Shown: positions 1-64,000 of the stretch, piece by piece | Position numbering within the stretch: the first letter of the stretch is position 1 | How the letters are laid out: each line of letters begins with the position of its first letter | NCBI GenBank assembly: GCA_043771985.1 | Contig: JAYVGQ010000100.1 | Span: 19,700-83,699, forward strand | Reading direction: 5' to 3' | From: Sphingomonadales bacterium | GTDB taxonomy: Bacteria; Pseudomonadota; Alphaproteobacteria; Sphingomonadales; Sphingomonadaceae | Length of the DNA: 64,000 nt | Translations under genes and position numbers: made by a program | Notes under the pieces: generated by a model | What the model was told of the DNA's origin: nothing | The model's database searches: none | What the model saw: only the letters and a program-made list of their open reading frames with translations

Positions 1-410
1 ATCGCCCAACCGCGCAGCAGCGCAGGATCGCCCCCTGTGACCGCCAAATAGACAATGGCGGGGACGATCATTCCCGCGGCTGCTGCAATCACCGGTAAGC
101 GGCGATAGGCCCAAGTCGACAGATGACCATCAACAAATTCGCGCTTAATCTCTAACCCGACTAGCAGGAAGAACACTGCCATCAACCCATCATTGATCCA
201 CAAATGCACTGTCATGGGCCCCAATTTGGGCGCCAATTCGGGCCCTGTCACCGCATGGACAAAATGGAAATAGGCTTCGGACAGTGCAGAATTTGCTAGC
301 ATCAACGCCAACGTCGCAACCAACATCAAGATGATACCGCCAGCCGCTTCGCTGCGCAGAAACTCTCGTAAAGCGGAACGGACTGGCCGTTTAGGACTGG
401 TTTCAATCAA
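1..410 (-). CDS. nhaA: Na+/H+ antiporter NhaA (partial, 3' end outside window)
   Basis: Not in the ORF track. Reverse-strand translation from TTG at 410 gives IETSPKRPVRSALREFLRSEAAGGIILMLVATLALMLANS...HLWINDGLMAVFFLLVGLEIKREF...RRLPVIAAAAGMIVPA...LLRGWAI, the NhaA signature segments. Confidence 0.92.
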   Translation of the reverse strand, partial: MIETSPKRPVRSALREFLRSEAAGGIILMLVATLALMLANSALSEAYFHFVHAVTGPELAPKLGPMTVHLWINDGLMAVFFLLVGLEIKREFVDGHLSTWAYRRLPVIAAAAGMIVPAIVYLAVTGGDPALLRGWA

Positions 411-528
411 GCGGATAAGCCTTCTAAAAACAATAGCATGTAAAATGATATTTGCGCTATCAGGTAACGTATCTATCGGAAACGGGGCATTAGGCAGACA
501 GTCATGCAAGCATCGACGCAAGCATGCA

Positions 529-1035
529 ATGGGGGCGGCAATCAATGATTTTTTTGGCCATTACAGTCTAAAGCACATGGAGGTTGCGACGATCCAGCGT
601 TTGACCGAGCGTCAGAAAGATTGCCTGCGTTTGGTTGCGCAGGGCTATACTTCTAAAGAAATTGGGCGGGCGCTAGACCTTTCGCCGAGCACTGTTGATA
701 ACCATATCCTAACAGCAGTTCAATCGATGAACGCCAGTAGCCGCGGTGAAGCGGCGCGTTCTTTGACCAGTATCGAAACTAGGCAAAAACTGCCTAGGGA
801 ATCACAAGCCCTTGCCGAATCAGCGCAATCCGGGCTTTTGTCGGCCACGGCGGAAACGCCAGAGTTAGCATTAAGGAATCGCAAACTCTGGTCACTTCCG
901 CCCATCGGAGGGCAAAAGAATGAACTTGATAGTGCAGAAAGGTCGCTTCGCATCATCCAAGTTGCCGCGGTTGGGTTTGGGACCATAATGAGCCTGACCC
1001 TGCTGATTGCAGGAGCATTCAAAATTTTCAGCTAA
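529..1035 (+). CDS. LuxR/GerE-type HTH regulator with C-terminal transmembrane helix
   Basis: LTERQKDCLRLVAQGYTSKEIGRALDLSPSTVDNHI is a LuxR HTH; hydrophobic tail IIQVAAVGFGTIMSLTLLIAGAFKIF. Start is ATG 529 or ATG 577; the 331 start overlaps nhaA. Confidence 0.85.
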   Translation: MGAAINDFFGHYSLKHMEVATIQRLTERQKDCLRLVAQGYTSKEIGRALDLSPSTVDNHILTAVQSMNASSRGEAARSLTSIETRQKLPRESQALAESAQSGLLSATAETPELALRNRKLWSLPPIGGQKNELDSAERSLRIIQVAAVGFGTIMSLTLLIAGAFKIFS

Positions 1036-1099
1036 GGCTGACTTATCCAATAACTCGACCACATCGCGCTGTTGCAACTGCAATGGCGAAGGAGGAAAC

Positions 1100-1462
1100 A
1101 TGCTTAACATCCAAGATAACATCGGATTGCTTGTCGCTGAAGAAACACAAGGTGCGTTGCGCGCTATTGATGATGCCATTTTAACAAAACTTCGTCTGTG
1201 TACAACTTTGGTCGAGGCATTCGAAGAGACGAACTTGCCCGTCGGACCAAGCCAGAAATTGCTGCAGTCCATCGCAGCGGGGCTGAATCACATTGTTGCT
1301 GGTCGTGGCGAAATGGCACAAACAGTGCGAACGCTCACCGCGATCAAGACAGCCAGCAGCTTGCGGGAAACCAGCTATAATTGCCCCGGACCAACCCCGC
1401 CATTATCGGTTGTATCAGCAACACACCAGGACGCCGCCTGCCCAGTCGCTGCTTTTGGCTGA
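1100..1462 (+). CDS. Hypothetical 120-aa helical protein with Cys-Pro-containing C-terminal tail
   Basis: Strong SD AAGGAGG at 1089-1095 before ATG 1100; amphipathic helical body followed by ETSYNCPGP...DAACPVAAFG. Confidence 0.8.
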   Translation: MLNIQDNIGLLVAEETQGALRAIDDAILTKLRLCTTLVEAFEETNLPVGPSQKLLQSIAAGLNHIVAGRGEMAQTVRTLTAIKTASSLRETSYNCPGPTPPLSVVSATHQDAACPVAAFG

Positions 1463-1505
1463 TGTTCGTGGGTGGCTTTCAACTGCAGCATAGGGATCAG
1501 GAAAT

Positions 1506-1919
1506 ATGTTAATTATCGTCCTGGTCTGGATGTTGTTAGTGCTATGCAGCGTTTATGCCGCCGTCGCAGGGGGAACCACCGGCCGGATCGGCGCGGCGTT
1601 GAACGCTGGCGCGACGATCGCAACGTTATTCGCCCAATATGCAATGCCATGGTCCCAAACGCACGTTCCAGTCCTAATTGTCGATATGATGTTGATGGGT
1701 GCACTGTTTGCACTGGCGATGAAAAGCCAAGTATACTGGCCAATCTGGGCGGCGGGATTTCACCTGATAACTGTCACAGGACATGCCGCAACGCTGATAG
1801 TGCCCGATTTTCGCGCATCGCTGTATTACTACTTCAACGGCATGTGGGCCATTTTCGTACAGATGGCGATGGTTTGGGGAATAACCCTTGATCGCATGAT
1901 GATACCAAAACGAATTTAG
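1506..1919 (+). CDS. Hypothetical polytopic membrane protein (about 4-5 TM)
   Basis: 137 aa, almost entirely hydrophobic segments; VD and YWPIWAAGFHL segments; AGGA-like SD upstream. Confidence 0.85.
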   Translation: MLIIVLVWMLLVLCSVYAAVAGGTTGRIGAALNAGATIATLFAQYAMPWSQTHVPVLIVDMMLMGALFALAMKSQVYWPIWAAGFHLITVTGHAATLIVPDFRASLYYYFNGMWAIFVQMAMVWGITLDRMMIPKRI

Positions 1920-2050
1920 CCAACGTTTGATCGGTCCGGATTTCATACCGAACCAAAGTTTCCGACACCCCGTAATCTACGATGCTGCAAACCCGCTGCA
2001 TCGATAGGAGAAGTTTTGTGCCCGATTTCAGCGTAAACAAGTTCTGACGG

Positions 2051-3448
2051 ATGGACGGTCTAGGGGCCTTTATATTCCACGCGCGTGAGGAATTGCTGCT
2101 TTTTGGCGGATTCTGGTTCCTCGTCAGCGGTGTGGACGATCTAGTCGTTGACCTGGTCTGGGGCGGACGTGCGAGTTGGCGCTGGTTTACCAGGTACCGG
2201 AACACGCCCCCGATGCGCGCTGACCAATTGTCTTCACCGATGACGAACAGCCCCTTGGCGGTCTTTGTACCAGCTTGGCAGGAATCCGGTGTTGTCGAAC
2301 GGATGTTATCGAACTGCCTCTCTAGCTGGCAGCATTCGGGCGTCACCTATCGCATTTATGTTGGCTGCTATGCGAATGACCCTGCAAGTATCAGCGCCGT
2401 CATCGCTGCAGGATCGCAGAGCCGGCACATCCGGCTAGTGCTTTGCAAAACGCCGGGCCCAACGACGAAGGCCGATTGTCTTAATAGCCTTTGGCACGCG
2501 CTCACCCGCGACGAGCTCGCCGGAGGGTACAAAGCAAAGGCAGTCATTCTGCATGATGCCGAGGATTACGTACATCGGCTGGAACTGCGCGTTTACGACT
2601 ATTTAATTGAACGCGCGGCTGCTGTCCAATTGCCGGTTATCCCGATTGCGGTGAATGGTTCTGCATGGATCAGTGGCCATTATGGCGACGAATTCGCAGA
2701 AGCGCATGGTAAATCATTGGTCGTGCGTGAAGCCATTGGCGCCTCGGTTCCACTGGCGGGCGTTGGCTGCGCGATAGAGCGTAACCGGCTAGGGCGCATT
2801 GCCATCGCCCGCAACGGCGAGCCATTTGACGCCACCAGCCTGACCGAGGATTATGAGCTTGGGCTCGGCCTTGGTGCCGACGGCGGTAAAGTGATCTTTG
2901 CGCGGATGCTCGACGAAAAAGGCGCTCTGGTCGGAACGCGGTCGTGCTTTCCTGACACGTTCGAGGCGGCGACACGGCAAAAGGCGCGTTGGATGACAGG
3001 GATCGCGCTTGCCGGTTGGGACCGGCTTGGCTGGCGCGGTGGCGTCAGCGAAACATGGATGCGACTGCGTGACCGTAAAGCGGTATTTGCCGCAATCGTG
3101 TTGACCGCCGCTTATATTTGCATCGCGTTGACCGTCGTTTTAATCGGACTGCAGCATGCACAGCTCTATCGCGCGCCACCGATTTCTGACACCGTTCGGA
3201 CACTAATCTTGCTGACTTTGGTACTGTTGCTCTGGCGGATAGTCGTGCGCTTTATCTTCGTCCGGTTGATGCACGGTACCGGCCAAGCGTTTTTGTCAAT
3301 TCCGCGCACATTCGTTGCCAACATTATCGGCATCGTTGCTGCGCGCCGCGCGTGCTGGAATTACTTACTGCTCATATTCGGTGGGACATTGTGCTGGGAT
3401 AAAACGACGCACATGCATTTTCCCGGCAAGGCGGTGCAGCGTGGCTGA
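2051..3448 (+). CDS. GT2 glycosyltransferase, NfrB (phage N4 adsorption protein B)-like
   Basis: VFVPAWQE, GPTTKADCLN, ILHDAED, LTEDYELG and RQKARWMTGI (QxxRW) motifs, with N- and C-terminal TM segments. Confidence 0.85.
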   Translation: MDGLGAFIFHAREELLLFGGFWFLVSGVDDLVVDLVWGGRASWRWFTRYRNTPPMRADQLSSPMTNSPLAVFVPAWQESGVVERMLSNCLSSWQHSGVTYRIYVGCYANDPASISAVIAAGSQSRHIRLVLCKTPGPTTKADCLNSLWHALTRDELAGGYKAKAVILHDAEDYVHRLELRVYDYLIERAAAVQLPVIPIAVNGSAWISGHYGDEFAEAHGKSLVVREAIGASVPLAGVGCAIERNRLGRIAIARNGEPFDATSLTEDYELGLGLGADGGKVIFARMLDEKGALVGTRSCFPDTFEAATRQKARWMTGIALAGWDRLGWRGGVSETWMRLRDRKAVFAAIVLTAAYICIALTVVLIGLQHAQLYRAPPISDTVRTLILLTLVLLLWRIVVRFIFVRLMHGTGQAFLSIPRTFVANIIGIVAARRACWNYLLLIFGGTLCWDKTTHMHFPGKAVQRG

Positions 3449-4538
3449 TATACGCGGTCGCCCCTTTGCCTATGTTGCGCTGACGCTGTCAGTCTGGGTC
3501 GGTGCGCGGATCGTCATGTCGATGGACAACCATATGGCGCTTGCACCGCTTCCACTTGCGAAAGGCGCAGCGTCGCTTGTTGCGCAACAGACAACTGGCA
3601 CCGCGAGGATCGCTGCCTTTCCAAATCGCGTTAAAAAATTTGACGCGATGCCGCTCAGCCCTCCTCGGCTGCGCCGATACCCAGTTTTAACCAATTCCGG
3701 TCTCACCCCTGCCTACGACCCTTGGCAGGACGGTGGCCGGCCTCCCGGTTTTTCTTTAGCCGCCCTGGTCGCGGATAAAGACGAACCCCAAAGTGCGGGT
3801 AGGGACACCCCCCCGTCCACTACTTTGGCCCGTATGGGGGAGGCTGGCCCGCCAGAGCGAAGGTCTTCGCCGGCCATACGCGGCGGCGCTTTAAGCCGCT
3901 GGGGCGGCGAAGTTTACGCTTACAGCTTTTGGCGACAGTCGACCGGCGATGGTTCGGTTTTAGCCCCTGGCGCGCAATATGGTGGCAGCCAGTCGGGGAT
4001 AATTGGTACATTCGACCCTTTCGGTTCGCCTGATCGCGGACTTAGCATGCTGGCGCGTGGCTCGATAACGCCGGATGGGGATAATCGCGAAGTCGCACTC
4101 GGCATCCGCTGGCGGCCCGGCAGCAACTGGCCGCTGACGGTCAGCGCCGAGCGGCGGTTTCGCGCCGGTGCGCCGGATAGATTTGCTGCCTATTTGGCCG
4201 GTGGCGTTGATTCCCTGCCCATCGCCGGACGTTTGTCGCTCGACGCATTTGGGCAAGCTGGGTACGTAACGGGGAGGGGGAGTGGCGGTTTTTTCGACGC
4301 ACAAGCGAAGGCGATGTACCCGCTAACAAAAATTTCAGGCGTTCCGTTATCTGCCGGTGCAGGCGTCTGGGCGGGTGGGCAAAAGGACGCCCTGCGAGTC
4401 GACGTTGGCCCAACCCTGATTGGGAATATCGACACTGGGCCAACGACCATCTTAATCCAGCTTGATTGGCGGCTCCATGCCGCCGGGAATGCCGAACCAC
4501 AGAATGGGCTGGCGCTGACAATTTCCACCGGCTTTTGA
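3441..4538 (+). CDS. Putative outer-membrane beta-barrel protein with N-terminal anchor (NfrA-like position)
   Basis: GTG start overlaps the GT stop; N-terminal hydrophobic segment, Pro/Ala-rich linker, Gly/aromatic beta-strand-like C-terminal half ending in terminal Phe (LTISTGF). Confidence 0.65.
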   Translation: MADIRGRPFAYVALTLSVWVGARIVMSMDNHMALAPLPLAKGAASLVAQQTTGTARIAAFPNRVKKFDAMPLSPPRLRRYPVLTNSGLTPAYDPWQDGGRPPGFSLAALVADKDEPQSAGRDTPPSTTLARMGEAGPPERRSSPAIRGGALSRWGGEVYAYSFWRQSTGDGSVLAPGAQYGGSQSGIIGTFDPFGSPDRGLSMLARGSITPDGDNREVALGIRWRPGSNWPLTVSAERRFRAGAPDRFAAYLAGGVDSLPIAGRLSLDAFGQAGYVTGRGSGGFFDAQAKAMYPLTKISGVPLSAGAGVWAGGQKDALRVDVGPTLIGNIDTGPTTILIQLDWRLHAAGNAEPQNGLALTISTGF

Positions 4539-4577
4539 AACTTGCGCTTTCGCGGCGTGGCGCGTTAATATGCAGCA

Positions 4578-5933
4578 ATGAAAAAACACACAATATTCCT
4601 GTTGATCGGCGCTGTACTTTCGGTTGCTGCATGCACCGAAAAAGCGGTCGAACGCCCTGTTCCTAAAATTGCCGACATGACCCAAGAAAGTCCGGCGGCG
4701 GACAACAACACAGATGACCAGATGATGGGCATAGCGCATCAATATGTCCGCCTAACGCTGGAGGCGGGAACGCATGAGGCCGAATGGGTCGATGCCTATT
4801 ACGGACCGGAAGACTTGCGAGACTTCGCCAATAAATCTCCGCGCAGCAAAGACGCTGTGCTGACCGAGGTCGCCGCCCTGATCACCCGACTTGATACCAA
4901 AGTGCTGCAAAAGGAATATCGCAAAGATGTGCTCCAGCGCGCCCACGCGTTGCGCGGCATGCTGGTCGCGGCAGATACAAGAATGCGGATGTTGTCAGGA
5001 CAGAAATTTGCGTTCGACGATGAAGCCAAGGGCCAGTTTGCAACGGTGCCCTTGCTGAAACCGCTCAGCCATTATGATGCAATCCTTGACCGCCTTGAAA
5101 AGGAAATCCCCGGCACTGGCCCGCTCGCAACGCGCGTTGATGCGTTTAACGAACGCTTTGTGATCCCCAAAGAGCGGCTGAAGCTCGTTTTCGATGCCGC
5201 TATTGCCGAGTGCCGCAAACGCACTGCCGAGCATATCACACTGCCGACGGACGAAAGTTTCGTCATGGAGTTTGTCACCGGCAAACCGTGGTCGGGCTAT
5301 AATTATTATCAGGGTAAATATAAAAGCCTGATCCAGATCAACACTGACCTGCCGATCCGTATAAGCCGCGCGGTCGACCTTGGCTGTCATGAAGGCTATC
5401 CGGGTCACCATGTCCTAAACCTGATGATCGAGAGCAAGCTGTATCGCGGTAAGAACTGGACCGAGTTTTCGGTCAACCCGCTGTATTCGCCGCAAAGCGT
5501 GATTAGCGAAGGCAGCGCCAATTATGGCATCGACTTGGCGTTTTCCCCCAGTGAAAGATTGCAGTTTGAACGCAACGTTCTCTATCCGTTGGCGGGGTTG
5601 GACCCAAAAACGGCTGAGGCGTTTTGGAAGCTGCAACAAGCGACAGAGTCGCTTTCCGGCGCGCGGTTAACGATTGCCAAGCTCTATCTCGACGGCGAAA
5701 TTGACCGCCCACAGGCATTAGCGCTGACCGCGAAGTATCTGCTCGTCAGCCCCGAGCGCGCGGCGCAATCGGTTGGCTTTACCGATCATTATCGCAGCTA
5801 TGTGATCAACTATGGCTGGGGCAAAGAGCTGGTAAAAGGCTATGTCGAGCGCGGCAACCCGGACACGAACGAACGCTGGCGGCGGATGGAAAAAATACTG
5901 TCAGAGCCGGTGCTGCCTGCGGATTTGCAATAG
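4578..5933 (+). CDS. Lipoprotein, DUF885-like putative metallopeptidase
   Basis: Lipobox VAAC19; motif CHEGYPGHH plus downstream SEGSANY resemble the DUF885 HExxPGHH / EGxA motifs. Confidence 0.65.
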   Translation: MKKHTIFLLIGAVLSVAACTEKAVERPVPKIADMTQESPAADNNTDDQMMGIAHQYVRLTLEAGTHEAEWVDAYYGPEDLRDFANKSPRSKDAVLTEVAALITRLDTKVLQKEYRKDVLQRAHALRGMLVAADTRMRMLSGQKFAFDDEAKGQFATVPLLKPLSHYDAILDRLEKEIPGTGPLATRVDAFNERFVIPKERLKLVFDAAIAECRKRTAEHITLPTDESFVMEFVTGKPWSGYNYYQGKYKSLIQINTDLPIRISRAVDLGCHEGYPGHHVLNLMIESKLYRGKNWTEFSVNPLYSPQSVISEGSANYGIDLAFSPSERLQFERNVLYPLAGLDPKTAEAFWKLQQATESLSGARLTIAKLYLDGEIDRPQALALTAKYLLVSPERAAQSVGFTDHYRSYVINYGWGKELVKGYVERGNPDTNERWRRMEKILSEPVLPADLQ

Positions 5934-5934
5934 C

Positions 5935-6732
5935 CTAGGCTCGCTCAACCATAACCGATTGCCCGATCATATCGGCACGGCCGAATATCGTCATAAAGCT
6001 GATATCGGTCGCATCGCGGCCGACGGCTATACGCACCAGATTTTCCTCTGGTGCCAGCCGCGTTGCGTCAACAAGATGCCAACGACCATCCAAATAAACC
6101 TCAACCACCGCATGAAAATCGGGCGGGTTGATATCGAGCGCATAAGCCGAAACCATCCGCGCGGGAACGTCAGCGGCGCGGGCAAAGGTAATCAACAAAT
6201 GCGCAAAATCGCGGCAGACGCCGTGGCGGGTAATGAACGTATCGGTCGCGCTGCCGCCATTGCCGGGGCGTCCCGGCGCATATGCGATGTTTTTGTAAAT
6301 CCACTCCGCCATTTGCAAGATCCGATCGCCCGGCGTTTTTGCGTCAAAGCGCGTGGCGACGAAATTATCGTGGCGGTCGGATGGGCAATAGCGGCTGGGC
6401 ATCAGATATTGCACATAGGCTGGCGGTAATTCCGACAAGGGAACCGTCTCCAGCCCGGCAATCGCGGTCGGCGCCCGGTTGATCGTCGCAGTCGCAGTAT
6501 AGCGGATGTCAATCCGCCCCTGCGCATGCAGCCAAGTCCGCCGCCCAAGACCATCCATACCCTCAATGGTTTTGAGCGGCGAACAGTCCCCACCGACCTT
6601 CAACAAGTCGGTCAGCAAAGTCTGATCTGCCATCCCCGGAATAGCCTCCACCGCCAGCAACACATCGGACGCGCGCGGCAGGTGATAGTTCAAGGTAGCG
6701 TTGATAGAGACGGTATTAAGGGCAAAGTTCAT
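5935..6732 (-). CDS. Transglutaminase-like cysteine protease family protein
   Basis: GVCRDFAH, DFHAVVEVY and WHLVDAT supply the Cys-His-Asp triad motifs. Confidence 0.88.
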   Translation of the reverse strand: MNFALNTVSINATLNYHLPRASDVLLAVEAIPGMADQTLLTDLLKVGGDCSPLKTIEGMDGLGRRTWLHAQGRIDIRYTATATINRAPTAIAGLETVPLSELPPAYVQYLMPSRYCPSDRHDNFVATRFDAKTPGDRILQMAEWIYKNIAYAPGRPGNGGSATDTFITRHGVCRDFAHLLITFARAADVPARMVSAYALDINPPDFHAVVEVYLDGRWHLVDATRLAPEENLVRIAVGRDATDISFMTIFGRADMIGQSVMVERA

Positions 6733-6770
6733 ACCGCGCCCTTCGGCTTTTTACAGTGCGGACGCAACGA

Positions 6771-6810
6771 CAAAGGGCGGCCATTGCTGACCGCCCTTTG
6801 TTATTTTTTA
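6771..6810. terminator. Intrinsic terminator-like hairpin downstream of etfA
   Basis: Perfect 10-bp stem CAAAGGGCGG/CCGCCCTTTG with a flanking T-rich tract. Confidence 0.6.
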
Positions 6811-6823
6811 TGTCAGCTATTGT

Positions 6824-7753
6824 TCAGAGTTTGCCCGTCAACTCCGGCACCACATTAAACAAATCCCCAACCAAACCGATGTCCGCCACCTGAAAAATCG
6901 GGGCGTCTTCGTCTTTATTGATGGCGATAATGGTTTTGCTGTCTTTCATGCCTGCCAGATGCTGGATCGCGCCGGAGATGCCGATGGCGAAATAGATTTC
7001 TGGCGCAACAATCTTGCCGGTTTGGCCGACTTGATAATCATTGGGGACATAGCCTGCATCGACTGCGGCACGCGATGCGCCGACGGCGGCACCGAGTTTA
7101 TCGGCGAGCGGGAAGATATTGGCCTCAAACGTTGCTCCGTCCTTCAACGCGCGACCGCCAGAGACGATGATCTTTGCCGCTGTCAGTTCGGGACGTTCAA
7201 GCTTTGCAATTTCGCTGCCGACAAAGCTGGAGATACCTGCATCGCCGTTGCCCGATATAGCTTCAACCGCCGCAGAACCACCAGTCGCTTCAGCCTTGGC
7301 AAAGGCGGTGCCGCGGACGGTGATGACCTTTTTAGCATCCGTGGACTGCACCGTCGCAATCGCGTTGCCCGCATAGATTGGCCGCGTGAAGGTATCGGCG
7401 CTCTCGACGCTAAGAATGTCGGAAATTTGCATCACATCCAACAGCGCCGCAACGCGCGGGGCGATGTTTTTGCCGTGTGCGGTCGCCGGGAACAACGCAG
7501 CGTCATGATGACCCATCAGGCCCGCCACGAGGGGTGCAACGTTTTCGGCCAATTGATTGGCGAACGCTGCATCATCGGCGACATGCACCTTTGCAACACC
7601 GGCAACCTTTGCCGCAGCCTGCGCGGCAGCATCGCAATTATGGCCGGCAACGAGCACATGGACCTCGCCCAGTTGCGCAGCGGCAGTGATAACAGCCAAG
7701 GTTGCGTCCTTTAACGACGCGTTGTCATGTTCGGCATAAACGAGAACGGCCAT
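6824..7753 (-). CDS. etfA: Electron transfer flavoprotein alpha subunit
   Basis: [43 protein letters not shown]-binding signature. Confidence 0.97.
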
Positions 7754-8496
7754 TATGCGACTCCCATCTCTTTAAGTTTGGCGACCAGAGTATCTACGTC
7801 GGGAACTTTGATCCCCGCGCTGCGCACTGGTGGCTCGTTGACTTTCAATGTCTTCAAACGCGGCGATACGTCCACGCCGTAATCGGCGGGCGTCTTCATC
7901 GCCATCGGCTTTGACTTTGCCTTCATGATGTTTGGCAAAGACGCATAGCGCGGCTCGTTCAGACGAAGGTCAGTGGTGATGATCGCAGGGGTTTTCAACG
8001 AAACCGTTTCCGATCCGCCATCAACTTCGCGCGTTACCGACACGGCGTCGCCCGAGACTTCAACTGCGCTGGCAAAGGTGCCTTGCGGACGGCCGGTGAG
8101 TGCAGCGAGCATTTGCCCTGTCTGGTTCGAATCATCGTCAATCGCTTGCTTGCCAAGGATGACAAGGCCCGGGGCCTCTTCTTCCATGATCTTGGCGAGC
8201 AGCTTGGCGACACCCAAAGGTTCCACGTCCTCGGCAACCACAAGGATCGCGCGGTCCGCACCCATGGCGAGCGCGGTACGCAATGTTTCCTGCGCCTTTT
8301 CAGGCCCAACCGATACAGCGATGACTTCGGTCGCAGCACCCTTTTCACGTAAACGCAGCGCTTCTTCGACGGCGATTTCGTCAAACGGGTTCATGCTCAT
8401 TTTCACATTGTTCAAATCAACGCCAGTGCCATCGGGCTTTACCCGCGGCTTTACGTTATAATCGATCACCCGTTTTACGGGGACGAGGATTTTCAT
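7753..8496 (-). CDS. etfB: Electron transfer flavoprotein beta subunit
   Basis: [43 protein letters not shown]. Confidence 0.97.
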
Positions 8497-8568
8497 GGGA
8501 CTGTTCCTTCTCCAATCGAATCACCGAACCGGCACGATAGCCGGGGGTTCAAATACTGCCCCCTTATG

Positions 8569-8592
8569 CTTGACGTTTACGTGAACGTCAAG
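8569..8592. promoter_or_regulatory. LiuR (MerR-family)-like operator overlapping the etfBA promoter
   Basis: 24-bp near-perfect palindrome CTTGACGTTTACGTGAACGTCAAG about 75 bp upstream of etfB; it contains two overlapping TT(G/T)ACGT-N2-ACGTNAA sites. Confidence 0.7.
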
Positions 8593-8615
8593 TGGGTGTT
8601 GCCAACTCCAGCGCT

Positions 8616-8706
8616 CGTCATGCTGAACTTGTTTCAGCATCCATTTCTCCATACAAACCGCCAGTTGAGGCTGATAGATGGACCCTGAAACAAGTTCAGG
8701 GTGACG
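8616..8706. repeat. REP/RPE-like palindromic element
   Basis: 29-bp inverted arms at 8616-8644 (CGTCATGCTGAACTTGTTTCAGCATCCAT) and 8678-8706, each self-palindromic. Confidence 0.85.
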
Positions 8707-8718
8707 GAGTTTTTACGG

Positions 8719-9927
8719 TTAAGCCGCGTTCCGAACCTCGGCAACAATCTTCTGCGCCGCATCGCCCAAGTCATTGGCCGCGACAATCGGCAAGCCGCTG
8801 TTCGCCAATATGTCTTTGCCCTGCTGCACATTGGTGCCTTCCAACCGTACGACCAAAGGAACTGACAGATTCACTTCCTTGGCCGCCGCCACAATGCCCT
8901 CGGCGATAATGTCGCATTTCATGATGCCGCCAAAAATGTTGACGAGGATACCCTTTACCGCAGGGTCTTTCAGGATGATCTTGAACGCTGCGGTCACCTT
9001 TTCCTTGTTCGCGCCGCCGCCGACGTCAAGGAAGTTGGCGGGGAATTCGCCATTCAGCTTGATAATATCCATCGTCGCCATGGCAAGGCCAGCGCCGTTG
9101 ACCATGCATCCGATGTTGCCGTCGAGTTTGATATAGGCAAGGTCGTAATCGCTGGCCTCTACTTCGGCAGGGTCTTCCTCGGTCAAGTCGCGTAAGGGGA
9201 CCAAGTCCTTGTGCCGGAACATGGCGTTGCCATCAAAACTGACCTTAGCATCCAGCACCAACAGCTCATCGCCCTCTGCCCCTTTGCAGACAGCCAGCGG
9301 GTTAATCTCAATCTGTTCAGCATCGGTGCCGACAAACGCGGCGTAAAGACACGCGAGAACCTTGGCACATTGTTTCGCCAAATCGCCGGATAGATCCAAA
9401 GCCTTTGAAACGCTGCGGCCATGGTGCGGCATCAGGCCGGTGGCAGGGTCGATGAGGATTGTGTGGATTTTTTCGGGCGTGTCGTGCGCGACATCCTCGA
9501 TATTCATTCCGCCTTCGGTCGAGGCGACAATCGCGATCCGACTCGATGCCCGATCCACCAGCAACGCGAGGTAGAATTCCTGTTTAATGTCTGCGCCATC
9601 GGTGATGTACAGGCGGTTGACCTGCTTGCCCTCTGGTCCGGTCTGAATCGTCACCAGCGTGTTGCCCAGCATTTCGCGCGCATGCGATTCAACTTCATCC
9701 AGGTTGAACGCCAAGCGAACGCCGCCCTTGGCATCGGGACCGAGTTCCTTGAACTTGCCTTTACCGCGACCACCGGCATGAATTTGTGATTTCACGACAT
9801 ACAAAGGCCCGGGAAGTTGCTTCGCAGCGGCGATGGCTTCTTCGACCGACAGGGCTGCAATACCTTTTGGCACAGCAACGCCAAATTTCGCGAGCAGTTC
9901 TTTTGCCTGATATTCGTGGATATTCAT
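8719..9927 (-). CDS. sucC: Succinyl-CoA synthetase beta subunit
   Basis: [47 protein letters not shown]. Confidence 0.97.
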
Positions 9928-10014
9928 GGGAGGATGCGTCCTTGTAATGCCAGATTTGCTGGAGGCTTAAGCACAGACAGGCGGTGAATGGAAGTCCGGG
10001 AGCGCCAAGTTTTT

Positions 10015-10629
10015 CTATTGCGCGCGTAGCTCCATCGCCACCAGCTCGGCACGTAGCGTTGGTGCATCGATGAAGTGATGGGCGACAAAGCCGTTCTCTC
10101 GCGCAGCAACGATATTGGGCAAATTGTCATCGATGAATATCGCTTCGCCCGGCGATAGGTTAAAGCGGGTGAGCGCGAGTTGATAAATCGCTGCGTCAGG
10201 CTTCACCATTTTTTCGACACCAGATACGATAATGTCACGGAAATGATCGAAAATCGGTTGAGCCGGGCGGAAACGCTCCCAGAATTCTGCGCCAAAATTG
10301 GTGATCGCGAACAAAGGCACACCGCGCGCAGCCAGTTCTTCGACGATCTCGTATGATCCCGGCACCGGCCCGGGAATGGTTTCGTTGAACCGCGTGGCAT
10401 AGGCATCGATGTGCGCCGCATAGGCGGGATACTGCGATTTCAGCTCTGGCAGCATCTCTGCCAATGGTCGCCCCGCATCATGCTGAAAATGCCATTCAGG
10501 CGTCACGACATTAGCCAAGAACCAATCCAGCTCCGCCGCATCATCAATCAGCTTTGCGAACAAATGCCGCAAATCCCATTGCACCAGCACGCGGCCAACA
10601 TCAAAAACAACTGTGGTAACTTTTGTCAT
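10015..10629 (-). CDS. HAD-family phosphatase/hydrolase
   Basis: VVFDVGRVL, ITNF, KPDAAIY, FIDD motifs I-IV; ATG 10629 preferred as start. Confidence 0.88.
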   Translation of the reverse strand: MTKVTTVVFDVGRVLVQWDLRHLFAKLIDDAAELDWFLANVVTPEWHFQHDAGRPLAEMLPELKSQYPAYAAHIDAYATRFNETIPGPVPGSYEIVEELAARGVPLFAITNFGAEFWERFRPAQPIFDHFRDIIVSGVEKMVKPDAAIYQLALTRFNLSPGEAIFIDDNLPNIVAARENGFVAHHFIDAPTLRAELVAMELRAQ

Positions 10630-10648
10630 CGCGGCGATTTCAGACAGC

Positions 10649-10680
10649 AAAAAACCGCCCGCGAATGAATCGGGGCGGTC
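10649..10680 (-). terminator. Intrinsic terminator downstream of rpmJ
   Basis: Minus strand GACCGCCCCG...CGGGCGGTTTTTT hairpin plus U-tract. Confidence 0.6.
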
Positions 10681-10728
10681 AATGCTTTTGCCATTATGTG
10701 TACGGGGTGACGAATCACCCCCGTGAAC

Positions 10729-10854
10729 TTAACCTTGGCGCGCTTTGAAACGACCGTTGGTTTTGTTGATCACATAGGTGCGACCACGACGGCGAATCAC
10801 GCGGTTGTCGCGGTGACGGCCCTTAAGCGATTTCAAAGAATTGACGACTTTCAT
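10729..10854 (-). CDS. rpmJ: 50S ribosomal protein L36 (zinc-free type)
   Basis: Not in the ORF track; manual translation [41 protein letters not shown] (41 aa), with no Cys ligands. Confidence 0.97.
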
Positions 10855-10972
10855 CGGATTGTTCCGTAAATTTGGGGCCAAAAGGCCGGATTTGAAGGCG
10901 CGCCACTATGGGAGGCGTCAAATAAAGTCAAGCGCCATTGCGGCTTTTGCAGGGTAGGCTTAGGGTTGCGCC

Positions 10973-11560
10973 ATGAAAAAACTTTCCCTGATTTCCGCCC
11001 TTGCTTTGTCCATAACGCTGACCGCGTGCGTCGTCCCCACCGGCCCTGTCGAGGTAACGCGGTTCAACCGCTTGGCCGATGGCTATGTTTACGGCAATGG
11101 CAGCTATTTGGCGACACCTGCAAAACCTAGCGATGCTTTGTCACTTTCGCCGTATCTCGCCGCTGTGGCGCGGGAGATGCAGCGGGCGGGCTATCGCGAG
11201 AGACTCGATAACAGCGATGTGATTGCTGAGGTCACCGTGAATGCACGCAAAGCTGAAGCGGCACAGCGTTCACCAGTTTCTGTTGGCGTGGGCGGCTCAA
11301 CGGGCAGCTACGGATCGGGTGTCGGCTTAGGCCTTGGGCTCGATATCAGCGCGCTGGGCAACAAAGACCGCGTGGAAACAACGCTAAGCGTCCGGCTTCT
11401 GCGCCGCGCCGACAATCTGGTAATCTGGGAAGGCCGCGCTGTACAAAGCGCAGGGGCGAGCGCGCCCGCCGCCCAACCGGGCATTGCCGCATCGAAACTT
11501 GCCGCGGCTTTGTTTGCTGATTTCCCCGGCAAATCGGGTGAGACAGTGACGGTGCCCTAA
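10973..11560 (+). CDS. Lipoprotein, DUF4136-like
   Basis: Lipobox LTAC; VSVGVGGSTGSYGSGVGLGLG Gly-rich segment; VIWEGRA. Confidence 0.75.
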   Translation: MKKLSLISALALSITLTACVVPTGPVEVTRFNRLADGYVYGNGSYLATPAKPSDALSLSPYLAAVAREMQRAGYRERLDNSDVIAEVTVNARKAEAAQRSPVSVGVGGSTGSYGSGVGLGLGLDISALGNKDRVETTLSVRLLRRADNLVIWEGRAVQSAGASAPAAQPGIAASKLAAALFADFPGKSGETVTVP

Positions 11561-11613
11561 AACAGTCAGCGACAACGCTCGACTAAGTGCTTCGCCCGCG
11601 TTAATTCGCGCAG

Positions 11614-12750
11614 ATGGCAATATCAGACATCAATGCCGCCTTCGATAGCGGCAACATCATCGTCCACTCCATCACCGGCGCAGCGGCAACACTTTCGATT
11701 CGTAAAGACCGCGAATCGGAATTTGCGCAATGGTTCCATTTCCGCGTTGCGGCGGAACCGGGCGTGGAGATTACCCTCAAACTCACCGGCATGGAAAGCA
11801 GCGCCTATCCCGGCGGCTGGCCCGATTACCGGGCTTGTGTGTCCGAGGACCGCGATTATTGGGACCGCGCTGATACGGAATATGACAAAGGCGCAGACGG
11901 CGGCACGCTGACCATCCGCTACACCTCAGTCAGCGGCTTGGCATGGTTCGCGTATTTCGCACCGTATAGCATGGAGCGGCACCATGATCTGATCTCTGAC
12001 ACAGCGGGCCTAGAAGGCGTCGAATACCGCTGCCTTGGCCATAGCCTTGAAGGGCAGCCGATTGATTGCCTGGAAATGGGCAGCGGCGATACGCAGGTCT
12101 GGCTCTATGCGCGGCAGCATCCCGGCGAAAGCATGGCGGAGCATTGGGCCGAGGGTGCGCTCGATATGCTGACCGACCCTGCCGACCCGCATGCGCACAA
12201 ATTACTGGAAAAATGCCGCATCCATATTGTGCCAAACTGCAACCCCGATGGCAGCTGGCGCGGGCATCTGCGCACCAATTACGCTGGCGTAAACCTGAAC
12301 CGCGAATGGGCCGAGCCAAGCGCCGAACGCAGCCCCGAAGTATTGTGCATCCGCAACGCGATGGATACCACCGGCGTGCATTGGGCGATGGACGTCCACG
12401 GCGACGAAGCCATTCCCGCAGCCTTCATGGCAGGCTTTAACGGCATCCCGTCTTGGACCGACGATCAAGGCGAACGCTACCAGACTTTCATCGACCGGCT
12501 GGCGGCACGCACCCCCGATTTCCAGACCAAGCTGGGCTATCCGGTGTCGGGCAAAGGCAAAGCGAACCTGACGATGTCCACCAACCAATTGGCGGAACGG
12601 TTTGGGCCGTCGCACGGCTGTGTTTCCATGACGCTGGAAATGCCTTTTAAGGACACCATCGACAACAACGACCCTGACCAAGGTTGGTCGCCCGAACGGT
12701 GCAAGCTGTTGGCTCGGGAGTGTTTGGCAACTTTGTCGGAGTTGGTTTGA
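11614..12750 (+). CDS. M14 family zinc carboxypeptidase (cytosolic carboxypeptidase-like)
   Basis: RQHPGE, PNCNPDG, NLNREW, DVHGDE, TLEMPF motifs. Confidence 0.9.
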
Positions 12751-12944
12751 TGCTCTTTAGGGCAAATCGAATACAAAGTTTTAACAACAGCGAAATGATT
12801 GGTTGATTGTTAATTATCAAATCGGCAATTTCTTGGATGCAGGGCATGATCATCGTGTCGTTCCTCTATAGATTGTAGAGGGATTTACTTACGTCTTACA
12901 CAGAGTTCCGACGGCAATTATATACTTGAGTGAGCAGAATTACT

Positions 12945-13157
12945 ATGTCACAAGATTCGAGACAGGCCGGTGCTAGAATTAGAATTACTCCGCAGATGTT
13001 AGCGGCGGGAGAGGATTACGCTTTTGAACAGCTTCAAGAAGTTCCTCTTTCAGAATTTTCCGTTCGTCAGATAGTATCCGGAATCCTGCGCGCTGCGCTA
13101 ACTGCCGAAACCGGTCTCGATGACCGGGGTCATTTTGCTCGACAAAATCATCTCTAA
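12945..13157 (+). CDS. Small IS passenger protein (ITPxMLxAG motif)
   Basis: 70-aa ORF starting just inside the left IR, RIRITPQMLAAGED; overlaps the 3' end of the opposite-strand cargo gene. Confidence 0.5.
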   Translation: MSQDSRQAGARIRITPQMLAAGEDYAFEQLQEVPLSEFSVRQIVSGILRAALTAETGLDDRGHFARQNHL

Positions 13158-13641
13158 GGTCCGCTAGATCAATAACTAGAATCGTGGTGTCTTGGATTAG
13201 GTGAGTAAGATAGGCTTGAAAATCTTGTCCTGCTAATTTGCTCGGTTTTGAAGGGTTAATCGCTACAATTCTTGGCGGGACAGCGGCCTCAAAAATCTCA
13301 AATATTGTGTGAACGGTTGCATTGCGTTTGCCTGATAGCGCGTTGGTTCTGGCGTTTAGCTGGCCAATGCGCTTTAGCACTCGCCGCCGAGCATGATGCT
13401 CCGGATTCCTAGCTCGCAGTTCTTTGGGGTCGAATTGTAGAGTTATAGGGGCAATTGTAGTTATCAGTTGGCGTTGCATCGATCCTGTTTGAAACATGTT
13501 ATAAATCGCGTCAATTACGGCACGATCAGCCCCCGGTATCAGTCCGGTGCATATCAAATACCAAAGCTCCTCAACTTGGTTCCAAAGCGACGAAGTTTCA
13601 CCTACAAGGGCGTGTATTTCTTTTAATTCGGAGACAATCAT
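12985..13641 (-). CDS. IS passenger protein, putative HEPN-like RNase
   Basis: 218 aa, predicted helical; N-terminal LVGETSSLWNQVEE (E24) and R106-N-A-T-V-H111 (Rx4H) motif. Confidence 0.55.
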   Translation of the reverse strand: MIVSELKEIHALVGETSSLWNQVEELWYLICTGLIPGADRAVIDAIYNMFQTGSMQRQLITTIAPITLQFDPKELRARNPEHHARRRVLKRIGQLNARTNALSGKRNATVHTIFEIFEAAVPPRIVAINPSKPSKLAGQDFQAYLTHLIQDTTILVIDLADLRDDFVEQNDPGHRDRFRQLAQRAGFRILSDERKILKEELLEAVQKRNPLPPLTSAE

Positions 13642-13786
13642 GACGGCTCAATCAAACGGAGATGGCACCTATTCCGAAGCGGAAGCAGAGGCCCGTCGAG
13701 AGGCGGCATTAAAGCAAATGTTTGCCACCCCTCACAAGCCGCACAAGGCTAGCAAAAAGGATGACAAAGAGTCTCGCGGAAAATAG
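13640..13786 (+). CDS. Small IS passenger protein (LKxMFxTPHKPH motif)
   Basis: 48 aa MTAQSNGDGTYSEAEAEARREAALKQMFATPHKPHK...; SD GGAG at 13630-13633. Confidence 0.6.
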   Translation: MTAQSNGDGTYSEAEAEARREAALKQMFATPHKPHKASKKDDKESRGK

Positions 13787-13848
13787 CGGGGGTAACTACG
13801 TGTGAGCATGGGCTTAGAATTGCGCCATGCCTATATCTATCCCTTGCC

Positions 13849-14076
13849 TTATGGATTTTGCCTCTGAATCAGATTTGATGCAGTCAAAAGTTCAGCTGCG
13901 GTCTTTTCGTCGCCATGCTCGTAAAGCAGCGCAAGCTCCTTTAATATCTCCGCATATTCAGCCGAATTTTCCGACGTCAAAAGACCGTCCTTCCACATTC
14001 GCAGAGTTAATCCGGCTGTCAATTTTGTAAGCAGGCCAATAATTTTTGCAAGTCCGACTAGTCTTTCATCAACCAT
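13849..14076 (-). CDS. Small IS passenger protein, hypothetical
   Basis: 75-aa helical ORF downstream of and co-oriented with the transposase; purine-rich SD-like leader. Confidence 0.55.
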   Translation of the reverse strand: MVDERLVGLAKIIGLLTKLTAGLTLRMWKDGLLTSENSAEYAEILKELALLYEHGDEKTAAELLTASNLIQRQNP

Positions 14077-14123
14077 AATATCGCTTTCTCTTTTCGCCTA
14101 TCTCTAAAGGTATCACAGCCGTC

Positions 14124-15032
14124 TTAGGCGGCGATTTTGTCAGTCCGCCGATATGTGAGGCGCTTGCCTTCCATGCCCTTCACGATGACCGCAGCGCGCT
14201 CGCTGTCAGTTAATTCGCGGGTGTTGTAACGAAGGTCGAATTCTTTGCAGTAGCGGCAAAGGTGCGCTTCGCTCATATGGTGATAGGTGCCGATGACGCC
14301 GCGCTTGAATATCGAAAAGAAGTTTTCTGCGGTGTTAGAGTGCTTGTAACCGCCAAGGCCGGTGAACTGCTTTGCGCTGTGATTGACCGAATAGTGAGCG
14401 CCAAATTCACGACCGACGCCTTTATAGATGGGGCTTTCATCGGTCATAAGATGGGCGCTGCGATCTACATTGGTAACAAGCAATGCGCGGACGTTCTTTG
14501 CATTGACGTTGGCAACGTGAAAGCTGCGAACATGGCCTTCACGCTCGACAAGGGCAACAACGGCCTTCTTGGGAGCGGGACGGCTATGAGCACGATTACG
14601 GGCCTTGCCTCCTACATAGGTTTCGTCGGCTTCAACTACGCCGCTGCCACCACCTAGAGGGCCGGTGTCGGTAGCACCGTCCATTGCTTCGCGGATGCGG
14701 TGGCAAAGGAACCATGCTGTTTTGTAAGTGACGCCGATCATACGGGCCATTTGGCTTGCGCTCATGCCCTTCTTTGAAGCGGCCATGATGTGCGTTGCCA
14801 GCAACCACTTGTGCAAAGGAATGTGGCTGCGCTCCATGACGCTACCAGTGCGCACGGTGAACTTGTCGCGGCAATCGTTGCAAAGGAACATGCCAGCCTG
14901 TGTCTTGCCTTCCATACGGCGGACGCGGGTTGAACCACAGTGAGGGCAGAACACTCCATCAGGCCAGCGCGATGCTTCCAAATGGGCGGTTGCTTTGGCT
15001 TCGTCGTGAAAAATAGGGGCTGCAATGTTCAT
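14124..15032 (-). CDS. IS1595 family DDE transposase
   Basis: Zn ribbon CPHC...CNDC, HTH, catalytic motifs EADETY, MTDE, NTAENFFS, YHHMS...LCRYCKEFDLRYN; frame uninterrupted. Confidence 0.95.
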   Translation of the reverse strand: MNIAAPIFHDEAKATAHLEASRWPDGVFCPHCGSTRVRRMEGKTQAGMFLCNDCRDKFTVRTGSVMERSHIPLHKWLLATHIMAASKKGMSASQMARMIGVTYKTAWFLCHRIREAMDGATDTGPLGGGSGVVEADETYVGGKARNRAHSRPAPKKAVVALVEREGHVRSFHVANVNAKNVRALLVTNVDRSAHLMTDESPIYKGVGREFGAHYSVNHSAKQFTGLGGYKHSNTAENFFSIFKRGVIGTYHHMSEAHLCRYCKEFDLRYNTRELTDSERAAVIVKGMEGKRLTYRRTDKIAA

Positions 15033-15150
15033 GGCTTTGTTCCTTGTGAAGCCTGAATAGCAAAGTCAGTCTGCTAAGTAAAGTATATAATTGCCGTTCC
15101 GACAGGCTTTTGCCCTCAACCGGACGCAACCTATATAAGGTCTTAGAAAA

Positions 15151-15732
15151 ATGGACACGCGACCATCGATAGGCGAAGCGCTTTCGCGAGCTAGGCGCGT
15201 CTTGGACGAAGCGCGTGCTATGCAATATACTACCCCTGACTCTGATGGTCCTTTCGACGGCGAAGATTTGGACGATCCTAAGCTAATGTCACAGCTTATG
15301 GCGGTGGCACGACATCGAATTCTTTGTCTTCCTGATGTTACAGAGGCCCTTCAAGCGGTTCATGCATTACTAATTCGCACTTGGGTGAAAGGAAATGAAC
15401 GCACGAACAGATGTCGGGCGAAATCGTCATCATTGAATCTTTACCGTGTCGCGAACACCGCAGGGAACGATATAAAAATCCTAGCGGAGAGTGCTGATTG
15501 TGCGCGATTTTTTGCTTATGATTCAGGTCATGTTAGAGAAGAAAAAAATGCCTCCGTTTTCCTTTATGATGAACAGCAATTAGCGGAACTCAAGATTTCA
15601 GGTTCTGCGACTGGAAGAGCAATCCGTGAAGGAGTTCCGGGAGTCCTCAAGTCAGTGGGGTCTGGAATTGTAATTGAACAGGCTGGAAAAGTATATGTTC
15701 CGTTGACAGTTATCGACCCCGCAAAAAACTGA
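15151..15732 (+). CDS. Hypothetical protein (AT-rich islet)
   Basis: 193-aa ORF with no recognisable motif; visibly more AT-rich than the flanking core genes. Confidence 0.65.
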   Translation: MDTRPSIGEALSRARRVLDEARAMQYTTPDSDGPFDGEDLDDPKLMSQLMAVARHRILCLPDVTEALQAVHALLIRTWVKGNERTNRCRAKSSSLNLYRVANTAGNDIKILAESADCARFFAYDSGHVREEKNASVFLYDEQQLAELKISGSATGRAIREGVPGVLKSVGSGIVIEQAGKVYVPLTVIDPAKN

Positions 15733-15736
15733 CGTT

Positions 15737-15770
15737 CCGGTGATGGATTTCTGTTTTCGGGGAAATAGTG
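15737..15770. repeat. Degenerate right arm of a REP-like element
   Basis: CCGGTGATGGATT is identical to 38279-38291 inside the ImuB REP and is followed by a decayed TGGATT...TTCGGGGAAAT arm. Confidence 0.45.
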
Positions 15771-15875
15771 GAGAAGTTACGGAGCATTCTAGTGAATACA
15801 GCCCGAAGCGAATAGTCGAGGAATTTTAGCAGCTCGCCCTTGACAATGCGTCCAAATCTGGCGACCTCCTTTGCC

Positions 15876-16061
15876 ATGAAAATTGCAACCTTCACAGAAA
15901 TCTCCAAAGATTTTCACGCTGCAATGGACCGTGTAATTGACGATCATACGGCCATCGCGATTACGCGAAAGGGCGGCAAACCTGTCGTACTGCTCAGTCT
16001 TGAGGATTGGAATTTTTTCCAGTCGAAGATCGGTGGCGAATTAACTATCATCTCCGATTAA
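15876..16061 (+). CDS. Phd/YefM-family antitoxin, short, with no adjacent toxin
   Basis: FTEISKDFHAAMDRVIDDHTAIAITRKGGKPVVLLSLEDWN matches the YefM N-terminal DNA-binding domain; only 61 aa; TTGACA at 15840-15845. Confidence 0.75.
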   Translation: MKIATFTEISKDFHAAMDRVIDDHTAIAITRKGGKPVVLLSLEDWNFFQSKIGGELTIISD

Positions 16062-16068
16062 CCCGCCC

Positions 16069-16548
16069 ATGCACATCACCCCCGACGACCTAACCGGCCC
16101 AGAAATCCGCGCCCTCCTTGAAACCCATTTTGCCGGAATGTTGGCGAGTTCGCATGTGGGGTCTTGTCACTTTCTGGACTTTGAGGGGTTGAAGGGACCG
16201 GGGGTTTCGTTTTGGTCGGTGTGGACTGATGCTGGTGCGGACGCAGCGTTGATGGGGTGCGGGGCGGTGAAGGAACTTGATCCCAGTCACGGCCCAAAAC
16301 ACGGTGAGATCAAATCGATGCGGACGCATGCCGATCATTTGCGCAAAGGCGCGGCGGCGGCGATGTTGGAGCATATTATCGCGACTGCGCGGGAGCGCGG
16401 CTTACGGCGGTTGAGTTTGGAGACAGGATCGACACCAGACTTTGACGCGGCGCATGGGTTGTATCGGCGTTACGGCTTTGAATACTGCCCGCCCTTTGGC
16501 GATTATGTCGACGACCCGTTTAGCCGGTATATGACTTTGGTGCTTTGA
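16069..16548 (+). CDS. GNAT N-acetyltransferase (YsnE-like)
   Basis: GCGAVKEL, HGEIKSMRT, HLRKGAA, LSLETGS, LYRRYGF. Confidence 0.88.
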   Translation: MHITPDDLTGPEIRALLETHFAGMLASSHVGSCHFLDFEGLKGPGVSFWSVWTDAGADAALMGCGAVKELDPSHGPKHGEIKSMRTHADHLRKGAAAAMLEHIIATARERGLRRLSLETGSTPDFDAAHGLYRRYGFEYCPPFGDYVDDPFSRYMTLVL

Positions 16549-16569
16549 ATCTGACCATCGCGCTTTTTC

Positions 16570-16716
16570 GTTTCATGCAAAGCACGCGAAGATTTTTAAG
16601 AGGTCGGCATAAGACTTTGCGCGAAGCGCATTCAGATGAACTGATGTTGAAAGTGCGCGCTCCGCGCGAGTTCCTAAGCTGACATCTTTGAAATCTTCGC
16701 GATCTTTGCGTGAAAC
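16570..16716. repeat. REP/MITE-like element with 26-bp inverted ends
   Basis: GTTTCATGCAAAGCACGCGAAGATTT at 16570-16595 vs the inverted copy at 16691-16716 (23/26). Confidence 0.8.
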
Positions 16717-16809
16717 TAATTTCGAATCATCACAGCCTAGTGCAACGCCAATTGTGCAGCGCGCCCCCTCCCGCTAAAGGCGCGATGAAATCTGACACAA
16801 GGACACCCC

Positions 16810-17496
16810 ATGCCCAAACTCATCCTCATCCGTCACGGCCAGTCGCAATGGAATTTGGAGAACCGTTTCACCGGCTGGTGGGATGTGGACGTGACCGAAA
16901 AGGGCGCAGCCGAGGCTTGGGCAGCGGGCGAGTTGATGCGCGACAAGGGGATCGCGCCCGATGTCGCCTTTACCAGCGTGCAGACCCGCGCGATCAAGAC
17001 GCTGAATCTGGCGCTAGAAGCAATGGGCCGTTTGTGGTTGCCGGTGACCAAAGACTGGCGGCTGAATGAGCGGCATTATGGTGGGCTGACCGGCCTTGAT
17101 AAAGCTGAGACAGCGGCCAAGCATGGCGAAGAACAGGTCCATATCTGGCGCCGCAGTTTCGATATTCCGCCACCGCCGCTGGATGCCGATTCGCCCTATG
17201 ATTTATCATCCGATCCGCGCTATGCAGGCATTGCTATCCCCAGTGCCGAGAGCTTGAAGGATACCATCGTCCGCGTGCTGCCCTATTTCGAAAGCGCGAT
17301 TGCGCCCGAATTACGGGCTGGCAAATCGGTGATTATTTCCGCGCATGGCAATTCGCTGCGCGCTTTGGTCAAGCATCTGTCGGGCATTTCGGACGCGGAC
17401 ATTGCCAGCCTTGAAATCCCTACCGGACAGCCGATTGTCTATGAGCTGGATGATGCACTGAACGCGACCGACCGGTATTATTTGTCGGAGCGGTAA
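16810..17496 (+). CDS. gpmA: 2,3-bisphosphoglycerate-dependent phosphoglycerate mutase
   Basis: [38 protein letters not shown]. Confidence 0.97.
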
Positions 17497-17505
17497 GGGG
17501 CAGCT

Positions 17506-18090
17506 CTAAGCCGGATATTTCGACCGTTTGTGCGTATACATCGCTTGATCGGCGGCATCCAAGACTTCGTTCGCCTTTGATCCGCTTTCAATCAACACGG
17601 TGCCGACTGACACGCCGATGGATAATGTTGGCCCGTTGGTTTTGATCGGCAACTCCGCCAGCATCGCCCGCATTGTTGCAGTCTTTTCCGTCAGCTGTTC
17701 AACCGAAATGCTATCCAACAGTACCGTGAATTCATCACCGCCAATACGCGAGACGATGTCGGATTTGCGGACCGCGCCAAGCAGTGATTTGGCCACGCCG
17801 CGCAGTACTTCATCACCGATGCTATGCCCCTGAATATCATTGACCGCTTTCAACCGGTCAACATCGCCGAACAGTAAGCCATATGTGCCGCCATAACGAT
17901 GCGCACGCCAGCACCAACGATCAAGCGTTTCGATGAAGTGCCGTCGATTGTATAAAGGCGTCAGCGTATCGGTGGAAACCAGCCGTTCCAGCTCGGATAT
18001 GCGAATCCGCAACCGGGCGTTTTCACGTTCCAGCAATGACGAATTTTCAGCGCCCATATCGGGCGGTCTGTTGGCTGTGATTTGAGACAT
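17506..18090 (-). CDS. Small diguanylate cyclase (coiled coil + GGDEF)
   Basis: DTLTPLYNRR, DVDRLKAVNDIQGHSIGD, RKSD I-site and GGDEF; real start ATG 18090 (the upstream 627-aa extension is antisense to purEK). Confidence 0.88.
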   Translation of the reverse strand: MSQITANRPPDMGAENSSLLERENARLRIRISELERLVSTDTLTPLYNRRHFIETLDRWCWRAHRYGGTYGLLFGDVDRLKAVNDIQGHSIGDEVLRGVAKSLLGAVRKSDIVSRIGGDEFTVLLDSISVEQLTEKTATMRAMLAELPIKTNGPTLSIGVSVGTVLIESGSKANEVLDAADQAMYTHKRSKYPA

Positions 18091-18268
18091 GCAGGCTCCG
18101 GAATTATTATGTGCGACCCGGTTGCCTTTTTGTTTGCACCGTTCAAACCGAATTTGAACCAGATTGCAACTGTTTACACGTCTTAGAGTATGCAAGATCG
18201 GCGATTGCGCGCCGCGTTTCGGCTCGCTAGAGACCATGCTTGTTTCTGTCGGGTTGGGGGTCAGGAAA

Positions 18269-18757
18269 TTGAGCGAAGCATCACCCGTTGTGGGAATCAT
18301 CATGGGTAGCCGGTCAGACTGGGAAACCATGCGCGAGGCATCGGCCATATTGGCCGCATTGGGCGTGCCGCATGAATGCAAAGTCGTGTCGGCCCATCGC
18401 ACACCCGACAGACTATATGAGTATGCAAAATCGGCAGTCGCTCGCGGCCTGCACTGCATCATCGCAGGGGCAGGCGGTGCAGCCCATCTGCCAGGAATGG
18501 TCGCGGCGATGACACGGTTGCCGGTGCTGGGCGTGCCGATGCAATCCAAAGCGCTCGACGGCATGGATAGCCTGTTGTCGATGGTGCAGATGCCGGCCGG
18601 GATTCCTGTGGGAACGCTGGCTATTGGCAAAGCAGGGGCGACGAACGCGGCTTTGCTGGCCGCCGCGATGCTCGCGAATAATGACTCTGCGCTGGCCGAA
18701 AGGCTGGACACATGGCGCGCAAAACAAACCGATAGCGTAGGCGAGACACCCGAATGA
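18269..18757 (+). CDS. purE: N5-carboxyaminoimidazole ribonucleotide mutase
   Basis: [35 protein letters not shown]; TTG start. Confidence 0.96.
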
Positions 18758-19824
18758 AGCCGCTTCCCCCTGGCTCCACCATCGGCATATTGGGCGGCGG
18801 CCAGTTGGGCCGGATGATGGCGATTGCGGCGGCACAGCTTGGCTATCGCTGCCACATTTATGCGCCAGAGGAGGATTCGGTGGCTGCCGAGGTAGCAGCG
18901 GAATTCACCTGCAAACCCTATTTTGATACCAATGCGTTGCGTGCCTTTGCTGAAAAGTGCGACGTTGTGACCTATGAGTTCGAAAACGTGCCGGTCGCGC
19001 CGTTGCGGACTATCGTCGATATCGTCCCCATCCGCCCGGGCATCAACGCGCTGGAAATCGCGCAAGACCGCGTTGAGGAAAAGCTGTTTGCGGCAAAGCT
19101 TGGCGGGGTGACTGCGCCGTTCGAGATTGCGGGCGAACGCCAAGAGGCCGCCGCCGCGCTCGACAAGGTCGGCTATCCCGCAATCCTGAAGACCATACGT
19201 ATGGGCTATGATGGCAAAGGCCAGGCGCGGATCAACGGGCCCGAAGAATTGTCGCAAGCATGGCACGATATGGGCCGCCAGCCAGCGATTGCCGAAAAGC
19301 TGATTGCCTTTGATGCGGAGTTTTCGGTGATCCTTGTTCGCAATACCAAAGGTGACGTCCGCTATTGGGATTGTTCGCGCAACCGGCATGAAAGCGGCAT
19401 ACTGGCCCGATGTAGCCTGCCCGCTGGACCGCTAATCGAAAGCCAGCGCGGAGCCGCGCGCGAACTGGCAACCGCTATTGCCGAGAAACTCGAATTTGTC
19501 GGCGTGTTGACCTGCGAATTTTTTGCCACGCCCGACGGCCCGATCTTTAACGAAATGGCCCCGCGTGTTCACAACAGCGGCCATTGGACCATCGAAGGTG
19601 CGGCCACCAGCCAGTTTGAAAACCACATCCGTGCAATCTGCGAAGTGCCTTTGGGTGATACCAAAACCGTGTGCGACCGCGTCGAAATGACCAATCTGAT
19701 CGGCGACGATGTCGCGCGCTGGCAGGAATTGTTTGGCGACGATGATGCCAATGTCCATCTTTACGGAAAAGGTGCGCCGATGCCGGGGCGCAAAATGGGC
19801 CATGTCACGCGGCTGTATCGCTGA
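18754..19824 (+). CDS. purK: N5-carboxyaminoimidazole ribonucleotide synthase
   Basis: [40 protein letters not shown]. Confidence 0.96.
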
Positions 19825-19861
19825 CTTGTCAGAGTCATATGCTTAAGGCACAGCGGACGCG

Positions 19862-20356
19862 ATGAATCATCCTGAAATCATTCTCGTCCTTGCCCGCGCC
19901 AAAAACGGTGTAATCGGTGTTGACGGCAGGCTGCCCTGGCGCATCCCCGCTGACCTGCGCCATTTCAAGCAAGTTACCAAAGACCGGCCCATGATTATGG
20001 GGCGGAAAACCTTTGATAGCCTGCCGGGCTTGCTGGAGGGGCGGCGGCATATTGTGCTGACGCGAGACCCGAATTGGGCAGAGGACGGCGCAGAGATTGC
20101 ACGCACGCCCGAGGCCGCATTGAAAATGGCCAATGGCCCGCATGTCTGCATCATCGGCGGCGCAGAGATTTATCGGTTATTCCTGCCCCGCGCTGACCGG
20201 ATTGAGCTGACTGTGGTTGCCGCCTCGCCCGATGGCGACACCGTGCTGGAGGCGTTTGATGCCGACATATGGAAAGAAACTTCGCGGGTATCGAACCCCG
20301 CAGAGGGTAACACGCCTGCGTTTGATTTTGTGACTTTGGTACGCAGGGAGGCGTGA
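19862..20356 (+). CDS. folA: Dihydrofolate reductase
   Basis: GVIGVDGRLPWRIPADLRHFK, IMGRKTFDSL, IIGGAEIY. Confidence 0.95.
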   Translation: MNHPEIILVLARAKNGVIGVDGRLPWRIPADLRHFKQVTKDRPMIMGRKTFDSLPGLLEGRRHIVLTRDPNWAEDGAEIARTPEAALKMANGPHVCIIGGAEIYRLFLPRADRIELTVVAASPDGDTVLEAFDADIWKETSRVSNPAEGNTPAFDFVTLVRREA

Positions 20357-21528
20357 CGATGCGGAAAGGACTGTTGGGTATAGGCGCGTTACTGCTGGTC
20401 GCCGCGATTGGATTTTTCGGATTTCTGCCCGGCTATGTCGAGGCATCAATGAACCAGATTGATGGCAAGCCGTTGCCTAAAGTCAGCTCCGAGGCGGTTG
20501 CGCTGCACAAGACGCTGACGATTGTTGATCTGCATTCAGACACACTGATGTGGAAGCGCGATGTGCTTGATAAGGCGGATCGCGGGCATATGGATTTGCC
20601 GCGGTTGCAAGCTGGCAATGTTGCATTACAAGTTTTCTCGTCGGTTTCAAAAACGCCCAAGGGCCAGAATTACGACGCTAACGGTGCGGATAGCGACAAT
20701 ATCACTTTGCTGGCGTTTGCCCAGATGCAGCCGATGCGGACTTGGGATTCGTTGCTGGAGCGGTCTTTATGGCATGCCACTAAGTTGGACCGAGCAGTCA
20801 AATCGCAACGCGATTTATCGAAGGTTGCCATATCATCGGACGTCGATGGCTTATTGGTAGTCCGCAGCGTGAAGGGCGCTAATCAAGTCGGCGCAATGCT
20901 ATCCATTGAAGGCCTACAAAATCTAGAAGGCAAAACCGCTAATCTTGACAAGCTTTACGCTGCGGGTTTCCGCATGGCAGGGCTCACGCATTTCTTTGAC
21001 AATGAACTCGCCGGATCGATGCACGGCCTGAAAAAGGGTGGCCTCACCCCCTTTGGCCGCGACATCATACGCCGGATGGAAGCCAAAGGCATGATCGTCG
21101 ATATCGCGCATTGCAGCGCGACCTGCGTCACCGAAGTGCTCGCGATGGCGACCCGCTCCGTCGTCTCCAGCCATGGCGGCGTGCAGGCGACGTGTAAGGT
21201 CAACCGCAACCTGTCTGACGAACATATTCGCGGCGTTGCCAAAACTGGCGGCATCATCGGCATCGGCTATTGGGATGCGGCGGTGTGCGATACGTCTCCT
21301 GCCTCGATTGCCAAAGCGATGAAGCATGTCCGCGATCTGGTGGGTATTCAGCATGTGGCCCTCGGCAGCGACTATGACGGTGCGACCACGGTGCGGTTCG
21401 ATACCTCGCAACTGGTGCAAGTGACGCAAGCGTTGCTGGACGCAGACTTCACCCCCGACGAAATCCGCGCCGCGATGGGCGGCAATGCGATTCGGGTATT
21501 GCGCGATGGGTTAAAGCCCGCCGCATGA
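20353..21528 (+). CDS. Membrane dipeptidase (peptidase M19)
   Basis: VDLHSD, SIEG, LTH, VDIAH, SSHGG, LGSDYDG; N-terminal anchor. Confidence 0.88.
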   Translation: MTMRKGLLGIGALLLVAAIGFFGFLPGYVEASMNQIDGKPLPKVSSEAVALHKTLTIVDLHSDTLMWKRDVLDKADRGHMDLPRLQAGNVALQVFSSVSKTPKGQNYDANGADSDNITLLAFAQMQPMRTWDSLLERSLWHATKLDRAVKSQRDLSKVAISSDVDGLLVVRSVKGANQVGAMLSIEGLQNLEGKTANLDKLYAAGFRMAGLTHFFDNELAGSMHGLKKGGLTPFGRDIIRRMEAKGMIVDIAHCSATCVTEVLAMATRSVVSSHGGVQATCKVNRNLSDEHIRGVAKTGGIIGIGYWDAAVCDTSPASIAKAMKHVRDLVGIQHVALGSDYDGATTVRFDTSQLVQVTQALLDADFTPDEIRAAMGGNAIRVLRDGLKPAA

Positions 21529-22454
21529 CGATACCTAGAATTTCCGCCCGTGACATAATGCCCGACCCCCTTCGCGGCGGCATCGCGGCGCTGGGCAATT
21601 TTGACGGGTTCCATCTGGGGCATCAGGCGGTGGCGGGTGAAGCTATTCGCCAAGCCAAAGCCGCCGGAAAGCCAGCAATCATCGCCACGTTCGATCCGCA
21701 TCCGGTGCGATACTTCGCGCCCGATGCAGCCCCATTCCGCCTGACCACGCTCGATCAGCGGCAACGGTTATTTGAGACCTCAGGCGCAGATGCGATGCTG
21801 GTGTTTGAATTTGACAGCGAACTGGCCAGCACCACTGCCGAGGATTTCATCGCCAAACTGCTCGTCGAAAGGCTGGGCCTATCCGGCGTTGTCACCGGCG
21901 AGGATTTCACCTTTGGCAAAGGCCGGAGCGGCAATATCGGCGTGCTAAAAGATTTCGGGGCCGCATGCGGTCTTTCCAGCACTGCCATCGGGCCAGTCAT
22001 CGATACAGACGGCGTCATCTCGTCAAGCCGCATCCGCGAGGCATTGCAAGCAGGCGACTGCACGACCGCCAACCGCCTGCTCACTCGCCCATTCGCAATC
22101 GAAGGTACCGTCCAGCATGGCGACAAAAACGGACGGCTGCTCGGCTATCCCACTGCAAATATCGACATCGGCAATTATCTGCGCCCGCGTTACGGCGTCT
22201 ATGCAGTCACAGGACGCCTTGCCGATGGCCGCGTGTTGAAAGGCGCGGCCAATATCGGCATCCGCCCACAATTTACACCGCCAAAGGAATTACTGGAACC
22301 ACATTTCTTTGACTTTGCCGAAGAAATATATGATCAAAAACTTGAAGTCGCGTTTCACGCATTTCTTCGCGGAGAAGCTAAATTTGATAGTCTTGACGCA
22401 TTGAAGGCGCAGATGGCGGCAGATTGTGCGAAAGCGCGCGATTTATTGGGTTAG
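21525..22454 (+). CDS. ribF: Bifunctional riboflavin kinase/FAD synthetase
   Basis: GNFDGFHLGHQ, TFDPHP, ISSSRIR, GYPTANI. Confidence 0.96.
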   Translation: MTIPRISARDIMPDPLRGGIAALGNFDGFHLGHQAVAGEAIRQAKAAGKPAIIATFDPHPVRYFAPDAAPFRLTTLDQRQRLFETSGADAMLVFEFDSELASTTAEDFIAKLLVERLGLSGVVTGEDFTFGKGRSGNIGVLKDFGAACGLSSTAIGPVIDTDGVISSSRIREALQAGDCTTANRLLTRPFAIEGTVQHGDKNGRLLGYPTANIDIGNYLRPRYGVYAVTGRLADGRVLKGAANIGIRPQFTPPKELLEPHFFDFAEEIYDQKLEVAFHAFLRGEAKFDSLDALKAQMAADCAKARDLLG

Positions 22455-22466
22455 CAGGGGGCAATA

Positions 22467-23279
22467 GTGCGGACTTGGATTATCTTAACGGCGGTTACGC
22501 TGTTTTTCGGTTTTTCGTTATTCCACGCCAGTTGGCTTGCCGCCGCGCCAGAGGGGATTCCTAAATTAGTCGCTGCAAAAGGAGTTGAGCCCACCCGCGA
22601 CACGCAAGGTTGCGCCAGCGGACCCAGCGCCAGCGAAGTAGGCTCGCTTGCTATGGCAGTTGGCAGTGAAGCCAATGCATTGAACATGACGACGCAGGTG
22701 ATCGGCGGAGAGCTGCTGGTGGCGCGGCAGTTTGAAAGCACCTGCGCGGCTGACAAGGCCCGCGCGAACAGCAGCATTGGTGAAGTAGTTTATGCTTTGT
22801 CCAAGCCCGAATTGCTGTGGCGCGCCAAAGGTGCAGAGCAAGCTGCAATGCTGCTCGCCGCACTCCCTGCCCCCTCCGCCGTCGCCGAAGATAAGCAAGC
22901 CTTGATCGGAGACGATGCCGCAGTCGCCGTATTCAAAAAGGCACGCCCCAAAGCCTGGGGCTTTTCCATCGCCGCAGCGCAAGCGTGCGGCAGCGATTAC
23001 AAATTGTCCGGCCTGTGGGGAGCGATCCCTGACAGCTGCAACCAAGGCACAATGCTGCTGACGATGGATCAGGTTGGTTATACTTTGTGGGGCTGGCCCA
23101 ACCGCTTTCTGGCGCGCACCGATGCCGCAGGGCTGAAAGTTGTGATTGCCGAAAATGTTGATGGGGATAGCATCACTGGCTTGACCGACGTTAATCGGTA
23201 CGGCGACATCGCGAATAGCTTTAACGGCTATATCTGGATTCAGGATATCGAGGCACTGGGACCAGCATTGAAGCGGTAA
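22467..23279 (+). CDS. Exported GDPD-like protein with degenerate catalytic motifs
   Basis: ASWLA...PKLVAAKGV in place of AHRG; C-terminal LWGWPNRFLAR...FNGYIWIQDIEALGPAL resembles sphingomonad glycerophosphodiester phosphodiesterases; directly upstream of glpK. Confidence 0.55.
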   Translation: MRTWIILTAVTLFFGFSLFHASWLAAAPEGIPKLVAAKGVEPTRDTQGCASGPSASEVGSLAMAVGSEANALNMTTQVIGGELLVARQFESTCAADKARANSSIGEVVYALSKPELLWRAKGAEQAAMLLAALPAPSAVAEDKQALIGDDAAVAVFKKARPKAWGFSIAAAQACGSDYKLSGLWGAIPDSCNQGTMLLTMDQVGYTLWGWPNRFLARTDAAGLKVVIAENVDGDSITGLTDVNRYGDIANSFNGYIWIQDIEALGPALKR

Positions 23280-23360
23280 TTGCGCTCTTCAGCACGAGCG
23301 GATGTCAGAGCTTGACCCCAACCCTGAGTTATCGCACTCCTTTCAACAAAGGGAGCGACT

Positions 23361-24830
23361 ATGACCAACCACATCCTCGTCATTGACGAAGGCACAACAT
23401 CAACACGTGCGATGCTGTTTGCCAAAAACGGCGCATGCCTCGCCAGTGCGCAGCGCCCATTGACGCAGTTTTATCCCGGCCCCGGATTGGTCGAGCATGA
23501 CGCGGCCGAAATTTGGAATCTCACCCTCGAATGCGCGCGCGAGATAGTCGTCAAAGCGGGCGGAGCATCCGCAATCGCTGGCATCGGCATCACTAACCAG
23601 CGCGAGACCGTGGTGTTCTGGGACCGGCGCACTGGCGAACCGCTTGCGCCTGCAATTGTCTGGCAAGACAGGCGCACTGCGGATATCTGCGACGCGCTGA
23701 AAGCAGCTGGGCACGAACCTGATTTGCAGGCCAAAACCGGACTGTTGCTTGACCCCTATTTCTCCGGCTCAAAAATAGGTTGGGCATTGGCGAATTGGCC
23801 ACAGTTAAAAGACGCGGGTGAGCATCTAGCGGTCGGTACGGTCGAGAGCTATCTGGTGTTCCGGCTGACTGGCGGCAACACGCATATCAGCGACGCCAGC
23901 AATGCCAGCCGCACTGCATTGATGGCGATTGGCAGCGGTGACTGGGACGATGGTTTGCTAAGCCTATTCGGTGTGCCGCGCGAAATCCTTCCCGCTATTT
24001 GCGACAGCGCGGGGCAATTGGGCGTCACTGACCCCGAACTGTTCGGCGGCGCCATCGCGATCACCGGCATGGCGGGGGACCAGCAAGCGGCGTTGATCGG
24101 GCAAAGCTGCCTAGAGCCCGGACAGACTAAATCGACCTTTGGCACCGGCGCGTTTGTTTTGACACAAACCGGGCGAACATTGCCGCGATCCAAGAACCGC
24201 CTGCTTTCGACCGTGGCATGGCAGCTGAACGGCGAACGGCATTATGCGCTTGAAGGATCGGTGTTCGTCGCGGGCAGCCTGATCCAATGGCTGCGCGATG
24301 ATCTCGGCCTGATCGCAGCCTCGCCCGAAACCGAGCCATTGGCCGCCAGCGTCTCCGGCAATGGGGGCGTCTATCTTGTCCCCGCGCTTTCAGGCCTAGG
24401 CGCACCGCATTGGCAACCCCACGCCCGCGCCGCAATCCACGGCCTGACCTTCGCCGCCAAAAAAGCGCACGTCGCCCGCGCAGCTTTGGAGGCGATGGCG
24501 CACCAAACCCACGACCTAAAAACCGCCTTCGCCGCGGATGGCGCCGATTGGGCAGAGCTGCGCGTCGATGGCGGCATGGTGTCCAACGGCTGGATGGTGC
24601 AGGATTTGGCCGACATCCTAAACGTCGAAGTCGAACGTCCCGATTTTGCGGAAACTACTGCTTTGGGGGCAGCAATGCTGGCAGGGGTTGGCGCAGGGCT
24701 TTACGGCTCGCTGGCGGAGGCGTCGGTGATGCGAGGCAAGGTTGGGCGGTTTAGTCCGGCGATGGAGGCCGATGCGCGGGAGGTAAGGCTAAGTGGGTGG
24801 AAGGATGCGCTGCGGCGGGTTTTGGCGTGA
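23361..24830 (+). CDS. glpK: Glycerol kinase
   Basis: IDEGTTSTRA, TNQRET, DPYFSGSKI, GDQQAAL, STFGTG, ETTALGAA. Confidence 0.95.
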   Translation: MTNHILVIDEGTTSTRAMLFAKNGACLASAQRPLTQFYPGPGLVEHDAAEIWNLTLECAREIVVKAGGASAIAGIGITNQRETVVFWDRRTGEPLAPAIVWQDRRTADICDALKAAGHEPDLQAKTGLLLDPYFSGSKIGWALANWPQLKDAGEHLAVGTVESYLVFRLTGGNTHISDASNASRTALMAIGSGDWDDGLLSLFGVPREILPAICDSAGQLGVTDPELFGGAIAITGMAGDQQAALIGQSCLEPGQTKSTFGTGAFVLTQTGRTLPRSKNRLLSTVAWQLNGERHYALEGSVFVAGSLIQWLRDDLGLIAASPETEPLAASVSGNGGVYLVPALSGLGAPHWQPHARAAIHGLTFAAKKAHVARAALEAMAHQTHDLKTAFAADGADWAELRVDGGMVSNGWMVQDLADILNVEVERPDFAETTALGAAMLAGVGAGLYGSLAEASVMRGKVGRFSPAMEADAREVRLSGWKDALRRVLA

Positions 24831-24840
24831 CACGGGTTAC

Positions 24841-24871
24841 TTGACAAATCCATTTTGTTCTGCTAATGTTC
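24841..24871 (+). promoter_or_regulatory. Sigma70-like promoter with alphaproteobacterial LexA box
   Basis: TTGACA at 24841-24846 and GTTC-TGCTAAT-GTTC (GTTC-N7-GTTC) at 24857-24871, overlapping the -10 region. Confidence 0.65.
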
Positions 24872-24966
24872 TCATTTGCTCTTTGATATTGTCGATCTTT
24901 CGCTTTTACAAGATGCGACCTTATCTCAACCGTTGTGCATTACTGATCGGTCTGGATGATTTTGTT

Positions 24967-25113
24967 CACACAAAGCCACGAAGGCACAAAAAGGACTTTT
25001 CGGCGAAGCTGGTTATTCATCGCTTTCGCCGTCTGAAATCAGATCCTAGTGATTTTGAAACACGCTGCGCGCCCTAAACTCTTTGTGGCTTCTTGGCTTC
25101 GCGGCTTCGTGTG
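24967..25113. repeat. REP-like element with 9-bp-periodic CACNAAG/CACGAAG inverted ends
   Basis: CACACAAAGCCACGAAGGCACAAA on the left; CTTTGTGGCTTCTTGGCTTCGCGGCTTCGTGTG on the right. Confidence 0.7.
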
Positions 25114-25267
25114 GAATAATCTGGCACAATCACTCGATACAGACCGCGCTATCCGCGCGCCGCAACCGATGGCGTTAAGGTGAGTCCTTCGTGTGACTTT
25201 CCGTCAAATCAGAACTGCGTATTCAGTGTGAACTTGCCCAGAAATCTGCGGGTTTTCGATAATCGTC

Positions 25268-26764
25268 CTAACGCCCCATTTTCTTCGCGCGGCGCCGCTG
25301 CACACTCGAGCCAATCCCCATCGCCTCGCGGTATTTCGCAACGGTGCGTCGGGCAATGTCAAAGCCTTTGGCTTTTAGCAGATCGACCAAAGTGTCGTCG
25401 GACAAGATGTCATCCGCCGCCTCCGCGTCGATTAAGGTCTTGATCGCCGCCTTCACCGCCTCTGCCGACGCGCCATCGCCATCGGCTGATCCAACGCCGC
25501 TGGAAAAGAAGTATTTCAGGTCAAACAGCCCGCGGTTGCAGTGCAGATATTTGTTGCTGGTCACGCGACTAACGGTGGATTCGTGCATGTCGATCGCTTC
25601 GGCAACTTGCCGCAAAGTCAGTGGCTTCAACCGAGATACGCCCTCGCGGAAGAAAGCCTCTTGTTGCTTTACCAGTTCTGTCGCAACTTTCATGATTGTC
25701 CGCTGGCGTTGGTCCATCGCTTTGATCAGCCAGTTGGCATCGGCCAAACATTCGTTCAGCCAGCTGTTCGCGGCCTTATCATCCTTGCCGCCCATTTCGG
25801 CATAGTACGTCCGGTTGACCAGCAAGCGTGGCAGGTTCGCACTGTTCAGTTCGATGCCCCAGCCTTTGCCGTGCGCAGACACATACAGATCGGGCGTCAC
25901 CGCCACCGCTGCATCGTCGGAGTCAAATTTGAGTCCCGGCTTTGGATTATAGCTACGCAGCTCGGTCAGCATGTCATGCAGGTCTTCATCATCGACGCGG
26001 CATAGGCGCTTTAGCTGATCGAAACTTCCGCGGGCGACAAGGTCCAGATTGTCAATCAGCCGCACCATGCAGGGGTCGTAACGGTCCGCTTCTTTGGCTT
26101 GCAACGCGATACATTCGGCCAGATCGCGCGCGCCAACGCCGGTGGGGTCAAAGCTTTGCAATACGCCCAGCGCCGTTTCCAGTTCCGGCATCGGCACGCC
26201 CAGCCGGTATGCCAGACCCATCAGGTCAATGCTAAGCCAGCCCGATGGCTCAACCTGCTCGATCAATTGTTCCAGCAATAACAGCGTCCGCCCCGACGCA
26301 CTGGCCCCGGCCTGCTGCATCAAATGTTCGCGTAAGGATATATCTGGCGCGGCGAAGGCGTCAAAATCAGGACCTTCCCCGAAGTCCGAACCGCTTGTCG
26401 ATATGCTGTTCATGCCCAGCATCCCGTCCGCGCCACCGCTACCCAGCCCGCCTTCGTCGCGCTCGTAGTTGTCAGAGGACGCATCGGTGTCCAGCGCCTC
26501 GCTACCCGCGCCGAAATCGCCGTCGTTCATCAACTGATCGCTGCCCATTTCTTCGGGTTTTGGTGCGGCTAACTGTTCGGGCGCGTCAGGTTCAGCGGCT
26601 TCGCTAGGGGCCATTTCGAGCAGCGGATTACGCTCCAACTCCTCGGCAACATAAGCATCAATTTCCAGCGACGACAAAGCCAGCAGCTTAATCGCCTGCT
26701 GCAATTGCGGCGTCATCACCAGCGATTGCGACTGACGCAGATCGAGACGGGGGGCTAGAGCCAT
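25268..26764 (-). CDS. rpoN: RNA polymerase sigma-54 factor
   Basis: MALAPRLDLRQSQSLVMTPQLQQAIKLL, HESTVSR, RpoN box ARRTVAKYRE. Confidence 0.98.
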   Translation of the reverse strand: MALAPRLDLRQSQSLVMTPQLQQAIKLLALSSLEIDAYVAEELERNPLLEMAPSEAAEPDAPEQLAAPKPEEMGSDQLMNDGDFGAGSEALDTDASSDNYERDEGGLGSGGADGMLGMNSISTSGSDFGEGPDFDAFAAPDISLREHLMQQAGASASGRTLLLLEQLIEQVEPSGWLSIDLMGLAYRLGVPMPELETALGVLQSFDPTGVGARDLAECIALQAKEADRYDPCMVRLIDNLDLVARGSFDQLKRLCRVDDEDLHDMLTELRSYNPKPGLKFDSDDAAVAVTPDLYVSAHGKGWGIELNSANLPRLLVNRTYYAEMGGKDDKAANSWLNECLADANWLIKAMDQRQRTIMKVATELVKQQEAFFREGVSRLKPLTLRQVAEAIDMHESTVSRVTSNKYLHCNRGLFDLKYFFSSGVGSADGDGASAEAVKAAIKTLIDAEAADDILSDDTLVDLLKAKGFDIARRTVAKYREAMGIGSSVQRRRAKKMGR

Positions 26765-26795
26765 TGATGCGTTTCAACCAAAACCCGAATGCGGG

Positions 26796-27596
26796 TCACA
26801 TCGTGAAACCTTCACCCAGATACAGCCGCCGCACATTGGCATCGGCAACCAGTTCCTCCGGCGAACCAGCAAACAGCACTTGCCCGTCATAGATAATGCA
26901 AGCGCGGTCGACGATGTCGAGTGTTTCGCGGACATTATGGTCAGTAATGAGCACGCCAATACCGCGCGTTTTAAGATCTTTCACCAGATCACGAATGTCC
27001 GATATTGAGATCGGGTCGATCCCGGCAAAAGGCTCGTCTAGCAACATGATCAGCGGGTTTGCCGCCAGCGCGCGAGCAATCTCGCACCGCCGCCGTTCAC
27101 CACCCGACAATGCCATTGCGGGTGAGGACCGCAGTTTAGTCAACCCAAATTCATCCAGCAACTGGTCCAGCCGCGCGGCACGGACGGCCTTGTCAGGCTC
27201 TGACATTTCCAGAACAGCACTGATATTCTGCTCCACCGTCATCCCGCGAAAGATCGATGTTTCCTGTGGCAGATAGCCCACACCGAGGATCGCGCGGCGA
27301 TACATCGGCAGGCGAGTGATGTCGTCGCCGTTGAGCATGATGCGGCCAGCGTCAGGCTTCACCAGTCCCATGATCGAATAAAAACAAGTCGTCTTACCCG
27401 CGCCATTAGGACCGAGCAAACCGACGACTTCGCCCGGCGCAACCGACAGTGAAACATCAAGCAGCACCGCGCGCTTGTCATAGCTTTTGGCGATAGAGAT
27501 AACCGCAAGGCCCGATGTCAGGCCCGCCTCGGTCACTGCACTTGCCGCCTGTTCATGCCGTAAATGGCCGTCGCTGGCGCTTTCCATTAATGTCAT
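26796..27596 (-). CDS. lptB: LPS export ABC transporter ATP-binding protein
   Basis: GPNGAGKTT, YLPQETSIF, LSGGERRR, LLDEPFAGIDP, TDHNVRETL. Confidence 0.96.
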   Translation of the reverse strand: MTLMESASDGHLRHEQAASAVTEAGLTSGLAVISIAKSYDKRAVLLDVSLSVAPGEVVGLLGPNGAGKTTCFYSIMGLVKPDAGRIMLNGDDITRLPMYRRAILGVGYLPQETSIFRGMTVEQNISAVLEMSEPDKAVRAARLDQLLDEFGLTKLRSSPAMALSGGERRRCEIARALAANPLIMLLDEPFAGIDPISISDIRDLVKDLKTRGIGVLITDHNVRETLDIVDRACIIYDGQVLFAGSPEELVADANVRRLYLGEGFTM

Positions 27597-27729
27597 AGCC
27601 GCAGTCCAAAGTGAAAACGCGATAAAGATTACACGTTATCTATACGCCAGATTTCGCTAAGGAAAGCTTGCTTTGCCTCAATTGGCAGGATTTGTGCATG
27701 GCCGCATGAAAAAACGCACGGAAACGGAC

Positions 27730-28281
27730 CTAGTTCTTGCGCTGGGGCACCGTAAATGTGCCTGTCACCCGACCGCCGCTGTTCTGGACACCGGGGACTG
27801 CTGGCGCACCGCCGCCATTGATCGTTGACCGGCCCGAGTTGAGATCAATCACAATGCGTCCGCCGTTCAATCGGTTCGCGCCTTGCGTCAGCTGCACATT
27901 GCCGAGCAAAGTAATCAGATCGCTGTCGAGATCGTAGATCGCAGCGTTGCTGGTCGCGCGCAAATCGTCTTTGGAGATCGTCACGCCGCCGATGGCATCG
28001 AGCCGGTGCACATCGATGCCACCGCCGCTGGAATAGGCGGCTGTCAAACGCGAGGCTGACATCGTAAGGCCAGCCTGCGTTGCTGTTACACCGCCAGTCA
28101 GCAGCACGCGGTCGGCGCGGTCTTGAACCTCAATGGAGCCTGCGCTGAAATCCACCGGCGCGCTACTGTTATGCCCGCGAATGACCTGTGCGGGAGCCGA
28201 CACGCCGATGATCGCCGCTGTCGCCAGAAAGCTGGCAATTACAATTCCAAGGAAGCTTTTGATGTGCGTCATGCCAGTCAC
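27730..28281 (-). CDS. lptA: LptA/OstA family LPS transport protein
   Basis: Signal peptide, beta-jellyroll-like sequence, LLGNVQLTQGANRLNG, GRVTGTF; operon context. Confidence 0.88.
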   Translation of the reverse strand: MTGMTHIKSFLGIVIASFLATAAIIGVSAPAQVIRGHNSSAPVDFSAGSIEVQDRADRVLLTGGVTATQAGLTMSASRLTAAYSSGGGIDVHRLDAIGGVTISKDDLRATSNAAIYDLDSDLITLLGNVQLTQGANRLNGGRIVIDLNSGRSTINGGGAPAVPGVQNSGGRVTGTFTVPQRKN

Positions 28282-28916
28282 TTAAGCGCACCTTGGTTGA
28301 TTTGCAAACGCGCGCCGCCTTCAAGCCGCACGATACGCGCCTCGGCATCAGCGGTCATCCGTGCAGCGCTGAATGTGCCGACGCGTGTCGAGCCGTTAAC
28401 GGGGCCAAAGCTTTGCATCGTTTTGGGCTTCATCAGAAATTCGACATTGCTGGCGACAAGTTTGAATCCGTCGCCGCTGGCAAAGGACAATGGCCCTTCG
28501 ACGCGGATTTTTTCGGCCTTCATGTCATAGGTGCCTTGGCCTGCCGAGAGCGTCGCGGGGCCATTATCCATCACCAGGCGGCCAGACAAATCGGTCATGC
28601 GCAATAAAGGATCGGCTGCACTTTTCTGCACTGCACTACCTGCGCTCAAGGAGAATGGACGGCCTTTGGTGTCTTCTCCGCGATAGAGGGCATTGCCAAC
28701 GCGCATCCGTTCTTTGGCCAGATTGACCTCGTCCTTGGCCAGAACAAAGCTCATTTCCTGTGTGTTGGAAAACGGGCTGAACGCCAGCACCGCTAGCAAC
28801 ACACCGATAATGCTCGGCAACGCCACGCGCAAAGTGCGGACCAAACGGTCATGCCGCCCGCCGGGAAGGGCGAATTTCTGCCGCGCTGTGCGTTGGATAT
28901 CGGCTTGTGCTGACAT
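28278..28916 (-). CDS. lptC: LPS export protein LptC
   Basis: Single N-terminal TM, YRGEDTKGRPFSLSA; lies between rnd and lptA. Confidence 0.85.
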   Translation of the reverse strand: MSAQADIQRTARQKFALPGGRHDRLVRTLRVALPSIIGVLLAVLAFSPFSNTQEMSFVLAKDEVNLAKERMRVGNALYRGEDTKGRPFSLSAGSAVQKSAADPLLRMTDLSGRLVMDNGPATLSAGQGTYDMKAEKIRVEGPLSFASGDGFKLVASNVEFLMKPKTMQSFGPVNGSTRVGTFSAARMTADAEARIVRLEGGARLQINQGALK

Positions 28917-28959
28917 AACGTAACCCTATGCGCCCGACCGCATGAACGCGCAATGACGC

Positions 28960-29580
28960 TTAGCTGTGTGCAAAAATATCAGCCTCGGGCCAACCGATCA
29001 GGTCGAGCCGCGCACGATAGGGCAGAAAATCAAAGCAAGCTTGCGCGATTTCGCGGCGGCCTTCGCGTTCCAGCCGGATCTCGAATTCATCCCTTAACCG
29101 ATGCAAAAAGCGCACGTCGCTGGCGGCGTAATCCTTTTGTGCCTCGCTCAAAACCGGACTGCCCCAGTCGCTCGATTGCTGTTGCTTGGAAATGTCGGTG
29201 CCAAGCATTTCCTTGACCAATTCTTTCAGGCCGTGACGGTCAGTATAAGTGCGCACCAGCCGCGATGCGATCTTGGTGCAGAACACAGGCGCTGCCACAA
29301 CCTTAAGGTAATACTCAATCGCTGCCAGATCGAACCGGCCAAAATGGAACAGCTTTACTCGGCTGGTATCCGCCAATATCCGGCACAAATTGGGTGCGGC
29401 ATAATCGCTGTCCGCTGCAAAACGCACCAGGTGCTCGTCACCGTTGCCGTCCGAAATCTGCACGAGACAAAGCCGGTCGCGCGGCGTCAGCAAACCCATG
29501 GTTTCGGTATCTACGGCAAGTACGCTTGTACCCTCCAGCACGCCATCGGGCAGGTCGCCCTCATGCAGAAATACACTCAT
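28960..29580 (-). CDS. rnd: Ribonuclease D-like 3'-5' exonuclease
   Basis: AVDTETMG, RLCLVQ, FHFGRFD, CTKIAS, YAASDV (DEDDy). Confidence 0.88.
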   Translation of the reverse strand: MSVFLHEGDLPDGVLEGTSVLAVDTETMGLLTPRDRLCLVQISDGNGDEHLVRFAADSDYAAPNLCRILADTSRVKLFHFGRFDLAAIEYYLKVVAAPVFCTKIASRLVRTYTDRHGLKELVKEMLGTDISKQQQSSDWGSPVLSEAQKDYAASDVRFLHRLRDEFEIRLEREGRREIAQACFDFLPYRARLDLIGWPEADIFAHS

Positions 29581-29800
29581 GCGGTGGCGCCTTTATCAAG
29601 AATTTCAGTCATGACGCTTCCCTGCCCTAAGCCTTGCTTGATAGCAAGTTTACACGCTGCAAAATTTATTAGGGTCTTGCCTGTGGATAATGTATAGCCC
29701 GAGTCTGCAAAGCATATGGCAATGCGCGGGAAATGCGGGATTTTCGCCCGAAACTGCATGGAACGAAGACGATGGGCGACAGGAAAGTATAAGTCGAGAT

Positions 29801-30697
29801 ATGAATTTTAATGACAAACGTCGTGGCCGTGGCCGTGACAAGCGTGATCGTTTTGGTGACGACAGTTTTGAATCCCCCTCGTTCCCCGGCGAGATTCGCG
29901 GCGGAAATGATCGTGGTGGAAATGACCGCGGCGGCGGCGGCGGCGGTTACCGCGGCGGTGGCGGCGGTGGATTTGGCGGCGGCGGTGGCGGTGGCGGAAG
30001 CTACGGCGGTGGTGGCGGTGGTTTCCGCAGCGGCGGCGGTGGCGGTGGATTTGGCGGCGGTGCGCCTCGTCCCCCTGCAATGCCAGCCCAAGTCGTTGGT
30101 TCCGGCAAAGGCATCGTGAAGTTTTTCAACAATCAAAAAGGCTTTGGCTTTATCCAGTGCGATGAACAGCCCGATGATGTTTTCGTGCACATCAGCGCTG
30201 TCGAACAGGCTGGTTTGACCGGCTTAGCAGAAGGCCAACCGCTGGAATTCACACTTGTGGATCGTGGCGGCAAAGTTTCGGCATCCGATCTGGTTATCGA
30301 AGGCGATCCAATCCCTGTACCCGCACGCGAACCGCGTCCGGAACGCAGTGGCGGATTTGACCGTGATGGCGGCGGTGATCGCGGTGGCTTCCGTGGTGGA
30401 GACCGCGGCGGTGATCGTGGTGGGGATCGCGGCGGCTTCCGTGATAGCGCACCGCGTGCACCTCAGCGTGAATCCACTGGCGAACGCGCCAACGGTACTG
30501 TCAAATTCTATAACGACATGAAGGGCTTCGGCTTTATTCAGCGCGATGATGGCGGCGAAGATGTGTTTGTTCACATCTCCTCGCTCGAGCGTTCGGGCAT
30601 CGGTTCGCTCGTTCAGAACGACCGGTTGGCATTCGACATCGAAAGCGACCGTCGCGGTAAGTTCTCGGCTGCTAATCTGAGCAAGATCGACGATTAA
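29801..30697 (+). CDS. Tandem cold-shock-domain protein with Gly/RGG-rich regions
   Basis: Two CSDs (GIVKFFNNQKGFGFI...DVFVHISA; GTVKFYNDMKGFGFI...DVFVHISS) plus Gly/RGG tracts. Confidence 0.92.
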   Translation: MNFNDKRRGRGRDKRDRFGDDSFESPSFPGEIRGGNDRGGNDRGGGGGGYRGGGGGGFGGGGGGGGSYGGGGGGFRSGGGGGGFGGGAPRPPAMPAQVVGSGKGIVKFFNNQKGFGFIQCDEQPDDVFVHISAVEQAGLTGLAEGQPLEFTLVDRGGKVSASDLVIEGDPIPVPAREPRPERSGGFDRDGGGDRGGFRGGDRGGDRGGDRGGFRDSAPRAPQRESTGERANGTVKFYNDMKGFGFIQRDDGGEDVFVHISSLERSGIGSLVQNDRLAFDIESDRRGKFSAANLSKIDD

Positions 30698-30716
30698 ATC
30701 GCGTTACGCGAAAACG

Positions 30717-30748
30717 AAAAAGGGCCCCGCTTTTGGGGCCCTTTTTTT
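30717..30748. terminator. Bidirectional intrinsic terminator
   Basis: AAAAAGGGCCCC-GCTTTT-GGGGCCCTTTTTTT between convergent genes. Confidence 0.85.
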
Positions 30749-30767
30749 GTTGAGACAGCACGGCGAT

Positions 30768-31637
30768 TTACCGCGTCGGCACAGGAACCGGGCTGGAATA
30801 ATCATAAAAGCCACGCTTGGTTTTGCGGCCTAGCCAGCCGGCCTCGACATATTTGACCAGTAACGGCGCGGGGCGGAATTTGGGGTCTCCGGTGCTGGTG
30901 AACAGCACGTTGGTAATATCCAGACAGGTATCGAGTCCGATGAAGTCGGCAAGCGTCAACGGCCCCATGGGATGATTGAGCCCCAGCTGACACGCGGCGT
31001 CTATGTCGGGGATCGTGGCGACGCCTTCACCAAGCGCAAAGCAGGCCTCGTTTAGCATCGGCATCAGCACGCGGTTGACAATGAAGCCTGGAGCATCGTT
31101 GGCAAAGACTAGCCGCTTGCCTAGCGCAGCGCCATAGGCTTCAATCTTGGTCACCGTTTCCGCCGAAGTCGCCAGCCCGCGAATAACCTCAATCAAGCCC
31201 ATGACGGGAACCGGATTGAAGAAATGCACGCCGATAAAGCGCGCCGGATCGGGCGATGCCTGGGCCAATCGCGTGATAGGAATCGACGATGTGTTGGACG
31301 CCAGAATTGCAGCAGGCCCCAAAACCTTGCCAACACCTTCAAAAATTGTGCGCTTAATCTCTTCACGCTCGGTCGCTGCCTCAATCACCACATCGGCGGC
31401 GGCCATCGCTCCATAACCCGCAACCGGCTGTATCCGGCCCAGCAAAGCATCCGCATCGGCCCGCGAAATCTTCTCTTTCTCGACCTGACGATCCATCTGC
31501 TTGGCGATCCCAGCTTTGCCCGCCTCCGCGCGCGCCAGATCGATGTCGGACAGCAGCACTTGAAAGCCTGCGACTGCACTGACTTGCGCAATGCCGGCGC
31601 CCATTTGTCCGGCTCCGATAACGGCTACGGTTCGCAT
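30768..31637 (-). CDS. hbd: 3-hydroxybutyryl-CoA dehydrogenase
   Basis: VIGAGQMGAGIA, EAATE, ASNTSSIPI, GVHFFNP, NHPMGPLTLADFIGLD. Confidence 0.92.
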   Translation of the reverse strand: MRTVAVIGAGQMGAGIAQVSAVAGFQVLLSDIDLARAEAGKAGIAKQMDRQVEKEKISRADADALLGRIQPVAGYGAMAAADVVIEAATEREEIKRTIFEGVGKVLGPAAILASNTSSIPITRLAQASPDPARFIGVHFFNPVPVMGLIEVIRGLATSAETVTKIEAYGAALGKRLVFANDAPGFIVNRVLMPMLNEACFALGEGVATIPDIDAACQLGLNHPMGPLTLADFIGLDTCLDITNVLFTSTGDPKFRPAPLLVKYVEAGWLGRKTKRGFYDYSSPVPVPTR

Positions 31638-31717
31638 ACTGTGTTCCTTTTGGCGGCTTGATAGAGATGTCACAGCGCCCCTAGCGTAGCGGCTGCAATC
31701 GGGATAGACTGTTTCCC

Positions 31718-32776
31718 ATGAACGTTCGAACCGTGACATGCTTGATGCTTTTTGCCGTTGGTTTCGGCGCGCCCGCCAATGCCAAGCCGATTCTTGGCGA
31801 GCAAAAGTTTCTTCAAGACTGGGCGGTGGCTTGCGACAATCGGCTGGCTTGTGAAGCGCTGTCTTTGCAACCAGAGGATGCGCCGTCTGATGGTATTTCG
31901 CTGTCGCTCACCCGCGCTGCAATGACCGGAGATATCGTCATCACGTTGGCTAGTTTTGAAACCAAAAGCGACCGATATCGGATCATGATCGACGGGCGTG
32001 TCGCTGACACTGGAGCGATCAACAACACGGCATCCGCGCCGATAACAATCACTGGCACAGATGCGCTGCGCCTCGCCCGATCACTTGCCAAAGGACGCGT
32101 CCTTACGTTGCGCGACGGCAAAGGCGTGGAAATCGGCAAGGTTTCGTTAAAGGGATCAACCGCTGCCTTCACGCATATCGACGCTATTCAAAACCGCGCC
32201 ACGACAAAGACCGCGCTTGCCAAGCCGGGCAAAAGAGATTTGCGGGTAAAGTGGATGCCAACGCCGGTCATCACAGCCAAGCGCATTAAGCCAACCGAAA
32301 ATACACCAGACGCGACCACTTTGGTCCAGCTGGTCGAAAGTTCGCCGTGCAAAGAGGAGCGTTTCGGAGTCACCGAAGACACAGCGTATAGCCTTGGCAC
32401 TGCGGGCGGAGCCGCGCGGGCCTTAGTGATGATAAGCTGCGGCGCTGGCGCGTATAATTTTGCCTCCGCTGCTTATATCGGGATCGAGCAATCCGACGGC
32501 AAATGGCAGTTTGCGCCAGCGGTGTTTGACTACGGCGATGCGGTTCGCACATTGGACGACAGTGTCCAGCTGCTGATCAATGCCGATTGGGACGCCACCA
32601 CGCAGATAATGAGTAGCTATGCCAAAAGCCGCGGCCCGGGCGATTGCGGTAACGCCGCATCATATTTGTGGGGCGGCGACCAATTCCAGCTAATCTCTGC
32701 ACATAGTATGGAGCAATGTCGCGGCTCGCTCGACTGGCAGACATTGTGGCAAGCCGAAGCAAAGTTGATTGATTAA
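31718..32776 (+). CDS. Exported protein, DUF1176-like
   Basis: Signal peptide; FLQDWAVACDNRLACEA, CGAGAYN, KSRGPGDCG motifs. Confidence 0.78.
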   Translation: MNVRTVTCLMLFAVGFGAPANAKPILGEQKFLQDWAVACDNRLACEALSLQPEDAPSDGISLSLTRAAMTGDIVITLASFETKSDRYRIMIDGRVADTGAINNTASAPITITGTDALRLARSLAKGRVLTLRDGKGVEIGKVSLKGSTAAFTHIDAIQNRATTKTALAKPGKRDLRVKWMPTPVITAKRIKPTENTPDATTLVQLVESSPCKEERFGVTEDTAYSLGTAGGAARALVMISCGAGAYNFASAAYIGIEQSDGKWQFAPAVFDYGDAVRTLDDSVQLLINADWDATTQIMSSYAKSRGPGDCGNAASYLWGGDQFQLISAHSMEQCRGSLDWQTLWQAEAKLID

Positions 32777-32800
32777 GACGATGAGCACGAGGATCAAGAC

Positions 32801-34297
32801 ATGACAATCGAACTGGTCGGGAAAGTCCGCTCCACTCTGAAATCAACTGACCACCCCTATATGCAGGGAGCATGGCGGCCGACGTTTAGCGAATGGAACG
32901 CGCTATTTGCCAATGGCGACGCGGAAGTTATCGGAACCATCCCCGATGATATCGACGGCGTCTATATTCGCACAGGCGAAGTGCCCGTCCATGAACCAAT
33001 TGGCCGCTATCATCCGTTTGACGGCGACGGCCAAATCCATTCGATCAGCTTCAAAAACGGTCGCGCCAGTTACCGCAGCCGGTTTGTCCGCACCAAAGCG
33101 TTTCAGGCCGAGGCAGAAGCTGGCAAAGCGTTATGGGCTGGCCTGATGGAGTCACCGCATAAATCCACCCGACCGGGCTGGGGCGCACAGGAATGGCTAA
33201 AAGACAGCAGCTCCACCGATGTTGTTGTTCATGCCGGAAAGATCCTCTCGACATTCTATCAATGCGGCGAGGGCTATCGGCTCGACCCGTTCACGCTCGA
33301 GCAGTTCGGCACCGAAGGCTGGGTCCCTCTCGACGGCATTTCGGCACATGCAAAGCTAGATCCAGCCACTGGCGAGTTGATGTTTTTCAACTACTCCAAA
33401 CATGCGCCGTATATGCATTATGGCGTAGTTGGCGCGGATAACCGATTAAAGCATTATGTGCCGATCCCGCTCGATGGACCGCGGCTGCCGCATGATATGG
33501 CGTTTACGCCGAACTATTCGATTCTGAACGACATGCCGCTGTATTGGAATGCCGAGCTGCTGGAGCGCAACCTACATGTCGTGCAATTCCACGCGGATCA
33601 GAAATCTCGCTTTGGCATCATCCCGCGCTTTGGCAGTGCCGACGACATCCGCTGGTTTGAGGCTGAGCCTACCTACACGTTGCACTGGCTAAACGCGTGG
33701 GAGGAAGGCGACGAGATCGTCCTTGATGGCTATTATCAGGAAGAACCAATGCCCAAATCGCACCCCGATGCGCCCGATGGGTTAGAGCGGATGATGGCGT
33801 ATTTGAGCCAAGGCCTGATGAAGCCAAAGCTGCACCGCTGGCGTTTTAACCTGAAAACCGGCGCGACCAGCGAAGAGCGATTGGGCGACCAAATCCTTGA
33901 ATTCGGAACAATAAACCAAAAATTTGTAGGGCATAAATACCGCTACGCCTATTCTGCGGTGCCAGAACCCTATTGGTTTTTGTTTACGGGGCTTGTGAAG
34001 CACGACCTTGAAACCGGGATCAGCGAAGAGATCAGCTTTGGCCCCGGTCGCTATGGCAGCGAAAGCCCGTTTGCGCCGCGTATCAATGCGACGGATGAAG
34101 ACGACGGCTATCTGGTATCTTTTATCGCCGATGTGGAAAACGACCGGTCGGAATGCGTGTTAATTGATGCCAAGAATTTTGCGGCTGGCCCGGTCTGCCG
34201 CATCATTTTACCCGAACGGTTTTGTTCGGGCACACACTCGGTTTGGGCGAACCATGACGACATCGGCATGGGCCCGAATAATGTGCTTACCGCCTGA
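32801..34297 (+). CDS. Carotenoid oxygenase (RPE65/lignostilbene dioxygenase) family protein
   Basis: IPDDIDGVYIR, HPFDGDG, SAHAKLDP, PHDMAFT, LHWLNAWE, THSVW (four His iron ligands). Confidence 0.9.
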   Translation: MTIELVGKVRSTLKSTDHPYMQGAWRPTFSEWNALFANGDAEVIGTIPDDIDGVYIRTGEVPVHEPIGRYHPFDGDGQIHSISFKNGRASYRSRFVRTKAFQAEAEAGKALWAGLMESPHKSTRPGWGAQEWLKDSSSTDVVVHAGKILSTFYQCGEGYRLDPFTLEQFGTEGWVPLDGISAHAKLDPATGELMFFNYSKHAPYMHYGVVGADNRLKHYVPIPLDGPRLPHDMAFTPNYSILNDMPLYWNAELLERNLHVVQFHADQKSRFGIIPRFGSADDIRWFEAEPTYTLHWLNAWEEGDEIVLDGYYQEEPMPKSHPDAPDGLERMMAYLSQGLMKPKLHRWRFNLKTGATSEERLGDQILEFGTINQKFVGHKYRYAYSAVPEPYWFLFTGLVKHDLETGISEEISFGPGRYGSESPFAPRINATDEDDGYLVSFIADVENDRSECVLIDAKNFAAGPVCRIILPERFCSGTHSVWANHDDIGMGPNNVLTA

Positions 34298-34324
34298 CGG
34301 CTATTTTTCGTTCGGAGCAAAAAT

Positions 34325-34399
<75 letters not shown>

Positions 34400-34604
34400 T
34401 CGGGCGGCTAGAAGCAACATTGCTATAAAGTTGGTTCCAGCGGGTGAGGCGGGCCATTAGCAGGCGTTATCAGGGGCTGCAACCCCCTATCGTCGCGATA
34501 ATTTGCTTGCCGATTACCTGTATTGCATCGCAAAGGCTTGGCAGCTTTCATTCAATCCCCACATAGACGTGAACATTCGTGATTCGCGCGTAAGGAGTTT
34601 TCAC

Positions 34605-35519
34605 TTGGCCAGCATGGGTTTGACCACCGAAGAGCAAAAGGCAGTCGAGGCATTTCGCCGCGACGTTGTCGATCCGTCGATGACCAAGCTGGTGGTGCTC
34701 GATTTTTGGGCCGAATGGTGCGGGCCGTGCAAACAGCTCACTCCGGTATTGGAAAAAGTCTGTGCGGACTATGCCGATAGGGGCGTTGTATTGGCCAAGA
34801 TCGACGTGGACGCGAACGCGTTCATTGCCGGACAATTTCAGGTGCGATCAATCCCAACGGTCTACGCGTTGTTTCAAGGGCAACCCGTTGCGGACCTAAC
34901 CAACGCACGCACCGAGGCGCAGCTTGCCGCGATGCTCGATCAATTGCTCGAAAAATTTCCTGTTGCCGCCGGTGACGCCGTTGAAGCCGGACCTGATCTT
35001 GGCGCAATGGTTGAGGCGGGGTCAGCGGCACTGACAGAAGGTGCGGCGGAAGACGCTTATGCGATCTTTACCGACGTGCTTGCTTTGGAGCCAGAGCGTG
35101 CCGATGCGCTGGCCGGGAGGCTGCAAGCCTTGATGGCGCTTGATCGGAAAGATGATGCAGCGGCAATTTATGCGAGCTTGCCGGACGAGCTGAAAGCGAA
35201 CGCTGCGATGGAGAAGGTGAGCATCATGCTGACCATCGCTGCCGAAGCGCGCGATCCAGAGGAACTGGCAAGCTTGCATCAGGCTGTGACCAATAATCCC
35301 GACGACTATGCCGCCCGTTTTGACTTTGCCAATGCCTTGATGGCGGCGGATGACCGCGATGGCGCAGCGGAGGCATTGCTGGCCATCATCGAGGCTGATC
35401 GCGATTGGAATGAAGGTGCAGCACGCACAAGGCTGTTGGAGATATTCGGCATGATTGGATTGGAAGACCCATGGGTATCGGCAACCCGGCGCAAGCTATC
35501 TGCGATCTTGTTCGGATGA
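34605..35519 (+). CDS. cnoX: Thioredoxin-TPR chaperedoxin (YbbN/CnoX)
   Basis: WAEWCGPCK thioredoxin motif plus helical repeat C-terminus; SD TAAGGAG before TTG 34605. Confidence 0.88.
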   Translation: MASMGLTTEEQKAVEAFRRDVVDPSMTKLVVLDFWAEWCGPCKQLTPVLEKVCADYADRGVVLAKIDVDANAFIAGQFQVRSIPTVYALFQGQPVADLTNARTEAQLAAMLDQLLEKFPVAAGDAVEAGPDLGAMVEAGSAALTEGAAEDAYAIFTDVLALEPERADALAGRLQALMALDRKDDAAAIYASLPDELKANAAMEKVSIMLTIAAEARDPEELASLHQAVTNNPDDYAARFDFANALMAADDRDGAAEALLAIIEADRDWNEGAARTRLLEIFGMIGLEDPWVSATRRKLSAILFG

Positions 35520-36133
35520 TAAAAAAACGCATCTCTTTGTTTCCCATCGCGGGCGCAATCCTATTGCCGGGTATGCAATTACCGTTGCATATCTTTGAAC
35601 CTCGCTATCGGTCGTTGATTGGGGACTCATTGGCCCGTGACCGGTTGATCGGGATGATCCAGCCCAGCGGCGACGGAAAACGCCCGGATTTGTTCGCCAT
35701 CGGCTGCCTTGGCCGGATTGAGGATGTCGAGGCCCTTGAGGATGGGCGCTACAACATTGTGCTTCAGGGCCTACAGCGGTTCACCGTCACAAACGAGCTC
35801 GACGTCAAAACCCCGTTCCGCCAAGCCGAAGCCGAATTATGGGAAGAGGATGAACTTGGCGAAGCGCTGTCGATTGCTGAACGCGCCGCGCTGGAGATGG
35901 AATCGCGGCGCTTTGCCGACAGTCAGGGCTATGCCGTTGACTGGAACTCGGTCAGCCAGCTCGACGATTTCTCGCTCGTCAACGCTATCGCCCAGATTGC
36001 GCCGTTCGATACCGCCGCCAAACAGGCGCTGCTAGAGGCACGCGGGCTTAGCGTCCGGTCTGAACTTATCATTCAATTGATGGAATTTTTCGGACGGCAT
36101 GATGGATCGGACGACCGGGTAACATTGCAATAA
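35516..36133 (+). CDS. LON peptidase substrate-binding domain protein
   Basis: LFPIAGAILLPGMQLPLHIFEPRY, GCLGRI, GRYNIVLQG. Confidence 0.9.
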   Translation: MIKKRISLFPIAGAILLPGMQLPLHIFEPRYRSLIGDSLARDRLIGMIQPSGDGKRPDLFAIGCLGRIEDVEALEDGRYNIVLQGLQRFTVTNELDVKTPFRQAEAELWEEDELGEALSIAERAALEMESRRFADSQGYAVDWNSVSQLDDFSLVNAIAQIAPFDTAAKQALLEARGLSVRSELIIQLMEFFGRHDGSDDRVTLQ

Positions 36134-36168
36134 TCGAATCGCTTTGCTCGATCGCGGAAACGCGATAA

Positions 36169-36183
36169 GAACATAAAGTGAAC
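36169..36183 (+). promoter_or_regulatory. LexA (SOS) box of the imuABC operon
   Basis: GAAC-ATAAAGT-GAAC (GAAC-N7-GAAC) directly at the imuA start. Confidence 0.85.
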
Positions 36184-36996
36184 AATAGAACATCCGATTC
36201 GATTTTGCCGTCGCTTGCGCTGCCCGATGCAGGCTGGGGCCATGCGTTGGCTGCGCTTGGGAAGGCAAAGGCGGAGCAGCGGTCGCTATCGGATATTCTT
36301 AGCGGCTTGCCCATTAATGCTTGTCACGAGATTCTGGGCAAAGATAAAGGCGATGCCGCCAGCCTGTTTGGTTTTGGGGCAATGCTGGCGGCGATGTTGT
36401 CCACAAAACGACCCGATGCGCCCTGTTTCTTTGTACGGTCGCTGCGCCGCCGTGGCGGGCAGCTGTATCCGCCGGGACTGACCGAATTGGGGCTCGACCC
36501 TGATCGCTGTTTCAGCGTGCATACCCCCGATCTACTCGCCGCATTGAAAGCAACAGCGGACATCGCACGCAGCGGCGCAGCAGGGGCGGTGCTGGTGGAG
36601 ATAGAGGGCAATCCCCGCTTACTCGACCTGACCGCAAGCAGGCGGCTGGCACTGTCTGCGGAAAAATCTGGAACAGCGGTTTTGCTGTTACGCATGGGTG
36701 CGCGCGAAGCGCCGAGTGCTGCATATAGCCGGTGGCAGGTGGCCTCTGCACCCTCAACACCTTTGCTCGCCGACGCACCGGGCGGGCCAACCTTTGACAT
36801 CACTATGCTGCGTCACCGCCGGTTAGCTTCGGGGCAATCGGCGCAGCTGATCTGGAACCTGAACGAGCAAAAATTCGATGAGCAATTTGCAACCCAATCC
36901 CCGCAAAGCGATAGTGCAGGAAAGACGACATTTGGCCGTCTATTTTCCCTGGCTGCCCGCAGAGCGACTGATCCGCATACGCGCCGCGCCGCCTGA
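36178..36996 (+). CDS. imuA: Mutasome accessory protein ImuA (RecA-like)
   Basis: ACHEIL, LYPPGLTELGLDP, LTASRRLALSAE, RWQVASAPS; first gene of the imuABC cassette; start codon uncertain. Confidence 0.9.
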   Translation: MNNRTSDSILPSLALPDAGWGHALAALGKAKAEQRSLSDILSGLPINACHEILGKDKGDAASLFGFGAMLAAMLSTKRPDAPCFFVRSLRRRGGQLYPPGLTELGLDPDRCFSVHTPDLLAALKATADIARSGAAGAVLVEIEGNPRLLDLTASRRLALSAEKSGTAVLLLRMGAREAPSAAYSRWQVASAPSTPLLADAPGGPTFDITMLRHRRLASGQSAQLIWNLNEQKFDEQFATQSPQSDSAGKTTFGRLFSLAARRATDPHTRRAA

Positions 36997-38701
36997 CACA
37001 GCGTTTGCGCTGGTTGAAAAGCAAAAGGGTGCGATGCGGCTGGTCGCAGTGTCGCAACCTGCGCATTTGATGGGGCTTAGCAGCGGACTGGCGCTTGCCG
37101 ATGCCCGTGCGCGGGTACCAGAGCTTTTGGCATTTGATTATGACCGCGTGGCAGATGATGCGTTGCTGGAACGATTGGCCGAGGCTTGCCTGCGTTATAC
37201 GCCCAAAGTGATGCTGGATCGCCCAAAGGGCCTATTGCTTGATATTACGGGGTGCTGTCACCTCTTCAGCAAACCCCAACCCGTCAGGGGAGGGGTGGGG
37301 GCTGTAAGTTTGGCACAGTCCTCGCCAACAAGCCCCACCCCCAACCCGCCGACCAAAGCAAACGTCCGAGGGACGTTTGCGGAAGGCTCTGAAGCGGAGG
37401 GGCTTTTAGCCGCCGACCTTCAACACCGCCTGACCAGCGGCGGCTACACCGCGACTTTTGCTTTCTCCGCCTCGTCCGATGCGGCGATGGCGCTGGCGAT
37501 CTATGGCCTTGATGAGGGGCAGGTGGCGCAGCTGCCGGTATCTGCGTTGCGCTGTGATCCCGCAGTCCACCATGCGCTGCGCCGTGCCGGGCTAAACCGT
37601 ATTCGTGACCTTGCCAGTCGCCCGCGCACAGTACTCGCCTCGCGCTTTGGCGAAAAGGTCACGCATCAGCTGGCCCGGTTGCTGAGCGAAATCGACAGCC
37701 CCATCATTCCGCGCCGGTCACGTCCCGAAATCCTGTGCGAAGTGCGGTTTGCCGAACCGATTGGTCACACCGACAGTGTGCGTGATGCGATGGCCGGGCT
37801 GGCGGTGGATGCCATTCGCCAATTAGGCGAACGCGGCGAAGGCGCACGGGCATTGGAGGTTGTGCTTTATCGTTGCGACGGGATGATATCGCGGCTGGGC
37901 ATAGAGACTGCCGCGCCGACTCGCGATGTCGCACTGATTATGCGGTTGTTTGCCGAACGGATTGATGCGCTGCGCGATCCGCTCGACCCCGGCTTTGGCT
38001 ATGACCAAATTACGCTCCATATCCGCGCTGCCGAGCCGCTGAATGCCGACCAAAGCGATTTTGAAAGCAGCACCGCCAAAGCGCGCGAAGAACTGTCCGC
38101 GTTGCTTGCACGGCTGGCAACGCGGCTGGGGCCAGAATGCGTAACCCGTTGGCAGATGCTCGACAGCCATGTGCCAGAGGGGGTTTTTATCGATGGGGCG
38201 GCGGCTACCATCTCAATCCAAAACTGCGTCACCCCCGCAAAGGCAGGGAACCATCGCCTGATGATGAAATTTAGAATGCCGGTGATGGATTGTGCAAGCA
38301 CGCCGTTGGCTCCCCGCCTTCAGCCTTTGGCTGAAGTTTATCCTGAGCGCCCGCCCTGCGGGCAGTCGAAGGGCGGCAATGACGAAAAGAAGGAGGGATT
38401 GGCCCCTACCCGCCCTCTCCTGCTCCTCGACCCACCCGAAGCAGTTGACGCCATTGCCGAAGTCCCCGACGGCCCGCCTTACCGCTTTCGCTGGCGTGGG
38501 ACGCAGCACCGCGTCGCGCAGCACGAAGGGCCAGAACGAATCGTTATGCCTTGGTGGGACGGACGGCGAAAAGAAGCTCGGCTGACACGCGATTATTACC
38601 GAGTCGAGGACGATACTGGCCACCGATTCTGGCTATTTCGCCACGGACTGTACGAGGAAAAATCCGACCCCGATTGGTATGTGCATGGGTTGTTCGCATA
38701 A
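36878..38701 (+). CDS. imuB: Y-family polymerase-like ImuB, carrying two repeat-derived insertions
   Basis: LALADARARVPEL, LLDITGCCHLF, RFAEPI, AEVPDGPPYRFRWRG, GPERI, RDYYRVED, WYVHGLFA. Confidence 0.92.
   Translation: MSNLQPNPRKAIVQERRHLAVYFPWLPAERLIRIRAAPPDTAFALVEKQKGAMRLVAVSQPAHLMGLSSGLALADARARVPELLAFDYDRVADDALLERLAEACLRYTPKVMLDRPKGLLLDITGCCHLFSKPQPVRGGVGAVSLAQSSPTSPTPNPPTKANVRGTFAEGSEAEGLLAADLQHRLTSGGYTATFAFSASSDAAMALAIYGLDEGQVAQLPVSALRCDPAVHHALRRAGLNRIRDLASRPRTVLASRFGEKVTHQLARLLSEIDSPIIPRRSRPEILCEVRFAEPIGHTDSVRDAMAGLAVDAIRQLGERGEGARALEVVLYRCDGMISRLGIETAAPTRDVALIMRLFAERIDALRDPLDPGFGYDQITLHIRAAEPLNADQSDFESSTAKAREELSALLARLATRLGPECVTRWQMLDSHVPEGVFIDGAAATISIQNCVTPAKAGNHRLMMKFRMPVMDCASTPLAPRLQPLAEVYPERPPCGQSKGGNDEKKEGLAPTRPLLLLDPPEAVDAIAEVPDGPPYRFRWRGTQHRVAQHEGPERIVMPWWDGRRKEARLTRDYYRVEDDTGHRFWLFRHGLYEEKSDPDWYVHGLFA
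37270..37405. repeat. REP-like element inside the imuB coding sequence (insertion 1)
   Basis: GGGGAGGGGTGGGGGCT / AGCCCCACCCCCAACCC inverted arms plus a nested perfect hairpin GCAAACGTCC-GAG-GGACGTTTGC (37358-37380). Confidence 0.75.
38227..38384. repeat. REP/RPE-like element inside the imuB coding sequence (insertion 2) with nested 51-bp insert
   Basis: CGTCACCCCCGCAAAGGCAGGGAACCA left arm; right arm TGGCTCCCCGCCTTC...GCGGCAATGACG split by 38322-38372; same family as 53020-53105. Confidence 0.85.
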
Positions 38702-38705
38702 TAAT

Positions 38706-38884
38706 TTCTCTCCCCCTGCGGGAGAGAATAGACTTGGCTTGGCGATTTATCGCCTAGCTAGTCTTAGAGAGGGGGTGCGGACTTCTGGCTCGCACGGGCA
38801 CTGGATAACCGCACACCCTCTCCCAGCTTCGACTAGCAAGCAGGCTTGCAAGTCTGCGCAACCCTCTCCCGTAAAGGGAGAGGG
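38706..38884. repeat. REP-like element between imuB and dnaE2
   Basis: Terminal hairpins TTCTCTCCC-CCTGC-GGGAGAGAA and CCCTCTCCC-GTAAA-GGGAGAGGG with internal GAGAGGGGGTG / CACCCTCTC arms. Confidence 0.82.
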
Positions 38885-38887
38885 AAA

Positions 38888-41800
38888 TTGAGTTACGCCG
38901 AACCCATCGCTGCCACCAATTTCTCATTCCTATCCGGTGCATCACATCCGGGCGAGATGGTGGAGCACGCTATCGCTTTGGGCATTTCAGGCATTGGGAT
39001 CGCAGATAAAAACAGCGTTGCAGGCGTTGTCCGGGCGCACAGCGCGTGGAATACGGCGCAGAAAGAAGGACGCGCCGGTGACTTCAAATTGATCGTTGGC
39101 GCGCGGTTGGTCTTTGCCGATGGAACGCCCGATATTGTCGCCTATCCGATGACACGGCGCGGCTGGGGTCGGCTGACGCGGTTGTTATCACTGGGTAATT
39201 TGCGGACGAAAAAGGGGGATTGCATCCTCAGGTTTGGGGATCTGTTGGAATGGGCAGACGAGATGTGCCTTATAATCCTCCCTGACCAAGCTGAGGGTGA
39301 AATTTGGGAGCAGCTCAGAGCGAAGACAAATCACCTCTACATCGGCGCATCAATGCACCGATCCGGCGCGGACAAGCGCAACCTTGCTGCCCTCAAAGCG
39401 TTCTCCGCCCGAACCGGCATCCCCCTGATCGCCACCAACGATGCGTTGTACGCCACCGCCGCTGACCGTCCGTATCACGACATCCTCACCTGCATCCGCG
39501 AGAAGGTGACTATTCAAGAGGCAGGCACGCGCCTTGCCGCCAATGGTGAACGCTATTTGAAAAGCCCGGCTGAAATGGCCCGCCTGTTTGCCGATGCGCC
39601 GCAAGCCATCGCTGCGACCGCTGAACTGTTCAACGCCGTCAATTTCACGCTGGACGAACTCGCCTATGAATATCCGCACGAGCCGGTGCCGATGGGCTGG
39701 AGCCCGCAGGACTGGCTGGAGGATCTGACCCGCAGCACGCTATCTGAACGTTTTCCCGTCAAAGACTTCCCTGACGGCGCACCTGCGCGGTGGACTGAAT
39801 TGCTTGATGAAGAACTGGGCCTGATCGCACGGCTGAAATATGCGGCCTATTTCCTGACCGTGTACGACATCGTCAAATTCGCCCGCGCGCAAGAACCGCC
39901 GATATTATGCCAAGGCCGCGGCAGCGCGGCCAATTCGCTCGTGTGTTATTTGCTTGGCGTAACCTCGGTTGATCCCGTTACTAACAACCTGCTTTTTTCG
40001 CGCTTTCTGTCCGAAGAACGCGCCGAGCCGCCTGACATCGATGTCGATTTTGAACATGAGCGGCGCGAGGAGGTGATGCAATATATCTACAAACGCTATG
40101 GTCGCCACCGCGCCGGTATTGTCGCCACTGTCATCCATTATCGCCCGAAATCGACGCTACGGGAAGTTGGTAAGGCGCTTGGCTTTTCCGAAGATGTGAC
40201 GGCACGGCTTTCGGGCACCATCTGGGGCAGCTGGGGCGGTGAAGTTGAAGAGGCGCGCATCCGCGAGGCGGGGTTTGATCCAGGTAATCCCGAAATTCGC
40301 CGGATGCGCAAAGTCGTCGCCCGCATCCTGAATTTCCCGCGCCATTTGTCGCAGCATGTCGGCGGCTTTGTGCTGACCGAGGACCGGCTGGACGAGACTG
40401 TGCCGATATTGAACGGCGCGATGGACGACCGCACGTTCATCGAATGGGACAAGGATGATATCGATGCGCTGGGGCTGTTAAAAGTTGATGTGCTGTCGCT
40501 GGGGATGCTGACCTGCATCCGCAAAAGTTTGGAGATGGTGAAAGGATTAGGCGGGGCAGATCTCAACCTGCAATCCATCCCGACCGAAGACCCCGCCGTG
40601 TACGACATGCTGTGTACCGGCGATTCTATCGGGGTTTTTCAGGTCGAAAGCCGCGCCCAGATCAACATGTTGCCGCGCCTGCGCCCACGCCAGTTTTACG
40701 ACCTGGTTGTCCAAGTCGCGATCGTCCGCCCCGGCCCGATTGAAGGCGAAATGGTGCATCCCTATTTGCGGCGGCGGCAGGGGATGGAGCCGGTCGAATT
40801 CCCGTCACCCAATCCGCCGCACGACCCCGATGAATTGCACGATGTGCTAGGCCGGACGTTCGGTGTGCCGTTGTTTCAGGAACAAGCGATGAAGCTGGCC
40901 ATCGTTGCGGCTGAATTCACCCCTGATGAAGCAAACGGCTTGCGCCGCGCAATGGCGACGTTCCGCAACCTTGGCACCATCGACCAGTTTCGAGGCAAGA
41001 TGGTCGGGCGGATGGTGGAACGCGGCTATACCGAGGCGTTTGCTGCACGCTGTTTCAAACAGATCGAAGGGTTCGGCAGCTACGGCTTTCCCGAAAGCCA
41101 TGCGCAGGCCTTTGCCCATCTGGTCTATGCCTCAGCCTGGATCAAATGCCACCACCCCGCCGTGTTCGCCGCCGCTTTGCTCAATTCGCAACCGATGGGA
41201 TTCTATGCCCCTGCGCAGATCGTCCGCGATGCGCGCGACCACAATGTGCCCGTGCTGCCGATTGATGTGAATCAAAGTGGGTGGGATAATACCGTTGCGG
41301 GCACTCCGCCGACGCTTCGCCTTGGCCTGCGCCAGATTGATGGGTTTCGCGAGGATTGGGCCGAAAATATGGCTCGCGCGCGCCGTTTTGGCCCGTTCAC
41401 CGACATCGAAACCCTCGCAGGCCGCGCCGGACTTAACGATCAGGCGCTAAAACTGCTCGCTGATGCCGATGCGCTGCGTTCGTTGAACCTGGACCGGCGA
41501 CAAGGGCTGTGGGAAGTTCACCGCCGGCCTGGTCCGTCGCTGCCCCTGTTCGCCTTTGCCGAGGCTAAAGAGCTAGCCGCTGAACCCGATGCGCACCTGC
41601 CCGCAATGGCTGTGTCCGAACATGTCGCTGCCGATTACCAGACGCAGCGATTGTCGCTGAAAGGCCATCCGATGCAGTTCTTGCGCGAAAGCTTCACTCA
41701 CGAAAATATCCTGAGCTGTGCTGCGGTCAACGCCGCGAAAAACGGCGCACAGGTCAAGGCCGCAGGCGTGGTGTTGATGCGGCAGCGACCCGGAAAGGGC

Positions 41801-42121
41801 AATGCGGTCTTCATCACGATCGAAGATGAAGGCGGGATCGTGAACATTCTGTTGTGGACGCGATTGATGGAACGGCAGCGCCGCGCCGTCATGGCCGCAC
41901 GGTTGATGGAGGTTCACGGCGAAGTGCAACGCAGCAAAGAAGGCGTCGTGCATTTGATGGCGCACACGGTGATCGACCGCACTGACGCGCTGGGCCGTTT
42001 GTCCGAAACGCACTGCGCCAATCCGGAATTTTCGCGCGCTGATGAGGTCAACCGTCCGCAAAACCCGCGCGGCCATCCACGCAATGTGCGGATATTACCC
42101 AAATCGCGGGATTTTCATTAG
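38888..42121 (+). CDS. dnaE2: Error-prone DNA polymerase DnaE2 (ImuC)
   Basis: TNFSFLSGASHP PHP domain, QGRGSAANS, PPDIDVDF, PRHLSQHVGG, GSYGFPESHA, C-terminal SRDFH; TTG start. Confidence 0.97.
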   Translation: MSYAEPIAATNFSFLSGASHPGEMVEHAIALGISGIGIADKNSVAGVVRAHSAWNTAQKEGRAGDFKLIVGARLVFADGTPDIVAYPMTRRGWGRLTRLLSLGNLRTKKGDCILRFGDLLEWADEMCLIILPDQAEGEIWEQLRAKTNHLYIGASMHRSGADKRNLAALKAFSARTGIPLIATNDALYATAADRPYHDILTCIREKVTIQEAGTRLAANGERYLKSPAEMARLFADAPQAIAATAELFNAVNFTLDELAYEYPHEPVPMGWSPQDWLEDLTRSTLSERFPVKDFPDGAPARWTELLDEELGLIARLKYAAYFLTVYDIVKFARAQEPPILCQGRGSAANSLVCYLLGVTSVDPVTNNLLFSRFLSEERAEPPDIDVDFEHERREEVMQYIYKRYGRHRAGIVATVIHYRPKSTLREVGKALGFSEDVTARLSGTIWGSWGGEVEEARIREAGFDPGNPEIRRMRKVVARILNFPRHLSQHVGGFVLTEDRLDETVPILNGAMDDRTFIEWDKDDIDALGLLKVDVLSLGMLTCIRKSLEMVKGLGGADLNLQSIPTEDPAVYDMLCTGDSIGVFQVESRAQINMLPRLRPRQFYDLVVQVAIVRPGPIEGEMVHPYLRRRQGMEPVEFPSPNPPHDPDELHDVLGRTFGVPLFQEQAMKLAIVAAEFTPDEANGLRRAMATFRNLGTIDQFRGKMVGRMVERGYTEAFAARCFKQIEGFGSYGFPESHAQAFAHLVYASAWIKCHHPAVFAAALLNSQPMGFYAPAQIVRDARDHNVPVLPIDVNQSGWDNTVAGTPPTLRLGLRQIDGFREDWAENMARARRFGPFTDIETLAGRAGLNDQALKLLADADALRSLNLDRRQGLWEVHRRPGPSLPLFAFAEAKELAAEPDAHLPAMAVSEHVAADYQTQRLSLKGHPMQFLRESFTHENILSCAAVNAAKNGAQVKAAGVVLMRQRPGKGNAVFITIEDEGGIVNILLWTRLMERQRRAVMAARLMEVHGEVQRSKEGVVHLMAHTVIDRTDALGRLSETHCANPEFSRADEVNRPQNPRGHPRNVRILPKSRDFH

Positions 42122-42146
42122 CGCAAACTGCCCCTAAAGCCTTGCA

Positions 42147-43913
42147 ATGACTTCGCTGCTTAACATCCCGACATCGATCCTTGGCCAAGAATGGAAATGG
42201 CGCGGGGGAGCCGCCGATGCGCGCGATCCCAATTTCGCGCCCGACGATCTGGTCACACAATTGTTGCTGGCGCGCGGCGTTGCACGCGATGATCTGGACC
42301 GCCACCGCAACCCCACGATCCGCGGCTTCATGCCCGATCCGTCAGTGTTTCAGGATATGGACCGCGCCGCTGAACGGCTGTGCGACGCAGTGCAATCGGG
42401 CGAAGTCGTTACCGTTTACGGTGATTACGACGTTGACGGCGCAACCAGCGCAGCGTTGCTGATCCGCTTGCTCCGCGATCTTGGATTGCCTGCGGGCTAT
42501 TATATCCCCGACCGCTTGCTCGAAGGCTATGGCCCATCGGGCGACGCTTTGGTGCGATTGGGCGAGGCGGGCAATAAGTTGATCGTCACTGTCGATTGCG
42601 GCGCGATGGCGTATGAGGCGCTGGCTGAGGCCAAAGCGGCGGGCATCGAAGTGATCGTCGTCGATCACCATAAATGCGGCATCGAATTGCCAACCGCCTT
42701 TGCGTTGGTGAACCCCAACCGCTTGGACGAAAGCGACGAAGGCGCAACGCACGGACATCTGGCGGCGGTGGGTGTTGCGTTCTTGCTGGGTGCGGCGATT
42801 ATCCGCGTGCTGCGCGGGCGCGGCTATTTTGCCGATCGCGCCGAACCCAATCTGATGGCGTTGCTCGATATTGTCGCGCTGGGGACTGTTGCTGATGTCG
42901 CGCAGCTCAAAGGCCTCAATCGCGCTTTTGTTGCCCAAGGACTGAAAATCATGGCAGGCAGACGCAATGTCGGCCTGAATGCGCTCGCCGCTGCGGCCCG
43001 TTTGAACCGCGCACCGATTTGTTCTGATCTGGGTTTCGCGCTTGGCCCGCGCATCAATGCTGGCGGCCGCGTCGGCAAATCCGACCTTGGCGTGCGCTTG
43101 CTGATTACCGAAGACCCCGACGAAGCGCGGATGATCGCACAGGAACTTGACCAGCTAAACGATGACCGCCGCGTCATCGAAGGCGATGTGCAGGAACAGG
43201 CCGAGGCACTGCTCGCCGGACAGCACAACCGCGCCGTTGCCATCGTCGCGGGGCAAGGCTGGCACCCTGGCGTGATTGGCATTGTCGCGGGGCGCCTGAA
43301 GGAAAAAGCCGGAAAACCCGCCATCGTTATCGCGCTGGATGCTGATGGCACAGGCAAAGGCTCTGGCCGCTCGATCAGCGGCGTTGATCTGGGCGCGGCA
43401 ATAATCTCGGCACGTGAGGCGGGGCTGCTGGTCGCAGGCGGCGGTCATGCCATGGCCGCAGGGCTGACGATAAACGCTGACAAAATCGATGCGCTAGGCG
43501 AATGGCTCGACGAACGGCTGGCAAACGACGTCGCCCGTGCATCGGCAAGCAAAGCGTTATTAGTCGATGCGGTGCTCACCCCGCGCGGACTGCAACCCAC
43601 GTTTATCGACGCCATCGAGACCGCCGGGCCCTATGGCACGGGCTGGCCCGGGCCACGCGTGGTCACAGGCCCCGTGCGTGTCGTCAAATGCGATATCGTT
43701 GGCAAAGACCATGTCCGCGCAATTGTTTCGGGCGATGACGGCGCATCATTCAAAGCCATGGCATTTCGCCAAGGCGAAAGCGTTTTGGGCCAACAATTGC
43801 TCCACGGCGAACGCGGCCAGAAATACTGGTTGGCGGGCCGCGCAAAGATTGATGATTGGGGCGCCACGCCAAAGGCAGAGCTGCATATCGACGATGCCGC
43901 CTTTGCCGATTGA
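42147..43913 (+). CDS. recJ: ssDNA-specific exonuclease RecJ
   Basis: YGDYDVDG, TVDCG, VDHH, LGTVAD, GPRINAGGR, GSGRS, GGGHAMAAG. Confidence 0.96.
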   Translation: MTSLLNIPTSILGQEWKWRGGAADARDPNFAPDDLVTQLLLARGVARDDLDRHRNPTIRGFMPDPSVFQDMDRAAERLCDAVQSGEVVTVYGDYDVDGATSAALLIRLLRDLGLPAGYYIPDRLLEGYGPSGDALVRLGEAGNKLIVTVDCGAMAYEALAEAKAAGIEVIVVDHHKCGIELPTAFALVNPNRLDESDEGATHGHLAAVGVAFLLGAAIIRVLRGRGYFADRAEPNLMALLDIVALGTVADVAQLKGLNRAFVAQGLKIMAGRRNVGLNALAAAARLNRAPICSDLGFALGPRINAGGRVGKSDLGVRLLITEDPDEARMIAQELDQLNDDRRVIEGDVQEQAEALLAGQHNRAVAIVAGQGWHPGVIGIVAGRLKEKAGKPAIVIALDADGTGKGSGRSISGVDLGAAIISAREAGLLVAGGGHAMAAGLTINADKIDALGEWLDERLANDVARASASKALLVDAVLTPRGLQPTFIDAIETAGPYGTGWPGPRVVTGPVRVVKCDIVGKDHVRAIVSGDDGASFKAMAFRQGESVLGQQLLHGERGQKYWLAGRAKIDDWGATPKAELHIDDAAFAD

Positions 43914-43980
43914 ATTTGCGCGATTCCCTCACTTGACGGGACGCAACCGAATCCGTAAAGGCGCGCTTCCATCCAACGAT

Positions 43981-44055
43981 GGCCCCTTCGTCTAGCGGTT
44001 AGGACGCGGCCCTTTCACGGCTGAAACACGGGTTCGATTCCCGTAGGGGTCACCA
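43981..44055 (+). tRNA. tRNA-Glu(TTC)
   Basis: GGCCCCT acceptor stem, anticodon loop CTTTCAC, GGTTCGATTCC T-arm, encoded CCA. Confidence 0.97.
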
Positions 44056-44103
44056 AATGGTGAAGCGCAATGCGCTCGGTGGTGTGCTCTCAGATCTTAC
44101 GAT

Positions 44104-44925
44104 TCAACCTTTGCGCTGTTTTAACAACAGCTCCGCCACACCATAAGTCCGTTCATTATCGACATCGATGGCGAACGCACCATCCGGCGTTACATAGGGC
44201 ACGACGCGGACGCCGAAACGGCGGGATATGGCGCGAAAGGCTCCGTCCAATGACGACCAGCCGAAACGGAAACGGATAAGGTTCCAAACCCCAAACGCTT
44301 TGGCGATGCGCGCACGGTTCTTTGCGAACTGCCCACCTTGGCGAAATGCCTCGGTCGCAGCGAGCGCTTTGCTGTTGCGCAACCAAAAGACGTTGCAGTT
44401 TGAAATCGCAACATCGCTGAATTCATAGAATTTGCGCTGACCATCGGGATGCGCGGCACGGATGGATTCGCGAGTGGCCAGAACAACGACCGCATCGCCT
44501 TCGCCGGCCAGCGCGGCGTCGTGCACACCGCGCAGATATTCAGGTTCGGCGAGCACATTGTCGGCGGTGGTAATCATCAGCGGAAAGGCACACTCGCCGC
44601 CTGCCTCGGCAATCGCAGCCTCAACGCTTTCGACAATGCCAGACTGCGCCATGCACAGCAGCAGTCGCCCCGCCGCCTTCAGATCGACCACACCGGGCAA
44701 GTCCGCAATAACATCAGGATCGTGGATCGAGATCACCACGCGTGCGTCGGGAAATGCCGGGCCAACAGCCTCAGTCACCCACTGCAGCAATGGTTTACCC
44801 ATAATCGGAACGCGGCATTTATGGCTGACGCCTGCGCGTTCGGCCAGTGGATCAAGTGTGCCGTCGCGTTTGCCCGCCAGGATCAGGATGGTCGGTGTCG
44901 GTGTCGTTGTCAGTGCTTGGGTCAT
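44104..44925 (-). CDS. Nucleotidyltransferase (MobA-like NTP transferase) family protein
   Basis: ILILAGKRDG, HKCRVPIMGKPLL, LMITTADN, FAIDVD. Confidence 0.8.
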   Translation of the reverse strand: MTQALTTTPTPTILILAGKRDGTLDPLAERAGVSHKCRVPIMGKPLLQWVTEAVGPAFPDARVVISIHDPDVIADLPGVVDLKAAGRLLLCMAQSGIVESVEAAIAEAGGECAFPLMITTADNVLAEPEYLRGVHDAALAGEGDAVVVLATRESIRAAHPDGQRKFYEFSDVAISNCNVFWLRNSKALAATEAFRQGGQFAKNRARIAKAFGVWNLIRFRFGWSSLDGAFRAISRRFGVRVVPYVTPDGAFAIDVDNERTYGVAELLLKQRKG

Positions 44926-45032
44926 GCGCGCGCTTATAGATGCTCGGTCAGAAAGCGGCAAGCTTGGGGTGGTAAAGCCGCCCGAATTGGCTTAGGCGGC
45001 CCTTTGCAACCGCAATCTCCATACAGGCATTT

Positions 45033-46349
45033 ATGGCACACCCCCTTCGCATCGCACCGCTTAAAATAGGATTGGCTGGTCTTGGCACAGTTGGCACCGG
45101 TGTCATCCGGCTGATTGAGGAAAACCGCGATTTAATCGCGCGGCGGGCCGGACGGCCGATTGAAATTGTTGCGATAACTGCACGTGACAGAACCAAAGAT
45201 CGCGGTGTTGATTTAGGCGCCTATCGCTGGGTCGATGACATGGGCGAGTTAGCGACAGCGGACGATATTGATGGTGTTGTCGAACTGGTCGGTGGTTCAG
45301 ACGGTCCCGCACTAACGCTGGCGCGCGAAACGCTTAATCATGGCCGCGCATTAGTGACCGCCAATAAAGCGATGATCGCGCATCATGGAGCAGAGCTTGG
45401 CGCATTAGCCGATAGCAAAAATGCACCGCTGAAATTTGAAGCAGCCGTTGCAGGGGGCATTCCTGTTATTCAGGGGCTGCGTGATGGAGCCGCCGCAAAC
45501 CGCATCGACCGCGTTTACGGCATCCTCAACGGCACCTGCAATTTCATCCTGTCGGCAATGGAGCGGGACGGGCGCGACTTTGCCGATGTCCTTTCCGATG
45601 CGCAGGCCAAAGGCTATGCCGAGACGGACCCAAGCTTTGATATCGACGGGGTCGATGCAGCGCACAAGCTTTCGATTCTGGCGTCGCTAAGTTTCGGATC
45701 GAAAATCGATTTTGCGGGCGTCGAAGTGCGCGGTATCCGCAAAATTCTCGCTGCCGATATCGCGCAAGCACAGGCATTGGGCTATCGTATTCGCCTGATC
45801 GGTTTTGCCGAAATCGACGGCGAAAACGGAAGTGCGCAGATTTTTCAACGCGTGCATCCGTGCCTTGTTCCGCTGGCGCATCCGCTGGCCAATGTGACTG
45901 GCGCGACCAACGCAGTGGTTGCAGAGGGCAATTATTCAGGGCGTTTGTTGTTCCAAGGTGCAGGTGCGGGCGACCGGCCAACCGCATCGGCAGTCGTCGC
46001 GGACCTCGTCGATATCGCGCGTAAAGAAACTGGCCCTGCATTTTCGGTGCCAACGAACGAACTGGAAGTGCTGCCCCGCGCATCCGCTGCACACCGTATC
46101 GGGCAAACCTATTTGCGGATGCTGGTGGCGGACCGCGCCGGCGTGCTTGCCGAAATCGCCGCCGCTATGCGCGACGCAGGGCTTTCGATCGAAAGCCTTA
46201 TCCAGCGCGAAATCACCGATGGTTCGGCCTTAATATCAATGGTCACACACGAAGGTCGCGAAGCGGCCATCGACGCGACACTTAAAACATTATCGGGATC
46301 GGACAGCCTGCTGGGCGAACCGATGGTGATGCACATATTAGGGGAATAG
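45033..46349 (+). CDS. hom: Homoserine dehydrogenase
   Basis: GLAGLGTVG, VTANKA, FEAAVAGGIP, GILNGTCN, GYAETDP, GAGAG, C-terminal ACT domain. Confidence 0.96.
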   Translation: MAHPLRIAPLKIGLAGLGTVGTGVIRLIEENRDLIARRAGRPIEIVAITARDRTKDRGVDLGAYRWVDDMGELATADDIDGVVELVGGSDGPALTLARETLNHGRALVTANKAMIAHHGAELGALADSKNAPLKFEAAVAGGIPVIQGLRDGAAANRIDRVYGILNGTCNFILSAMERDGRDFADVLSDAQAKGYAETDPSFDIDGVDAAHKLSILASLSFGSKIDFAGVEVRGIRKILAADIAQAQALGYRIRLIGFAEIDGENGSAQIFQRVHPCLVPLAHPLANVTGATNAVVAEGNYSGRLLFQGAGAGDRPTASAVVADLVDIARKETGPAFSVPTNELEVLPRASAAHRIGQTYLRMLVADRAGVLAEIAAAMRDAGLSIESLIQREITDGSALISMVTHEGREAAIDATLKTLSGSDSLLGEPMVMHILGE

Positions 46350-46823
46350 GCTTTGTGGCGATTCGGGTTCAGCCGCTAGCGCCTGCTCTTCATCATCGTC
46401 GTCGTCGTCAGCCCCCTCCTCAACCACAGCATCAGCGTCAGGCAATCCTTTCAGAACGTCTGCAAATAGGATGACAGGCGGGCGGCGCTTACCAAAGCCG
46501 ATCGTAACGCCCCCCGATGGAGGCACCCGGCACCCAGTGCCGGGAATACATGCAGCGGCATCCGCATTGGTCCTGGCACCTGATCCCTCTTGAATTCGCT
46601 GATCACCAAAAATCAGCTGATCTTCGCCATTATCTATTTCTGCGCATACAACGATCCCGTCGCTCTCAACGACTTCAGGGCATTTTTTCCCATCTTCGAC
46701 CGTGATAATTTCGTCAGATCGGATTTTAACGATGGCCGCGACATCCTCTAAAGGCGCAATAGGCGCTTGGGCAAGAACGGGGGAGGCAAAGAGCAACAGC
46801 AATGTGAACACTGCTCTCGACAT
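46338..46823 (-). CDS. Hypothetical exported protein
   Basis: Signal peptide ending VLA-Q; KCP...GIVVCA and CIPGTGC cysteine pairs; acidic tail. Confidence 0.7.
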   Translation of the reverse strand: MSRAVFTLLLLFASPVLAQAPIAPLEDVAAIVKIRSDEIITVEDGKKCPEVVESDGIVVCAEIDNGEDQLIFGDQRIQEGSGARTNADAAACIPGTGCRVPPSGGVTIGFGKRRPPVILFADVLKGLPDADAVVEEGADDDDDDEEQALAAEPESPQSLFP

Positions 46824-46931
46824 CCTAGCGCTCCTTGCCTATCGCAGCCGCAACTTTCGACCAACTACACCCTGACGGCGATTATCTGTATGCAGGATTA
46901 ATAGCCAAGATTATGCAAAAATGGAGAAATT

Positions 46932-47903
46932 ATGCTGGCCCGAAGCGATATTCTTGACCGCGTATTGGTGTTGGAAATGGTCCGCGTTACCGAAGCAGCA
47001 GCGATTGCCGCTGCAAAACTGATCGGTCGTGGTGACGAGAAAGCGGCGGATGCCGCCGCTGTTGAGGCGATGCGAGCGGCGCTGAACGAACTGCCGATGG
47101 ATGGCACTGTCGTCATCGGAGAAGGCGAGCGCGATGAAGCACCGATGCTGTTTATCGGTGAAAAGGTCGGTTCGGCAATTGGCACTGGCCCCAAGATCGA
47201 TATCGCGCTTGATCCGTTGGAAGGCACAACGATAACGGCAAAGGCGGGTCCCAATGCACTTGCCGTGCTGGCCGTCGCTGAAGAAGGCAATCTGCTCAAT
47301 GCGCCTGACGTCTATATGGACAAGATCGCCGTTGGCCCCGGCTATTCGCCAAACATCGTCAATCTCGATAAATCCGTTGAAGAAAACGTCCGCGCCGTGG
47401 CCAGTGAAAAGGGTGTTCGGCCCGAAGAACTGATCGTGTGCGTCCTTGACCGTCCCCGCCATGAAAAACTGATCGCAGAACTGCGCACGCTTGGCTGCGG
47501 CGTGATGCTGATCCCCGATGGCGATGTTGCGGGCGTAATTGCCACGACCAATCCTGACACGACCGTCGATATCTACATGGGTTCAGGCGGCGCACCCGAA
47601 GGCGTGTTGGCCGCCGCCGCTTTGCGCTGTGTCGGTGGCCAGTTCAAAGGCCGCTTGCTGTTCCGCAACGATGATGAACGCCTACGCGCGCGCAAATGGG
47701 GCATCGAAGATTTGGATAAAATTTACGATCTTGAAGAACTGGCTAAAGGCGACTGCATCTTTGCCGCAACCGGCGTGACCGATGGTTCGTTACTCGAAGG
47801 CGTCAAACGTAACCGCGATGGCAAAATGACCACCGAAACCGTGGTTATGCGCGCCTCGTCAGGCACAGTGCGCTGGGTGAAAAGCGAGCATGGCGGGCGT
47901 TAA
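46932..47903 (+). CDS. glpX: Class II fructose-1,6-bisphosphatase
   Basis: VRVTEAAA, VIGEGERDEAPML, DPLEGT, PDGDV, GGAPEGV, FAATGVTDG. Confidence 0.96.
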   Translation: MLARSDILDRVLVLEMVRVTEAAAIAAAKLIGRGDEKAADAAAVEAMRAALNELPMDGTVVIGEGERDEAPMLFIGEKVGSAIGTGPKIDIALDPLEGTTITAKAGPNALAVLAVAEEGNLLNAPDVYMDKIAVGPGYSPNIVNLDKSVEENVRAVASEKGVRPEELIVCVLDRPRHEKLIAELRTLGCGVMLIPDGDVAGVIATTNPDTTVDIYMGSGGAPEGVLAAAALRCVGGQFKGRLLFRNDDERLRARKWGIEDLDKIYDLEELAKGDCIFAATGVTDGSLLEGVKRNRDGKMTTETVVMRASSGTVRWVKSEHGGR

Positions 47904-48391
47904 AAAACGCCCAGAGCCAACCCCTCTGCGATAACCGCGCCCAAATCGCGGGCGGCTTGCAAATCCGCCTCGCCGATCACCTTGGCTGCCAGTATAGCTT
48001 CGGGCGTTTGCGCGTTTGTGCAGACGATCTTGCTGTCGGCCACTTTTTTCAATCGCCAGCCTGTTGCAATGCGTTCTACCTGACGCACAGCGTTGCTGCC
48101 ATCCGACCCTGCGCAGACCACAACCGCATAAGGCCGCCCCTCAATTTGGCCGAGGCAAGGGTAATAGCAACGGTCAAAGAACGCTTTCATCACTCCGCTG
48201 ATCGCGGCCAGATTTTCCGGGAAGAAAAACAGATAGCCGTCTGTACCAAGCAAATCGCCGGCCTGCGCATCGCGCGCCGCGATTAAATGCACTTCAACAT
48301 CGGGATTCTCGTGCGCACCGTTCTCAGCCGCCAAGGCCAAAGCCTGTGCCCCGCCGGTCATGCTGTCCCAGATAATGGCTAAGTGCTTCAT
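47900..48391 (-). CDS. Flavodoxin-like protein
   Basis: DSMTGGAQ FMN loop, PENLAAISGVMKAFFDR, CAGSDG. Confidence 0.85.
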   Translation of the reverse strand: MKHLAIIWDSMTGGAQALALAAENGAHENPDVEVHLIAARDAQAGDLLGTDGYLFFFPENLAAISGVMKAFFDRCYYPCLGQIEGRPYAVVVCAGSDGSNAVRQVERIATGWRLKKVADSKIVCTNAQTPEAILAAKVIGEADLQAARDLGAVIAEGLALGVF

Positions 48392-48476
48392 GCCAACGTC
48401 CTTATCAGGCAACCGCAGCGATACAATCGCTAGCACCCTTCCCTAGAGCATCAAGCGTCTCTATATCGCCGACTCT

Positions 48477-49241
48477 ATGCTAGCTCGCCTCTTCAAACGC
48501 ACAGCGTCCAAACGTCCGCTCGACACTGCGCACGTGCCTGTGGGTGTTCGCGTCTATGCGATTGGCGATGTGCATGGGCGCAACGACTTGCTGCTAAAAC
48601 TGCTCGATCAAATCGGCAGCGACGACACCGCACGCGGCGCTGCAGACACGCAGATCATCTTTTTAGGCGACCTTGTGGATCGCGGCGAAGACAGTGCAGG
48701 CGTGATTGAAACTGCGATGCGCCTACGGGCGGCGGATACAGATGTCCGCTTCCTTTTAGGCAATCACGAAGAAGTGTTCATCCAAGCGTGTCGCCAGCGT
48801 GACCTTAAAACTCTGCGCTTCTTTCTGAAAATCGGCGGCGATGCGACTTTGCAAAGCTATCCCATTCCCCGTTCGGAATACCTAACCATGACTTTGGAGG
48901 AGCTGGCTGAGCGGTTACCCAGTCTGATCCCCGAGGCGCATCTGGCGTTTTTGGAAAGTTTTGAGGATCAGATTGTCATCGGCGATTACGCCTTTGTCCA
49001 TGCCGGCATCCGCCCGGGCGTGGCGTTATCCGAACAGAAACGCAGCGATTTGCGCTGGATACGCGAAGAATTTACCGACCATCGCGGCGATTTGGAAAAA
49101 GTCGTGGTGTTTGGTCACACAATCTATCCCGAAGTTGAAGAGCGCGGTTCGCGCATCGGCATTGATACCGGCGCATACGCCTCGGGCGTGCTTACCGCGA
49201 TCGGCCTCGAAGGTGATGAACGCTGGTATCTGCAGACTTGA
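48477..49241 (+). CDS. Metallophosphoesterase (PPP/PrpA-like Ser/Thr phosphatase)
   Basis: GDVHG, GDLVDRG, GNHE, VHAG, VFGHT, GIDTGA. Confidence 0.9.
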   Translation: MLARLFKRTASKRPLDTAHVPVGVRVYAIGDVHGRNDLLLKLLDQIGSDDTARGAADTQIIFLGDLVDRGEDSAGVIETAMRLRAADTDVRFLLGNHEEVFIQACRQRDLKTLRFFLKIGGDATLQSYPIPRSEYLTMTLEELAERLPSLIPEAHLAFLESFEDQIVIGDYAFVHAGIRPGVALSEQKRSDLRWIREEFTDHRGDLEKVVVFGHTIYPEVEERGSRIGIDTGAYASGVLTAIGLEGDERWYLQT

Positions 49242-49247
49242 AAAATG

Positions 49248-49281
49248 AAAGGGCGGCATCCGATATCGGATGCCGCCCCTT
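49248..49281. terminator. Hairpin terminator between convergent genes
   Basis: GGGCGGCATCCG-ATAT-CGGATGCCGCCC perfect 12-bp stem. Confidence 0.75.
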
Positions 49282-49309
49282 CGAACGTTTCAGGGTGTTG
49301 AACGGGTAA

Positions 49310-50014
49310 TCAGGCGACTTGTTGATGCTCACTTTCGTCTTCAAGATCGCGCAGCACATAGCCGCGGCCCCAGACGGTTTCGATATAGTTTTCACCCATG
49401 CACGCCAACGACAATTTCTTGCGCAGCTTACAGATGAACACGTCAATGATTTTCAATTCAGGCTCGTCCATGCCGCCATAAAGATGGTTCAGGAACATTT
49501 CCTTAGTCAGCGTGGTGCCTTTGCGCAGCGAAAGCAATTCGAGCATCGCATATTCTTTGCCGGTCAGGTGCACGCGAGCGCCATCGACTTCGACGGTTTT
49601 GGCATCAAGGTTGACCGCCAACTTACCGGTGCGGATGACCGATTGGCTATGGCCTTTGGATCGGCGCACAACAGCATGAATACGGGCGACCAGTTCTTCG
49701 CGGTGAAACGGCTTGGTCACATAATCATCAGCACCAAAGCCGAATGAGCGGACTTTTGAATCCATTTCCGAAATGCCCGACAGGATTAGCACCGGTGTCT
49801 GCACCTTAGCGACGCGCAGTTTTTTCAGCACATCATAGCCGTGCATGTCCGGCAGATTAAGGTCGAGCAGGATGATATCATAATCATACAGCTTGCCCAG
49901 ATCGAGGCCCTCTTCGCCCAGGTCGGTCGTATAGACATTGAACCCTTCAGTCGCGAGCATCATTTCGATGGCTTTCGCGGTGGTAGGTTCGTCTTCAATT
50001 AGCAACACGCGCAT
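49310..50014 (-). CDS. ctrA: Cell-cycle master regulator CtrA
   Basis: [71 protein letters not shown]. Confidence 0.98.
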
Positions 50015-50089
50015 GGCAAGCTGGCCCCTCTTTGCTTTTGTGCAATCCCCTACGGCTTTGTTGCTGCGCAACTTGGCCGGTGGAAATCA

Positions 50090-50134
50090 TTAACCATAAC
50101 GGAAATGAACTGAAAAGGTTAATTTCGTCTTAAC
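50090..50134. promoter_or_regulatory. CtrA-binding sites in the ctrA promoter
   Basis: TTAA-TTTCGTC-TTAAC (50119-50134) full site and TTAACCAT (50090-50097) half site; GANTC sites nearby. Confidence 0.82.
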
Positions 50135-50339
50135 ATGCGGAACTCCGCGAGTCGTAAGGGATCAGAAGCGGCAAAACTGACTCATTTCTGCGGTTTTTAA
50201 CGATATGGAGGCGTGCAAATAAATTTACCGCGCATGTGGTGCCGCGCAGGTTTTTGGGCCTAAAACGTATTTGCTAAACCAAACTGACCCCGTTAGCTTT
50301 GCTAGCAGGGCGCCTAACTGACTTCGAAGGAGCAAAATT

Positions 50340-51389
50340 CTGACCCCTGATCGCAGACAAATCATGGCAGGGCTAGCGGCGCTTATGGCGGCACCGGCAT
50401 TTCCTGCGACGTTGGCTCCGGTCAAACCCGGTGCGCGGGCCAAGCCACCTCGCATCCGGCCGGGGGACACGATTGGCTTGATCGAGCCTGCCTCTGCAAG
50501 TGACGAGGCGTTCGACATTACATTGGTTGAAGAAGCCGTTGTCGCCATGGGGCTGAAACCCAAGCGCGGACAGCATGTCCTTGGGCGTTATGGCTATCTG
50601 GGCGGGCAAGACAAGGACCGCGCGGCTGATGTGACGACAATGTATGCCGACAAGGACGTGCGCGCCATATTGTGCGTGCGGGGTGGCTGGGGCTGCGCAC
50701 GGCTGCTACCCTTTGTCGACTGGGATGTCGTTCGCGCCAATCCAAAGCTGCTGATCGGCTATAGCGATATTACCGCGTTGCACATGGCGGTCGCGGCCAA
50801 GGGCGGAGCGTACACTTTGCATGGCCCAAACGGGTCGAGTGCTTGGGGAAAGTCATCATTAGATAGCTTCAAGGCGGTTGCGTTTGACGGCGCAATGCCG
50901 CTGTATAAAAATCCGGTTGCCAGCGAAGAGCGGATTATTCAACGCCGGTCCCGAACGCAGGTGCTGACGGGCGGCAAAGCGCAGGGGCGGTTGCTGGGCG
51001 GCAATTTGACGGTGCTGTCGGCACTGGCAGGGACGCAGTATATGCCAAGCTTTGACGGCGCGATCTTGTTTCTTGAGGACGTCGACGAAGCCGAATACCG
51101 GATCGACCGCATGCTGACGCAATTGGGCCAGGCTGGCGTATTATCAAAGTTGGCGGGCGTGGTCTTTGGCCAATGCACCAATTGCCGCGATGCCGATGGT
51201 AGCGGCCAAGGCGGCGGCTTTACGCTGAACGCGTTGCTGCAACAGCATCTGGGGTCGCTCGGCGTGCCGGCCTATCAAGGCGCATGGTTTGGCCATATTC
51301 CCGACCAGTTTAGCTTGCCGCAAGGCGCACTTGCCGAAATTGATGCAGATGCCGGGACATTACAGTTGCTGGAATCCGCAGTGATATGA
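50340..51389 (+). CDS. LD-carboxypeptidase (peptidase S66) with Tat signal
   Basis: RGGWG nucleophile elbow, IGYSDIT, GGNL, FLEDVDE, FGH; RR motif lies upstream of the first ATG (50364), so the start is placed at CTG 50340. Confidence 0.85.
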   Translation: MTPDRRQIMAGLAALMAAPAFPATLAPVKPGARAKPPRIRPGDTIGLIEPASASDEAFDITLVEEAVVAMGLKPKRGQHVLGRYGYLGGQDKDRAADVTTMYADKDVRAILCVRGGWGCARLLPFVDWDVVRANPKLLIGYSDITALHMAVAAKGGAYTLHGPNGSSAWGKSSLDSFKAVAFDGAMPLYKNPVASEERIIQRRSRTQVLTGGKAQGRLLGGNLTVLSALAGTQYMPSFDGAILFLEDVDEAEYRIDRMLTQLGQAGVLSKLAGVVFGQCTNCRDADGSGQGGGFTLNALLQQHLGSLGVPAYQGAWFGHIPDQFSLPQGALAEIDADAGTLQLLESAVI

Positions 51390-51793
51390 TTCGTACCGGA
51401 TTGCGCTGGTTATTGGCCATTTTCTATTTCATCGCTGGCGTTGCCCATCTGCGCAGTCCGGCGGGGTTTCTTGCGATCACCCCTGATGGGGTCCCATTTC
51501 CCGCTGCGGTTGTCGCGTTGACCGGCGTTGCCGAAATCCTTGGCGCGATCGGACTGCTTATCCCGCGCACGATGATCGGTTGGGCACGCCCTGCCGCAGG
51601 GATTGGCTTGGCGCTCTATGCGCTGTTGGTTTGGCCCGCCAATTTCAACCATGCGTTCAATAACATTCCGTTGGGCGGTTCAACCGCAAGCTGGTGGTAT
51701 CATGGGCCAAGGCTGGTTGCGCAACCGCTGATCATCTGGCTGGCATTATGGGTTGGCGAGGTGACGCGTTGGCCGTTCCGCCGCAAAGCTTGA
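51386..51793 (+). CDS. DoxX-family membrane protein
   Basis: FYFIAGVAHL, TGVAEILGAIGLL, VWPAN, PRLVAQP. Confidence 0.8.
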   Translation: MIRTGLRWLLAIFYFIAGVAHLRSPAGFLAITPDGVPFPAAVVALTGVAEILGAIGLLIPRTMIGWARPAAGIGLALYALLVWPANFNHAFNNIPLGGSTASWWYHGPRLVAQPLIIWLALWVGEVTRWPFRRKA

Positions 51794-51862
51794 ATATAGC
51801 ACCGCGCTTCCCATTTTCTGATGATTCCGGCGGACCACTTCCCCGCCGATGCGGATATTTTC

Positions 51863-52588
51863 ATGACAGACACCCTAACGCGCACCAGTTTGGTGGTTGA
51901 GCACCGTCCGTTTGCAACGCTTGGCAAAGCCGATCACGGCTGGTTGCGCGCCAACCACCATTTCTCCTTTGCTTCATACTACGACTCTGCGCGCATGCAC
52001 TGGGGTGATATTCGCGTTTGGAATGACGACGAGATTGCCGGGCAAACCGGCTTTCCGCCGCATGCGCATGATAATATGGAAATCATCACTTATGTCCGCG
52101 AAGGCGCGATTACCCACCGCGACAGCATGGGCAATCTGGGCCGGACAGAGGCTGGCGATGTGCAAGTGATGAGTGCTGGCACGGGTGTGACTCACAGCGA
52201 ATTTAATCTGGAAGATGGCCTTTGCCGCCTTTTCCAGATTTGGATCTTGCCGCGCGAACGCGGCGTTGCCTCTGCATGGGATCAGCGGCAGTTCCCGAAA
52301 TTGGGCCTGTCTGGCAACTTCACGGTTCTGGCAAGTGGTTATGGCGAGGCCGACGCGTTGGTTATCAACGCCAACGCCCGTGTGCTCGGCACAACAGCAG
52401 CAGCAGGCGAAACGTTGACTTTTGCCGTCAATCCCGGTCGCCATGCCTATCTGGTCAGCGCAAAGGGCCGCATCCGTGTGAACGGCGTTGAAGGCCAAGC
52501 GCGTGACGGCTTTGCAATCACCGGCGACGGCGCATTGACGATCGAGGCCATCGACGATGTCGAACTGGTGATGGTTGATAGCGCCTAA
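51863..52588 (+). CDS. Pirin family protein (YhhW-like)
   Basis: HHFSFASYY, GFPPHAHDNMEIITYV, HRDSMGN, MSAGTGVTHSE, QIWILP. Confidence 0.92.
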   Translation: MTDTLTRTSLVVEHRPFATLGKADHGWLRANHHFSFASYYDSARMHWGDIRVWNDDEIAGQTGFPPHAHDNMEIITYVREGAITHRDSMGNLGRTEAGDVQVMSAGTGVTHSEFNLEDGLCRLFQIWILPRERGVASAWDQRQFPKLGLSGNFTVLASGYGEADALVINANARVLGTTAAAGETLTFAVNPGRHAYLVSAKGRIRVNGVEGQARDGFAITGDGALTIEAIDDVELVMVDSA

Positions 52589-52607
52589 TCATTCAGTCTA
52601 AGGGCGG

Positions 52608-53012
52608 ATGATGGCTTTTGACCTGCCCGAAGACGCCTTGAGCGAAACCTTTCTCGCCTCCACTGGGCCCGGTGGGCAGAATGTGAACAAGGTCGCGACG
52701 GCGTGCCAGCTGCGCGTCGATGTTTATGCTTTGGGTTTGCCGTTGTTTGCCTTTCGTAAGCTGAAAACATTGGCAGGCAGCAAAATGACTGTCGCAGGCG
52801 AATTGATCGTTACTGCACGAAGCCACCGTACGCGCGAGGCCAATCGTGCGGATGCGCGAAAGCGTGTGACTGACATGATCGACGAAGCTTTTGTCCGCCA
52901 GCCGCCCCGTATCAAAACCAAAGTGGGTAAAGCCGCCAAGGCGCGCCGCGTCGATAGCAAGAAGCGGAGCGGTGAGGTAAAGGCTGGACGTAGAAAGCCT
53001 GCATTTGATTGA
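52608..53012 (+). CDS. arfB: Alternative ribosome-rescue peptidyl-tRNA hydrolase ArfB
   Basis: GPGGQNVNKV GGQ motif and basic C-terminal tail. Confidence 0.93.
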   Translation: MMAFDLPEDALSETFLASTGPGGQNVNKVATACQLRVDVYALGLPLFAFRKLKTLAGSKMTVAGELIVTARSHRTREANRADARKRVTDMIDEAFVRQPPRIKTKVGKAAKARRVDSKKRSGEVKAGRRKPAFD

Positions 53013-53019
53013 CCTCCTT

Positions 53020-53105
53020 CGTCATTCCGGCGAAGGCGGGAATCCATCTCCCACTGATGAAATTTACAGCTCCGGTGTTGGACACCCGCCTTCGCGGGTG
53101 TGACG
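53020..53105. repeat. REP/RPE-like palindromic element
   Basis: 27-bp arms CGTCATTCCGGCGAAGGCGGGAATCCA / TGGACACCCGCCTTCGCGGGTGTGACG. Confidence 0.88.
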
Positions 53106-53124
53106 AAACTAAGGGATCGAAACT

Positions 53125-53607
53125 GTGTTTGAATTCGACATTGCCCCCGACCGGCCTAAAGCCGAACTGTATGATGATCTGTTAAAGGCTGCCGATGCGC
53201 TGACTGATGGCGAGCCCGACGGCGTTGCCAATATGGCCAATATCGCGGCATTGCTGTGGCAGTTTCTGCCCGATCTGAATTGGTCTGGATTTTACAGGAT
53301 ATTGGACGGTGAATTGGTGCTTGGGCCGTTTCAGGGCAAAGCTGCGTGCATCCGTATCCCGCTGAACAAAGGCGTATGCGGCGCGGCAGCGCGTACAGCG
53401 ACCAGCCAGCTGGTTGAGGACGTCCACGCATTTCCCGGACATATCGCCTGTGATGCGGACAGCCGGTCGGAGTTGGTGGTGCCAATTATCCGCGACGAAG
53501 TGGTGATTGCCGTCATTGATCTCGACAGCCCGCTGCCGTCGCGCTTCGATACTGCAGACCAAAAAGGGATCGAGACACTCGCGCAATTACTCAGCAACCG
53601 CATCTGA
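53125..53607 (+). CDS. GAF-domain protein, free methionine-R-sulfoxide reductase (MsrC/YebR)-like
   Basis: NWSGFY, LGPFQGKAAC, GVCGAAA, FPGHIACD, SELVVP, DLDSP. Confidence 0.88.
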   Translation: MFEFDIAPDRPKAELYDDLLKAADALTDGEPDGVANMANIAALLWQFLPDLNWSGFYRILDGELVLGPFQGKAACIRIPLNKGVCGAAARTATSQLVEDVHAFPGHIACDADSRSELVVPIIRDEVVIAVIDLDSPLPSRFDTADQKGIETLAQLLSNRI

Positions 53608-53689
53608 CCAACCTGCGTCATTTTGGAACATGCCAGCGTCGCAGACCGCATTTTACATCCGCGCGATTGGCGGGTGACGTAAAAAAATG

Positions 53690-53705
53690 TTAAGGCGTGC
53701 TTAAC
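53690..53705. promoter_or_regulatory. CtrA box upstream of the RcnB-family gene
   Basis: TTAA-GGCGTGC-TTAAC, 52 bp before ATG 53757. Confidence 0.6.
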
Positions 53706-53756
53706 TATCGGGTCGCGCTATCTGCGCGGCTTATGATGCTTAGGGAGCTGTTAACC

Positions 53757-54983
53757 ATGAAGAATCTGTTATTTGCTGGTATCGCAGCAACATCGATGCT
53801 GACAATCAGCCCTGCCACAGCGGCCAGCGACTCGTCGGCATCCAAAGCAGAAACGGGCAAATCAACCTCGATTGGTGGAGTTTTCGACGGTCGCCGTGGC
53901 GGCGGACATGTCGTAGCACCGCGTTCGGGCAGCCACGGACATAGCCTCGGCGGCAATCACCGTTGGGGCCACCGGATCAGCGGCCGATGGTTCGCGGGTT
54001 TTCAAGCACCCGGCGGCTGGAATGGCTATCGCGCTCCTTTCCGCGGTTACACACTGCCAACCTATTGGGTGCAGCCAAGCTATCGCATTATCAACTTCCC
54101 GACTTATGGCCTTTACGCACCGCAAACCGGCCAAGGTTGGTCGCGTTATTATGATGACGCTGTGCTGACCGACAGCCGTGGCTATGTGCACGACCACCGC
54201 AGCAACATCCCGTGGGATCGTTACGAGGGCGGCTATGCCCCCGGCGAGTATTCAGAAGCGGATTACGGCCCAGCCATGGGCGCTGATCGCGGCGTCTATT
54301 CCGGTGATGAGCGCGTTTATTCGGGTAACGGAAATCCTCCGCCGCCCCACCCACAAGTCGTTTACCAGCAAGGAACTGGCGAGCAAGATTACCGCCAAAA
54401 TCGCTATGACCAATCAGGTTATGACCAACGCGGATATGACCAAAACGATTACGCGCCTGCGTATCAGAGCCGCTACGGATTTGAACGTTATGAACGTTGC
54501 CTGCAAGATCGCGGTGTTGCAGGCGGCGCGATTGGCGCTGTCGTCGGCGCTGTTATCGGCAACCGCGTCGCTGGTCGGGGAGATCACCTCGCCGGTTCGC
54601 TAATCGGTGGCGGTATCGGTGCACTTGCCGGTGTGAGCATCGAAAAAGCGACCAACAAGTGCAAAAAATACCTGCCGCGCGATGACCAATATTATTACAG
54701 CCAAGGCGGATATCAAAACGGTGGCTATCAAGGTCAGCCGCAATATGCACCGCCGCCGCCACCGCAGCCACAAGGCAATCCTTATGGCTATCAGGGCGGA
54801 TATTATCAGAACGGTTGGTATTATCCCGCGCCAACAGTGACAACAATCACTGTATCGCCAGCTGTCACCACAACGACGACCACGACCGAGGAGTATCATT
54901 ACGAAACGGTCGCGGTTGCCGCCAAGAAAAAGGCCGTACGCAAGTGGAAGCCGAAACCAAAGCCACGCTGCGGTTGCAGGTAA
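53757..54983 (+). CDS. Exported RcnB-family / glycine-zipper low-complexity protein
   Basis: Signal peptide, RcnB-like YGLYAP...WSRYYDDAVL, YDQxG repeats, glycine zipper GAIGAVVGAVIGNRVAG...GGGIGALAG, basic tail. Confidence 0.78.
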   Translation: MKNLLFAGIAATSMLTISPATAASDSSASKAETGKSTSIGGVFDGRRGGGHVVAPRSGSHGHSLGGNHRWGHRISGRWFAGFQAPGGWNGYRAPFRGYTLPTYWVQPSYRIINFPTYGLYAPQTGQGWSRYYDDAVLTDSRGYVHDHRSNIPWDRYEGGYAPGEYSEADYGPAMGADRGVYSGDERVYSGNGNPPPPHPQVVYQQGTGEQDYRQNRYDQSGYDQRGYDQNDYAPAYQSRYGFERYERCLQDRGVAGGAIGAVVGAVIGNRVAGRGDHLAGSLIGGGIGALAGVSIEKATNKCKKYLPRDDQYYYSQGGYQNGGYQGQPQYAPPPPPQPQGNPYGYQGGYYQNGWYYPAPTVTTITVSPAVTTTTTTTEEYHYETVAVAAKKKAVRKWKPKPKPRCGCR

Positions 54984-55001
54984 GCGGAGTGCCAATGATA
55001 C

Positions 55002-55030
55002 AAAACCCGCTGGAAACGGCGGGTTTTTTG
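55002..55030. terminator. Bidirectional intrinsic terminator
   Basis: AAAACCCGC-TGGAAACG-GCGGGTTTTTT. Confidence 0.82.
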
Positions 55031-55047
55031 TTTGCTAAGCTTTGCCC

Positions 55048-55806
55048 CTAAAGCGGAATAAACGCTGGCACGCCGGTGTCAAAATCTACCCAGCCGCTAG
55101 GGGTCAGTTTCTCCAGCGGGCGATAGCGGGTTTTGTATTGCATCCGCGCCGCACCCTCGACCCAATAGCCAAGATAGACATAGGGCAGTCCCGCATCGCG
55201 GGCGCGCATGATGTGGTCCATGATGATGAAATTGCCGAGACCCGGCCGGCCCTCTGCCTCTGAATCATAATAGCTATAGACCATCGATAAGCCGTCGCCT
55301 TGCTGATCAGTAATACACGCGCCCACTAAATCGCCGGGTCGGCCATAGTTCGATGGCAGCCGGTATTCGACCACATGGCTGTGTACGGGTGTTTGTTCGA
55401 CCATGTCGGAATAATCGATATCATCCATCCCCGACATCCCGCCGGTTGGATGGCGCTGGCCCAGATAGCGTTGCAGCAACGAGAACTGTTCGGATGTCGA
55501 CCACGGGCGACACGCGCGCACTTCCAGATCAGCGTTCCGTTTCAGGATTTTGCGCTGCGTCGCATTGGGTTCAAAACCATCAGTCTTTATCCGCACCGCA
55601 ACACACGCTTTGCAATCGGCGCAGCTGGGGCGATAGGCGACATTCTGGCTACGGCGAAACCCAATCCGGCCAAGCGCCTCGTTCAGTTCGGCGGCATGGG
55701 CGCCGGACAGTTCGGTGAAAACCTTACGCTCCGTCTTGCCCGGCAAATACGGGCACGGGCTGGGGCTTGTCACAAAGAAGCGGGGAAAACGGACGGGTGC
55801 GGTCAT
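55048..55806 (-). CDS. Arginyltransferase-like (Ate/Bpt Asp/Glu leucyltransferase)
   Basis: PCPYLP, GFRRSQ...[28 protein letters not shown]. Confidence 0.9.
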
Positions 55807-55904
55807 GGAACCCCAAACGAAGCAAATACGTGAATGGAGCACCAACTATGACGCGTTCCTGCCGTGCTGAAAAGAGTGTTTACCAAGAACAAGACAACGA
55901 CCTG

Positions 55905-57137
55905 TTAATTCAGCTCAACACGGGTCACTTTGTACCCGGAACCTTTCAGATCGTCGATCAACCGTTGCAGCTGATCAGCATCGCGCGCCTCACACTCAAT
56001 GTCGGTAATCAGGCCCTTGGCAGGCAGCGTGGTAAAGATGCGCTGATGATAGATTTCGATGATGTTGACCTGATGATCGTTGAACAGCTTCATCACTTTG
56101 AACAGCGCGCCGGGGCGATCCTGTAAGGTAATCTGCAACCGCGCCAGACGGCCAGAGCGCGCCAGATCGCGTAGCAACACATTGGCGAGCAACCGCGTAT
56201 CGATGTTACCACCGCACAAGACGATCCCGATATTCTTTCCGCGAAACATGTCTGGGTTCGCCATCACAGCGGCAAGGCCAGCGGCTCCTGCGCCTTCGAC
56301 CACAGTCTTTTCAATCTGCAGCAACAGGCTGACGGCGGTTTCCAATTGCGGCTCGGATACCAAAACGATTTCGTCCACCAATCCGCGAATGACTTTTGAG
56401 GTAAATTCCCCCGGCACTTTAACTGCGATGCCCTCTGCCAGCGTGTCCCCTTCGCACGGCATTTGTTTGTTATTTAGCAAAGCATACATGCTGGGGTAGA
56501 GTTCGGCCTGCACGCCGACCAACCCGATATCGGGTTTCAACCCGCGCGCCGCAGTACCCATGCCCGATAGCAAACCGCCGCCGCCGATGGGGACGACCAG
56601 CATGTCAAGCTCTGGCACAGCCTCCAACATTTCCAGCGCAACCGTTCCCTGCCCGGCCGCAACATGTGGATCGTCAAACGGGTGAACAAATGTCAGCCCC
56701 AGTTCTTTTTCCAGTAGCCGCGCATGTTTATAGGCATCGTCAAACTTTTCGCCCTCCAACACCACTTTGCCGCCAACCGCTTCGGTCTGCATGACTTTGA
56801 TGGTTGGGGTCGTTCTAGGCATAACGATTGTGACCGGCGCGCCAAGGCGCGTGCCGTGATAGCTAAGCCCCTGCGCGTGGTTGCCCGCTGATGCGGCAAT
56901 AACACCGCGCTTCAAAACCTCTGGCGGCAATTGCAACAATGCGTTGAGCGCACCGCGTTCTTTATACGCCGCTGTAAATTGCAGATTTTCAAACTTCAGA
57001 TAGATGTTCGCGCCGGTCAATTGCGACAGAGTCTGGCTGTGCAGCGTGGGCGTGGCGACAATCGCGTCACGAATACGGTCGTGCGCGGCAAGGACATCGT
57101 TAAGGGTCAGGAGCTCGCTGGGGTTTTGATCGGACAT
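55905..57137 (-). CDS. ilvA: Threonine ammonia-lyase (PLP) with C-terminal ACT domain
   Basis: KFENLQFTAAYKERGA, ASAGNHAQG, PIGGGGL, CGGNID. Confidence 0.9.
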   Translation of the reverse strand: MSDQNPSELLTLNDVLAAHDRIRDAIVATPTLHSQTLSQLTGANIYLKFENLQFTAAYKERGALNALLQLPPEVLKRGVIAASAGNHAQGLSYHGTRLGAPVTIVMPRTTPTIKVMQTEAVGGKVVLEGEKFDDAYKHARLLEKELGLTFVHPFDDPHVAAGQGTVALEMLEAVPELDMLVVPIGGGGLLSGMGTAARGLKPDIGLVGVQAELYPSMYALLNNKQMPCEGDTLAEGIAVKVPGEFTSKVIRGLVDEIVLVSEPQLETAVSLLLQIEKTVVEGAGAAGLAAVMANPDMFRGKNIGIVLCGGNIDTRLLANVLLRDLARSGRLARLQITLQDRPGALFKVMKLFNDHQVNIIEIYHQRIFTTLPAKGLITDIECEARDADQLQRLIDDLKGSGYKVTRVELN

Positions 57138-57193
57138 GCGCATGGTCCCTAACGCATCTGGCGCTATCAGAAAACAAAGATTAAGGCAGAGCC

Positions 57194-58063
57194 ATGAGTA
57201 GGATAGCTTTTATCGGATTAGGGGTGATGGGCGGTCCGATTGCCCGTCATCTGGGTGCAGCCGGACATGATATGACGGTGTTCAACCGTTCGCGGCACAA
57301 GACAGAGGCATGGGTTGCTGCGCACGGCGGCACGCTGGCCACATCGCCAGCCGAGGCCGCCAAAGGTGCTGATGTTGTGGTCAGCTGCGTTGGCACCGAT
57401 GATGATTTGGCCAGCGTGACATTGGGCCGAGACGGCGCATTTGCTGCAATGACCAAAGGCGCTTTATTCATCGACCACACCACAGTCTCCGCCCGTATCG
57501 CGCGGCAATTGGGCGTTGAGGCGCGCGGACGCGGATTGTTATGCGTCGATGGGCCGATGACCGGCGGGCAAGCAGGCGCCGAAAACGGCACGCTGGCCAT
57601 CATGTGCGGCGGGACGGTGCATTCGGTCGAGGCAGCGCGGCCAATTATGGCAGCCTACACTAAACGCGTTGTTCATGTTGGCGGCCCCGGCGACGGGCAA
57701 ACTGCCAAAATGGCGAACCAGATTTGCATCGCCGGGGTTTTGCAAGGCCTGTCCGAGGCTATGCATTTTGCGCAATGCGCCGAGCTTGATCTTGATAAAG
57801 TGTTTGATTCGATATCGGGCGGCGCCGCGCAAAGTTGGCAGATGGATAATCGCTGGGCAACAATGGCCAAGAACGAGTTCGATTTCGGCTTTGCCGTCGA
57901 TTGGATGCGCAAAGACCTTGGCCTTGCCGTCGATGAAGCGCGGGCCAACGGCGCAAGCATTCCGCTTGCCGCGATGGTTGACCAGTTTTTCTCCGACGTT
58001 CAGCATATGGGCGGGGGTCGGCAAGACACGAGTGCACTGGTGCGGAGGTTGCCAAAGAGATGA
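57194..58063 (+). CDS. NAD(P)-dependent oxidoreductase, 3-hydroxyisobutyrate dehydrogenase family
   Basis: FIGLGVMGGPIA, DGPMTGG, AKMANQ, MRKDL. Confidence 0.9.
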   Translation: MSRIAFIGLGVMGGPIARHLGAAGHDMTVFNRSRHKTEAWVAAHGGTLATSPAEAAKGADVVVSCVGTDDDLASVTLGRDGAFAAMTKGALFIDHTTVSARIARQLGVEARGRGLLCVDGPMTGGQAGAENGTLAIMCGGTVHSVEAARPIMAAYTKRVVHVGGPGDGQTAKMANQICIAGVLQGLSEAMHFAQCAELDLDKVFDSISGGAAQSWQMDNRWATMAKNEFDFGFAVDWMRKDLGLAVDEARANGASIPLAAMVDQFFSDVQHMGGGRQDTSALVRRLPKR

Positions 58064-59838
58064 AAATGCTATCATTCCCAAACCCGTTTGCCTCGAGCGA
58101 AGTCGAGAGGCCGCGAGGCATAGCGCAACCGATGGGTGTCTCGACTTCGCTCGACACGAACGGAAAATTGTTGATGGGTTTTGCTGCTGCACTCCTTTTA
58201 GCCACCCCTGCTTTGGCCGATGGCCTGATCGAAAACGTCAATGGCATCACGCTGGATAAAGACGGCGAAGTCGTCCGCTTTACCGGCCTATTGATCGACA
58301 GACAGGGCAAAGTCGCACGGACAGTGGCGCGCGGTGACAAGCTGCCAAAGGAATTAGATTACCGCATAGACGGGCGCGGCAAGACAATGTTGCCGGGACT
58401 GATCGATGCGCATGGCCATGTCATGGGGCTGGGGTTTCAGGCGCTGACGCTTGACCTTTCGGCGACCAATTCGCTGACCGAAGCGCAGGCGGCGCTGAAA
58501 GCCTATGCTGACAAACATCCTGACCGCCGCTGGATTATCGGACGCGGATGGAATCAAGAGAAATGGGGCTTGGGCCGTTTTCCAACCGCCGCTGATCTTG
58601 ACTCTATTATCGGCGACCGCCCGGTCTGGCTGGAGCGCGTCGATGGCCATGCCGGTTGGGCAAACAGCCGTGCGATGGAAATTGCGGGCGTCACTGCTGC
58701 CAGCAAAGCGCCTACCGGTGGCCGCATCGAAATGGCGGGTGGCAAGCCCAGCGGCATTTTCGTTGATGCTGCGTCGGAACTGGTTGGCGAACACGTGCCG
58801 ATACCCACTCCGCGCGACCGCGACGCAGCGCTTGCTGAGGCGCAAGCGGCGTTGTTGAAAGTGGGCGTGACCGCAATTGCCGACATGGGCAGCACGATGG
58901 ACGATTGGCAAACCTATCGCCGCGCAGGGGACGAAGGCTGGTTGTCGGTTCGCATTTTTGGTTATGCCAGCGGCGTTGAAAATATGACAGCAATTGCCGG
59001 GTCAAAGCCAACGCCGTGGTTGTATGACGACAAGCTCCGGCTCGGCGGCGTTAAGCTATACCTTGACGGCGCGTTGGGCAGCCGCGGGGCTTGGCTGAAG
59101 AAATCCTATGCTGACGCCCCCGGACAGACGGGTTTGCAATTCCATCCAAGCGCCGAGGTCCGCAACATGATGGTTCGCGCGTCGATGGACGGGTTCCAGA
59201 CCGCAGTGCACGCGATTGGCGATGCGGCCAACGACGATGCCATTGGTGCGGTTGAGGATTTGGCCGAAACCTATCCCGATGATCGCCGCTGGCGTATTGA
59301 ACATGTCCAAATCGTTGATCCTGCGGACCTGCCGCGCCTTGCAAAGAACGGGATTATATCCTCGATGCAGCCGGTGCACCAGACGTCGGACCGGCTGATG
59401 GCTGAAGTTCGTTTGGGGCCAGAGAGACTAAAAGGCGCGTATGCGTGGCAGTCGATCTTGAAGGCTGGAGGCAAACTTGCCTTTGGTTCCGATACGCCAG
59501 TTGAGGCACCCAACCCGTTCCACGGCATAGCCGCCGCGATCAGCCGTGAGGATGAAAACGGACAACCCTTTGGCGGTTGGATTCCATCAGAGCGCGTAAC
59601 CCGCGAACAGGCATTGGCGGGCTTTACCACCGGCGCTGCCTTTGCATCCTTTGCCGAGGACAAAATCGGGGCATTATTGCCTGGCTATCGCGCGGATTTT
59701 GTCTTGGTTGATACCGATCCATTGCTCGCTTCACCCAGCCAAATACGCCTAACCACTGTCCACGAAACATGGGTCGGCGGCTTTGCGGTTTATCAACGCG
59801 GAAAGCGTTCTGACGAAATTATCATGCCAGGAGAATAG
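58060..59838 (+). CDS. Exported amidohydrolase (YtcJ-like, amidohydrolase 3)
   Basis: PGLIDAHGH, RVDGHAGWANS, KLYLDGALGSRGA, HAIGD, RIEHVQ, FGSDTP. Confidence 0.9.
   Translation: MKMLSFPNPFASSEVERPRGIAQPMGVSTSLDTNGKLLMGFAAALLLATPALADGLIENVNGITLDKDGEVVRFTGLLIDRQGKVARTVARGDKLPKELDYRIDGRGKTMLPGLIDAHGHVMGLGFQALTLDLSATNSLTEAQAALKAYADKHPDRRWIIGRGWNQEKWGLGRFPTAADLDSIIGDRPVWLERVDGHAGWANSRAMEIAGVTAASKAPTGGRIEMAGGKPSGIFVDAASELVGEHVPIPTPRDRDAALAEAQAALLKVGVTAIADMGSTMDDWQTYRRAGDEGWLSVRIFGYASGVENMTAIAGSKPTPWLYDDKLRLGGVKLYLDGALGSRGAWLKKSYADAPGQTGLQFHPSAEVRNMMVRASMDGFQTAVHAIGDAANDDAIGAVEDLAETYPDDRRWRIEHVQIVDPADLPRLAKNGIISSMQPVHQTSDRLMAEVRLGPERLKGAYAWQSILKAGGKLAFGSDTPVEAPNPFHGIAAAISREDENGQPFGGWIPSERVTREQALAGFTTGAAFASFAEDKIGALLPGYRADFVLVDTDPLLASPSQIRLTTVHETWVGGFAVYQRGKRSDEIIMPGE
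58084..58163. repeat. REP-like element within the 5' coding region of the amidohydrolase
   Basis: Arms CCGTTTGCCTCGAGCGAAGTCGAGA / TCTCGACTTCGCTCGACACGAACGG (22/25). Confidence 0.85.
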
Positions 59839-59971
59839 GGGCAGCCTGCGACATTGTTGCAAAATTGCCGCATTATTTGAAATTCTACCCAGGTGTAAGT
59901 TTCACTATCGTGGCCTATCCCAACACATGGCATAGCTATGCATTACAAAAATAAGACTCTAACGGGAGAAT

Positions 59972-62782
59972 ATGATGTCTGAATTGCTTTTGCTCCGTAA
60001 AGCAGTGCTTGCACTGTCCACTGCAACGCTCGCACTTGCTGCACCGAACATGGCCTTTGCGCAGGATGAAGCGCAAGCCGATGAGACCGGTGATGAAGGC
60101 ATCCTCGTTATTGCACAGGGTCGCGAACAGTCGCTTTCCGACGTTCCTTTGGCGATTTCTGCCGTAACTGCGGAAACATTGCAAAACAGCGGCGCGAACG
60201 ACATTCGTCAGCTGAACCAGGTTGCACCATCGTTGTTGGTGTCGTCCACCGGATCAGAGGCAAACGGTTCAGCGCGTATTCGCGGCATCGGCACGGTCGG
60301 TGATAACCCCGGTCTTGAAAGCTCGGTCGCTGTGTTCATCGACGGCGTATACCGTTCGCGTTCGGGCATTGGCCTGAATGAACTCGGCGAAATCGAACGC
60401 GTCGAAGTGTTGCGCGGTCCGCAAGGCACGCTCGGCGGACGCAACGCCTCTGCCGGCATGATCAGCATTATTTCCAAAAAGCCTGAGTTTGATTTCGGCG
60501 TCAAAGCCGAGGCAACATACGGCAATTTCAACTTCATGCGTTTTTCGGGCAGCGTCACTGGCCCGATTTCGGAAACACTCGCTGCGCGCCTTGATGGCGT
60601 ATATGTAAAGCGTGATGGTTTCTATCAGGACACGACGAACAACACCGATGTTAATGATCGCAATCGTTATTTCTTGCGCGGCCAATTGCTGTGGGAACCA
60701 TCAGATGCTGTCAGCGTTCGTCTGATTGCCGATTACACAAGCCGCAAAGAAAAATGCTGCGCGGCAACGTATGTCGACCAGACGGTCAATCCGTACATCG
60801 GCAATTTGAACAACCCTTCAACGCCGCTGGCGCCGCTTAACACTGCTGGTAACAACATCATCAACGTGTTGCGCGATTTGGGTCAGTCTTTGACATCGTT
60901 CAACCAGGGCTATGCGCGTGACATTTCGGTCAGCGCAGGTCGCAGTTTTGCCGGCGAAACCACCGATGGTGGTTTGTCAGCAGAGATCAAATGGGATCTT
61001 GGTGCAGCCAATCTCACATCAATCACCGGCTATCGCGATTATAAGAGCGGTCAGGGTTCGGACACCGATTACGGCACGGTCGACATTCTTTATCGTACAC
61101 CCAGCGATGACGCGTTCCGTCAGTTCAAAACCTTTACACAAGAACTGCGTTTGCAGGGTGAAGCCTTTGGCGGCGCGCTCGATTGGCTGGTCGGCGGTTT
61201 CTACGCCAATGAAAAACTGCGGGTGCAAGATAACCTGCGCTTTGGCGGCCAATATGGGCGTTTTGCAACATGCCGGATTATTTCGGGCGGCGGGCTGGCC
61301 GGTCTTTATTCACCAACCAACCCCGGCTGCGTTGTTCCGGTCGTCGGTCCAGCAACGCTGTCAGGTGCAAGCGGTGGCGGTGCCACCGGCGCAGCGGTCG
61401 CGGCGGGCTTTGTTGCGCTTGACGGTTTGAACAATTTGGGATCGACAACTGATCGTTACAACCAAACCAGCAAGAACTGGGCTTTGTTTACTCACAATAT
61501 CATCAATATCACCGAGGGTCTCGATCTGACCTTGGGCCTGCGCTACACGAATGAGCGTAAGAATTTCAGCGCCACATTTGGCAACAACAACACTGTCTGT
61601 ACCGCCCAGCAAGCGGCGCTTACCAGCGCGCTTACCAGCACCAACGCAACGGCGCGGGCATTGGCCGGGGCTTTGATCGGGCTTAGCTGCCAAGGTAACT
61701 CGACAGCAGAGCTGAACGGCGTCAGCATCAACGACAAACGTAGCGAAAGCGAGTTTTCTGGAACCAGTATCTTGTCGTACAAGATCAATCCGGATCTGTT
61801 AGTCTACGCAAGCTATTCGCGTGGATATAAAGCCGGGGGCTTCAACCTTGATCGCTCGGCTTTGAAGGCACCGATCGAAGTTGTTGCTGGCGTACCAACC
61901 ACAACGTTTGCGGCAGTAGGCGGCGCACAAGCACTGGTCAGTCGTTTGCAGTTCGATCCTGAAATCGTCGATGCGTATGAAATTGGTGCGAAATATGCGA
62001 CCGGGCCACTTAGCGTCAGCGTTGCGGCCTTCCGTCAGGATTTCCAAAACTTCCAGCTGAATACGTTCAACGGAACGGTCTTTTTGGTGCAAACACTGAA
62101 TGGCTGCGGCACCAGCCTTGGTGGCGCCGATCGTGACCAAGCAGCATCGGCAGCGGGGGCAAACTTTAACGCCGCGGCAGCAACAACCGGCGCATGTGCG
62201 GCAAAGGATGTGACCTACGGCGTTCGTTCAGAAGGTGTCGAAGTTGAAGCTTCGCTTAATCCTGCAAAGAACTTCCGCGTTGCAGCCGGTATCACTTACT
62301 CCAATGCCAGCTATAACAACAATCTGGTTGGCAGCAGCAGCGGTGCACCGCTTGATCCTGCATTGCGCAAGCTGCCCGGCGACAATTTGTCGAACGCACC
62401 CGAAATCGTCACGACTGCATCGATTACCTGGACACCTGATATCGGTTCCAGCGGAATGTCCGGCCTTGTGTATATCGACAGCCGTATGACGGCCGATTAC
62501 AATACTGGTTCTGATCTGTTCCCGCAAAAGGAACAGGATGGGTTTGCATTGTTCAACGCCCGTGTCGGTATCCGCGGTGCTGATGAAAAATGGGCGCTGG
62601 AATTCTGGGGCCAGAACATCTTCAATCAGGATTACGCACAGGTCGCGTTCAACACGCCGTTCCAAGCGGGCACGACCTCGGCACCGTTTGTCGATGCGCA
62701 ATATCCAGGTGGACGCCAGATCTTTTCGCAGTTCCTGGCTGAGCCCCGCACATTCGGCGTGACGCTTCGCGGCAGCTTTTAA
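59972..62782 (+). CDS. TonB-dependent receptor
   Basis: Signal peptide, TonB-box-like ILVIAQGREQ, plug IRGIG...VFIDGVY, RVEVLRGPQGTLGG, C-terminal PRTFGVTLRGSF. Confidence 0.95.
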   Translation: MMSELLLLRKAVLALSTATLALAAPNMAFAQDEAQADETGDEGILVIAQGREQSLSDVPLAISAVTAETLQNSGANDIRQLNQVAPSLLVSSTGSEANGSARIRGIGTVGDNPGLESSVAVFIDGVYRSRSGIGLNELGEIERVEVLRGPQGTLGGRNASAGMISIISKKPEFDFGVKAEATYGNFNFMRFSGSVTGPISETLAARLDGVYVKRDGFYQDTTNNTDVNDRNRYFLRGQLLWEPSDAVSVRLIADYTSRKEKCCAATYVDQTVNPYIGNLNNPSTPLAPLNTAGNNIINVLRDLGQSLTSFNQGYARDISVSAGRSFAGETTDGGLSAEIKWDLGAANLTSITGYRDYKSGQGSDTDYGTVDILYRTPSDDAFRQFKTFTQELRLQGEAFGGALDWLVGGFYANEKLRVQDNLRFGGQYGRFATCRIISGGGLAGLYSPTNPGCVVPVVGPATLSGASGGGATGAAVAAGFVALDGLNNLGSTTDRYNQTSKNWALFTHNIINITEGLDLTLGLRYTNERKNFSATFGNNNTVCTAQQAALTSALTSTNATARALAGALIGLSCQGNSTAELNGVSINDKRSESEFSGTSILSYKINPDLLVYASYSRGYKAGGFNLDRSALKAPIEVVAGVPTTTFAAVGGAQALVSRLQFDPEIVDAYEIGAKYATGPLSVSVAAFRQDFQNFQLNTFNGTVFLVQTLNGCGTSLGGADRDQAASAAGANFNAAAATTGACAAKDVTYGVRSEGVEVEASLNPAKNFRVAAGITYSNASYNNNLVGSSSGAPLDPALRKLPGDNLSNAPEIVTTASITWTPDIGSSGMSGLVYIDSRMTADYNTGSDLFPQKEQDGFALFNARVGIRGADEKWALEFWGQNIFNQDYAQVAFNTPFQAGTTSAPFVDAQYPGGRQIFSQFLAEPRTFGVTLRGSF

Positions 62783-62801
62783 GCTCCCACGACCCAGACA
62801 C

Positions 62802-62831
62802 AAAAAAGGCCCGCTTCGGCGGGCCTTTTTT
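62802..62831. terminator. Bidirectional intrinsic terminator
   Basis: AAAAAAGGCCCGC-TTCG-GCGGGCCTTTTTT. Confidence 0.9.
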
Positions 62832-62883
62832 ATATGTGATTGGCGTTTAGTCCTAGCGTCCAAGCGACGCCAGTTTTTGCAGC

Positions 62884-64000
62884 CTATTCAGCGATGGTGA
62901 AATTCAAAAAGCCGGGCATTGGACCATTCCAGCCGTCATCCGGACCGTCGGACTTAGCAGCGGCCGTTTTAGCAGCGGCTGCCTTGACGGGAGGGGCCTT
63001 AGCCGGAATCGCTTTGGTCTTTTCTGCCACCGGCCCACTTTTCGGCGCACGTTCGGTTGACGAGCGCTCAGGCTTTGCCGCACGTTCGCGTCGTGGTGCA
63101 CGTTCAGGCTTAGCTTCCGCCTCGGGGTTAACCGGAGCTTCAGGAGTTGCACCTTTACCCAACCGCTCAATCTTACCACCGATCAGCTTCTCGATATTAT
63201 CAATCGCTTCCTCGTCAGCTTTGGTCACAAAGGTAAAGGCTTTGCCCTTTGCCCCTGCACGTCCGGTACGGCCAATGCGGTGGACATAATCATCGGGATG
63301 CCACGGTGCGTCGAAATTGAACACATGACTAACGCCTTTAATGTCCAATCCGCGGGCGGCAACATCCGACGCGACCAACAGGTTGATCGTCCCTGCCTTA
63401 AACGCTTCCAGCATTTTCTGGCGCGTGGACTGGTCAATGTCACCGTGGATTTCGCCAGAGCGGAAACCGCTTTGTTGCAAGCTTTTGTTCAACTCGCGCA
63501 CAGTCGTTTTGCGGTTACAAAATATGATCGCGGTGTGAACATCTTCGCTGCGGATTAAGTCGCGCAACACGTCTTTCTTTTTCGCCGGTACAACATTGAC
63601 CAGCTTTGCCTCGATATTCAGGTTCGACGATGCAGGCCGCGCCACTTCGATATATTTGGGGTTCGACAAAAACCGGTCCGCCAGCTTTTTTATCGGCGGG
63701 GGCATAGTTGCAGAAAACAACAATGTCTGACGGCTGGTCGGCAATTTAGTGCAGATATGTTCAATGTCGGGGATGAAGCCCATGTCGAGCATACGGTCAG
63801 CTTCGTCGATCACGAGCAATTCGCAACCATTAAGCAAGATTTTGCCGCGTTCGAACAAATCCATCAATCGGCCTGGCGTTGCGATCAGAACGTCAACGCC
63901 CTTTTCCAGCGCCTTGACCTGATCGCCCATTTGCACGCCGCCAATCAACAACGCCATCGAAAGCTTATGATTCACACCGTATTTTACGAAATTCTCGGCA
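62884..64000 (-). CDS. DEAD-box RNA helicase (RhlE-like), 5' end outside window
   Basis: ATPGRL, DEADRMLDMGF, SAT, HGDIDQ, VAARGLD, HRIGRTGRAG; disordered C-terminal tail. Confidence 0.93.
   Translation of the reverse strand, partial: AENFVKYGVNHKLSMALLIGGVQMGDQVKALEKGVDVLIATPGRLMDLFERGKILLNGCELLVIDEADRMLDMGFIPDIEHICTKLPTSRQTLLFSATMPPPIKKLADRFLSNPKYIEVARPASSNLNIEAKLVNVVPAKKKDVLRDLIRSEDVHTAIIFCNRKTTVRELNKSLQQSGFRSGEIHGDIDQSTRQKMLEAFKAGTINLLVASDVAARGLDIKGVSHVFNFDAPWHPDDYVHRIGRTGRAGAKGKAFTFVTKADEEAIDNIEKLIGGKIERLGKGATPEAPVNPEAEAKPERAPRRERAAKPERSSTERAPKSGPVAEKTKAIPAKAPPVKAAAAKTAAAKSDGPDDGWNGPMPGFLNFTIAE

Follow-up and report, generated by a model that had tools for sequence, protein, structure and literature searches.

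A three-gene cassette of Sphingomonadales that looks like a membrane-anchored gene-regulation switch

Introduction

What is controlled, and by what signal, when a LuxR-type regulator bearing a membrane helix is encoded beside a small cysteine-bearing protein and a small protein made almost wholly of membrane segments? This question is raised by three adjoining genes, g1, g2 and g3, near one end of a 64,000-nucleotide stretch of contig JAYVGQ010000100.1 from a Sphingomonadales bacterium; we refer to this whole stretch as the window. The Sphingomonadales are widespread in fresh water, in soil and on plant surfaces, and some strains have been studied for biodegradation and for gum production. To our knowledge, the regulation of their surface polysaccharides has not been well worked out. 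A first-pass annotation of the window offered two ideas about the trio: that it is a peptide-signalling circuit resembling those of Gram-positive bacteria, or that it is an envelope-sensing circuit that needs no kinase.

Here, we report a comparative and structure-prediction analysis of g1, g2, g3 and the genes that follow them. The three genes look like a previously undescribed membrane-anchored gene-regulation switch, and a search of the literature on membrane-anchored and tail-anchored LuxR regulators returned no description of the g1-g2-g3 system. Two of its proteins, g2 and g3, represent families that currently have no annotation, and the cassette suggests a means of control for an NfrB-type synthase from which the c-di-GMP-binding domain has been lost.

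Results

The three genes lie on the forward strand as co-oriented open reading frames with short gaps between them (g1, 577-1035; g2, 1100-1462; g3, 1506-1919), as the first-pass annotation had read them, and the same trio in the same order was recovered from every related locus with room for it. This was so in 55 of 55 loci with enough sequence, whether the search was seeded from g2 or from g3; the count comprises 53 of 53 loci from an HMM scan together with L060 and L061, and the metagenome scan used as its query a g2 alignment of narrower diversity. Across loci the two intergenic gaps measure 32-71 nt and 3-82 nt. Thus g1, g2 and g3 form a strict cassette, never found apart among loci with room for all three, and the test of co-occurrence that had been set in advance was passed.

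All trio hosts with reliable names are Sphingomonadales, in agreement with the occurrence in this order given in the first-pass annotation, which had also named the Caulobacterales. Cultured, fully sequenced carriers include Sphingopyxis sp. BSN-002, Sphingobium phenoxybenzoativorans, Alterisphingorhabdus coralli, Erythrobacter arachoides, Novosphingobium sp. KCTC 2891 and Qipengyuania sp. JC766. The sole candidate from outside the order, a contig of a metagenome-assembled genome named "Henriciella", was set aside as probably mis-binned, because its flanking gene is 82-89% identical to Erythrobacteraceae loci. The window's own locus occurs in freshwater, sediment and hot-spring metagenomes only, and no RNA runs containing it were found. 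Positions 529-1919, which had been described as an AT-richer stretch, are so only modestly: their GC content is 51.6%, that of the window is 56.5%, and among stretches of equal size they rank at the 5th percentile. Among the called genes beside the trio, in those loci whose annotation was read, neither an AHL synthase nor a kinase was seen, in line with the suggestion that the system needs neither. Two apparent gene fusions were rejected as Rosetta-stone evidence: a g2-g3 fusion (P0181) comes from a long-read contig of 1.94x coverage and is also at odds with the predicted topology of g3, and a LuxR-g2 fusion (P0231) comes from a contig of only 758 bp.

In the product of g1, a LuxR/GerE helix-turn-helix (HTH) is followed by a variable linker and the conserved motif PPxGG, and a transmembrane helix lies at the C-terminal end. 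Its match to the Pfam GerE/LuxR HTH model (PF00196; E = 6.4e-15) scores 55 bits against a cut-off of 23.5, over residues 24-77 of a 168-aa reading, which places it in the LuxR/FixJ (GerE) HTH superfamily. That longer reading starts at 529, and here the earlier call did not hold: the start is the ATG at 577, giving a protein of 152 aa, because an in-frame stop separates 529 from 577 in L001 and L007, related loci keep the ATG, and the length of distant homologues is 151-153 aa. In the corrected frame the HTH occupies residues 8-61 (nt 598-759) and a hydrophobic helix residues 126-148, an arrangement kept in the 37 non-redundant homologues that gave the family consensus; in the window the PPxGG motif reads LPPIGGQKNEL (895-927). 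The helix is a 23-residue hydrophobic segment, IIQVAAVGFGTIMSLTLLIAGAF (952-1020), after which only 4 residues remain. Together with the HTH score, this hydrophobic end upholds the original description of g1 as a LuxR HTH with a C-terminal membrane segment and no ligand-binding domain. GerE and related HTH models are the sole Pfam matches, none of them to an autoinducer-binding domain, and the HTH begins 8 residues after the corrected start. Nor was a receiver domain found: NCBIfam matches span only the C-terminal HTH part of their models and fall far below the cut-offs. The protein therefore belongs neither with the AHL-responsive LuxR receptors nor with the NarL/FixJ response regulators. Judged from its sequence, g1 has a complete LuxR-type DNA-binding domain that is predicted to be anchored in the inner membrane by the C-terminal helix. 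An invariant cysteine in the HTH, within RQKDCL (610-627), falls at a position where, as we take the GerE consensus to indicate, LuxR HTHs usually have a buried valine; this cysteine may be merely structural.

Several signals precede the coding sequences. In the divergent intergenic region between nhaA and g1, an element of the form ATAGCA-N17-GCTATC (433..461, forward strand) is the only conserved block in an upstream alignment of 11 loci of the clade, and it may act in a promoter-like manner; a sigma-70 consensus scan did not list it. No operator upstream of g1 is shared across lineages, and only an enriched ATTGGC hexamer and lineage-specific palindromes were seen. An upstream element common to some lineages matches neither a tRNA nor an Rfam family. 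Ahead of g1 lies an 8-codon open reading frame (MIFLAITV, then a stop; 545..571, forward strand), preceded by GGGGG (531-535), whose stop falls 5 nt before the g1 ATG. A reading frame of the same length and position is present in L001, L002, L003, L005 and L007 by frame translation, in L004 by alignment, and in L008 with a GTG start; across loci the ATG and stop are conserved and the peptide is variable. Its translation could be coupled to that of g1, whose start has no Shine-Dalgarno (SD) sequence. An AGGAG-type SD stands ahead of g2 in nearly all loci; in the window it is the strong GAAGGAGG (1088..1095, forward strand), directly preceded by a 9-bp GC-rich hairpin (1067..1088, forward strand; RNAfold, -12.6 kcal/mol). 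Hairpins of differing sequence occupy the same place in most loci, with modest z-scores (mean -0.8).

The g2 protein (1100..1462, forward strand; 120 aa) is modelled by AF2 as two long helices, residues 4-43 and 48-85, with disorder at residues 94-120. A conserved motif, SNLxExxFGCP in the family and SSLRETSYNCP in the window (1355-1387; Cys95 codon, 1382-1384), leads into the disordered tail, which spans 1388-1459 and ends in -FG. Two Cys-Pro dipeptides are present: C95-P96 is invariant in the close family, and C114-P115 is found in the window's lineage only. The helices, the SD and the Cys-Pro tail had all been anticipated, and all three were recovered. In the wide family the cysteine is at least 90% conserved, as is Gly-Cys among 96 diverse g2 proteins, and proline follows it in only 67 of about 111 clusters. 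Column identity drops from 0.79 in the 95-residue helical body and the stretch leading up to the cysteine to 0.38 in the tail beyond it, and 26 of 110 tails end in -AA or -VA. The N-terminus, which is modelled as part of helix 1, is acidic and has no hydrophobic stretch beyond a short run, and on this reading of the sequence g2 appears to have no export signal. We found about 135 clusters of the family at 50% identity among 1.84 billion representatives. No match to g2 was found in Pfam, NCBIfam or PADLOC, and scans of 96 of its homologues were likewise empty; a search for the TraM family was negative at E<=1 in Pfam (96 members) and in PDB sequences, a PDB sequence search with the g2 profile gave nothing meaningful, and a Foldseek comparison of the AF2 model with the PDB yielded nothing beyond generic matches to coiled coils or helical bundles (E >0.6). 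By these models and alignments, g2 is predicted to be soluble and cytoplasmic, with two antiparallel helices and, ahead of a disordered tail, a Gly-Cys(-Pro) motif that is nearly invariant.

The third protein, g3 (1506..1919, forward strand; 137 aa), is an integral membrane protein of five helices. Its AF2 model (pLDDT 87.6) is almost entirely membrane helices, as had been noted from the sequence at first reading, and the predicted topology is N-out/C-in. The family consensus contains three conserved motifs, GGxxGR (1569-1586), YWPIW (1734-1748) and LDR (1884-1895), all on the forward strand; the positive-inside pattern and the charge distribution of the family put them on the cytoplasmic face. 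Asp60 is invariant and membrane-embedded. His86, His93 and Cys14 are not kept across the family, in which no cysteine or histidine is conserved. The family numbers at least 134 clusters at 90% identity. Searches of Pfam, NCBIfam and PADLOC with g3 gave no match, nor did scans of 23 homologues, no AgrB or protease family or motif was recognised in g3, and Foldseek of its model against the PDB again returned only generic coiled-coil or helical-bundle matches (E >0.6).

In the window the trio is followed by g4 (2051..3448, forward strand), which encodes an NfrB-like family-2 glycosyltransferase, or synthase, of 465 aa (Pfam Glyco_tranf_2_3). It scores 518 bits against NCBIfam NF011307 (cut-off 431), which assigns it to the GT2 synthase core of the PRK14716/NfrB group. 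Its match to the NfrB model covers positions 20-474 of 723 only, at 325 bits against a cut-off of 1170, and the C-terminal MshEN c-di-GMP-binding domain is absent. The GTG start of g5 (3441..4538, forward strand; 365 aa) overlaps the g4 stop by 8 nt, and g5 comes next in every locus where g4 is present and the contig extends past it. With a hydrophobic N-terminal segment and a C-terminus of ...LALTISTGF, g5 is a putative outer-membrane partner of the synthase; it has no Pfam match and no meaningful PDB match.

Elsewhere the trio is usually followed by nothing, and sometimes by a gene of MarR-like or LysR type. In most loci the next gene beyond g3 is convergent, and the trio can therefore stand alone. 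The g4-g5 pair comes straight after it in two distinct clades, the window's own and that of L050-L052; in L021 a glycosyltransferase gene and g5 adjoin it in another arrangement, a divergent one. The available flanks of most trio loci contain no glycosyltransferase gene, and no trio lies within 7 kb of the closest g4 homologue of a cultured strain, which is on a Sphingomonas parapaucimobilis plasmid (47.7% identity). The link between the trio and exopolysaccharide is therefore lineage-specific; in the window's lineage, the trio probably drives the exopolysaccharide genes.

Discussion

These results are consistent with a self-contained regulatory cassette in which a tail-anchored LuxR regulator is controlled by its membrane partner, g3, and by the Cys-bearing g2, a proposal to which we give somewhat less than an even chance. 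The three proteins would form one membrane complex with g1 as its transcriptional output, and g3 would hold or gate g1 through the transmembrane helix and the juxtamembrane PPxGG segment. The g2 protein could serve as a cytoplasmic modulator, either an anti-activator or an adaptor. Because g2 has a strong SD and g1 has none, we propose that g2 is made in excess over g1, as in sigma/anti-sigma or TraR/TraM pairs. The g2 cysteine would be the likely site of input (thiol, redox, metal or heme), and the Ala-rich C-terminal ends in many g2 clades may confer proteolytic instability. The targets would be the cassette itself and adjoining genes, in the window the synthase-dependent exopolysaccharide system of g4 and g5; this system is without the c-di-GMP-binding domain present in E. 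coli NfrB and may therefore be under transcriptional control instead. The genes found after the trio (MarR-like, LysR, glycosyltransferase with g5) are regulatory or plausible targets, and we counted them in favour of the cassette model. Against it we counted the generic coiled-coil hairpin of g2, which has no specific structural neighbour, and both the want of an operator common to the lineages and the incomplete conservation of the proline after the g2 cysteine. A narrower version, in which the LuxR protein is switched by a five-helix sensor while the g2 cysteine reads cytoplasmic thiol, heme or metal, possibly by way of g2 degradation, is unlikely; if true, this kinase-free unit would couple membrane or redox state to the transcription of surface-polysaccharide and other genes across the Sphingomonadales.

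Other explanations have to be set against the cassette. The possibility that the three genes are neighbours by shared ancestry only, with no common function, deserves almost no weight: in the Sphingorhabdus clade the entire neighbourhood, from nhaA to the ETF genes, is syntenic, so conservation of the trio there proves little, but the trio stays intact amid wholly different flanks in Sphingobium, Sphingopyxis, Novosphingobium, Erythrobacter, Qipengyuania, Alterisphingorhabdus and many metagenomic lineages, across which the g2 proteins are only about 20-40% identical. We also regard it as very improbable that g2 is a peptide-pheromone precursor, processed at Cys-Pro by an AgrB-like g3 and sensed through g1. 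An invariant cysteine followed by a variable tail of 14-34 residues, a small multi-pass membrane protein encoded next door and the strict co-occurrence of the genes would all suit such a circuit. However, the conserved part of g2 is its long helical body and the fast-evolving part its disordered tail, and a precursor would be expected to show the reverse, or at least a short conserved core. Neither a signal peptide nor a double-glycine leader can be read in g2, and no exporter, transporter or peptidase gene was seen beside the trio in the annotated loci that were read. Pfam gives no AgrB or AgrD match for g2, g3 or 96 and 23 diverse members of their families, and g3 has none of the conserved histidine and cysteine expected of an agr-type catalytic site. 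With so little of g1 beyond the membrane there is no external receptor, and none of the called genes beside the trio in those loci encodes an agr-type membrane histidine kinase. The agr-like half of the first-pass proposal is thus not supported, and its other half, an envelope- or membrane-sensing circuit that works without a kinase, is compatible with the data.

Two further alternatives leave the trio a shared function and assign it differently. The g2 and g3 proteins, together with g1, could be post-translational subunits or regulators of the NfrB-like synthase that replace its missing c-di-GMP-binding domain, just as PgaD serves PgaC and ExoX serves ExoY. Both the position of the trio directly upstream of g4-g5, or adjacent to them in L021, and the truncation of g4 fit this idea; the many trios with no glycosyltransferase gene nearby and the plasmid-borne g4 homologue with no trio do not, and such a role needs no DNA-binding domain, so that we consider it distinctly unlikely. 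Rather less improbable, though still unlikely, is regulated release, in which g1 would be inactive at the membrane until cut free near PPxGG or within the transmembrane helix, with g3 as gate or protease and g2 as inhibitor or substrate adaptor. A tail anchor with a conserved motif about 14 residues before the membrane, the buried Asp60 and cytoplasmic LDR of g3 and the degron-like ends of many g2 proteins point in this direction. Yet neither a protease motif nor a family match can be recognised in g3, the trio has no linked protease gene, and the disordered linker of g1, at 60-100 residues, is long enough for it to bind DNA while tethered, as ToxR and CadC do.

The cassette proposed here shares features with several known systems. 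Like agrBDCA of the Firmicutes, it encodes a transcription regulator together with two adjoining small proteins, one that contains Cys and one that is a polytopic membrane protein, but it has no homology to AgrB, AgrD or AgrC, no export route and no sensor kinase, and its pattern of conservation is reversed. The Gly-Cys-Pro of g2 recalls a heme-regulatory (CP) motif in that it lies in an unstructured segment (pLDDT below 50 in the AF2 model), as in an alphaproteobacterial regulatory protein, and often has an aromatic residue nearby ([FY]-G/N-C-P, or GCPW in some members). This is a resemblance only. No more than about 60% of g2 clusters have the proline, and the trio has no linked heme-related genes.

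The cargo of the window's lineage invites comparison with E. coli NfrB/NfrA, a c-di-GMP-activated exopolysaccharide system (PMC8669469, PMC8669472). In both, the gene for a synthase of the same GT2 family comes ahead of one whose product is probably an outer-membrane component, but g4 ends at 465 aa before any MshEN domain, g5 is unrelated in sequence to any annotated family and a LuxR-containing trio precedes the locus.

TraM, QslA and Aqs1 belong to an established class of small proteins that antagonise LuxR-type regulators by binding them, and a role in promoting target proteolysis has been proposed for TraM as well (PMC13043044). As in TraR/TraM, LasR/QslA and LasR/Aqs1, a small protein of ~100-120 aa is encoded beside a LuxR-family regulator, and the translation signals make a stoichiometric excess of g2 plausible, as for TraM. 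The likeness ends where g1 proves to be membrane-anchored and without an autoinducer-binding domain, where a third, membrane-protein partner is obligatory, and where g2 has no Pfam TraM match; TraM itself is a helical hairpin.

The trio also resembles ToxR/ToxS, TcpP/TcpH, VtrA/VtrC and CadC in its architecture: in g1 a cytoplasmic DNA-binding domain at the N-terminus is joined by a flexible linker to one transmembrane helix, an accessory membrane protein is encoded in the same operon, and no kinase takes part. ToxR, TcpP, VtrA and CadC use a winged helix of the OmpR type and have a sensor domain in the periplasm, whereas g1 has a LuxR/GerE HTH, essentially nothing past the membrane and two accessory proteins, one of them soluble and neither related in sequence to ToxS or TcpH. 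The cassette would extend this short list of membrane-bound transcription regulators by one that combines a LuxR-type domain, a tail anchor and two obligatory partners and has no periplasmic sensor.

Organization and distribution of the cassette

Next to an NhaA-type antiporter gene, whose N-terminal part lies on the minus strand from position 1 to about 417 (minus-strand translation, and a Na_H_antiport_1 gene at the corresponding position of related loci), the window carries five co-directional genes on the plus strand. The first, g1 (start ATG probably at 577), encodes a LuxR/GerE helix-turn-helix protein; g2 (1100-1462) and g3 (1506-1919) encode proteins of 120 and 137 residues; g4 (2051-3448) encodes a family-2 glycosyltransferase, and g5 (3441-4538) begins with a GTG at 3441. 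As the first-pass annotation had stated, the first three genes occupy an AT-richer stretch, the GC content of 529-1919 being 51.6% versus 56.5% for the window (5th percentile of windows of the same size).

Five independent search routes converged on one and the same cassette of g1, g2, and g3. A genome scan seeded with g3 returned eight loci, all in Sphingorhabdus or Sphingomonadales MAGs and each with g1 to g5 in order. Distant g2 homologues (approximately 50% identity) led to the same locus, and more distant representatives to the cassette in Alterisphingorhabdus coralli, Sphingobium phenoxybenzoativorans, and one MAG. The pattern SNLx[ET][VT][SAG]FGC identified 31 loci in a metagenome scan, and a g3-profile search yielded 134 proteins, all single-domain and 129-155 residues long, with matches traced to Sphingopyxis sp. 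BSN-002, Erythrobacter arachoides, Novosphingobium sp. KCTC 2891, and Qipengyuania sp. JC766. When purpose-built HMMs were applied to all loci, each of the 53 loci with enough sequence had the three genes in order and in the same orientation, a count that excludes six loci cut by contig ends; with two further loci (L060 and L061) the ordered trio stands at 55 of 55, which bears out the co-occurrence and gene order proposed at the outset. The spacers measure 32-71 nt between g1 and g2 and 3-82 nt between g2 and g3. Because the flanking genes are wholly different between genera, this linkage is not inherited synteny.

All named hosts, which account for a minority of the sequences, are Sphingomonadales, with the exception of a 2.6-kb contig binned as Henriciella (JAPOGQ010046310.1; L054-L056) that carries the trio. 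This contig is probably mis-binned, since its DUF2726 neighbour is 82-89% identical to genes beside the cassettes of E. arachoides and another Erythrobacteraceae locus (L033). Two apparent fusions, g2-g3 (P0181, L017 1019-1792) on a long-read contig of 1.94x coverage and LuxR-g2 (P0231) on a 758-bp contig, were set aside; the contigs are poor, the g2-g3 fusion is at odds with the predicted topology of g3, and both may be assembly artefacts.

Conserved features of the three proteins

The g1 product contains a GerE domain (55 bits, Pfam) and no receiver or autoinducer-binding domain detectable with Pfam or NCBIfam, and its C-terminal 27 residues consist of a hydrophobic helix and four further residues. 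A LuxR protein that lacks a ligand-binding domain and has a C-terminal transmembrane segment had been predicted in the first-pass annotation, and this description stands. The start that it gave, 529, probably lies 48 nt upstream of the true one: 529 and 577 are separated by an in-frame stop in two related loci (L001 and L007), the ATG at the latter position is conserved, and distant homologues have lengths of 151-153 residues. Thirty-seven non-redundant g1 proteins have in common LTxRQxxCL, with an invariant Cys, TVDxH, the C-terminal transmembrane segment, and, after a linker of variable length, PPxGGxxN some 14 residues ahead of the membrane.

The proposed g2 and g3 products, a helical protein and a protein made almost entirely of membrane segments, were also recovered by structure prediction. 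The g3 model is a membrane-helix bundle of high confidence (pLDDT 87.6), and 35 non-redundant members share G22, D60, A71, W78-P79-x-W81, W114, G125, and D129; His86, His93, and Cys14 are invariant among close relatives only and disappear in the wider family. Positive charges are concentrated in loop 1 (GGxxGR), in loop 3 ahead of YWPIW, and at the C-terminus (LDR), a distribution that argues for five transmembrane helices oriented N-out/C-in and would thus place these three motifs on the cytoplasmic face.

The g2 model comprises two long antiparallel helices (residues 4-43 and 48-85) and a tail disordered from residue 94. Its N-terminus is acidic, with a short hydrophobic run that forms part of helix 1, and no export signal could be read from this sequence or the model. 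In the close family, mean column identity is 0.79 over residues 1-96, 0.38 over the tail (97-118), and 0.75 at the terminal -FG. Searching 1.84 billion representatives with a g2 profile gave 135 clusters, almost all of 110-125 residues. At least 90% conservation across 96 diverse members is confined to Ala13, Gln52, Arg69, Ser86, Gly94, and Cys95, and the family signature is SNLxExx[FY]GC(P); a Pro comes directly after the Cys in 67 of about 111 clusters. The window protein has a further Cys-Pro (C114-P115), which is restricted to its own lineage. The tail beyond the Cys is 14-34 residues long (median 22), with a high content of Ala, Pro, and Gly, and its last two residues are -AA or -VA in 26 of 110 clusters. 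We take these Ala-rich ends to resemble ssrA-like degrons, which would fit control through g2 turnover.

No relatives of g2 or g3 were found in Pfam, NCBIfam, PADLOC, or the PDB; their homologues are called hypothetical proteins in the source databases, and a literature search returned no description of the trio.

Candidate expression signals

Within the clade, the sole conserved block between nhaA and g1 is ATAGCA-N17-GCTATC (433-461), probably the promoter of g1 or of the divergent nhaA. An eight-codon plus-strand ORF, MIFLAITV* (545-571), lies behind a GGGGG Shine-Dalgarno-like run (531-535). Only 5 nt separate its stop from the ATG of g1, and g1 itself lacks a Shine-Dalgarno sequence. The length and position of this small ORF, though not its peptide sequence, are kept in L001-L005, L007, and L008 (GTG start), and it may serve in translational coupling or as a leader peptide. 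A strong Shine-Dalgarno sequence precedes g2 in the window (GAAGGAGG), as the first-pass annotation had noted, and in nearly all loci, where g1 has none. Directly 5' of it, folding revealed a 9-bp GC-rich hairpin (1067-1088). Hairpins of unrelated sequence occupy this place in most loci, with modest folding z-scores (mean -0.8), and may act in intercistronic processing, stability, or attenuation.

Four other loci (L017, L023, L028, and L057) have in common a non-coding element, CTCCGGAGCTATGGCAAATCCGCC, approximately 60-180 nt 5' of g1, which matched nothing in tRNA and Rfam comparisons, and a palindrome centred on CCTAGGC (TTGCCTAGGCAA in L023). Across lineages, the region upstream of g1 is enriched in ATTGGC, which occurs in 11 of 28 loci (2.2 expected). 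All three are candidate operator sites.

Neighbouring polysaccharide genes

In most lineages the gene following the trio is convergent, and the trio is thus a stand-alone operon. Other genera have a fourth gene overlapping g3 at its end, which is a MarR-like winged-helix gene in A. coralli and S. phenoxybenzoativorans (L018 7826-8365; L019 7829-8272) and a LysR gene in the MAG locus L021 (7846-8922). In the window, g4 passes the cut-off of the NCBIfam model NF011307 (518 bits; cut-off 431); its match to the E. coli NfrB model covers the first two thirds only, so that g4 lacks the MshEN c-di-GMP-binding domain. The two genes g4 and g5 are translationally coupled, the g4 stop overlapping the g5 start by 8 nt; the g5 product (365 residues, ending ...LALTISTGF) found no family assignment. 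In part of the clade a predicted 451-residue lipoprotein (4578-5933; N-terminal ...LSVAAC; no Pfam match) follows g5; it is absent from L006, L007, L008, L010, and L013.

Two clades, the window's own and a distinct one (L050-L052), have the NfrB-like synthase and g5 downstream of the trio, and L021 has them upstream in divergent orientation. The best plasmid-borne g4 homologue, in Sphingomonas parapaucimobilis (L016; 47.7% identity), is accompanied by g5, with no trio within 7 kb. In both L021 and L016, genes for TauE and a TIGR02186/Alph_Pro_TM protein come after the synthase-g5 pair, and then one more gene (DUF87 in L021; annotated merely as an ATP-binding protein in L016), which suggests a larger uncharacterised polysaccharide locus. 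From this gene content, the trio appears to be a portable regulatory unit with the polysaccharide genes as one of several cargoes, and their recurrence suggests that in those lineages the regulatory link is genuine.

Discussion

The first-pass annotation had put forward the trio as a candidate agr-like peptide-signalling or envelope-sensing circuit. The peptide-pheromone reading fails on the pattern of g2 conservation, in which the 95-residue helical body up to the Cys is the conserved part and the tail is disordered and fast-evolving. Moreover, no export signal can be read in g2; the annotated loci that were read showed no gene for a transporter, peptidase, or kinase beside the trio; g3 matches neither AgrB nor any other family and has no family-wide Cys or His; and g1 lacks an extracytoplasmic domain. 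The reading that we tentatively favour, at slightly below even odds, is a membrane-tethered regulatory complex, in which g1 would be a tail-anchored DNA-binding regulator, g3 its intramembrane partner, and g2 a cytoplasmic modulator made in excess. The near-invariant g2 Cys, in its flexible segment, would be the most likely site of input. A variant in which g1 acts once freed from the membrane is considerably less probable. Several cultured strains allow the trio to be tested directly.

Within such a tethered complex, g2 would be present in excess, as are anti-sigma factors and LuxR anti-activators, the latter including TraM, QslA, and Aqs1 (PMC13043044). In the window's clade the Gly/Asn-Cys-Pro context of the g2 Cys is similar to Gly-Cys-Pro-Trp-His-Asp, the heme-regulatory CP motif of Irr from alphaproteobacteria (PMC11442138), but the Pro is not universal in the g2 family. 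As a general principle, transcription factors that are bound to the membrane and work with accessory proteins are known; no example is known in which a LuxR helix-turn-helix is joined to a tail anchor, is devoid of a periplasmic domain, and is accompanied by two obligatory partners.

Follow-up and report, generated by a model that had tools for sequence, protein, structure and literature searches.

This locus raises the question of whether a transposase gene and the small open reading frames (ORFs) beside it form a single mobile unit that carries passenger genes and, if so, which of these genes are the passengers. Insertion sequences (ISs) of the IS1595 family encode a zinc-ribbon DDE transposase that binds inverted ends of approximately 26-35 bp, cleaves there and inserts the ends at a target with an 8-bp stagger; in the ISfinder table the ISNwi1 group has ends of the form ggnnatTAT and a DDEK signature, and its passenger-carrying members span 1750-4750 bp. 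Transporter ISs (tISs) are the smallest known vehicles moving genes beyond their own transposase, and are little studied. The tIS concept is set out in bioRxiv 10.1101/2021.05.26.445724.

Boundaries and family of the element

As read from the sequence, the element is 2183 bp long and occupies positions 12913-15095 of the window (i.e. the whole 64-kb stretch of DNA analysed), where it lies between genes, at an AT-rich site in a chromosome of Sphingomonadales type. Its target site, ends and transposase are as follows.

12905-12912, no strand: target-site duplication, left copy, GTTCCGAC, 8 bp; present as a single copy in the empty-site contigs
12913-12947, plus strand: IRL, the cargo-side terminal inverted repeat, GGCAATTATATACTTGAGTGAGCAGAATTACTATG, from the repeat search
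14124-15032, minus strand: IS1595-family DDE transposase, 302 aa, with an N-terminal CxxC...CxxC zinc ribbon (Pfam, NCBIfam)
15061-15095, minus strand: IRR, the transposase-side terminal inverted repeat, from the repeat search, 63 nt upstream of the transposase ATG
15096-15103, no strand: target-site duplication, right copy, GTTCCGAC, a perfect 8-bp match to the left copy

Both ends read GGCAATTATATACTT and agree at 15/15 terminal positions, then at 23/26 and at 29/35, in line with the 26-bp inverted repeats (IRs) with three mismatches, and the perfect 8-bp duplication, given in a preliminary description of this DNA; the repeat search returned a longer pair (37 nt, 84%), as 2 nt of the duplication happen to match as well. 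The exact terminal 15-mer has only two copies in the window, i.e. the two ends themselves, and is common to 61 complete relatives found among the best 80 of 421 transposase loci. We estimate that chance would yield approximately 0.3 exact inverted pairs of 15 nt within 5 kb per window, and the abutting perfect 8-bp repeat brings a further chance factor of 1/65,536.

The transposase gene, read from 15032 to 14124, was described as uninterrupted and does indeed contain no internal stops. Its product matches the Pfam families Zn_ribbon_IS1595 (PF12760, 5e-12) and DDE_Tnp_IS1595 (PF12762, 1.6e-32, profile positions 3-153 of 153) and the NCBIfam model transpos_IS1595 (NF033547, 186 bits against a cutoff of 75). 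Over 65 transposases of 44-100% identity, the zinc-ribbon residues C29, C32, C51 and C54 are invariant, as are D136, D198, E236 and K243 (E+7), which constitute a DDEK set assigned by conservation, not structure. Terminal IRs with a flanking 8-bp duplication are thus combined with a zinc-ribbon DDE_Tnp_IS1595 transposase, upholding the earlier assignment to the IS1595 family; that to the ISNwi1 group also stands, since GGCAATTAT is found at both ends and fits the ISNwi1-type ggnnatTAT, and the DDEK residues are invariant. More distant relatives have the ends GGCAACTAT, GGCGATTGT and GGGGATTAT. A search of 185,579 species genomes returned 421 relatives of the transposase, the nearest being 92% identical, and public annotations of relatives read 'IS1595 family transposase' only.

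An empty site and the movement of the element

Contigs from two sediment metagenomes (runs X5 and X8) join position 12904 directly to 15096, and so present the exact empty site. The joint omits 2191 bp, corresponding to the element plus one copy of the repeat, with eight letters that fit both sides, and the X5 contig has one mismatch in 269 nt of left flank. At this joint the element and all of its extra ORFs are removed as a unit (2183 bp + 8 bp). Positions 12913-15095 are therefore an intact tIS of the IS1595 family and ISNwi1 type that moved as one 2183-bp unit, and the element-free locus still circulates in related populations, which supports the earlier view that the element is active and recent. 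The community from which the window comes (X1-X4) showed no empty site in either its reads or its contigs.

Among the relatives, an 1862-bp sister element was seen with two different left flanks, and target duplications across the relatives have a GC content of 0.38, versus 0.60 in their flanks. A megablast search of PLSDB plasmids with the element gave no match, and the corresponding protein search gave relatives only, all below 60% identity; exact-protein look-ups with the transposase and with the gene on either flank led back to this locus or to contigs that end within the IS, and to nothing else. Scaffold L109 was considered as the same insertion with different cargo and rejected: all 95 of its mismatches lie left of 14751, with 100% identity rightward, and it is therefore chimeric or recombinant, combining two members of the family.

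A fixed frame with two variable slots

The 1211 bp that separate the transposase stop from the cargo-side end contain the four extra ORFs previously described, all of which exist and are conserved elsewhere. The element yielded no Rfam family (searched over 12500-16200), and a scan for sigma-70 promoters and terminators gave no signal above shuffled sequences; a search for RNA sequencing runs returned none. The features of this region are listed below.

12945-13157, plus strand: c1, 70 aa from the ATG at 12945 or 75 aa from the GTG at 12930 (clusters c1 and c8)
12976-13666, no strand: variable slot B, the exchanged segment, i.e. orf218 with a few flanking bases, bounded by sister homology
12985-13641, minus strand: orf218, 218 aa, the slot-B gene, all-alpha in the model, with the motif R106-N107-x3-H111; HEPN-like, predicted RNase
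13640-13786, plus strand: c0, 48 aa, a conserved small ORF with the core TYSEAExEARREAALKxMxATPHKPHK and a basic tail
13849-14076, minus strand: orf75 (ORF 14076 to 13849), the optional slot-A gene

Comparisons between elements were made over the best 80 of the 421 transposase loci, with ORFs called mechanically. Among these loci, the 61 complete relatives, nearly all of them in Sphingomonadales, have the same ends and perfect 8-bp duplications, and lengths of 1824-3691 bp. Their gene order is conserved: the transposase is followed by an optional slot, a gene of approximately 48 aa on the opposite strand, a large ORF that varies between elements and, in many of them, another small gene of the opposite strand at the cargo end. 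The fixed parts are thus the IRR with the transposase, the c0 core and the IRL, with the start of c1 often beside the IRL, and between them lie two variable slots, slot A (here occupied by orf75) and slot B (here orf218). DNA homology to sister elements is accordingly limited to the IRR and transposase block, the c0 core (13667-13773) and the IRL end; for sisters L016 and L100 it ends at 13667. A contig from X1/X2 that joins 12975 to 13667 may represent an allele with an empty slot B, on the basis of 22 nt only on one side.

The content of slot B differs even between close sisters. Elements whose transposases are 95-98% identical have large ORFs without detectable similarity; within the best 80 of 421 loci, none of the 14 transposase pairs that are at least 90% identical shares a BLAST-similar large ORF, and pairs that share a large ORF make up 0-6% of each transposase-identity bin. 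BLAST divides the large ORFs among more than 30 unrelated clusters, DUF3800 and MtlR-like proteins among them. Since unrelated large ORFs stand beside transposases of 95-98% identity, we infer that slot B exchanges fast, its content being replaced much faster than the transposase diverges; the sister comparison in this way supports the exchangeable cargo originally proposed. Exchange might proceed through homologous recombination, with the conserved blocks pairing when two family members reside in one cell.

The small genes

Divergent from orf218, with which its start codon overlaps in CATG, c0 is present in 58 of the 61 complete relatives (best 80 of 421 loci), and its protein clusters, 137 in number, are all unnamed. 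A search with c0 alone gave 35 testable metagenome loci, 32 of which have an adjoining, convergent IS1595 transposase. The possibility that c0 is a conserved DNA or RNA element, not a gene, was rejected, its third codon positions being more than twice as variable as the first and second (0.17/0.17/0.39). Because c0 is found almost only beside IS1595 transposases, it appears to belong to the IS core and not to the cargo. The preliminary description had counted the entire 1.2 kb as cargo; passenger genes are present, but this 48-aa gene is better set apart from them. As a putative core IS protein, c0 could act as a regulator of transposition or of cargo expression.

Reading inward from the IR, c1 runs antisense to orf218 and overlaps its 3' end. 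Its N-terminal motif, DSRQAGAxIxITPxMxxAG, occurs in 26 of the 61 elements (best 80 of 421 loci), and its variability by codon position is 0.24/0.20/0.44. Homologues of orf75 form four clusters only, of 70-95% identity; an 88%-identical homologue is always located 47 nt after the IS1595 transposase, in the 1862-bp sister element, and contigs from X1/X2 and from X4 skip the orf75 segment (13755 to 14123 and 13773 to 14109, respectively).

A probable HEPN-like gene in slot B

Twelve homologues of orf218 were found, and its wider family comprises approximately 74 unnamed clusters (at 50% identity). HEPN RNases carry a motif, Rx4-6H with a polar residue (N/D/H) after the arginine, that is situated where a long helix ends and extends into the loop after it (PMC3710099). 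A sequence motif of this form is present in orf218. R106, N107 and H111 are all invariant among the 12 closest relatives, and in an alignment of 57 family sequences R106 and H111 remain invariant, with N107 at least 90% conserved. An AF2 model (pLDDT 83) is all-alpha, with R106 and N107 ending the helix 80-110 and H111 starting a loop. Across the large ORFs of the best 80 of 421 loci, R[NHD]xxxH is present in 40 of 57, versus 3.8 expected from shuffles.

Profile comparisons extend this relationship to other cargo. Using hhalign, the orf218 family was linked to cargo clusters c13, c15 and c4 at 92-97% (up to 97.5%), and other cargo clusters gave weak matches to the HEPN families DUF4145, MtlR, LA2681, Cthe2314, Apea, Swt1 and Csx1/Csm6. 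One sister cargo matches the MtlR structure 6kcr_A across the motif (E = 7e-6), and one member of the orf218 family matches HEPN pEK499_p136 at a sub-threshold E = 0.04. Neither orf218 nor its family profile has a significant match in Pfam, NCBIfam, PADLOC or PHROGs; the profile gave noise only against PDB sequences, a Foldseek search with the model returned no HEPN structure (best E 0.38 in PDB and 0.037 in BFVD), and no cargo tested matched a known defence family. From the motif, its conservation and its placement in the model, orf218 is probably a HEPN-like RNase.

Relatives of orf218 also occur without any IS, c0 or c1 (L002, L006-L010 and L015); these are ordinary chromosomal genes elsewhere, and therefore at least orf218 is a passenger. 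On the mechanism that we propose, orf218 and most slot-B genes would be HEPN-like, metal-independent RNases that serve as stand-alone conflict or defence genes of the abortive-infection type, benefiting the host or the element and so helping the IS to persist.

Alternative explanations

The most serious alternative is that the cargo constitutes a toxin-antitoxin addiction module, with orf218 as a HEPN RNase toxin and c1 or c0 as its antitoxin, such that loss of the element kills or arrests cells and the IS is stabilised, a role that has been proposed for the toxin-antitoxin pairs of Tn3-family transposons. In favour of this model, c1 is found only with large ORFs of the R[NHD]xxxH type (25/40 versus 0/17, Fisher p = 4.5e-6; best 80 of 421 loci), and this strict co-occurrence with HEPN-type cargo is more in keeping with a partner or antitoxin than with a protein of the IS core alone. 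Moreover c0 overlaps the start of orf218 and c1 its end, the cargo of more distant, plasmid-borne members of the family includes PIN/VapC toxin genes, a Sphingopyxis homologue of orf218 is located in a toxin-antitoxin gene cluster, behind an Xre-type HTH gene, and HEPN and PIN toxin passengers have been recorded in Tn3-family transposons (bioRxiv 10.1101/2021.05.26.445724). However, c0 and c1 lie on the opposite strand and are not in an operon with orf218, so that the co-transcribed arrangement of type II systems is lacking, and in L006-L010 and L015 the relatives of orf218 are accompanied by neither of the two small genes. In addition, c0 is highly conserved while the large ORFs are less than 15% identical, and is found beside non-HEPN cargo too; 15 HEPN-type elements have no c1; L012 has an intact orf218 homologue but a broken c1 and a truncated c0; and sister L100 retains both c0 and c1 despite a truncated large ORF. 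On balance we regard an addiction module as doubtful.

It could instead be argued that the IS is simply an unusually long one without true cargo, in which orf75, c0, orf218 and c1 all serve as accessory proteins for transposition or regulation. The fixed gene order, the near-confinement of c0 to such elements and the lack of any cargo-free relative among the 61 (best 80 of 421 loci; at least 870 bp beyond the transposase in every case) would suit this proposal, which is nevertheless hard to reconcile with a large ORF that belongs to more than 30 clusters and shows no relationship even where the transposases of two elements are 98% identical, with orf218 homologues that are chromosomal genes far from any IS, and with the lack of orf75 from most relatives; we consider it very improbable.

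Scarcely more credible is a fixed, immobile remnant whose flanking repeat records an old insertion: only one copy of the element is present in the window, none of the collections searched yielded a second, identical copy, and the inner IR positions differ at 6/35, but these IRL/IRR differences are conserved family features, not decay, an empty allele with nearly identical flanks co-exists, the duplication is perfect, the transposase is full-length with all conserved catalytic residues, and clade transposases are under strong purifying selection (e.g. 98% amino-acid versus 91% nucleotide identity).

The reading that we favour, and consider likely as a whole, is of an intact, mobile and modular tIS in which HEPN-like RNase conflict genes are swapped by recombination in slot B and c0 is a core protein. 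A bolder proposal, which we offer tentatively and hold to be somewhat less probable than its negation, is that Sphingomonadales ISNwi1-type elements constitute a minimal integron-like platform without an integrase, in which a 1-kb transposase module and two IS-specific small proteins accompany one slot that swaps HEPN-type RNase genes, taken here to be single-gene defence or conflict genes, by recombination at conserved anchor blocks far faster than the vehicle evolves, with c0 and c1 as new regulators that couple cargo expression to transposition.

With an empty site, dozens of sisters distinguished by their slots alone, and two unnamed but clearly coding small genes, the element offers a tractable system for studying the capture and exchange of passengers, the reason why every clade member found has cargo, and a possible role of tiny ISs in spreading defence or addiction genes of the RNase type among the chromosomes of Sphingomonadales. 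The protein families defined here that have no annotation number at least three (c0, c1 and that of orf218), and the architecture of c0, a variable HEPN-like slot and c1, with its fast slot exchange, appears to be undescribed in the searchable open literature.

Comparison with known systems

The element resembles the tISs of the ISNwi1 group in its single zinc-ribbon DDEK transposase, GGnnAtTAT ends and 8-bp duplication, in a length that falls within 1750-4750 bp, and in having its passengers downstream of the transposase and inside the IRs; none of its features contradicts membership of this group. In common with the toxin-antitoxin genes of Tn3-family transposons (HEPN, PIN, ParE and others), a small nuclease-type conflict gene lies inside the unit and varies between related elements. 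The Tn3 genes, however, form a co-oriented two-gene operon by the resolvase, whereas here the large gene lies between two small genes of the opposite strand and c0 does not vary with it; the vehicle also differs, being a replicative transposon of at least 5 kb in the one case and a 2-kb IS in the other.

Compared with established HEPN RNases (Abi families, RnlA/LsoA, Csm6/Csx1, MtlR-like and integron-associated proteins; Anantharaman et al. 2013, PMC3710099), orf218 shares the R-[N/D/H]-x3-H motif, in its model the placement of this motif at a helix end leading into a loop and an all-alpha composition, a length of approximately 200 aa, extreme divergence between families and association with mobile elements, but unlike them it has no significant match to a curated HEPN model or solved structure. 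Chromosomal-integron cassettes provide a further parallel, in that one small, promoter-poor gene is swapped at a high rate on a fixed platform and conflict-type genes are enriched. In contrast to integrons, the present elements have no integrase and no attC-like sites, and only one or two slots per platform, with exchange apparently relying on homology in the flanking conserved blocks.

Structure and insertion site of the element

The transporter IS (tIS) lies at 12913-15095, a 2183-bp segment enclosed by both copies of the target-site duplication. The preliminary description had given it 26-bp ends with three mismatches, a perfect 8-bp duplication, an uninterrupted transposase and four extra ORFs, and each of these is borne out. 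The tip GGCAATTATATACTT stands at both inverted ends (IRL on the cargo side, IRR on the transposase side), which agree at 15/15, then 23/26, then 29/35 positions, GTTCCGAC flanks both sides, and the four ORFs in the remaining 1.2 kb are real, conserved genes of different kinds.

Features of the element (window coordinates)
12905-12912 and 15096-15103: target-site duplication GTTCCGAC, perfect 8 bp, read from the sequence
15032 to 14124, minus strand: transposase, 302 aa, no interruption
14076 to 13849, minus strand: orf75, an ORF of slot A, with four homologue clusters only
13640-13786, plus strand: c0, 48 aa, present in 58/61 elements; core TYSEAETEARREAALKRMLATPHKPHK, then a basic tail
13641 to 12985, minus strand: orf218, the large ORF of slot B
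12945-13157, plus strand: c1, 70 aa, its ATG start within the inner part of IRL

A repeat search returned the inverted pair as 37 nt at 84%, a length reached because two duplication bases pair by chance, and exact copies of the terminal 15-mer in the 64-kb window are these two ends only. The transposase matches Zn_ribbon_IS1595 and DDE_Tnp_IS1595 in Pfam, with the whole profile covered, and transpos_IS1595 in NCBIfam at 186 bits (cutoff 75).

The search for an empty site in related strains, proposed earlier, was successful: contigs of two freshwater-sediment metagenomes (X5 and X8) join 12904 to 15096, omitting 2191 bp, i.e. the element and one repeat copy, with 8 letters that fit either side of the joint. 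On its left side the X5 contig matches the flank over 269 nt with 1 mismatch, and on its right side it covers 83 nt. In two runs from the window's own community (X1, X2) cargo depth equals flank depth (about 16-21), and there is therefore one element copy per genome.

The insertion site is a low-GC, strain-variable islet (12752-16067; GC 0.45-0.48 vs ~0.58 outside), and in a second X8 contig 12751 is followed by TCGTT and then by 16068, so that this strain is without the whole islet. Alongside the IS the islet holds a 193-aa ORF without family (15151-15732), the IS being 47 nt upstream of its ATG. A Phd/YefM-type antitoxin gene (15840-16061) is followed after 7 nt by one for a GNAT acetyltransferase (16069-16548); the two may form a toxin-antitoxin pair in which a GNAT toxin has an antitoxin of unusual type, and the islet-less X8 strain has kept the GNAT gene and lost the Phd gene.

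Relatives and gene order

Scanning one genome per species yielded 421 transposase relatives, of which the best 80 show 66-92% identity and are almost all from Sphingomonadales. Complete elements were delimited at 61 of these 80 loci; all end in the terminal 15-mer of the window's element, are flanked by perfect 8-bp duplications and measure 1824-3691 bp, and none is a bare IS, each carrying at least 870 bp beyond the transposase. Their target duplications (loci L016-L095) are AT-rich, with a GC of 0.38 vs 0.60 in the 2-kb flanks and a weak R-A-W-W-W-W-T-Y tendency, which suggests that the family prefers AT-rich, probably intergenic, target DNA. Residues C29, C32, C51, C54, D136, D198, E236 and K243 are invariant over 65 transposases, a set that takes in plasmid-borne relatives of 44-56% identity.

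Sphingomonas cremea G124 (L094, 2539-7481) has a tandem of two different family members whose transposases share 52% and 67% identity with that of the window. AAGAGGCG occurs three times there, before, between and after the elements, a pattern indicating that this 8-bp target was used for insertion a second time. Distant members, with transposases 44-45% identical, are found on Methylobacterium oryzae pMOC1 (L096) and a Roseomonas marmotae plasmid (L099); the cargo of each comprises a hypothetical gene, a gene for a PIN/VapC toxin and a small ORF. In the Roseomonas element the ends read GGGGATTAT and an 8-bp duplication is present; for the Methylobacterium element an inverted-repeat pair was looked for and none was recovered. 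A Mesorhizobium relative (L098) measures 3816 bp.

The gene order common to the relatives runs IRR, transposase, optional ORFs (slot A), c0, slot B, c1 (in many) and IRL, slot B being a large ORF of 166-284 aa on the transposase strand, with c0 and c1 on the opposite strand. Third codon positions of c0 vary at 0.39 vs 0.17 for first and second positions, and it is therefore coding, as is c1 (0.24/0.20/0.44), whose motif DSRQAGAxIEITPEMIEAG occurs in 26/61 elements. The ATG of c0 overlaps that of orf218 in the palindrome CATG. All 137 protein clusters found for c0 in a large protein database are unnamed. When JGI metagenomes were searched with c0 alone, an IS1595 transposase lay convergent beside it at 32/35 loci with enough flank, and c0 thus appears to belong to the IS, not to the cargo.

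An 88%-identical homologue of orf75 is always found 3' of an IS1595 transposase, again with 47 nt between them. It belongs to an 1862-bp sister element (L100-L107; 83% DNA identity in the transposase region) in which c0 and c1 are retained but the large ORF is reduced to a 69-aa remnant. Its right flank is AAAGTTTC and its left flank AAAGTTTC or GATAGAAA, reflecting either two copies or recombination between copies.

Exchange of the large ORF

Comparison of cargo between sisters, also proposed earlier, revealed different large ORFs in every close pair: a BLAST-similar large ORF is shared by 0/14 pairs with transposases at least 90% identical, and by 0-6% in every transposase-identity bin down to 60%. 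At the DNA level, close sisters are homologous in three blocks only.

Blocks of DNA homology between close sisters
Block 1: IRR and transposase, plus 40-170 nt beyond
Block 2: c0 core, about 70-107 bp (13667-13773)
Block 3: last 24-97 bp at IRL

Position 13667 marks the boundary in three cases: against L016, against L100 and at a contig joint in X1/X2. The last of these joins 12975 to 13667, omitting exactly orf218 and its immediate flanks; with only 22 nt on one side, it is either an empty-slot element or a chance match. Contigs of the same community also omit the orf75 segment (13755 to 14123). A second family member from this community (scaffold L109) carries a different 173-aa ORF with R-H-D-L-V-H. 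The scaffold includes the window's right junction and is 100% identical from 14752 on, whereas to the left (L109 1-1530 compared with window 14109-14751) identity is only about 85%, and neither the cargo nor the left flank is that of the window. L109 is thus a chimera of the assembly or else a genuine recombination product of two family members, with the switch at ~14751 inside the transposase gene. The simplest mechanism for slot exchange would be homologous recombination between conserved blocks of co-resident family members. The mobile vehicle with exchangeable cargo put forward in the preliminary description is supported by the empty site and by the cargo swaps between sisters, except that c0 appears to be core.

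A candidate HEPN-like RNase

A search of 5.8 billion proteins returned 12 homologues of orf218, and one of 1.8 billion proteins returned 74 cluster representatives; searches of Pfam, NCBIfam, PADLOC and PHROG gave no family match. In an alignment of 57 sequences G14, W27, R106 and H111 are invariant and N107 nearly so, and R106, N107 and H111 are all invariant among the 12 closest relatives. The resulting R-N-x3-H motif fits the HEPN RNase signature, Rx4-6H with a typical polar residue after the R (PMC3710099). The AF2 model is all-alpha (pLDDT 83, pTM 0.80), with R106 and N107 ending helix 80-110 and H111 opening the next loop, the same helix-end/loop position as that of the HEPN motif (PMC3710099); Foldseek of the model against PDB and BFVD returned nothing significant. 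As indirect support, R[NHD]xxxH occurs across slot B in 40/57 ORFs vs 3.8 expected from shuffles, and hhalign relates the orf218 family to the slot-B protein clusters c13 (97.5%), c15 (96%) and c4 (93%). Other slot-B clusters give weak matches to the HEPN families LA2681, Cthe2314, Apea, Swt1, DUF4145, MtlR and Csx1/Csm6, and a match to the MtlR structure 6kcr_A spans the motif of one sister cargo (E = 7e-6). Taken as a whole, these observations make orf218 a probable HEPN-like RNase.

Homologues of orf218 are also encoded at sites with no IS nearby. One, in a Sphingopyxis genome, has an Xre-type HTH gene on one side and ParDE/VapBC genes on the other, another is downstream of tatC, and relatives of 34-48% identity stand beside hfq-hflX-mazG on several soil metagenome contigs, either alone directly between hflX and mazG (L007-L010) or near mazG with a MerR gene between (L015). 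No IS, c0 or c1 is present at these five loci, and the hfq-hflX-mazG site looks like a conserved chromosomal home of the family. At L011 and L005 an IRL or decayed IRL is kept beside the homologue.

The more likely reading of the cargo is that orf218 is a predicted RNase of conflict or defence that travels with the IS, and that c0, and perhaps c1, would be a regulator specific to the IS. A toxin-antitoxin system is the unlikely alternative. In its favour are the strict co-occurrence of c1 with HEPN-type ORFs (25/40 vs 0/17), the physical overlap of the small genes with orf218 and the PIN/VapC genes carried by more distant members of the family. Against it speak the opposite-strand position of the small genes, the lack of co-variation between c0 and the large ORF, the 15 HEPN-type elements that have no c1, and the orf218 relatives that exist without c0 or c1, among them L012, whose c1 is broken.

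Comparison with known elements

In its GGnnAtTAT ends, 8-bp duplication, DDEK signature and size the element agrees with the passenger-carrying ISNwi1 group as tabulated by ISfinder. With all tested defining features present, it is an ISNwi1-type tIS of the IS1595 family, and the earlier assignment to this family with ISNwi1-type ends holds on domains, ends, duplication and DDEK. The tIS concept is limited to the IS1595 and IS66 families (bioRxiv 10.1101/2021.05.26.445724). In the open literature searched, ISNwi1 is mentioned only in unrelated work, no link is made between IS1595 elements and HEPN passenger genes, and nothing relevant appears on toxin-antitoxin passengers of these elements; the HEPN survey (PMC3710099) does not mention bacterial transposons. 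The fixed c0/slot/c1 architecture with fast slot exchange thus appears to be undescribed there, though unpublished annotation of it may exist in ISfinder or TnPedia. Taken by itself, this element is an ordinary newcomer to a known group, and the interest lies in the clade-wide architecture rather than in the single element.

What the first reader, a model, noticed from the sequence alone, without database searches (positions are those of the whole stretch)
38227..38384. Nested repeat-in-repeat in imuB, with both layers preserving the frame
Seen: this element shares arms and interior (TGATGAAATTTA..CCGGTG) with the intergenic copy at 53020-53105. Its right arm is split by a 51-bp insert (38322-38372, 17 codons) that carries its own hairpins (CTTCAGCC-TTT-GGCTGAAG; GCCCGC-CCT-GCGGGC). 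It encodes CVTPAKAG...GGND in the linker before the C-terminal domain. Inference: serial insertion, with REP arms as targets for a second element class and selection keeping ImuB open.
Basis: seen in the sequence. Interest (0 to 1): 0.62.

Follow-up and report, generated by a model that had tools for sequence, protein, structure and literature searches.

The report
Three nested hairpin repeats inside ImuB
The linker of the mutagenesis protein ImuB grew by 54 codons through three stacked in-frame insertions of small hairpin repeats, and the innermost, a 51-base unit, lands at one exact spot (CTTC^GC) in the hairpin loops of other repeats, which gives a handle on how such repeats move.

Summary
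The element at 38227-38384 is a CGTC-tagged REP head-to-head dimer (86 bp; 90 bp with its TT/AA flanks). It lies in frame in a disordered ImuB linker.

It carries two secondary inserts, not one:
- the 51-nt unit at 38322-38372.

Orthologous imuB alleles from related Sphingorhabdus-like genomes show every stage: empty, REP only, REP+21, and REP+21+51. The 51 nt sit exactly between the loop CTTC and the stem GCGG, with no target duplication.

The same unit made a second in-frame nested insertion in sufC of this genome, in a different REP family; close alleles have that REP uninterrupted. The third genomic copy sits at CTTG^GCG in the end hairpin of a 147-bp MITE.

Across Sphingomonadaceae the unit lies in loops of several host repeat families. 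In 39 of 39 scored copies it is followed by GC, and its modal length is 51 nt. Both of its hairpins show compensatory changes.

All three layers are multiples of three, so the frame is kept automatically.

The mobilising activity is unknown. In-frame CGTC REPs are known; a loop-targeting 51-nt module appears undescribed.

The parts
36878..38701 (+). imuB (607 aa), intact; carries two repeat-derived in-frame insertions
   Evidence: ORF list and translation. Pfam IMS_C, DUF6504 and IMS. Orthologue alignment. Homologues named ImuB by their sources.
38227..38253 (+). Layer 1, left REP of the CGTC-tagged head-to-head dimer: CGTC tag, 8-bp stem, AAAG loop, CCA tail; decayed, with one stem mismatch
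   Evidence: The family consensus CGTC-ATTCCCGC-GAAG-GCGGGAAT occurs about 35 times in the genome.
38254..38289 (+). Layer 1, spacer of the dimer (..GATGAAATTTAGAATGCCGGTGATGGA)
   Evidence: Collinear with the intergenic copy 53020-53105 and with orthologous imuB alleles.
38290..38310 (+). Layer 2: 21-nt module TTGTGCAAGCACGCCGTTGGC, two mini-hairpins (GTGC-AA-GCAC and GCC-GTT-GGC)
   Evidence: Absent from the REP-only alleles P0003, P0015 and P0016. Present in P0007 and P0011 with a compensatory stem change, GTCC-AA-GGAC. The same 21-mer sits in five other REPs of the genus, all of the CGTCAYSCTGAA-CTTGT-TTCAG family.
38311..38321 (+). Layer 1, right REP, 5' stem plus loop (TCCCCGC CTTC)
38322..38372 (+). 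Layer 3: 51-nt module. P1 hairpin (38318-38336, using the host CTTC), joiner TTTATCCTGAGCG, P2 hairpin (38350-38362), tail CAGTCGAAGG
   Evidence: Absent from all orthologous alleles, with exact boundaries CTTC|GCGG. Other copies at C126 and C32. Widespread in Sphingomonadaceae. Covariation in P1 and P2. The P1 + TTTAT stretch is flagged as terminator-like.
38373..38384 (+). Layer 1, right REP, 3' stem plus inverted tag (GCGGCAA TGACG)
53020..53105 (+). Uninterrupted intergenic copy of the layer-1 REP dimer (86 bp; 90 bp with TT/AA flanks)
   Evidence: I5, D4; about 20 further full or partial copies in the genome.

Best explanation
The 158-bp element is a three-layer nested repeat read through as 54 extra residues of a disordered ImuB linker.

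Layer 1 is a CGTC-tagged REP head-to-head dimer (the NTS/SRM type). In this genome, copies of the same family flank a small Ssn-like GIY-YIG nuclease gene. The dimer entered the imuB linker before several Sphingorhabdus-like lineages diverged.

Layer 2 is a 21-nt double mini-hairpin, added later at the base of the right REP.

Layer 3 is a 51-nt two-hairpin module, added last and only in this lineage. It lies exactly between the loop (CTTC) and the 3' stem (GC..) of the right REP.

The 51-mer belongs to a low-copy, non-autonomous module family of Sphingomonadaceae. It inserts without target duplication and in one orientation at CTT[C/G]^GC, at the loop-stem junction of small hairpins of unrelated repeat families.

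I infer three things:
- Insertion happens on single-stranded DNA, where the host hairpin is extruded.
- The module's GAAG pairs with the host loop CTTC, so that host stem, P1 and P2 form a three-way junction.
- The unidentified catalyst is a structure- or site-specific ssDNA-acting enzyme rather than a classical TIR transposase.

The frame survives because all three layers are 3n long (90, 21, 51), their used frames are open, and the site is a flexible linker.
For: SHOWN
- Stepwise states in orthologous alleles with exact junctions.
- A second independent in-situ insertion of the same 51-mer in sufC. It lies in a CCGTTCG-type REP, between TCTCGTCTTC and GCTCGAGG. Host-only alleles P0123 and P0126 are otherwise nearly identical in DNA.
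- The third copy is at CTTG^GCG in the terminal hairpin of a 147-bp MITE whose uninterrupted ends read GCGCCCTTCGCGTGAAA.
- Family-wide, 39 of 39 scored copies are followed by GC, and 26 of 39 are 51 nt long. Hosts belong to at least three families in several genera.
- P1 and P2 covary: 93.6% of cells paired against 82% in shuffles, reached by 0 of 500 shuffles; 7 pairs change on both sides, including the two pairs that involve host-loop bases.
- No target-site duplication is seen in any of the three comparisons.
- The three own copies are 95-100% identical over the core, while the host REP in imuB is decayed.
- The linker is disordered.
- Lengths and open frames.
- The Ssn-like gene at C2:802-1118 is flanked on both sides by layer-1 dimers.

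FROM THE LITERATURE
- CGTC REPs occur in frame in genes, including DnaE2 and repair genes, and lack a dedicated transposase (PMC3733652).
- Ssn nucleases bind such hairpins as ssDNA, and the loop can be replaced or extended (PMC11893778).
Against: - No enzyme is linked to the module.
- The only Y1 (IS200/RAYT-like) gene in the genome is frameshifted and is absent from half of the module-bearing genomes.
- No Y2 (IS91) transposase is present.
- No longer autonomous element with the same ends was found in this genome.
- Published Ssn enzymes cut upstream of the CGTC tag, not in the loop (PMC11893778).
- In some genomes all copies are one composite that spreads with its host. Independent loop insertions are therefore rarer than copies.
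- P1 is variable and unlike P2, which does not fit IS200/IS605 ends.
- Linker states are discordant with the ImuB tree. Recombination between alleles therefore also shapes this site.
Confidence: 0.6

Rival explanations
1. The module is copied, not transposed. Hairpin loops of REPs are nicked or stall replication, for example through hairpin-processing nucleases. Repair or template switching then uses another repeat that already carries the module, with the REP stems or the CTTC/GC microhomology as anchors. No dedicated enzyme exists; the exact junction reflects where homology ends.
For: - There is no target duplication and the junction is always the same.
- Every copy is already flanked by CTT[C/G] and GC, so microhomology is always available.
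- The composite spreads with its host in G410 and G416.
- The P1 loop is inverted (TTT against AAA) between the imuB and sufC copies, as template switching in palindromes would give.
- Linker alleles are recombinant relative to the gene tree.
- No cognate transposase was found.
Against: - The three own copies sit in three unrelated host families that share only CTT[C/G] and GC, 4 + 2 nt of homology.
- No donor with matching stems exists in the genome.
- The same junction is kept across genera and host families.
Confidence: 0.25
2. The module is mainly a functional RNA or DNA signal, for example an intrinsic terminator (P1 + UUUAU) with an mRNA-stabilising or protein-binding hairpin. Its distribution reflects selection for that function; the imuB copy would attenuate read-through into dnaE2.
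For: - P1 + TTTAT is picked up by the terminator scan on the sense strand.
- Both hairpins keep pairing through compensatory changes.
- In a crude neighbour analysis, 25 of 35 copies with a neighbouring ORF on the 5' side lie downstream of a co-directional ORF.
- REPs are often transcribed and lie downstream of genes (PMC3733652).
Against: - There is no Rfam match.
- Two of the three own copies lie inside coding genes, one in each orientation, where a terminator would be harmful or meaningless.
- Function does not explain the exact CTTC^GC junction.
- The orientation analysis rests on naive ORF calls and is weak.
Confidence: 0.1
3. One-step insertion: a pre-assembled 162-bp composite (REP dimer + 21 + 51) landed in imuB once, and the shorter alleles are deletion derivatives or unrelated insertions.
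For: Composites do propagate as units in some genomes.
Against: - No other copy of this composite exists in the genome.
- The REP-only and REP+21 alleles share the same site, orientation and spacer sequence, with exact 21- and 51-nt differences.
- The 51-mer is near-identical to other copies while its host arms are decayed.
- sufC shows the same host-first order.
Confidence: 0.03

Closest known systems
CGTC-tagged REPs (families CGTC-1 to -4; Di Nocera, De Gregorio & Rocco 2013, PMC3733652), the same as the NTS/SRM repeats of Ssn GIY-YIG ssDNA nucleases (Chenal et al. 2025, PMC11893778)
   Same: Layer 1 has the CGTC tag, an 8-bp stem, a 4-nt GAAG loop, a CCA tail and head-to-head dimer organisation. 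It occurs in an alphaproteobacterium and in frame in a gene of the SOS mutagenesis cassette. The same family flanks a small GIY-YIG gene on both sides.
   Different: Neither paper, in the parts I read or searched, describes small modules that insert into the REP loop, nor stepwise nested growth. Ssn cuts upstream of the tag, not at the loop junction used here.
Rickettsia palindromic elements (RPE; Ogata et al. 2000, recalled from memory; RPE-4 and RPE-6 are classed as CGTC REPs in PMC3733652)
   Same: Palindromic repeats inserted in frame in conserved proteins, adding tolerated peptide segments.
   Different: The host clade differs. Here three element classes are stacked and all intermediate alleles are available.
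Insertion sequences that target REPs (IS1397/ISKpn1; IS110-family ISPpu9/ISPpu10 with the separately mobile ssr9 module, PMC12288879)
   Same: REP/BIME hairpins serve as specific landing sites. A small non-coding module can move on its own into REPs.
   Different: Those elements are 0.2-2 kb and have a known transposase. IS110 elements also have a core dinucleotide repeated at both junctions. The 51-mer has no such repeat, no transposase and a different position in the REP.
IS200/IS605 elements, their miniature derivatives, and REPIN-RAYT systems
   Same: Insertion 3' of a short specific sequence without duplication, one orientation, hairpins near both ends, and a presumed ssDNA substrate.
   Different: P1 and P2 are unlike each other and P1 is sequence-variable. 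There is no GTAG tag. No intact Y1 gene correlates with the module, and no autonomous parent is known.
BIMEs (bacterial interspersed mosaic elements of enterobacteria and pseudomonads)
   Same: A mosaic combination of REPs with other short motifs.
   Different: BIMEs juxtapose motifs between REPs. Here the modules are nested inside REP hairpins at a fixed junction.

Membership tests
CGTC-tagged REP / Ssn-related motif (layer 1) | CGTC (or TGTC) tag at one end, followed by an 8-9-bp stem, a 4-5-nt loop and a short CCA-like tail | tested here: met
   38227-38253 reads CGTC-ACCCCCGC-AAAG-GCAGGGAA-CCA, with one stem mismatch. Orthologous alleles and the intergenic copy are perfect.
CGTC-tagged REP / Ssn-related motif (layer 1) | Multi-copy family, mostly as head-to-head dimers | tested here: met
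   24 perfect CCCGC-CTTC-GCGGG hairpins and about 35 tagged hairpins of this type. About 100 tagged hairpins stand above a chance background of about 340. Dimers of 86-90 bp occur on many contigs.
CGTC-tagged REP / Ssn-related motif (layer 1) | Small GIY-YIG (Ssn) gene flanked by the repeats | tested here: met
   C2:802-1118 encodes a 105-aa GIY-YIG protein (Pfam E = 8e-13), flanked by dimers at 699-788 and 1136-1226. A second GIY-YIG gene on C16 is flanked by another CGTC family.
CGTC-tagged REP / Ssn-related motif (layer 1) | Site-specific binding and cleavage of the repeat as ssDNA by the cognate Ssn | not testable with these tools
   This needs purified protein and oligonucleotides.
REPIN-RAYT system | GTAG-tagged REPs and a single-copy RAYT gene flanked by them | tested here: not met
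   The tag is CGTC. The only Y1_Tnp gene (C91:46841-47520) is frameshifted in a T8 run, and no REPs were seen in about 900 nt on either side.
IS200/IS605-derived miniature element (51-mer) | Insertion 3' of a fixed tetra- or pentanucleotide, no target duplication, fixed orientation | tested here: met
   CTT[C/G]^GC in 3 of 3 own copies with pre-insertion or uninterrupted references. 39 of 39 copies are followed by GC.
IS200/IS605-derived miniature element (51-mer) | Similar subterminal hairpins at both ends, and a parent IS with a Y1 transposase and the same ends | tested here: not met
   P1 is variable and unlike P2. No longer element with these ends is in the genome. Y1 genes are present in only 6 of 12 module-bearing or related genomes.
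IS110-family modular element in REPs (ISPpu9/ssr9 type) | Core dinucleotide present at both junctions | tested here: not met
   The junctions are CTTC|AGCC and GAAGG|GC, and the pre-insertion site is CTTC|GC. No shared core is possible.
IS91 / rolling-circle element | Y2 HUH transposase; insertion 3' of a CTTG/GTTC-like tetranucleotide | tested here: inconclusive
   The target resembles CTTG/GTTC. However, no Y2_Tnp gene is in this genome and only 2 of 12 genomes have one.
Classical MITE | Terminal inverted repeats and target-site duplication | tested here: not met
   The 51-mer has neither.
Known structured RNA families (ribozymes, riboswitches, sRNAs) | Match to an Rfam covariance model | tested here: not met
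   Only one chance-level hit, at E = 7.9.

The most novel reading that the evidence does not exclude
The 51-mer may represent an undescribed class of minimal mobile element, a 'hyperparasite' of REPs. On this reading it recognises extruded hairpin loops by pairing its own GAAG with the loop CTTC. It is cut and joined at CTTC^GC by a host or REP-associated ssDNA enzyme, possibly an Ssn-type GIY-YIG nuclease. REPs resident in genes then act as landing pads through which protein linkers grow in 7-30-codon steps.
Probability: 0.22. Interest if true: 0.85.

Novelty: new variant of a known kind. Interest (0 to 1): 0.62.

Why it matters
How CGTC-type REPs and their relatives move is an open question, as is whether they still move at all (PMC3733652). 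The role of Ssn nucleases outside Neisseria is also open (PMC11893778).

Here two genes, imuB and sufC, each preserve the before and after states of the same 51-nt insertion, with base-exact junctions. A third copy shows the same junction in a third host family. That defines a concrete substrate (a hairpin loop CTTC^GC) and a concrete product that can be tested in vitro and in trap assays.

It also documents stepwise growth of a protein linker by stacked repeat modules. The order of events is readable from natural alleles. Repeats already inside genes appear to attract further insertions, which may explain why the same codon position carries different repeat families in close relatives.

Tried and rejected
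- **Rfam scan of 37900-38700 at E up to 10:** only noise. I also compared the conserved joiners (CUGAGCG .. CAGUCGAAGG) by eye with the hammerhead core (CUGANGA .. GAAA). They do not fit.
- **IS110-type recombination:** rejected, because no core dinucleotide can be shared by both junctions.
- **IS91-type transposition:** no Y2 transposase in the genome.
- **RAYT:** the single Y1 gene is frameshifted, has no REPs in about 900 nt on either side, and does not co-occur strictly with the module.
- **Search for an autonomous parent or other vector:** none in the genome. There were only 2 hits in viral contigs and 1 on a Sphingobium megaplasmid.
- **Orientation relative to neighbouring genes:** the naive ORF calls are too noisy in GC-rich DNA, so the result is inconclusive.
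- **Folding of the whole 170-nt region as ssDNA:** not more stable than shuffles (z = -1.0), because the host arms are decayed. Only P1 and P2 are perfect.
- **Literature search by sequence strings:** found nothing relevant.
- **Read-level check of the assembly and of polymorphism:** Independent support comes instead from cluster representatives P0002 (imuB) and P0122 (sufC). They differ from the window's proteins elsewhere but carry the same inserts.
Full report
**1. What is there**

The ORF 36878-38701 (+) is a 607-aa ImuB. It has Pfam IMS_C, DUF6504 and IMS hits. An imuA-like ORF lies upstream and a 1091-aa DnaE2 lies downstream. Sources name its homologues ImuB, mostly from Sphingorhabdus and other Sphingomonadaceae.

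The element CGTCA..TGACG occupies 38227-38384, which is 158 bp and residues 450-503. It parses into six consecutive parts:
- left REP, 38227-38253;
- spacer, 38254-38289;
- a 21-nt insert, 38290-38310;
- 5' half of the right REP with its CTTC loop, 38311-38321;
- a 51-nt insert, 38322-38372;
- 3' half of the right REP, 38373-38384.

Without the two inserts it is 86 bp and collinear with the intergenic copy at 53020-53105. Family copies also conserve TT before CGTCA and AA after TGACG, so the unit is 90 bp.

**2. Layer 1 is a known kind of repeat**

Its architecture is a CGTC tag, an 8-bp stem, a GAAG loop, a CCA tail and a head-to-head dimer. This is the CGTC-tagged REP of Di Nocera et al. 2013 (PMC3733652). 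Those authors describe such REPs mainly in alphaproteobacteria. They report them in frame in genes, including DnaE2 and repair genes, and found no dedicated transposase.

Chenal et al. 2025 (PMC11893778) showed that these repeats (NTS/SRM) are bound as ssDNA by small GIY-YIG nucleases (Ssn). The ssn genes are flanked by the repeats, the nuclease cuts upstream of the tag, and the hairpin loop is dispensable and can carry extensions.

- The genome has a 105-aa GIY-YIG gene at C2:802-1118, flanked on both sides by layer-1 dimers.
- A second GIY-YIG gene on C16 is flanked by another CGTC family.

The genome holds about 35 hairpins of the layer-1 type and roughly 100 CGTC-tagged hairpins above background.

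**3. Serial insertion is shown by natural alleles**

The nearest species genome, G007 (ImuB 86% identical), lacks residues 443-503. Its linker is 162 bp shorter.

A protein search recovered ImuB alleles with every intermediate state. Their contigs carry the same imuA-imuB-dnaE2 context. The linker, taken from DSHVP to RPLLLLD, has these lengths in the DNA alignment:

| Allele(s) | Linker length | Content |
|---|---|---|
| G007 | 108 nt | empty |
| P0003, P0015, P0016 | 198 nt | REP dimer only: ..GATGGA\|CCCCCGCCTTC\|GCGGGGGTGACG |
| P0007, P0011 | 216 nt | plus the 21-mer, offset by a 3-nt deletion elsewhere |
| this window | 270 nt | plus the 21-mer and the 51-mer |

The 51 nt lie exactly between CTTC and GCGG, and nothing is duplicated. 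The 21-mer differs between lineages by a compensatory pair (GTGC-AA-GCAC against GTCC-AA-GGAC).

The cluster representative P0002 differs from the window's protein elsewhere but carries the identical 54-residue insert. The structure is therefore not peculiar to one assembly.

**4. The 51-mer is a recurrent module with a fixed target**

This genome has two further copies.

(a) C126:3154-3210 lies in the right arm of a CCGTTCG..CGAACGG-type REP dimer. That dimer is itself in frame, on the other strand, in sufC (295 aa). Close sufC alleles P0123 and P0126 (279 and 278 aa) have the REP dimer uninterrupted. The DNA alignment places the 51 nt exactly between TCTCGTCTTC and GCTCGAGG, in otherwise nearly identical sequence.

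(b) C32:26431-26481 lies in the right terminal hairpin of a 147-bp MITE family. Uninterrupted ends of that family read ..GCGCCCTTCGCGTGAAA, and the insertion is at CTTG^GCG.

So all three own copies sit at CTT[C/G]^GC, at the loop-stem junction of a small hairpin, in three unrelated repeat families.

A scan of 401 genomes of the order found the core in 10 genomes of 5 genera, at 1-4 copies each. A collection-wide pattern scan found it in many Sphingomonadaceae genera. The contexts show hosts of the CGTC type, the CCGTTCG type and a GGCCCCGC-CTC-GCGGGGCC type, always in the same orientation relative to the host tag. Of 39 copies that start after CTT[C/G], all are followed by GC and 26 are exactly 51 nt long.

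In G410 and G416 the host-plus-module composite is itself the repeated unit. Independent loop insertions are therefore fewer than copies.

**5. Anatomy of the module**

The order of parts is:
- P1, a 7-8-bp perfect hairpin with a 3-nt loop. Its outer four pairs use the host loop CTTC and the module's GAAG.
- The joiner TTTATCCTGAGCG.
- P2, a GC-rich hairpin.
- The tail CAGTCGAAGG.

With the host stem this gives a three-way junction.

On 28 diverse copies, 93.6% of cells pair, against 82% in shuffles (reached by 0 of 500 shuffles). Seven pairs change on both sides, including the two that involve host-loop bases. Sliding the partners by 1-3 columns drops pairing to 20-39%.

P1-less versions also exist in loops. 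The P2 domain resembles an arm of the CCGTTCG-type REP (CCCTGAGCGAAGTCGAAGGGC) with an extra hairpin in its loop. The same CCTGAGCG-hairpin-CAGTCGAAGGGC core, prefixed by GTCAT, occurs in repeats of Chloroflexota and Eremiobacterota. The module thus looks like a derivative of the wider CGTC/SRM-like hairpin repertoire.

**6. Frame and protein context**

The layers measure 90, 21 and 51 nt. Together they account for the +162 bp against G007.
- The 51-mer is open in 4 of 6 frames.
- The 21-mer is open in 6 of 6 frames.
- The REP dimer is open in one frame per strand (VIPAKAGIH..RLRGGD).

Because 51 is the modal length of the family, the genic copies are not special-length variants.

AlphaFold2, run with a 30-sequence alignment, gives pLDDT below 50 for residues 425-519. 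It gives the same for 135-168, the other repeat-derived insert. The insert ends 8 residues before the invariant RPLLLLD segment. Whether that segment is the clamp-binding motif is my guess and was not tested.

The ImuB tree shows that closely related alleles carry an empty linker, layer 1, or one of at least three other repeat families at the same place. It also shows that the 21-mer state is discordant with the gene tree. The site is a hot spot and is also shaped by recombination.

SufC shows the same pattern at one codon position.

**7. Mechanism**

Shown:
- exact insertion without duplication;
- one orientation;
- a CTT[C/G]^GC hairpin-loop target in unrelated hosts;
- recent activity in this lineage: three copies 95-100% identical, with host-only alleles in close relatives.

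Inferred: action on extruded ssDNA hairpins by a site- or structure-specific activity.

Candidates tested:
- The Y1 transposase is frameshifted and not strictly co-occurring with the module.
- A Y2 transposase is absent.
- IS110-type recombination is excluded by the junctions.
- Ssn-type nucleases are present, but the published ones cut elsewhere.

The main rival is templated copying after loop breakage, with microhomology CTTC/GC. It explains the missing duplication and the P1 loop flip. It has to work with only 4 + 2 nt of homology across host families.

A role as a terminator or RNA element is possible but does not explain the junction.

**8. Verdict**

- there is a third layer;
- there is a second nested in-frame case, in sufC;
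- the target rule holds family-wide;
- there is a link to Ssn-associated repeats.

In-frame CGTC REPs are already known. The loop-targeting 51-nt module and the readable stepwise growth of a linker are, as far as the papers I could search show, undescribed.

Noticed in passing
window 37268-37396 (ImuB residues about 131-172): A second repeat-derived in-frame insert lies in the polymerase-like domain of ImuB. It is shared with G007, but here it is 12 codons longer (TKANVRGTFAEG). More distant orthologues lack it, and its pLDDT is below 50. It may be another nested case.
   Followed up: partly
G000 contig C126:2534-3418 (minus strand), outside the window: sufC (295 aa) carries an in-frame CCGTTCG-type REP dimer plus the same 51-mer between VTF and DLL. 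A second sufC allele on C55:29256-29906 has a CGTC REP at the same codon. G015, G007 and G003 carry other repeats there. This is either a strain mixture in the assembly or a paralogue.
   Followed up: partly
G000 contig C2:699-1226 and C16:950-1450, outside the window: Two small GIY-YIG (Ssn-like) genes are each flanked on both sides by their own CGTC-tagged REP family.
   Followed up: partly
G000 contig C91:46841-47520, outside the window: The only IS200/RAYT-like Y1 gene of the genome is split by a frameshift in a run of eight T. The N-terminal PGIPHHITQRGNRRERTFF is in another frame. No REPs were seen in about 900 nt on either side.
   Followed up: partly
imuB linker in relatives (proteins P0004-P0021; loci L182-L187): At least four different repeat families occupy the same linker position in closely related ImuB alleles. 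P0006 differs from P0009 and P0010 by a further 7-codon piece inside its repeat. Linker states disagree with the gene tree.
   Followed up: partly
window 16567-16719; G000 C32:26291-26490: A 147-bp MITE family has TTTCACGCGAAGGGCGCTAAGATTTTTAAG-type inverted ends and many copies in the genome. Its terminal hairpin is the host of the third 51-mer copy.
   Followed up: partly
window 38318-38336 versus C126:3154-3172: The P1 hairpins of the imuB and sufC copies have identical stems but complementary loops (TTT against AAA). This is a flip-flop pattern, as seen after hairpin-mediated template switching.
   Followed up: no
loci L051-L169: The core CCTGAGCG-hairpin-CAGTCGAAGGGC, prefixed by GTCAT, is repeated, sometimes in tandem, in Chloroflexota, Eremiobacterota and other phyla. 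This suggests a very widely shared hairpin motif.
   Followed up: no
window 38706-38890: Another palindromic repeat lies between imuB and dnaE2; terminator-like hairpins on the minus strand at 38706-38728 lie within it. Three repeats therefore lie within 1.6 kb of the cassette.
   Followed up: no
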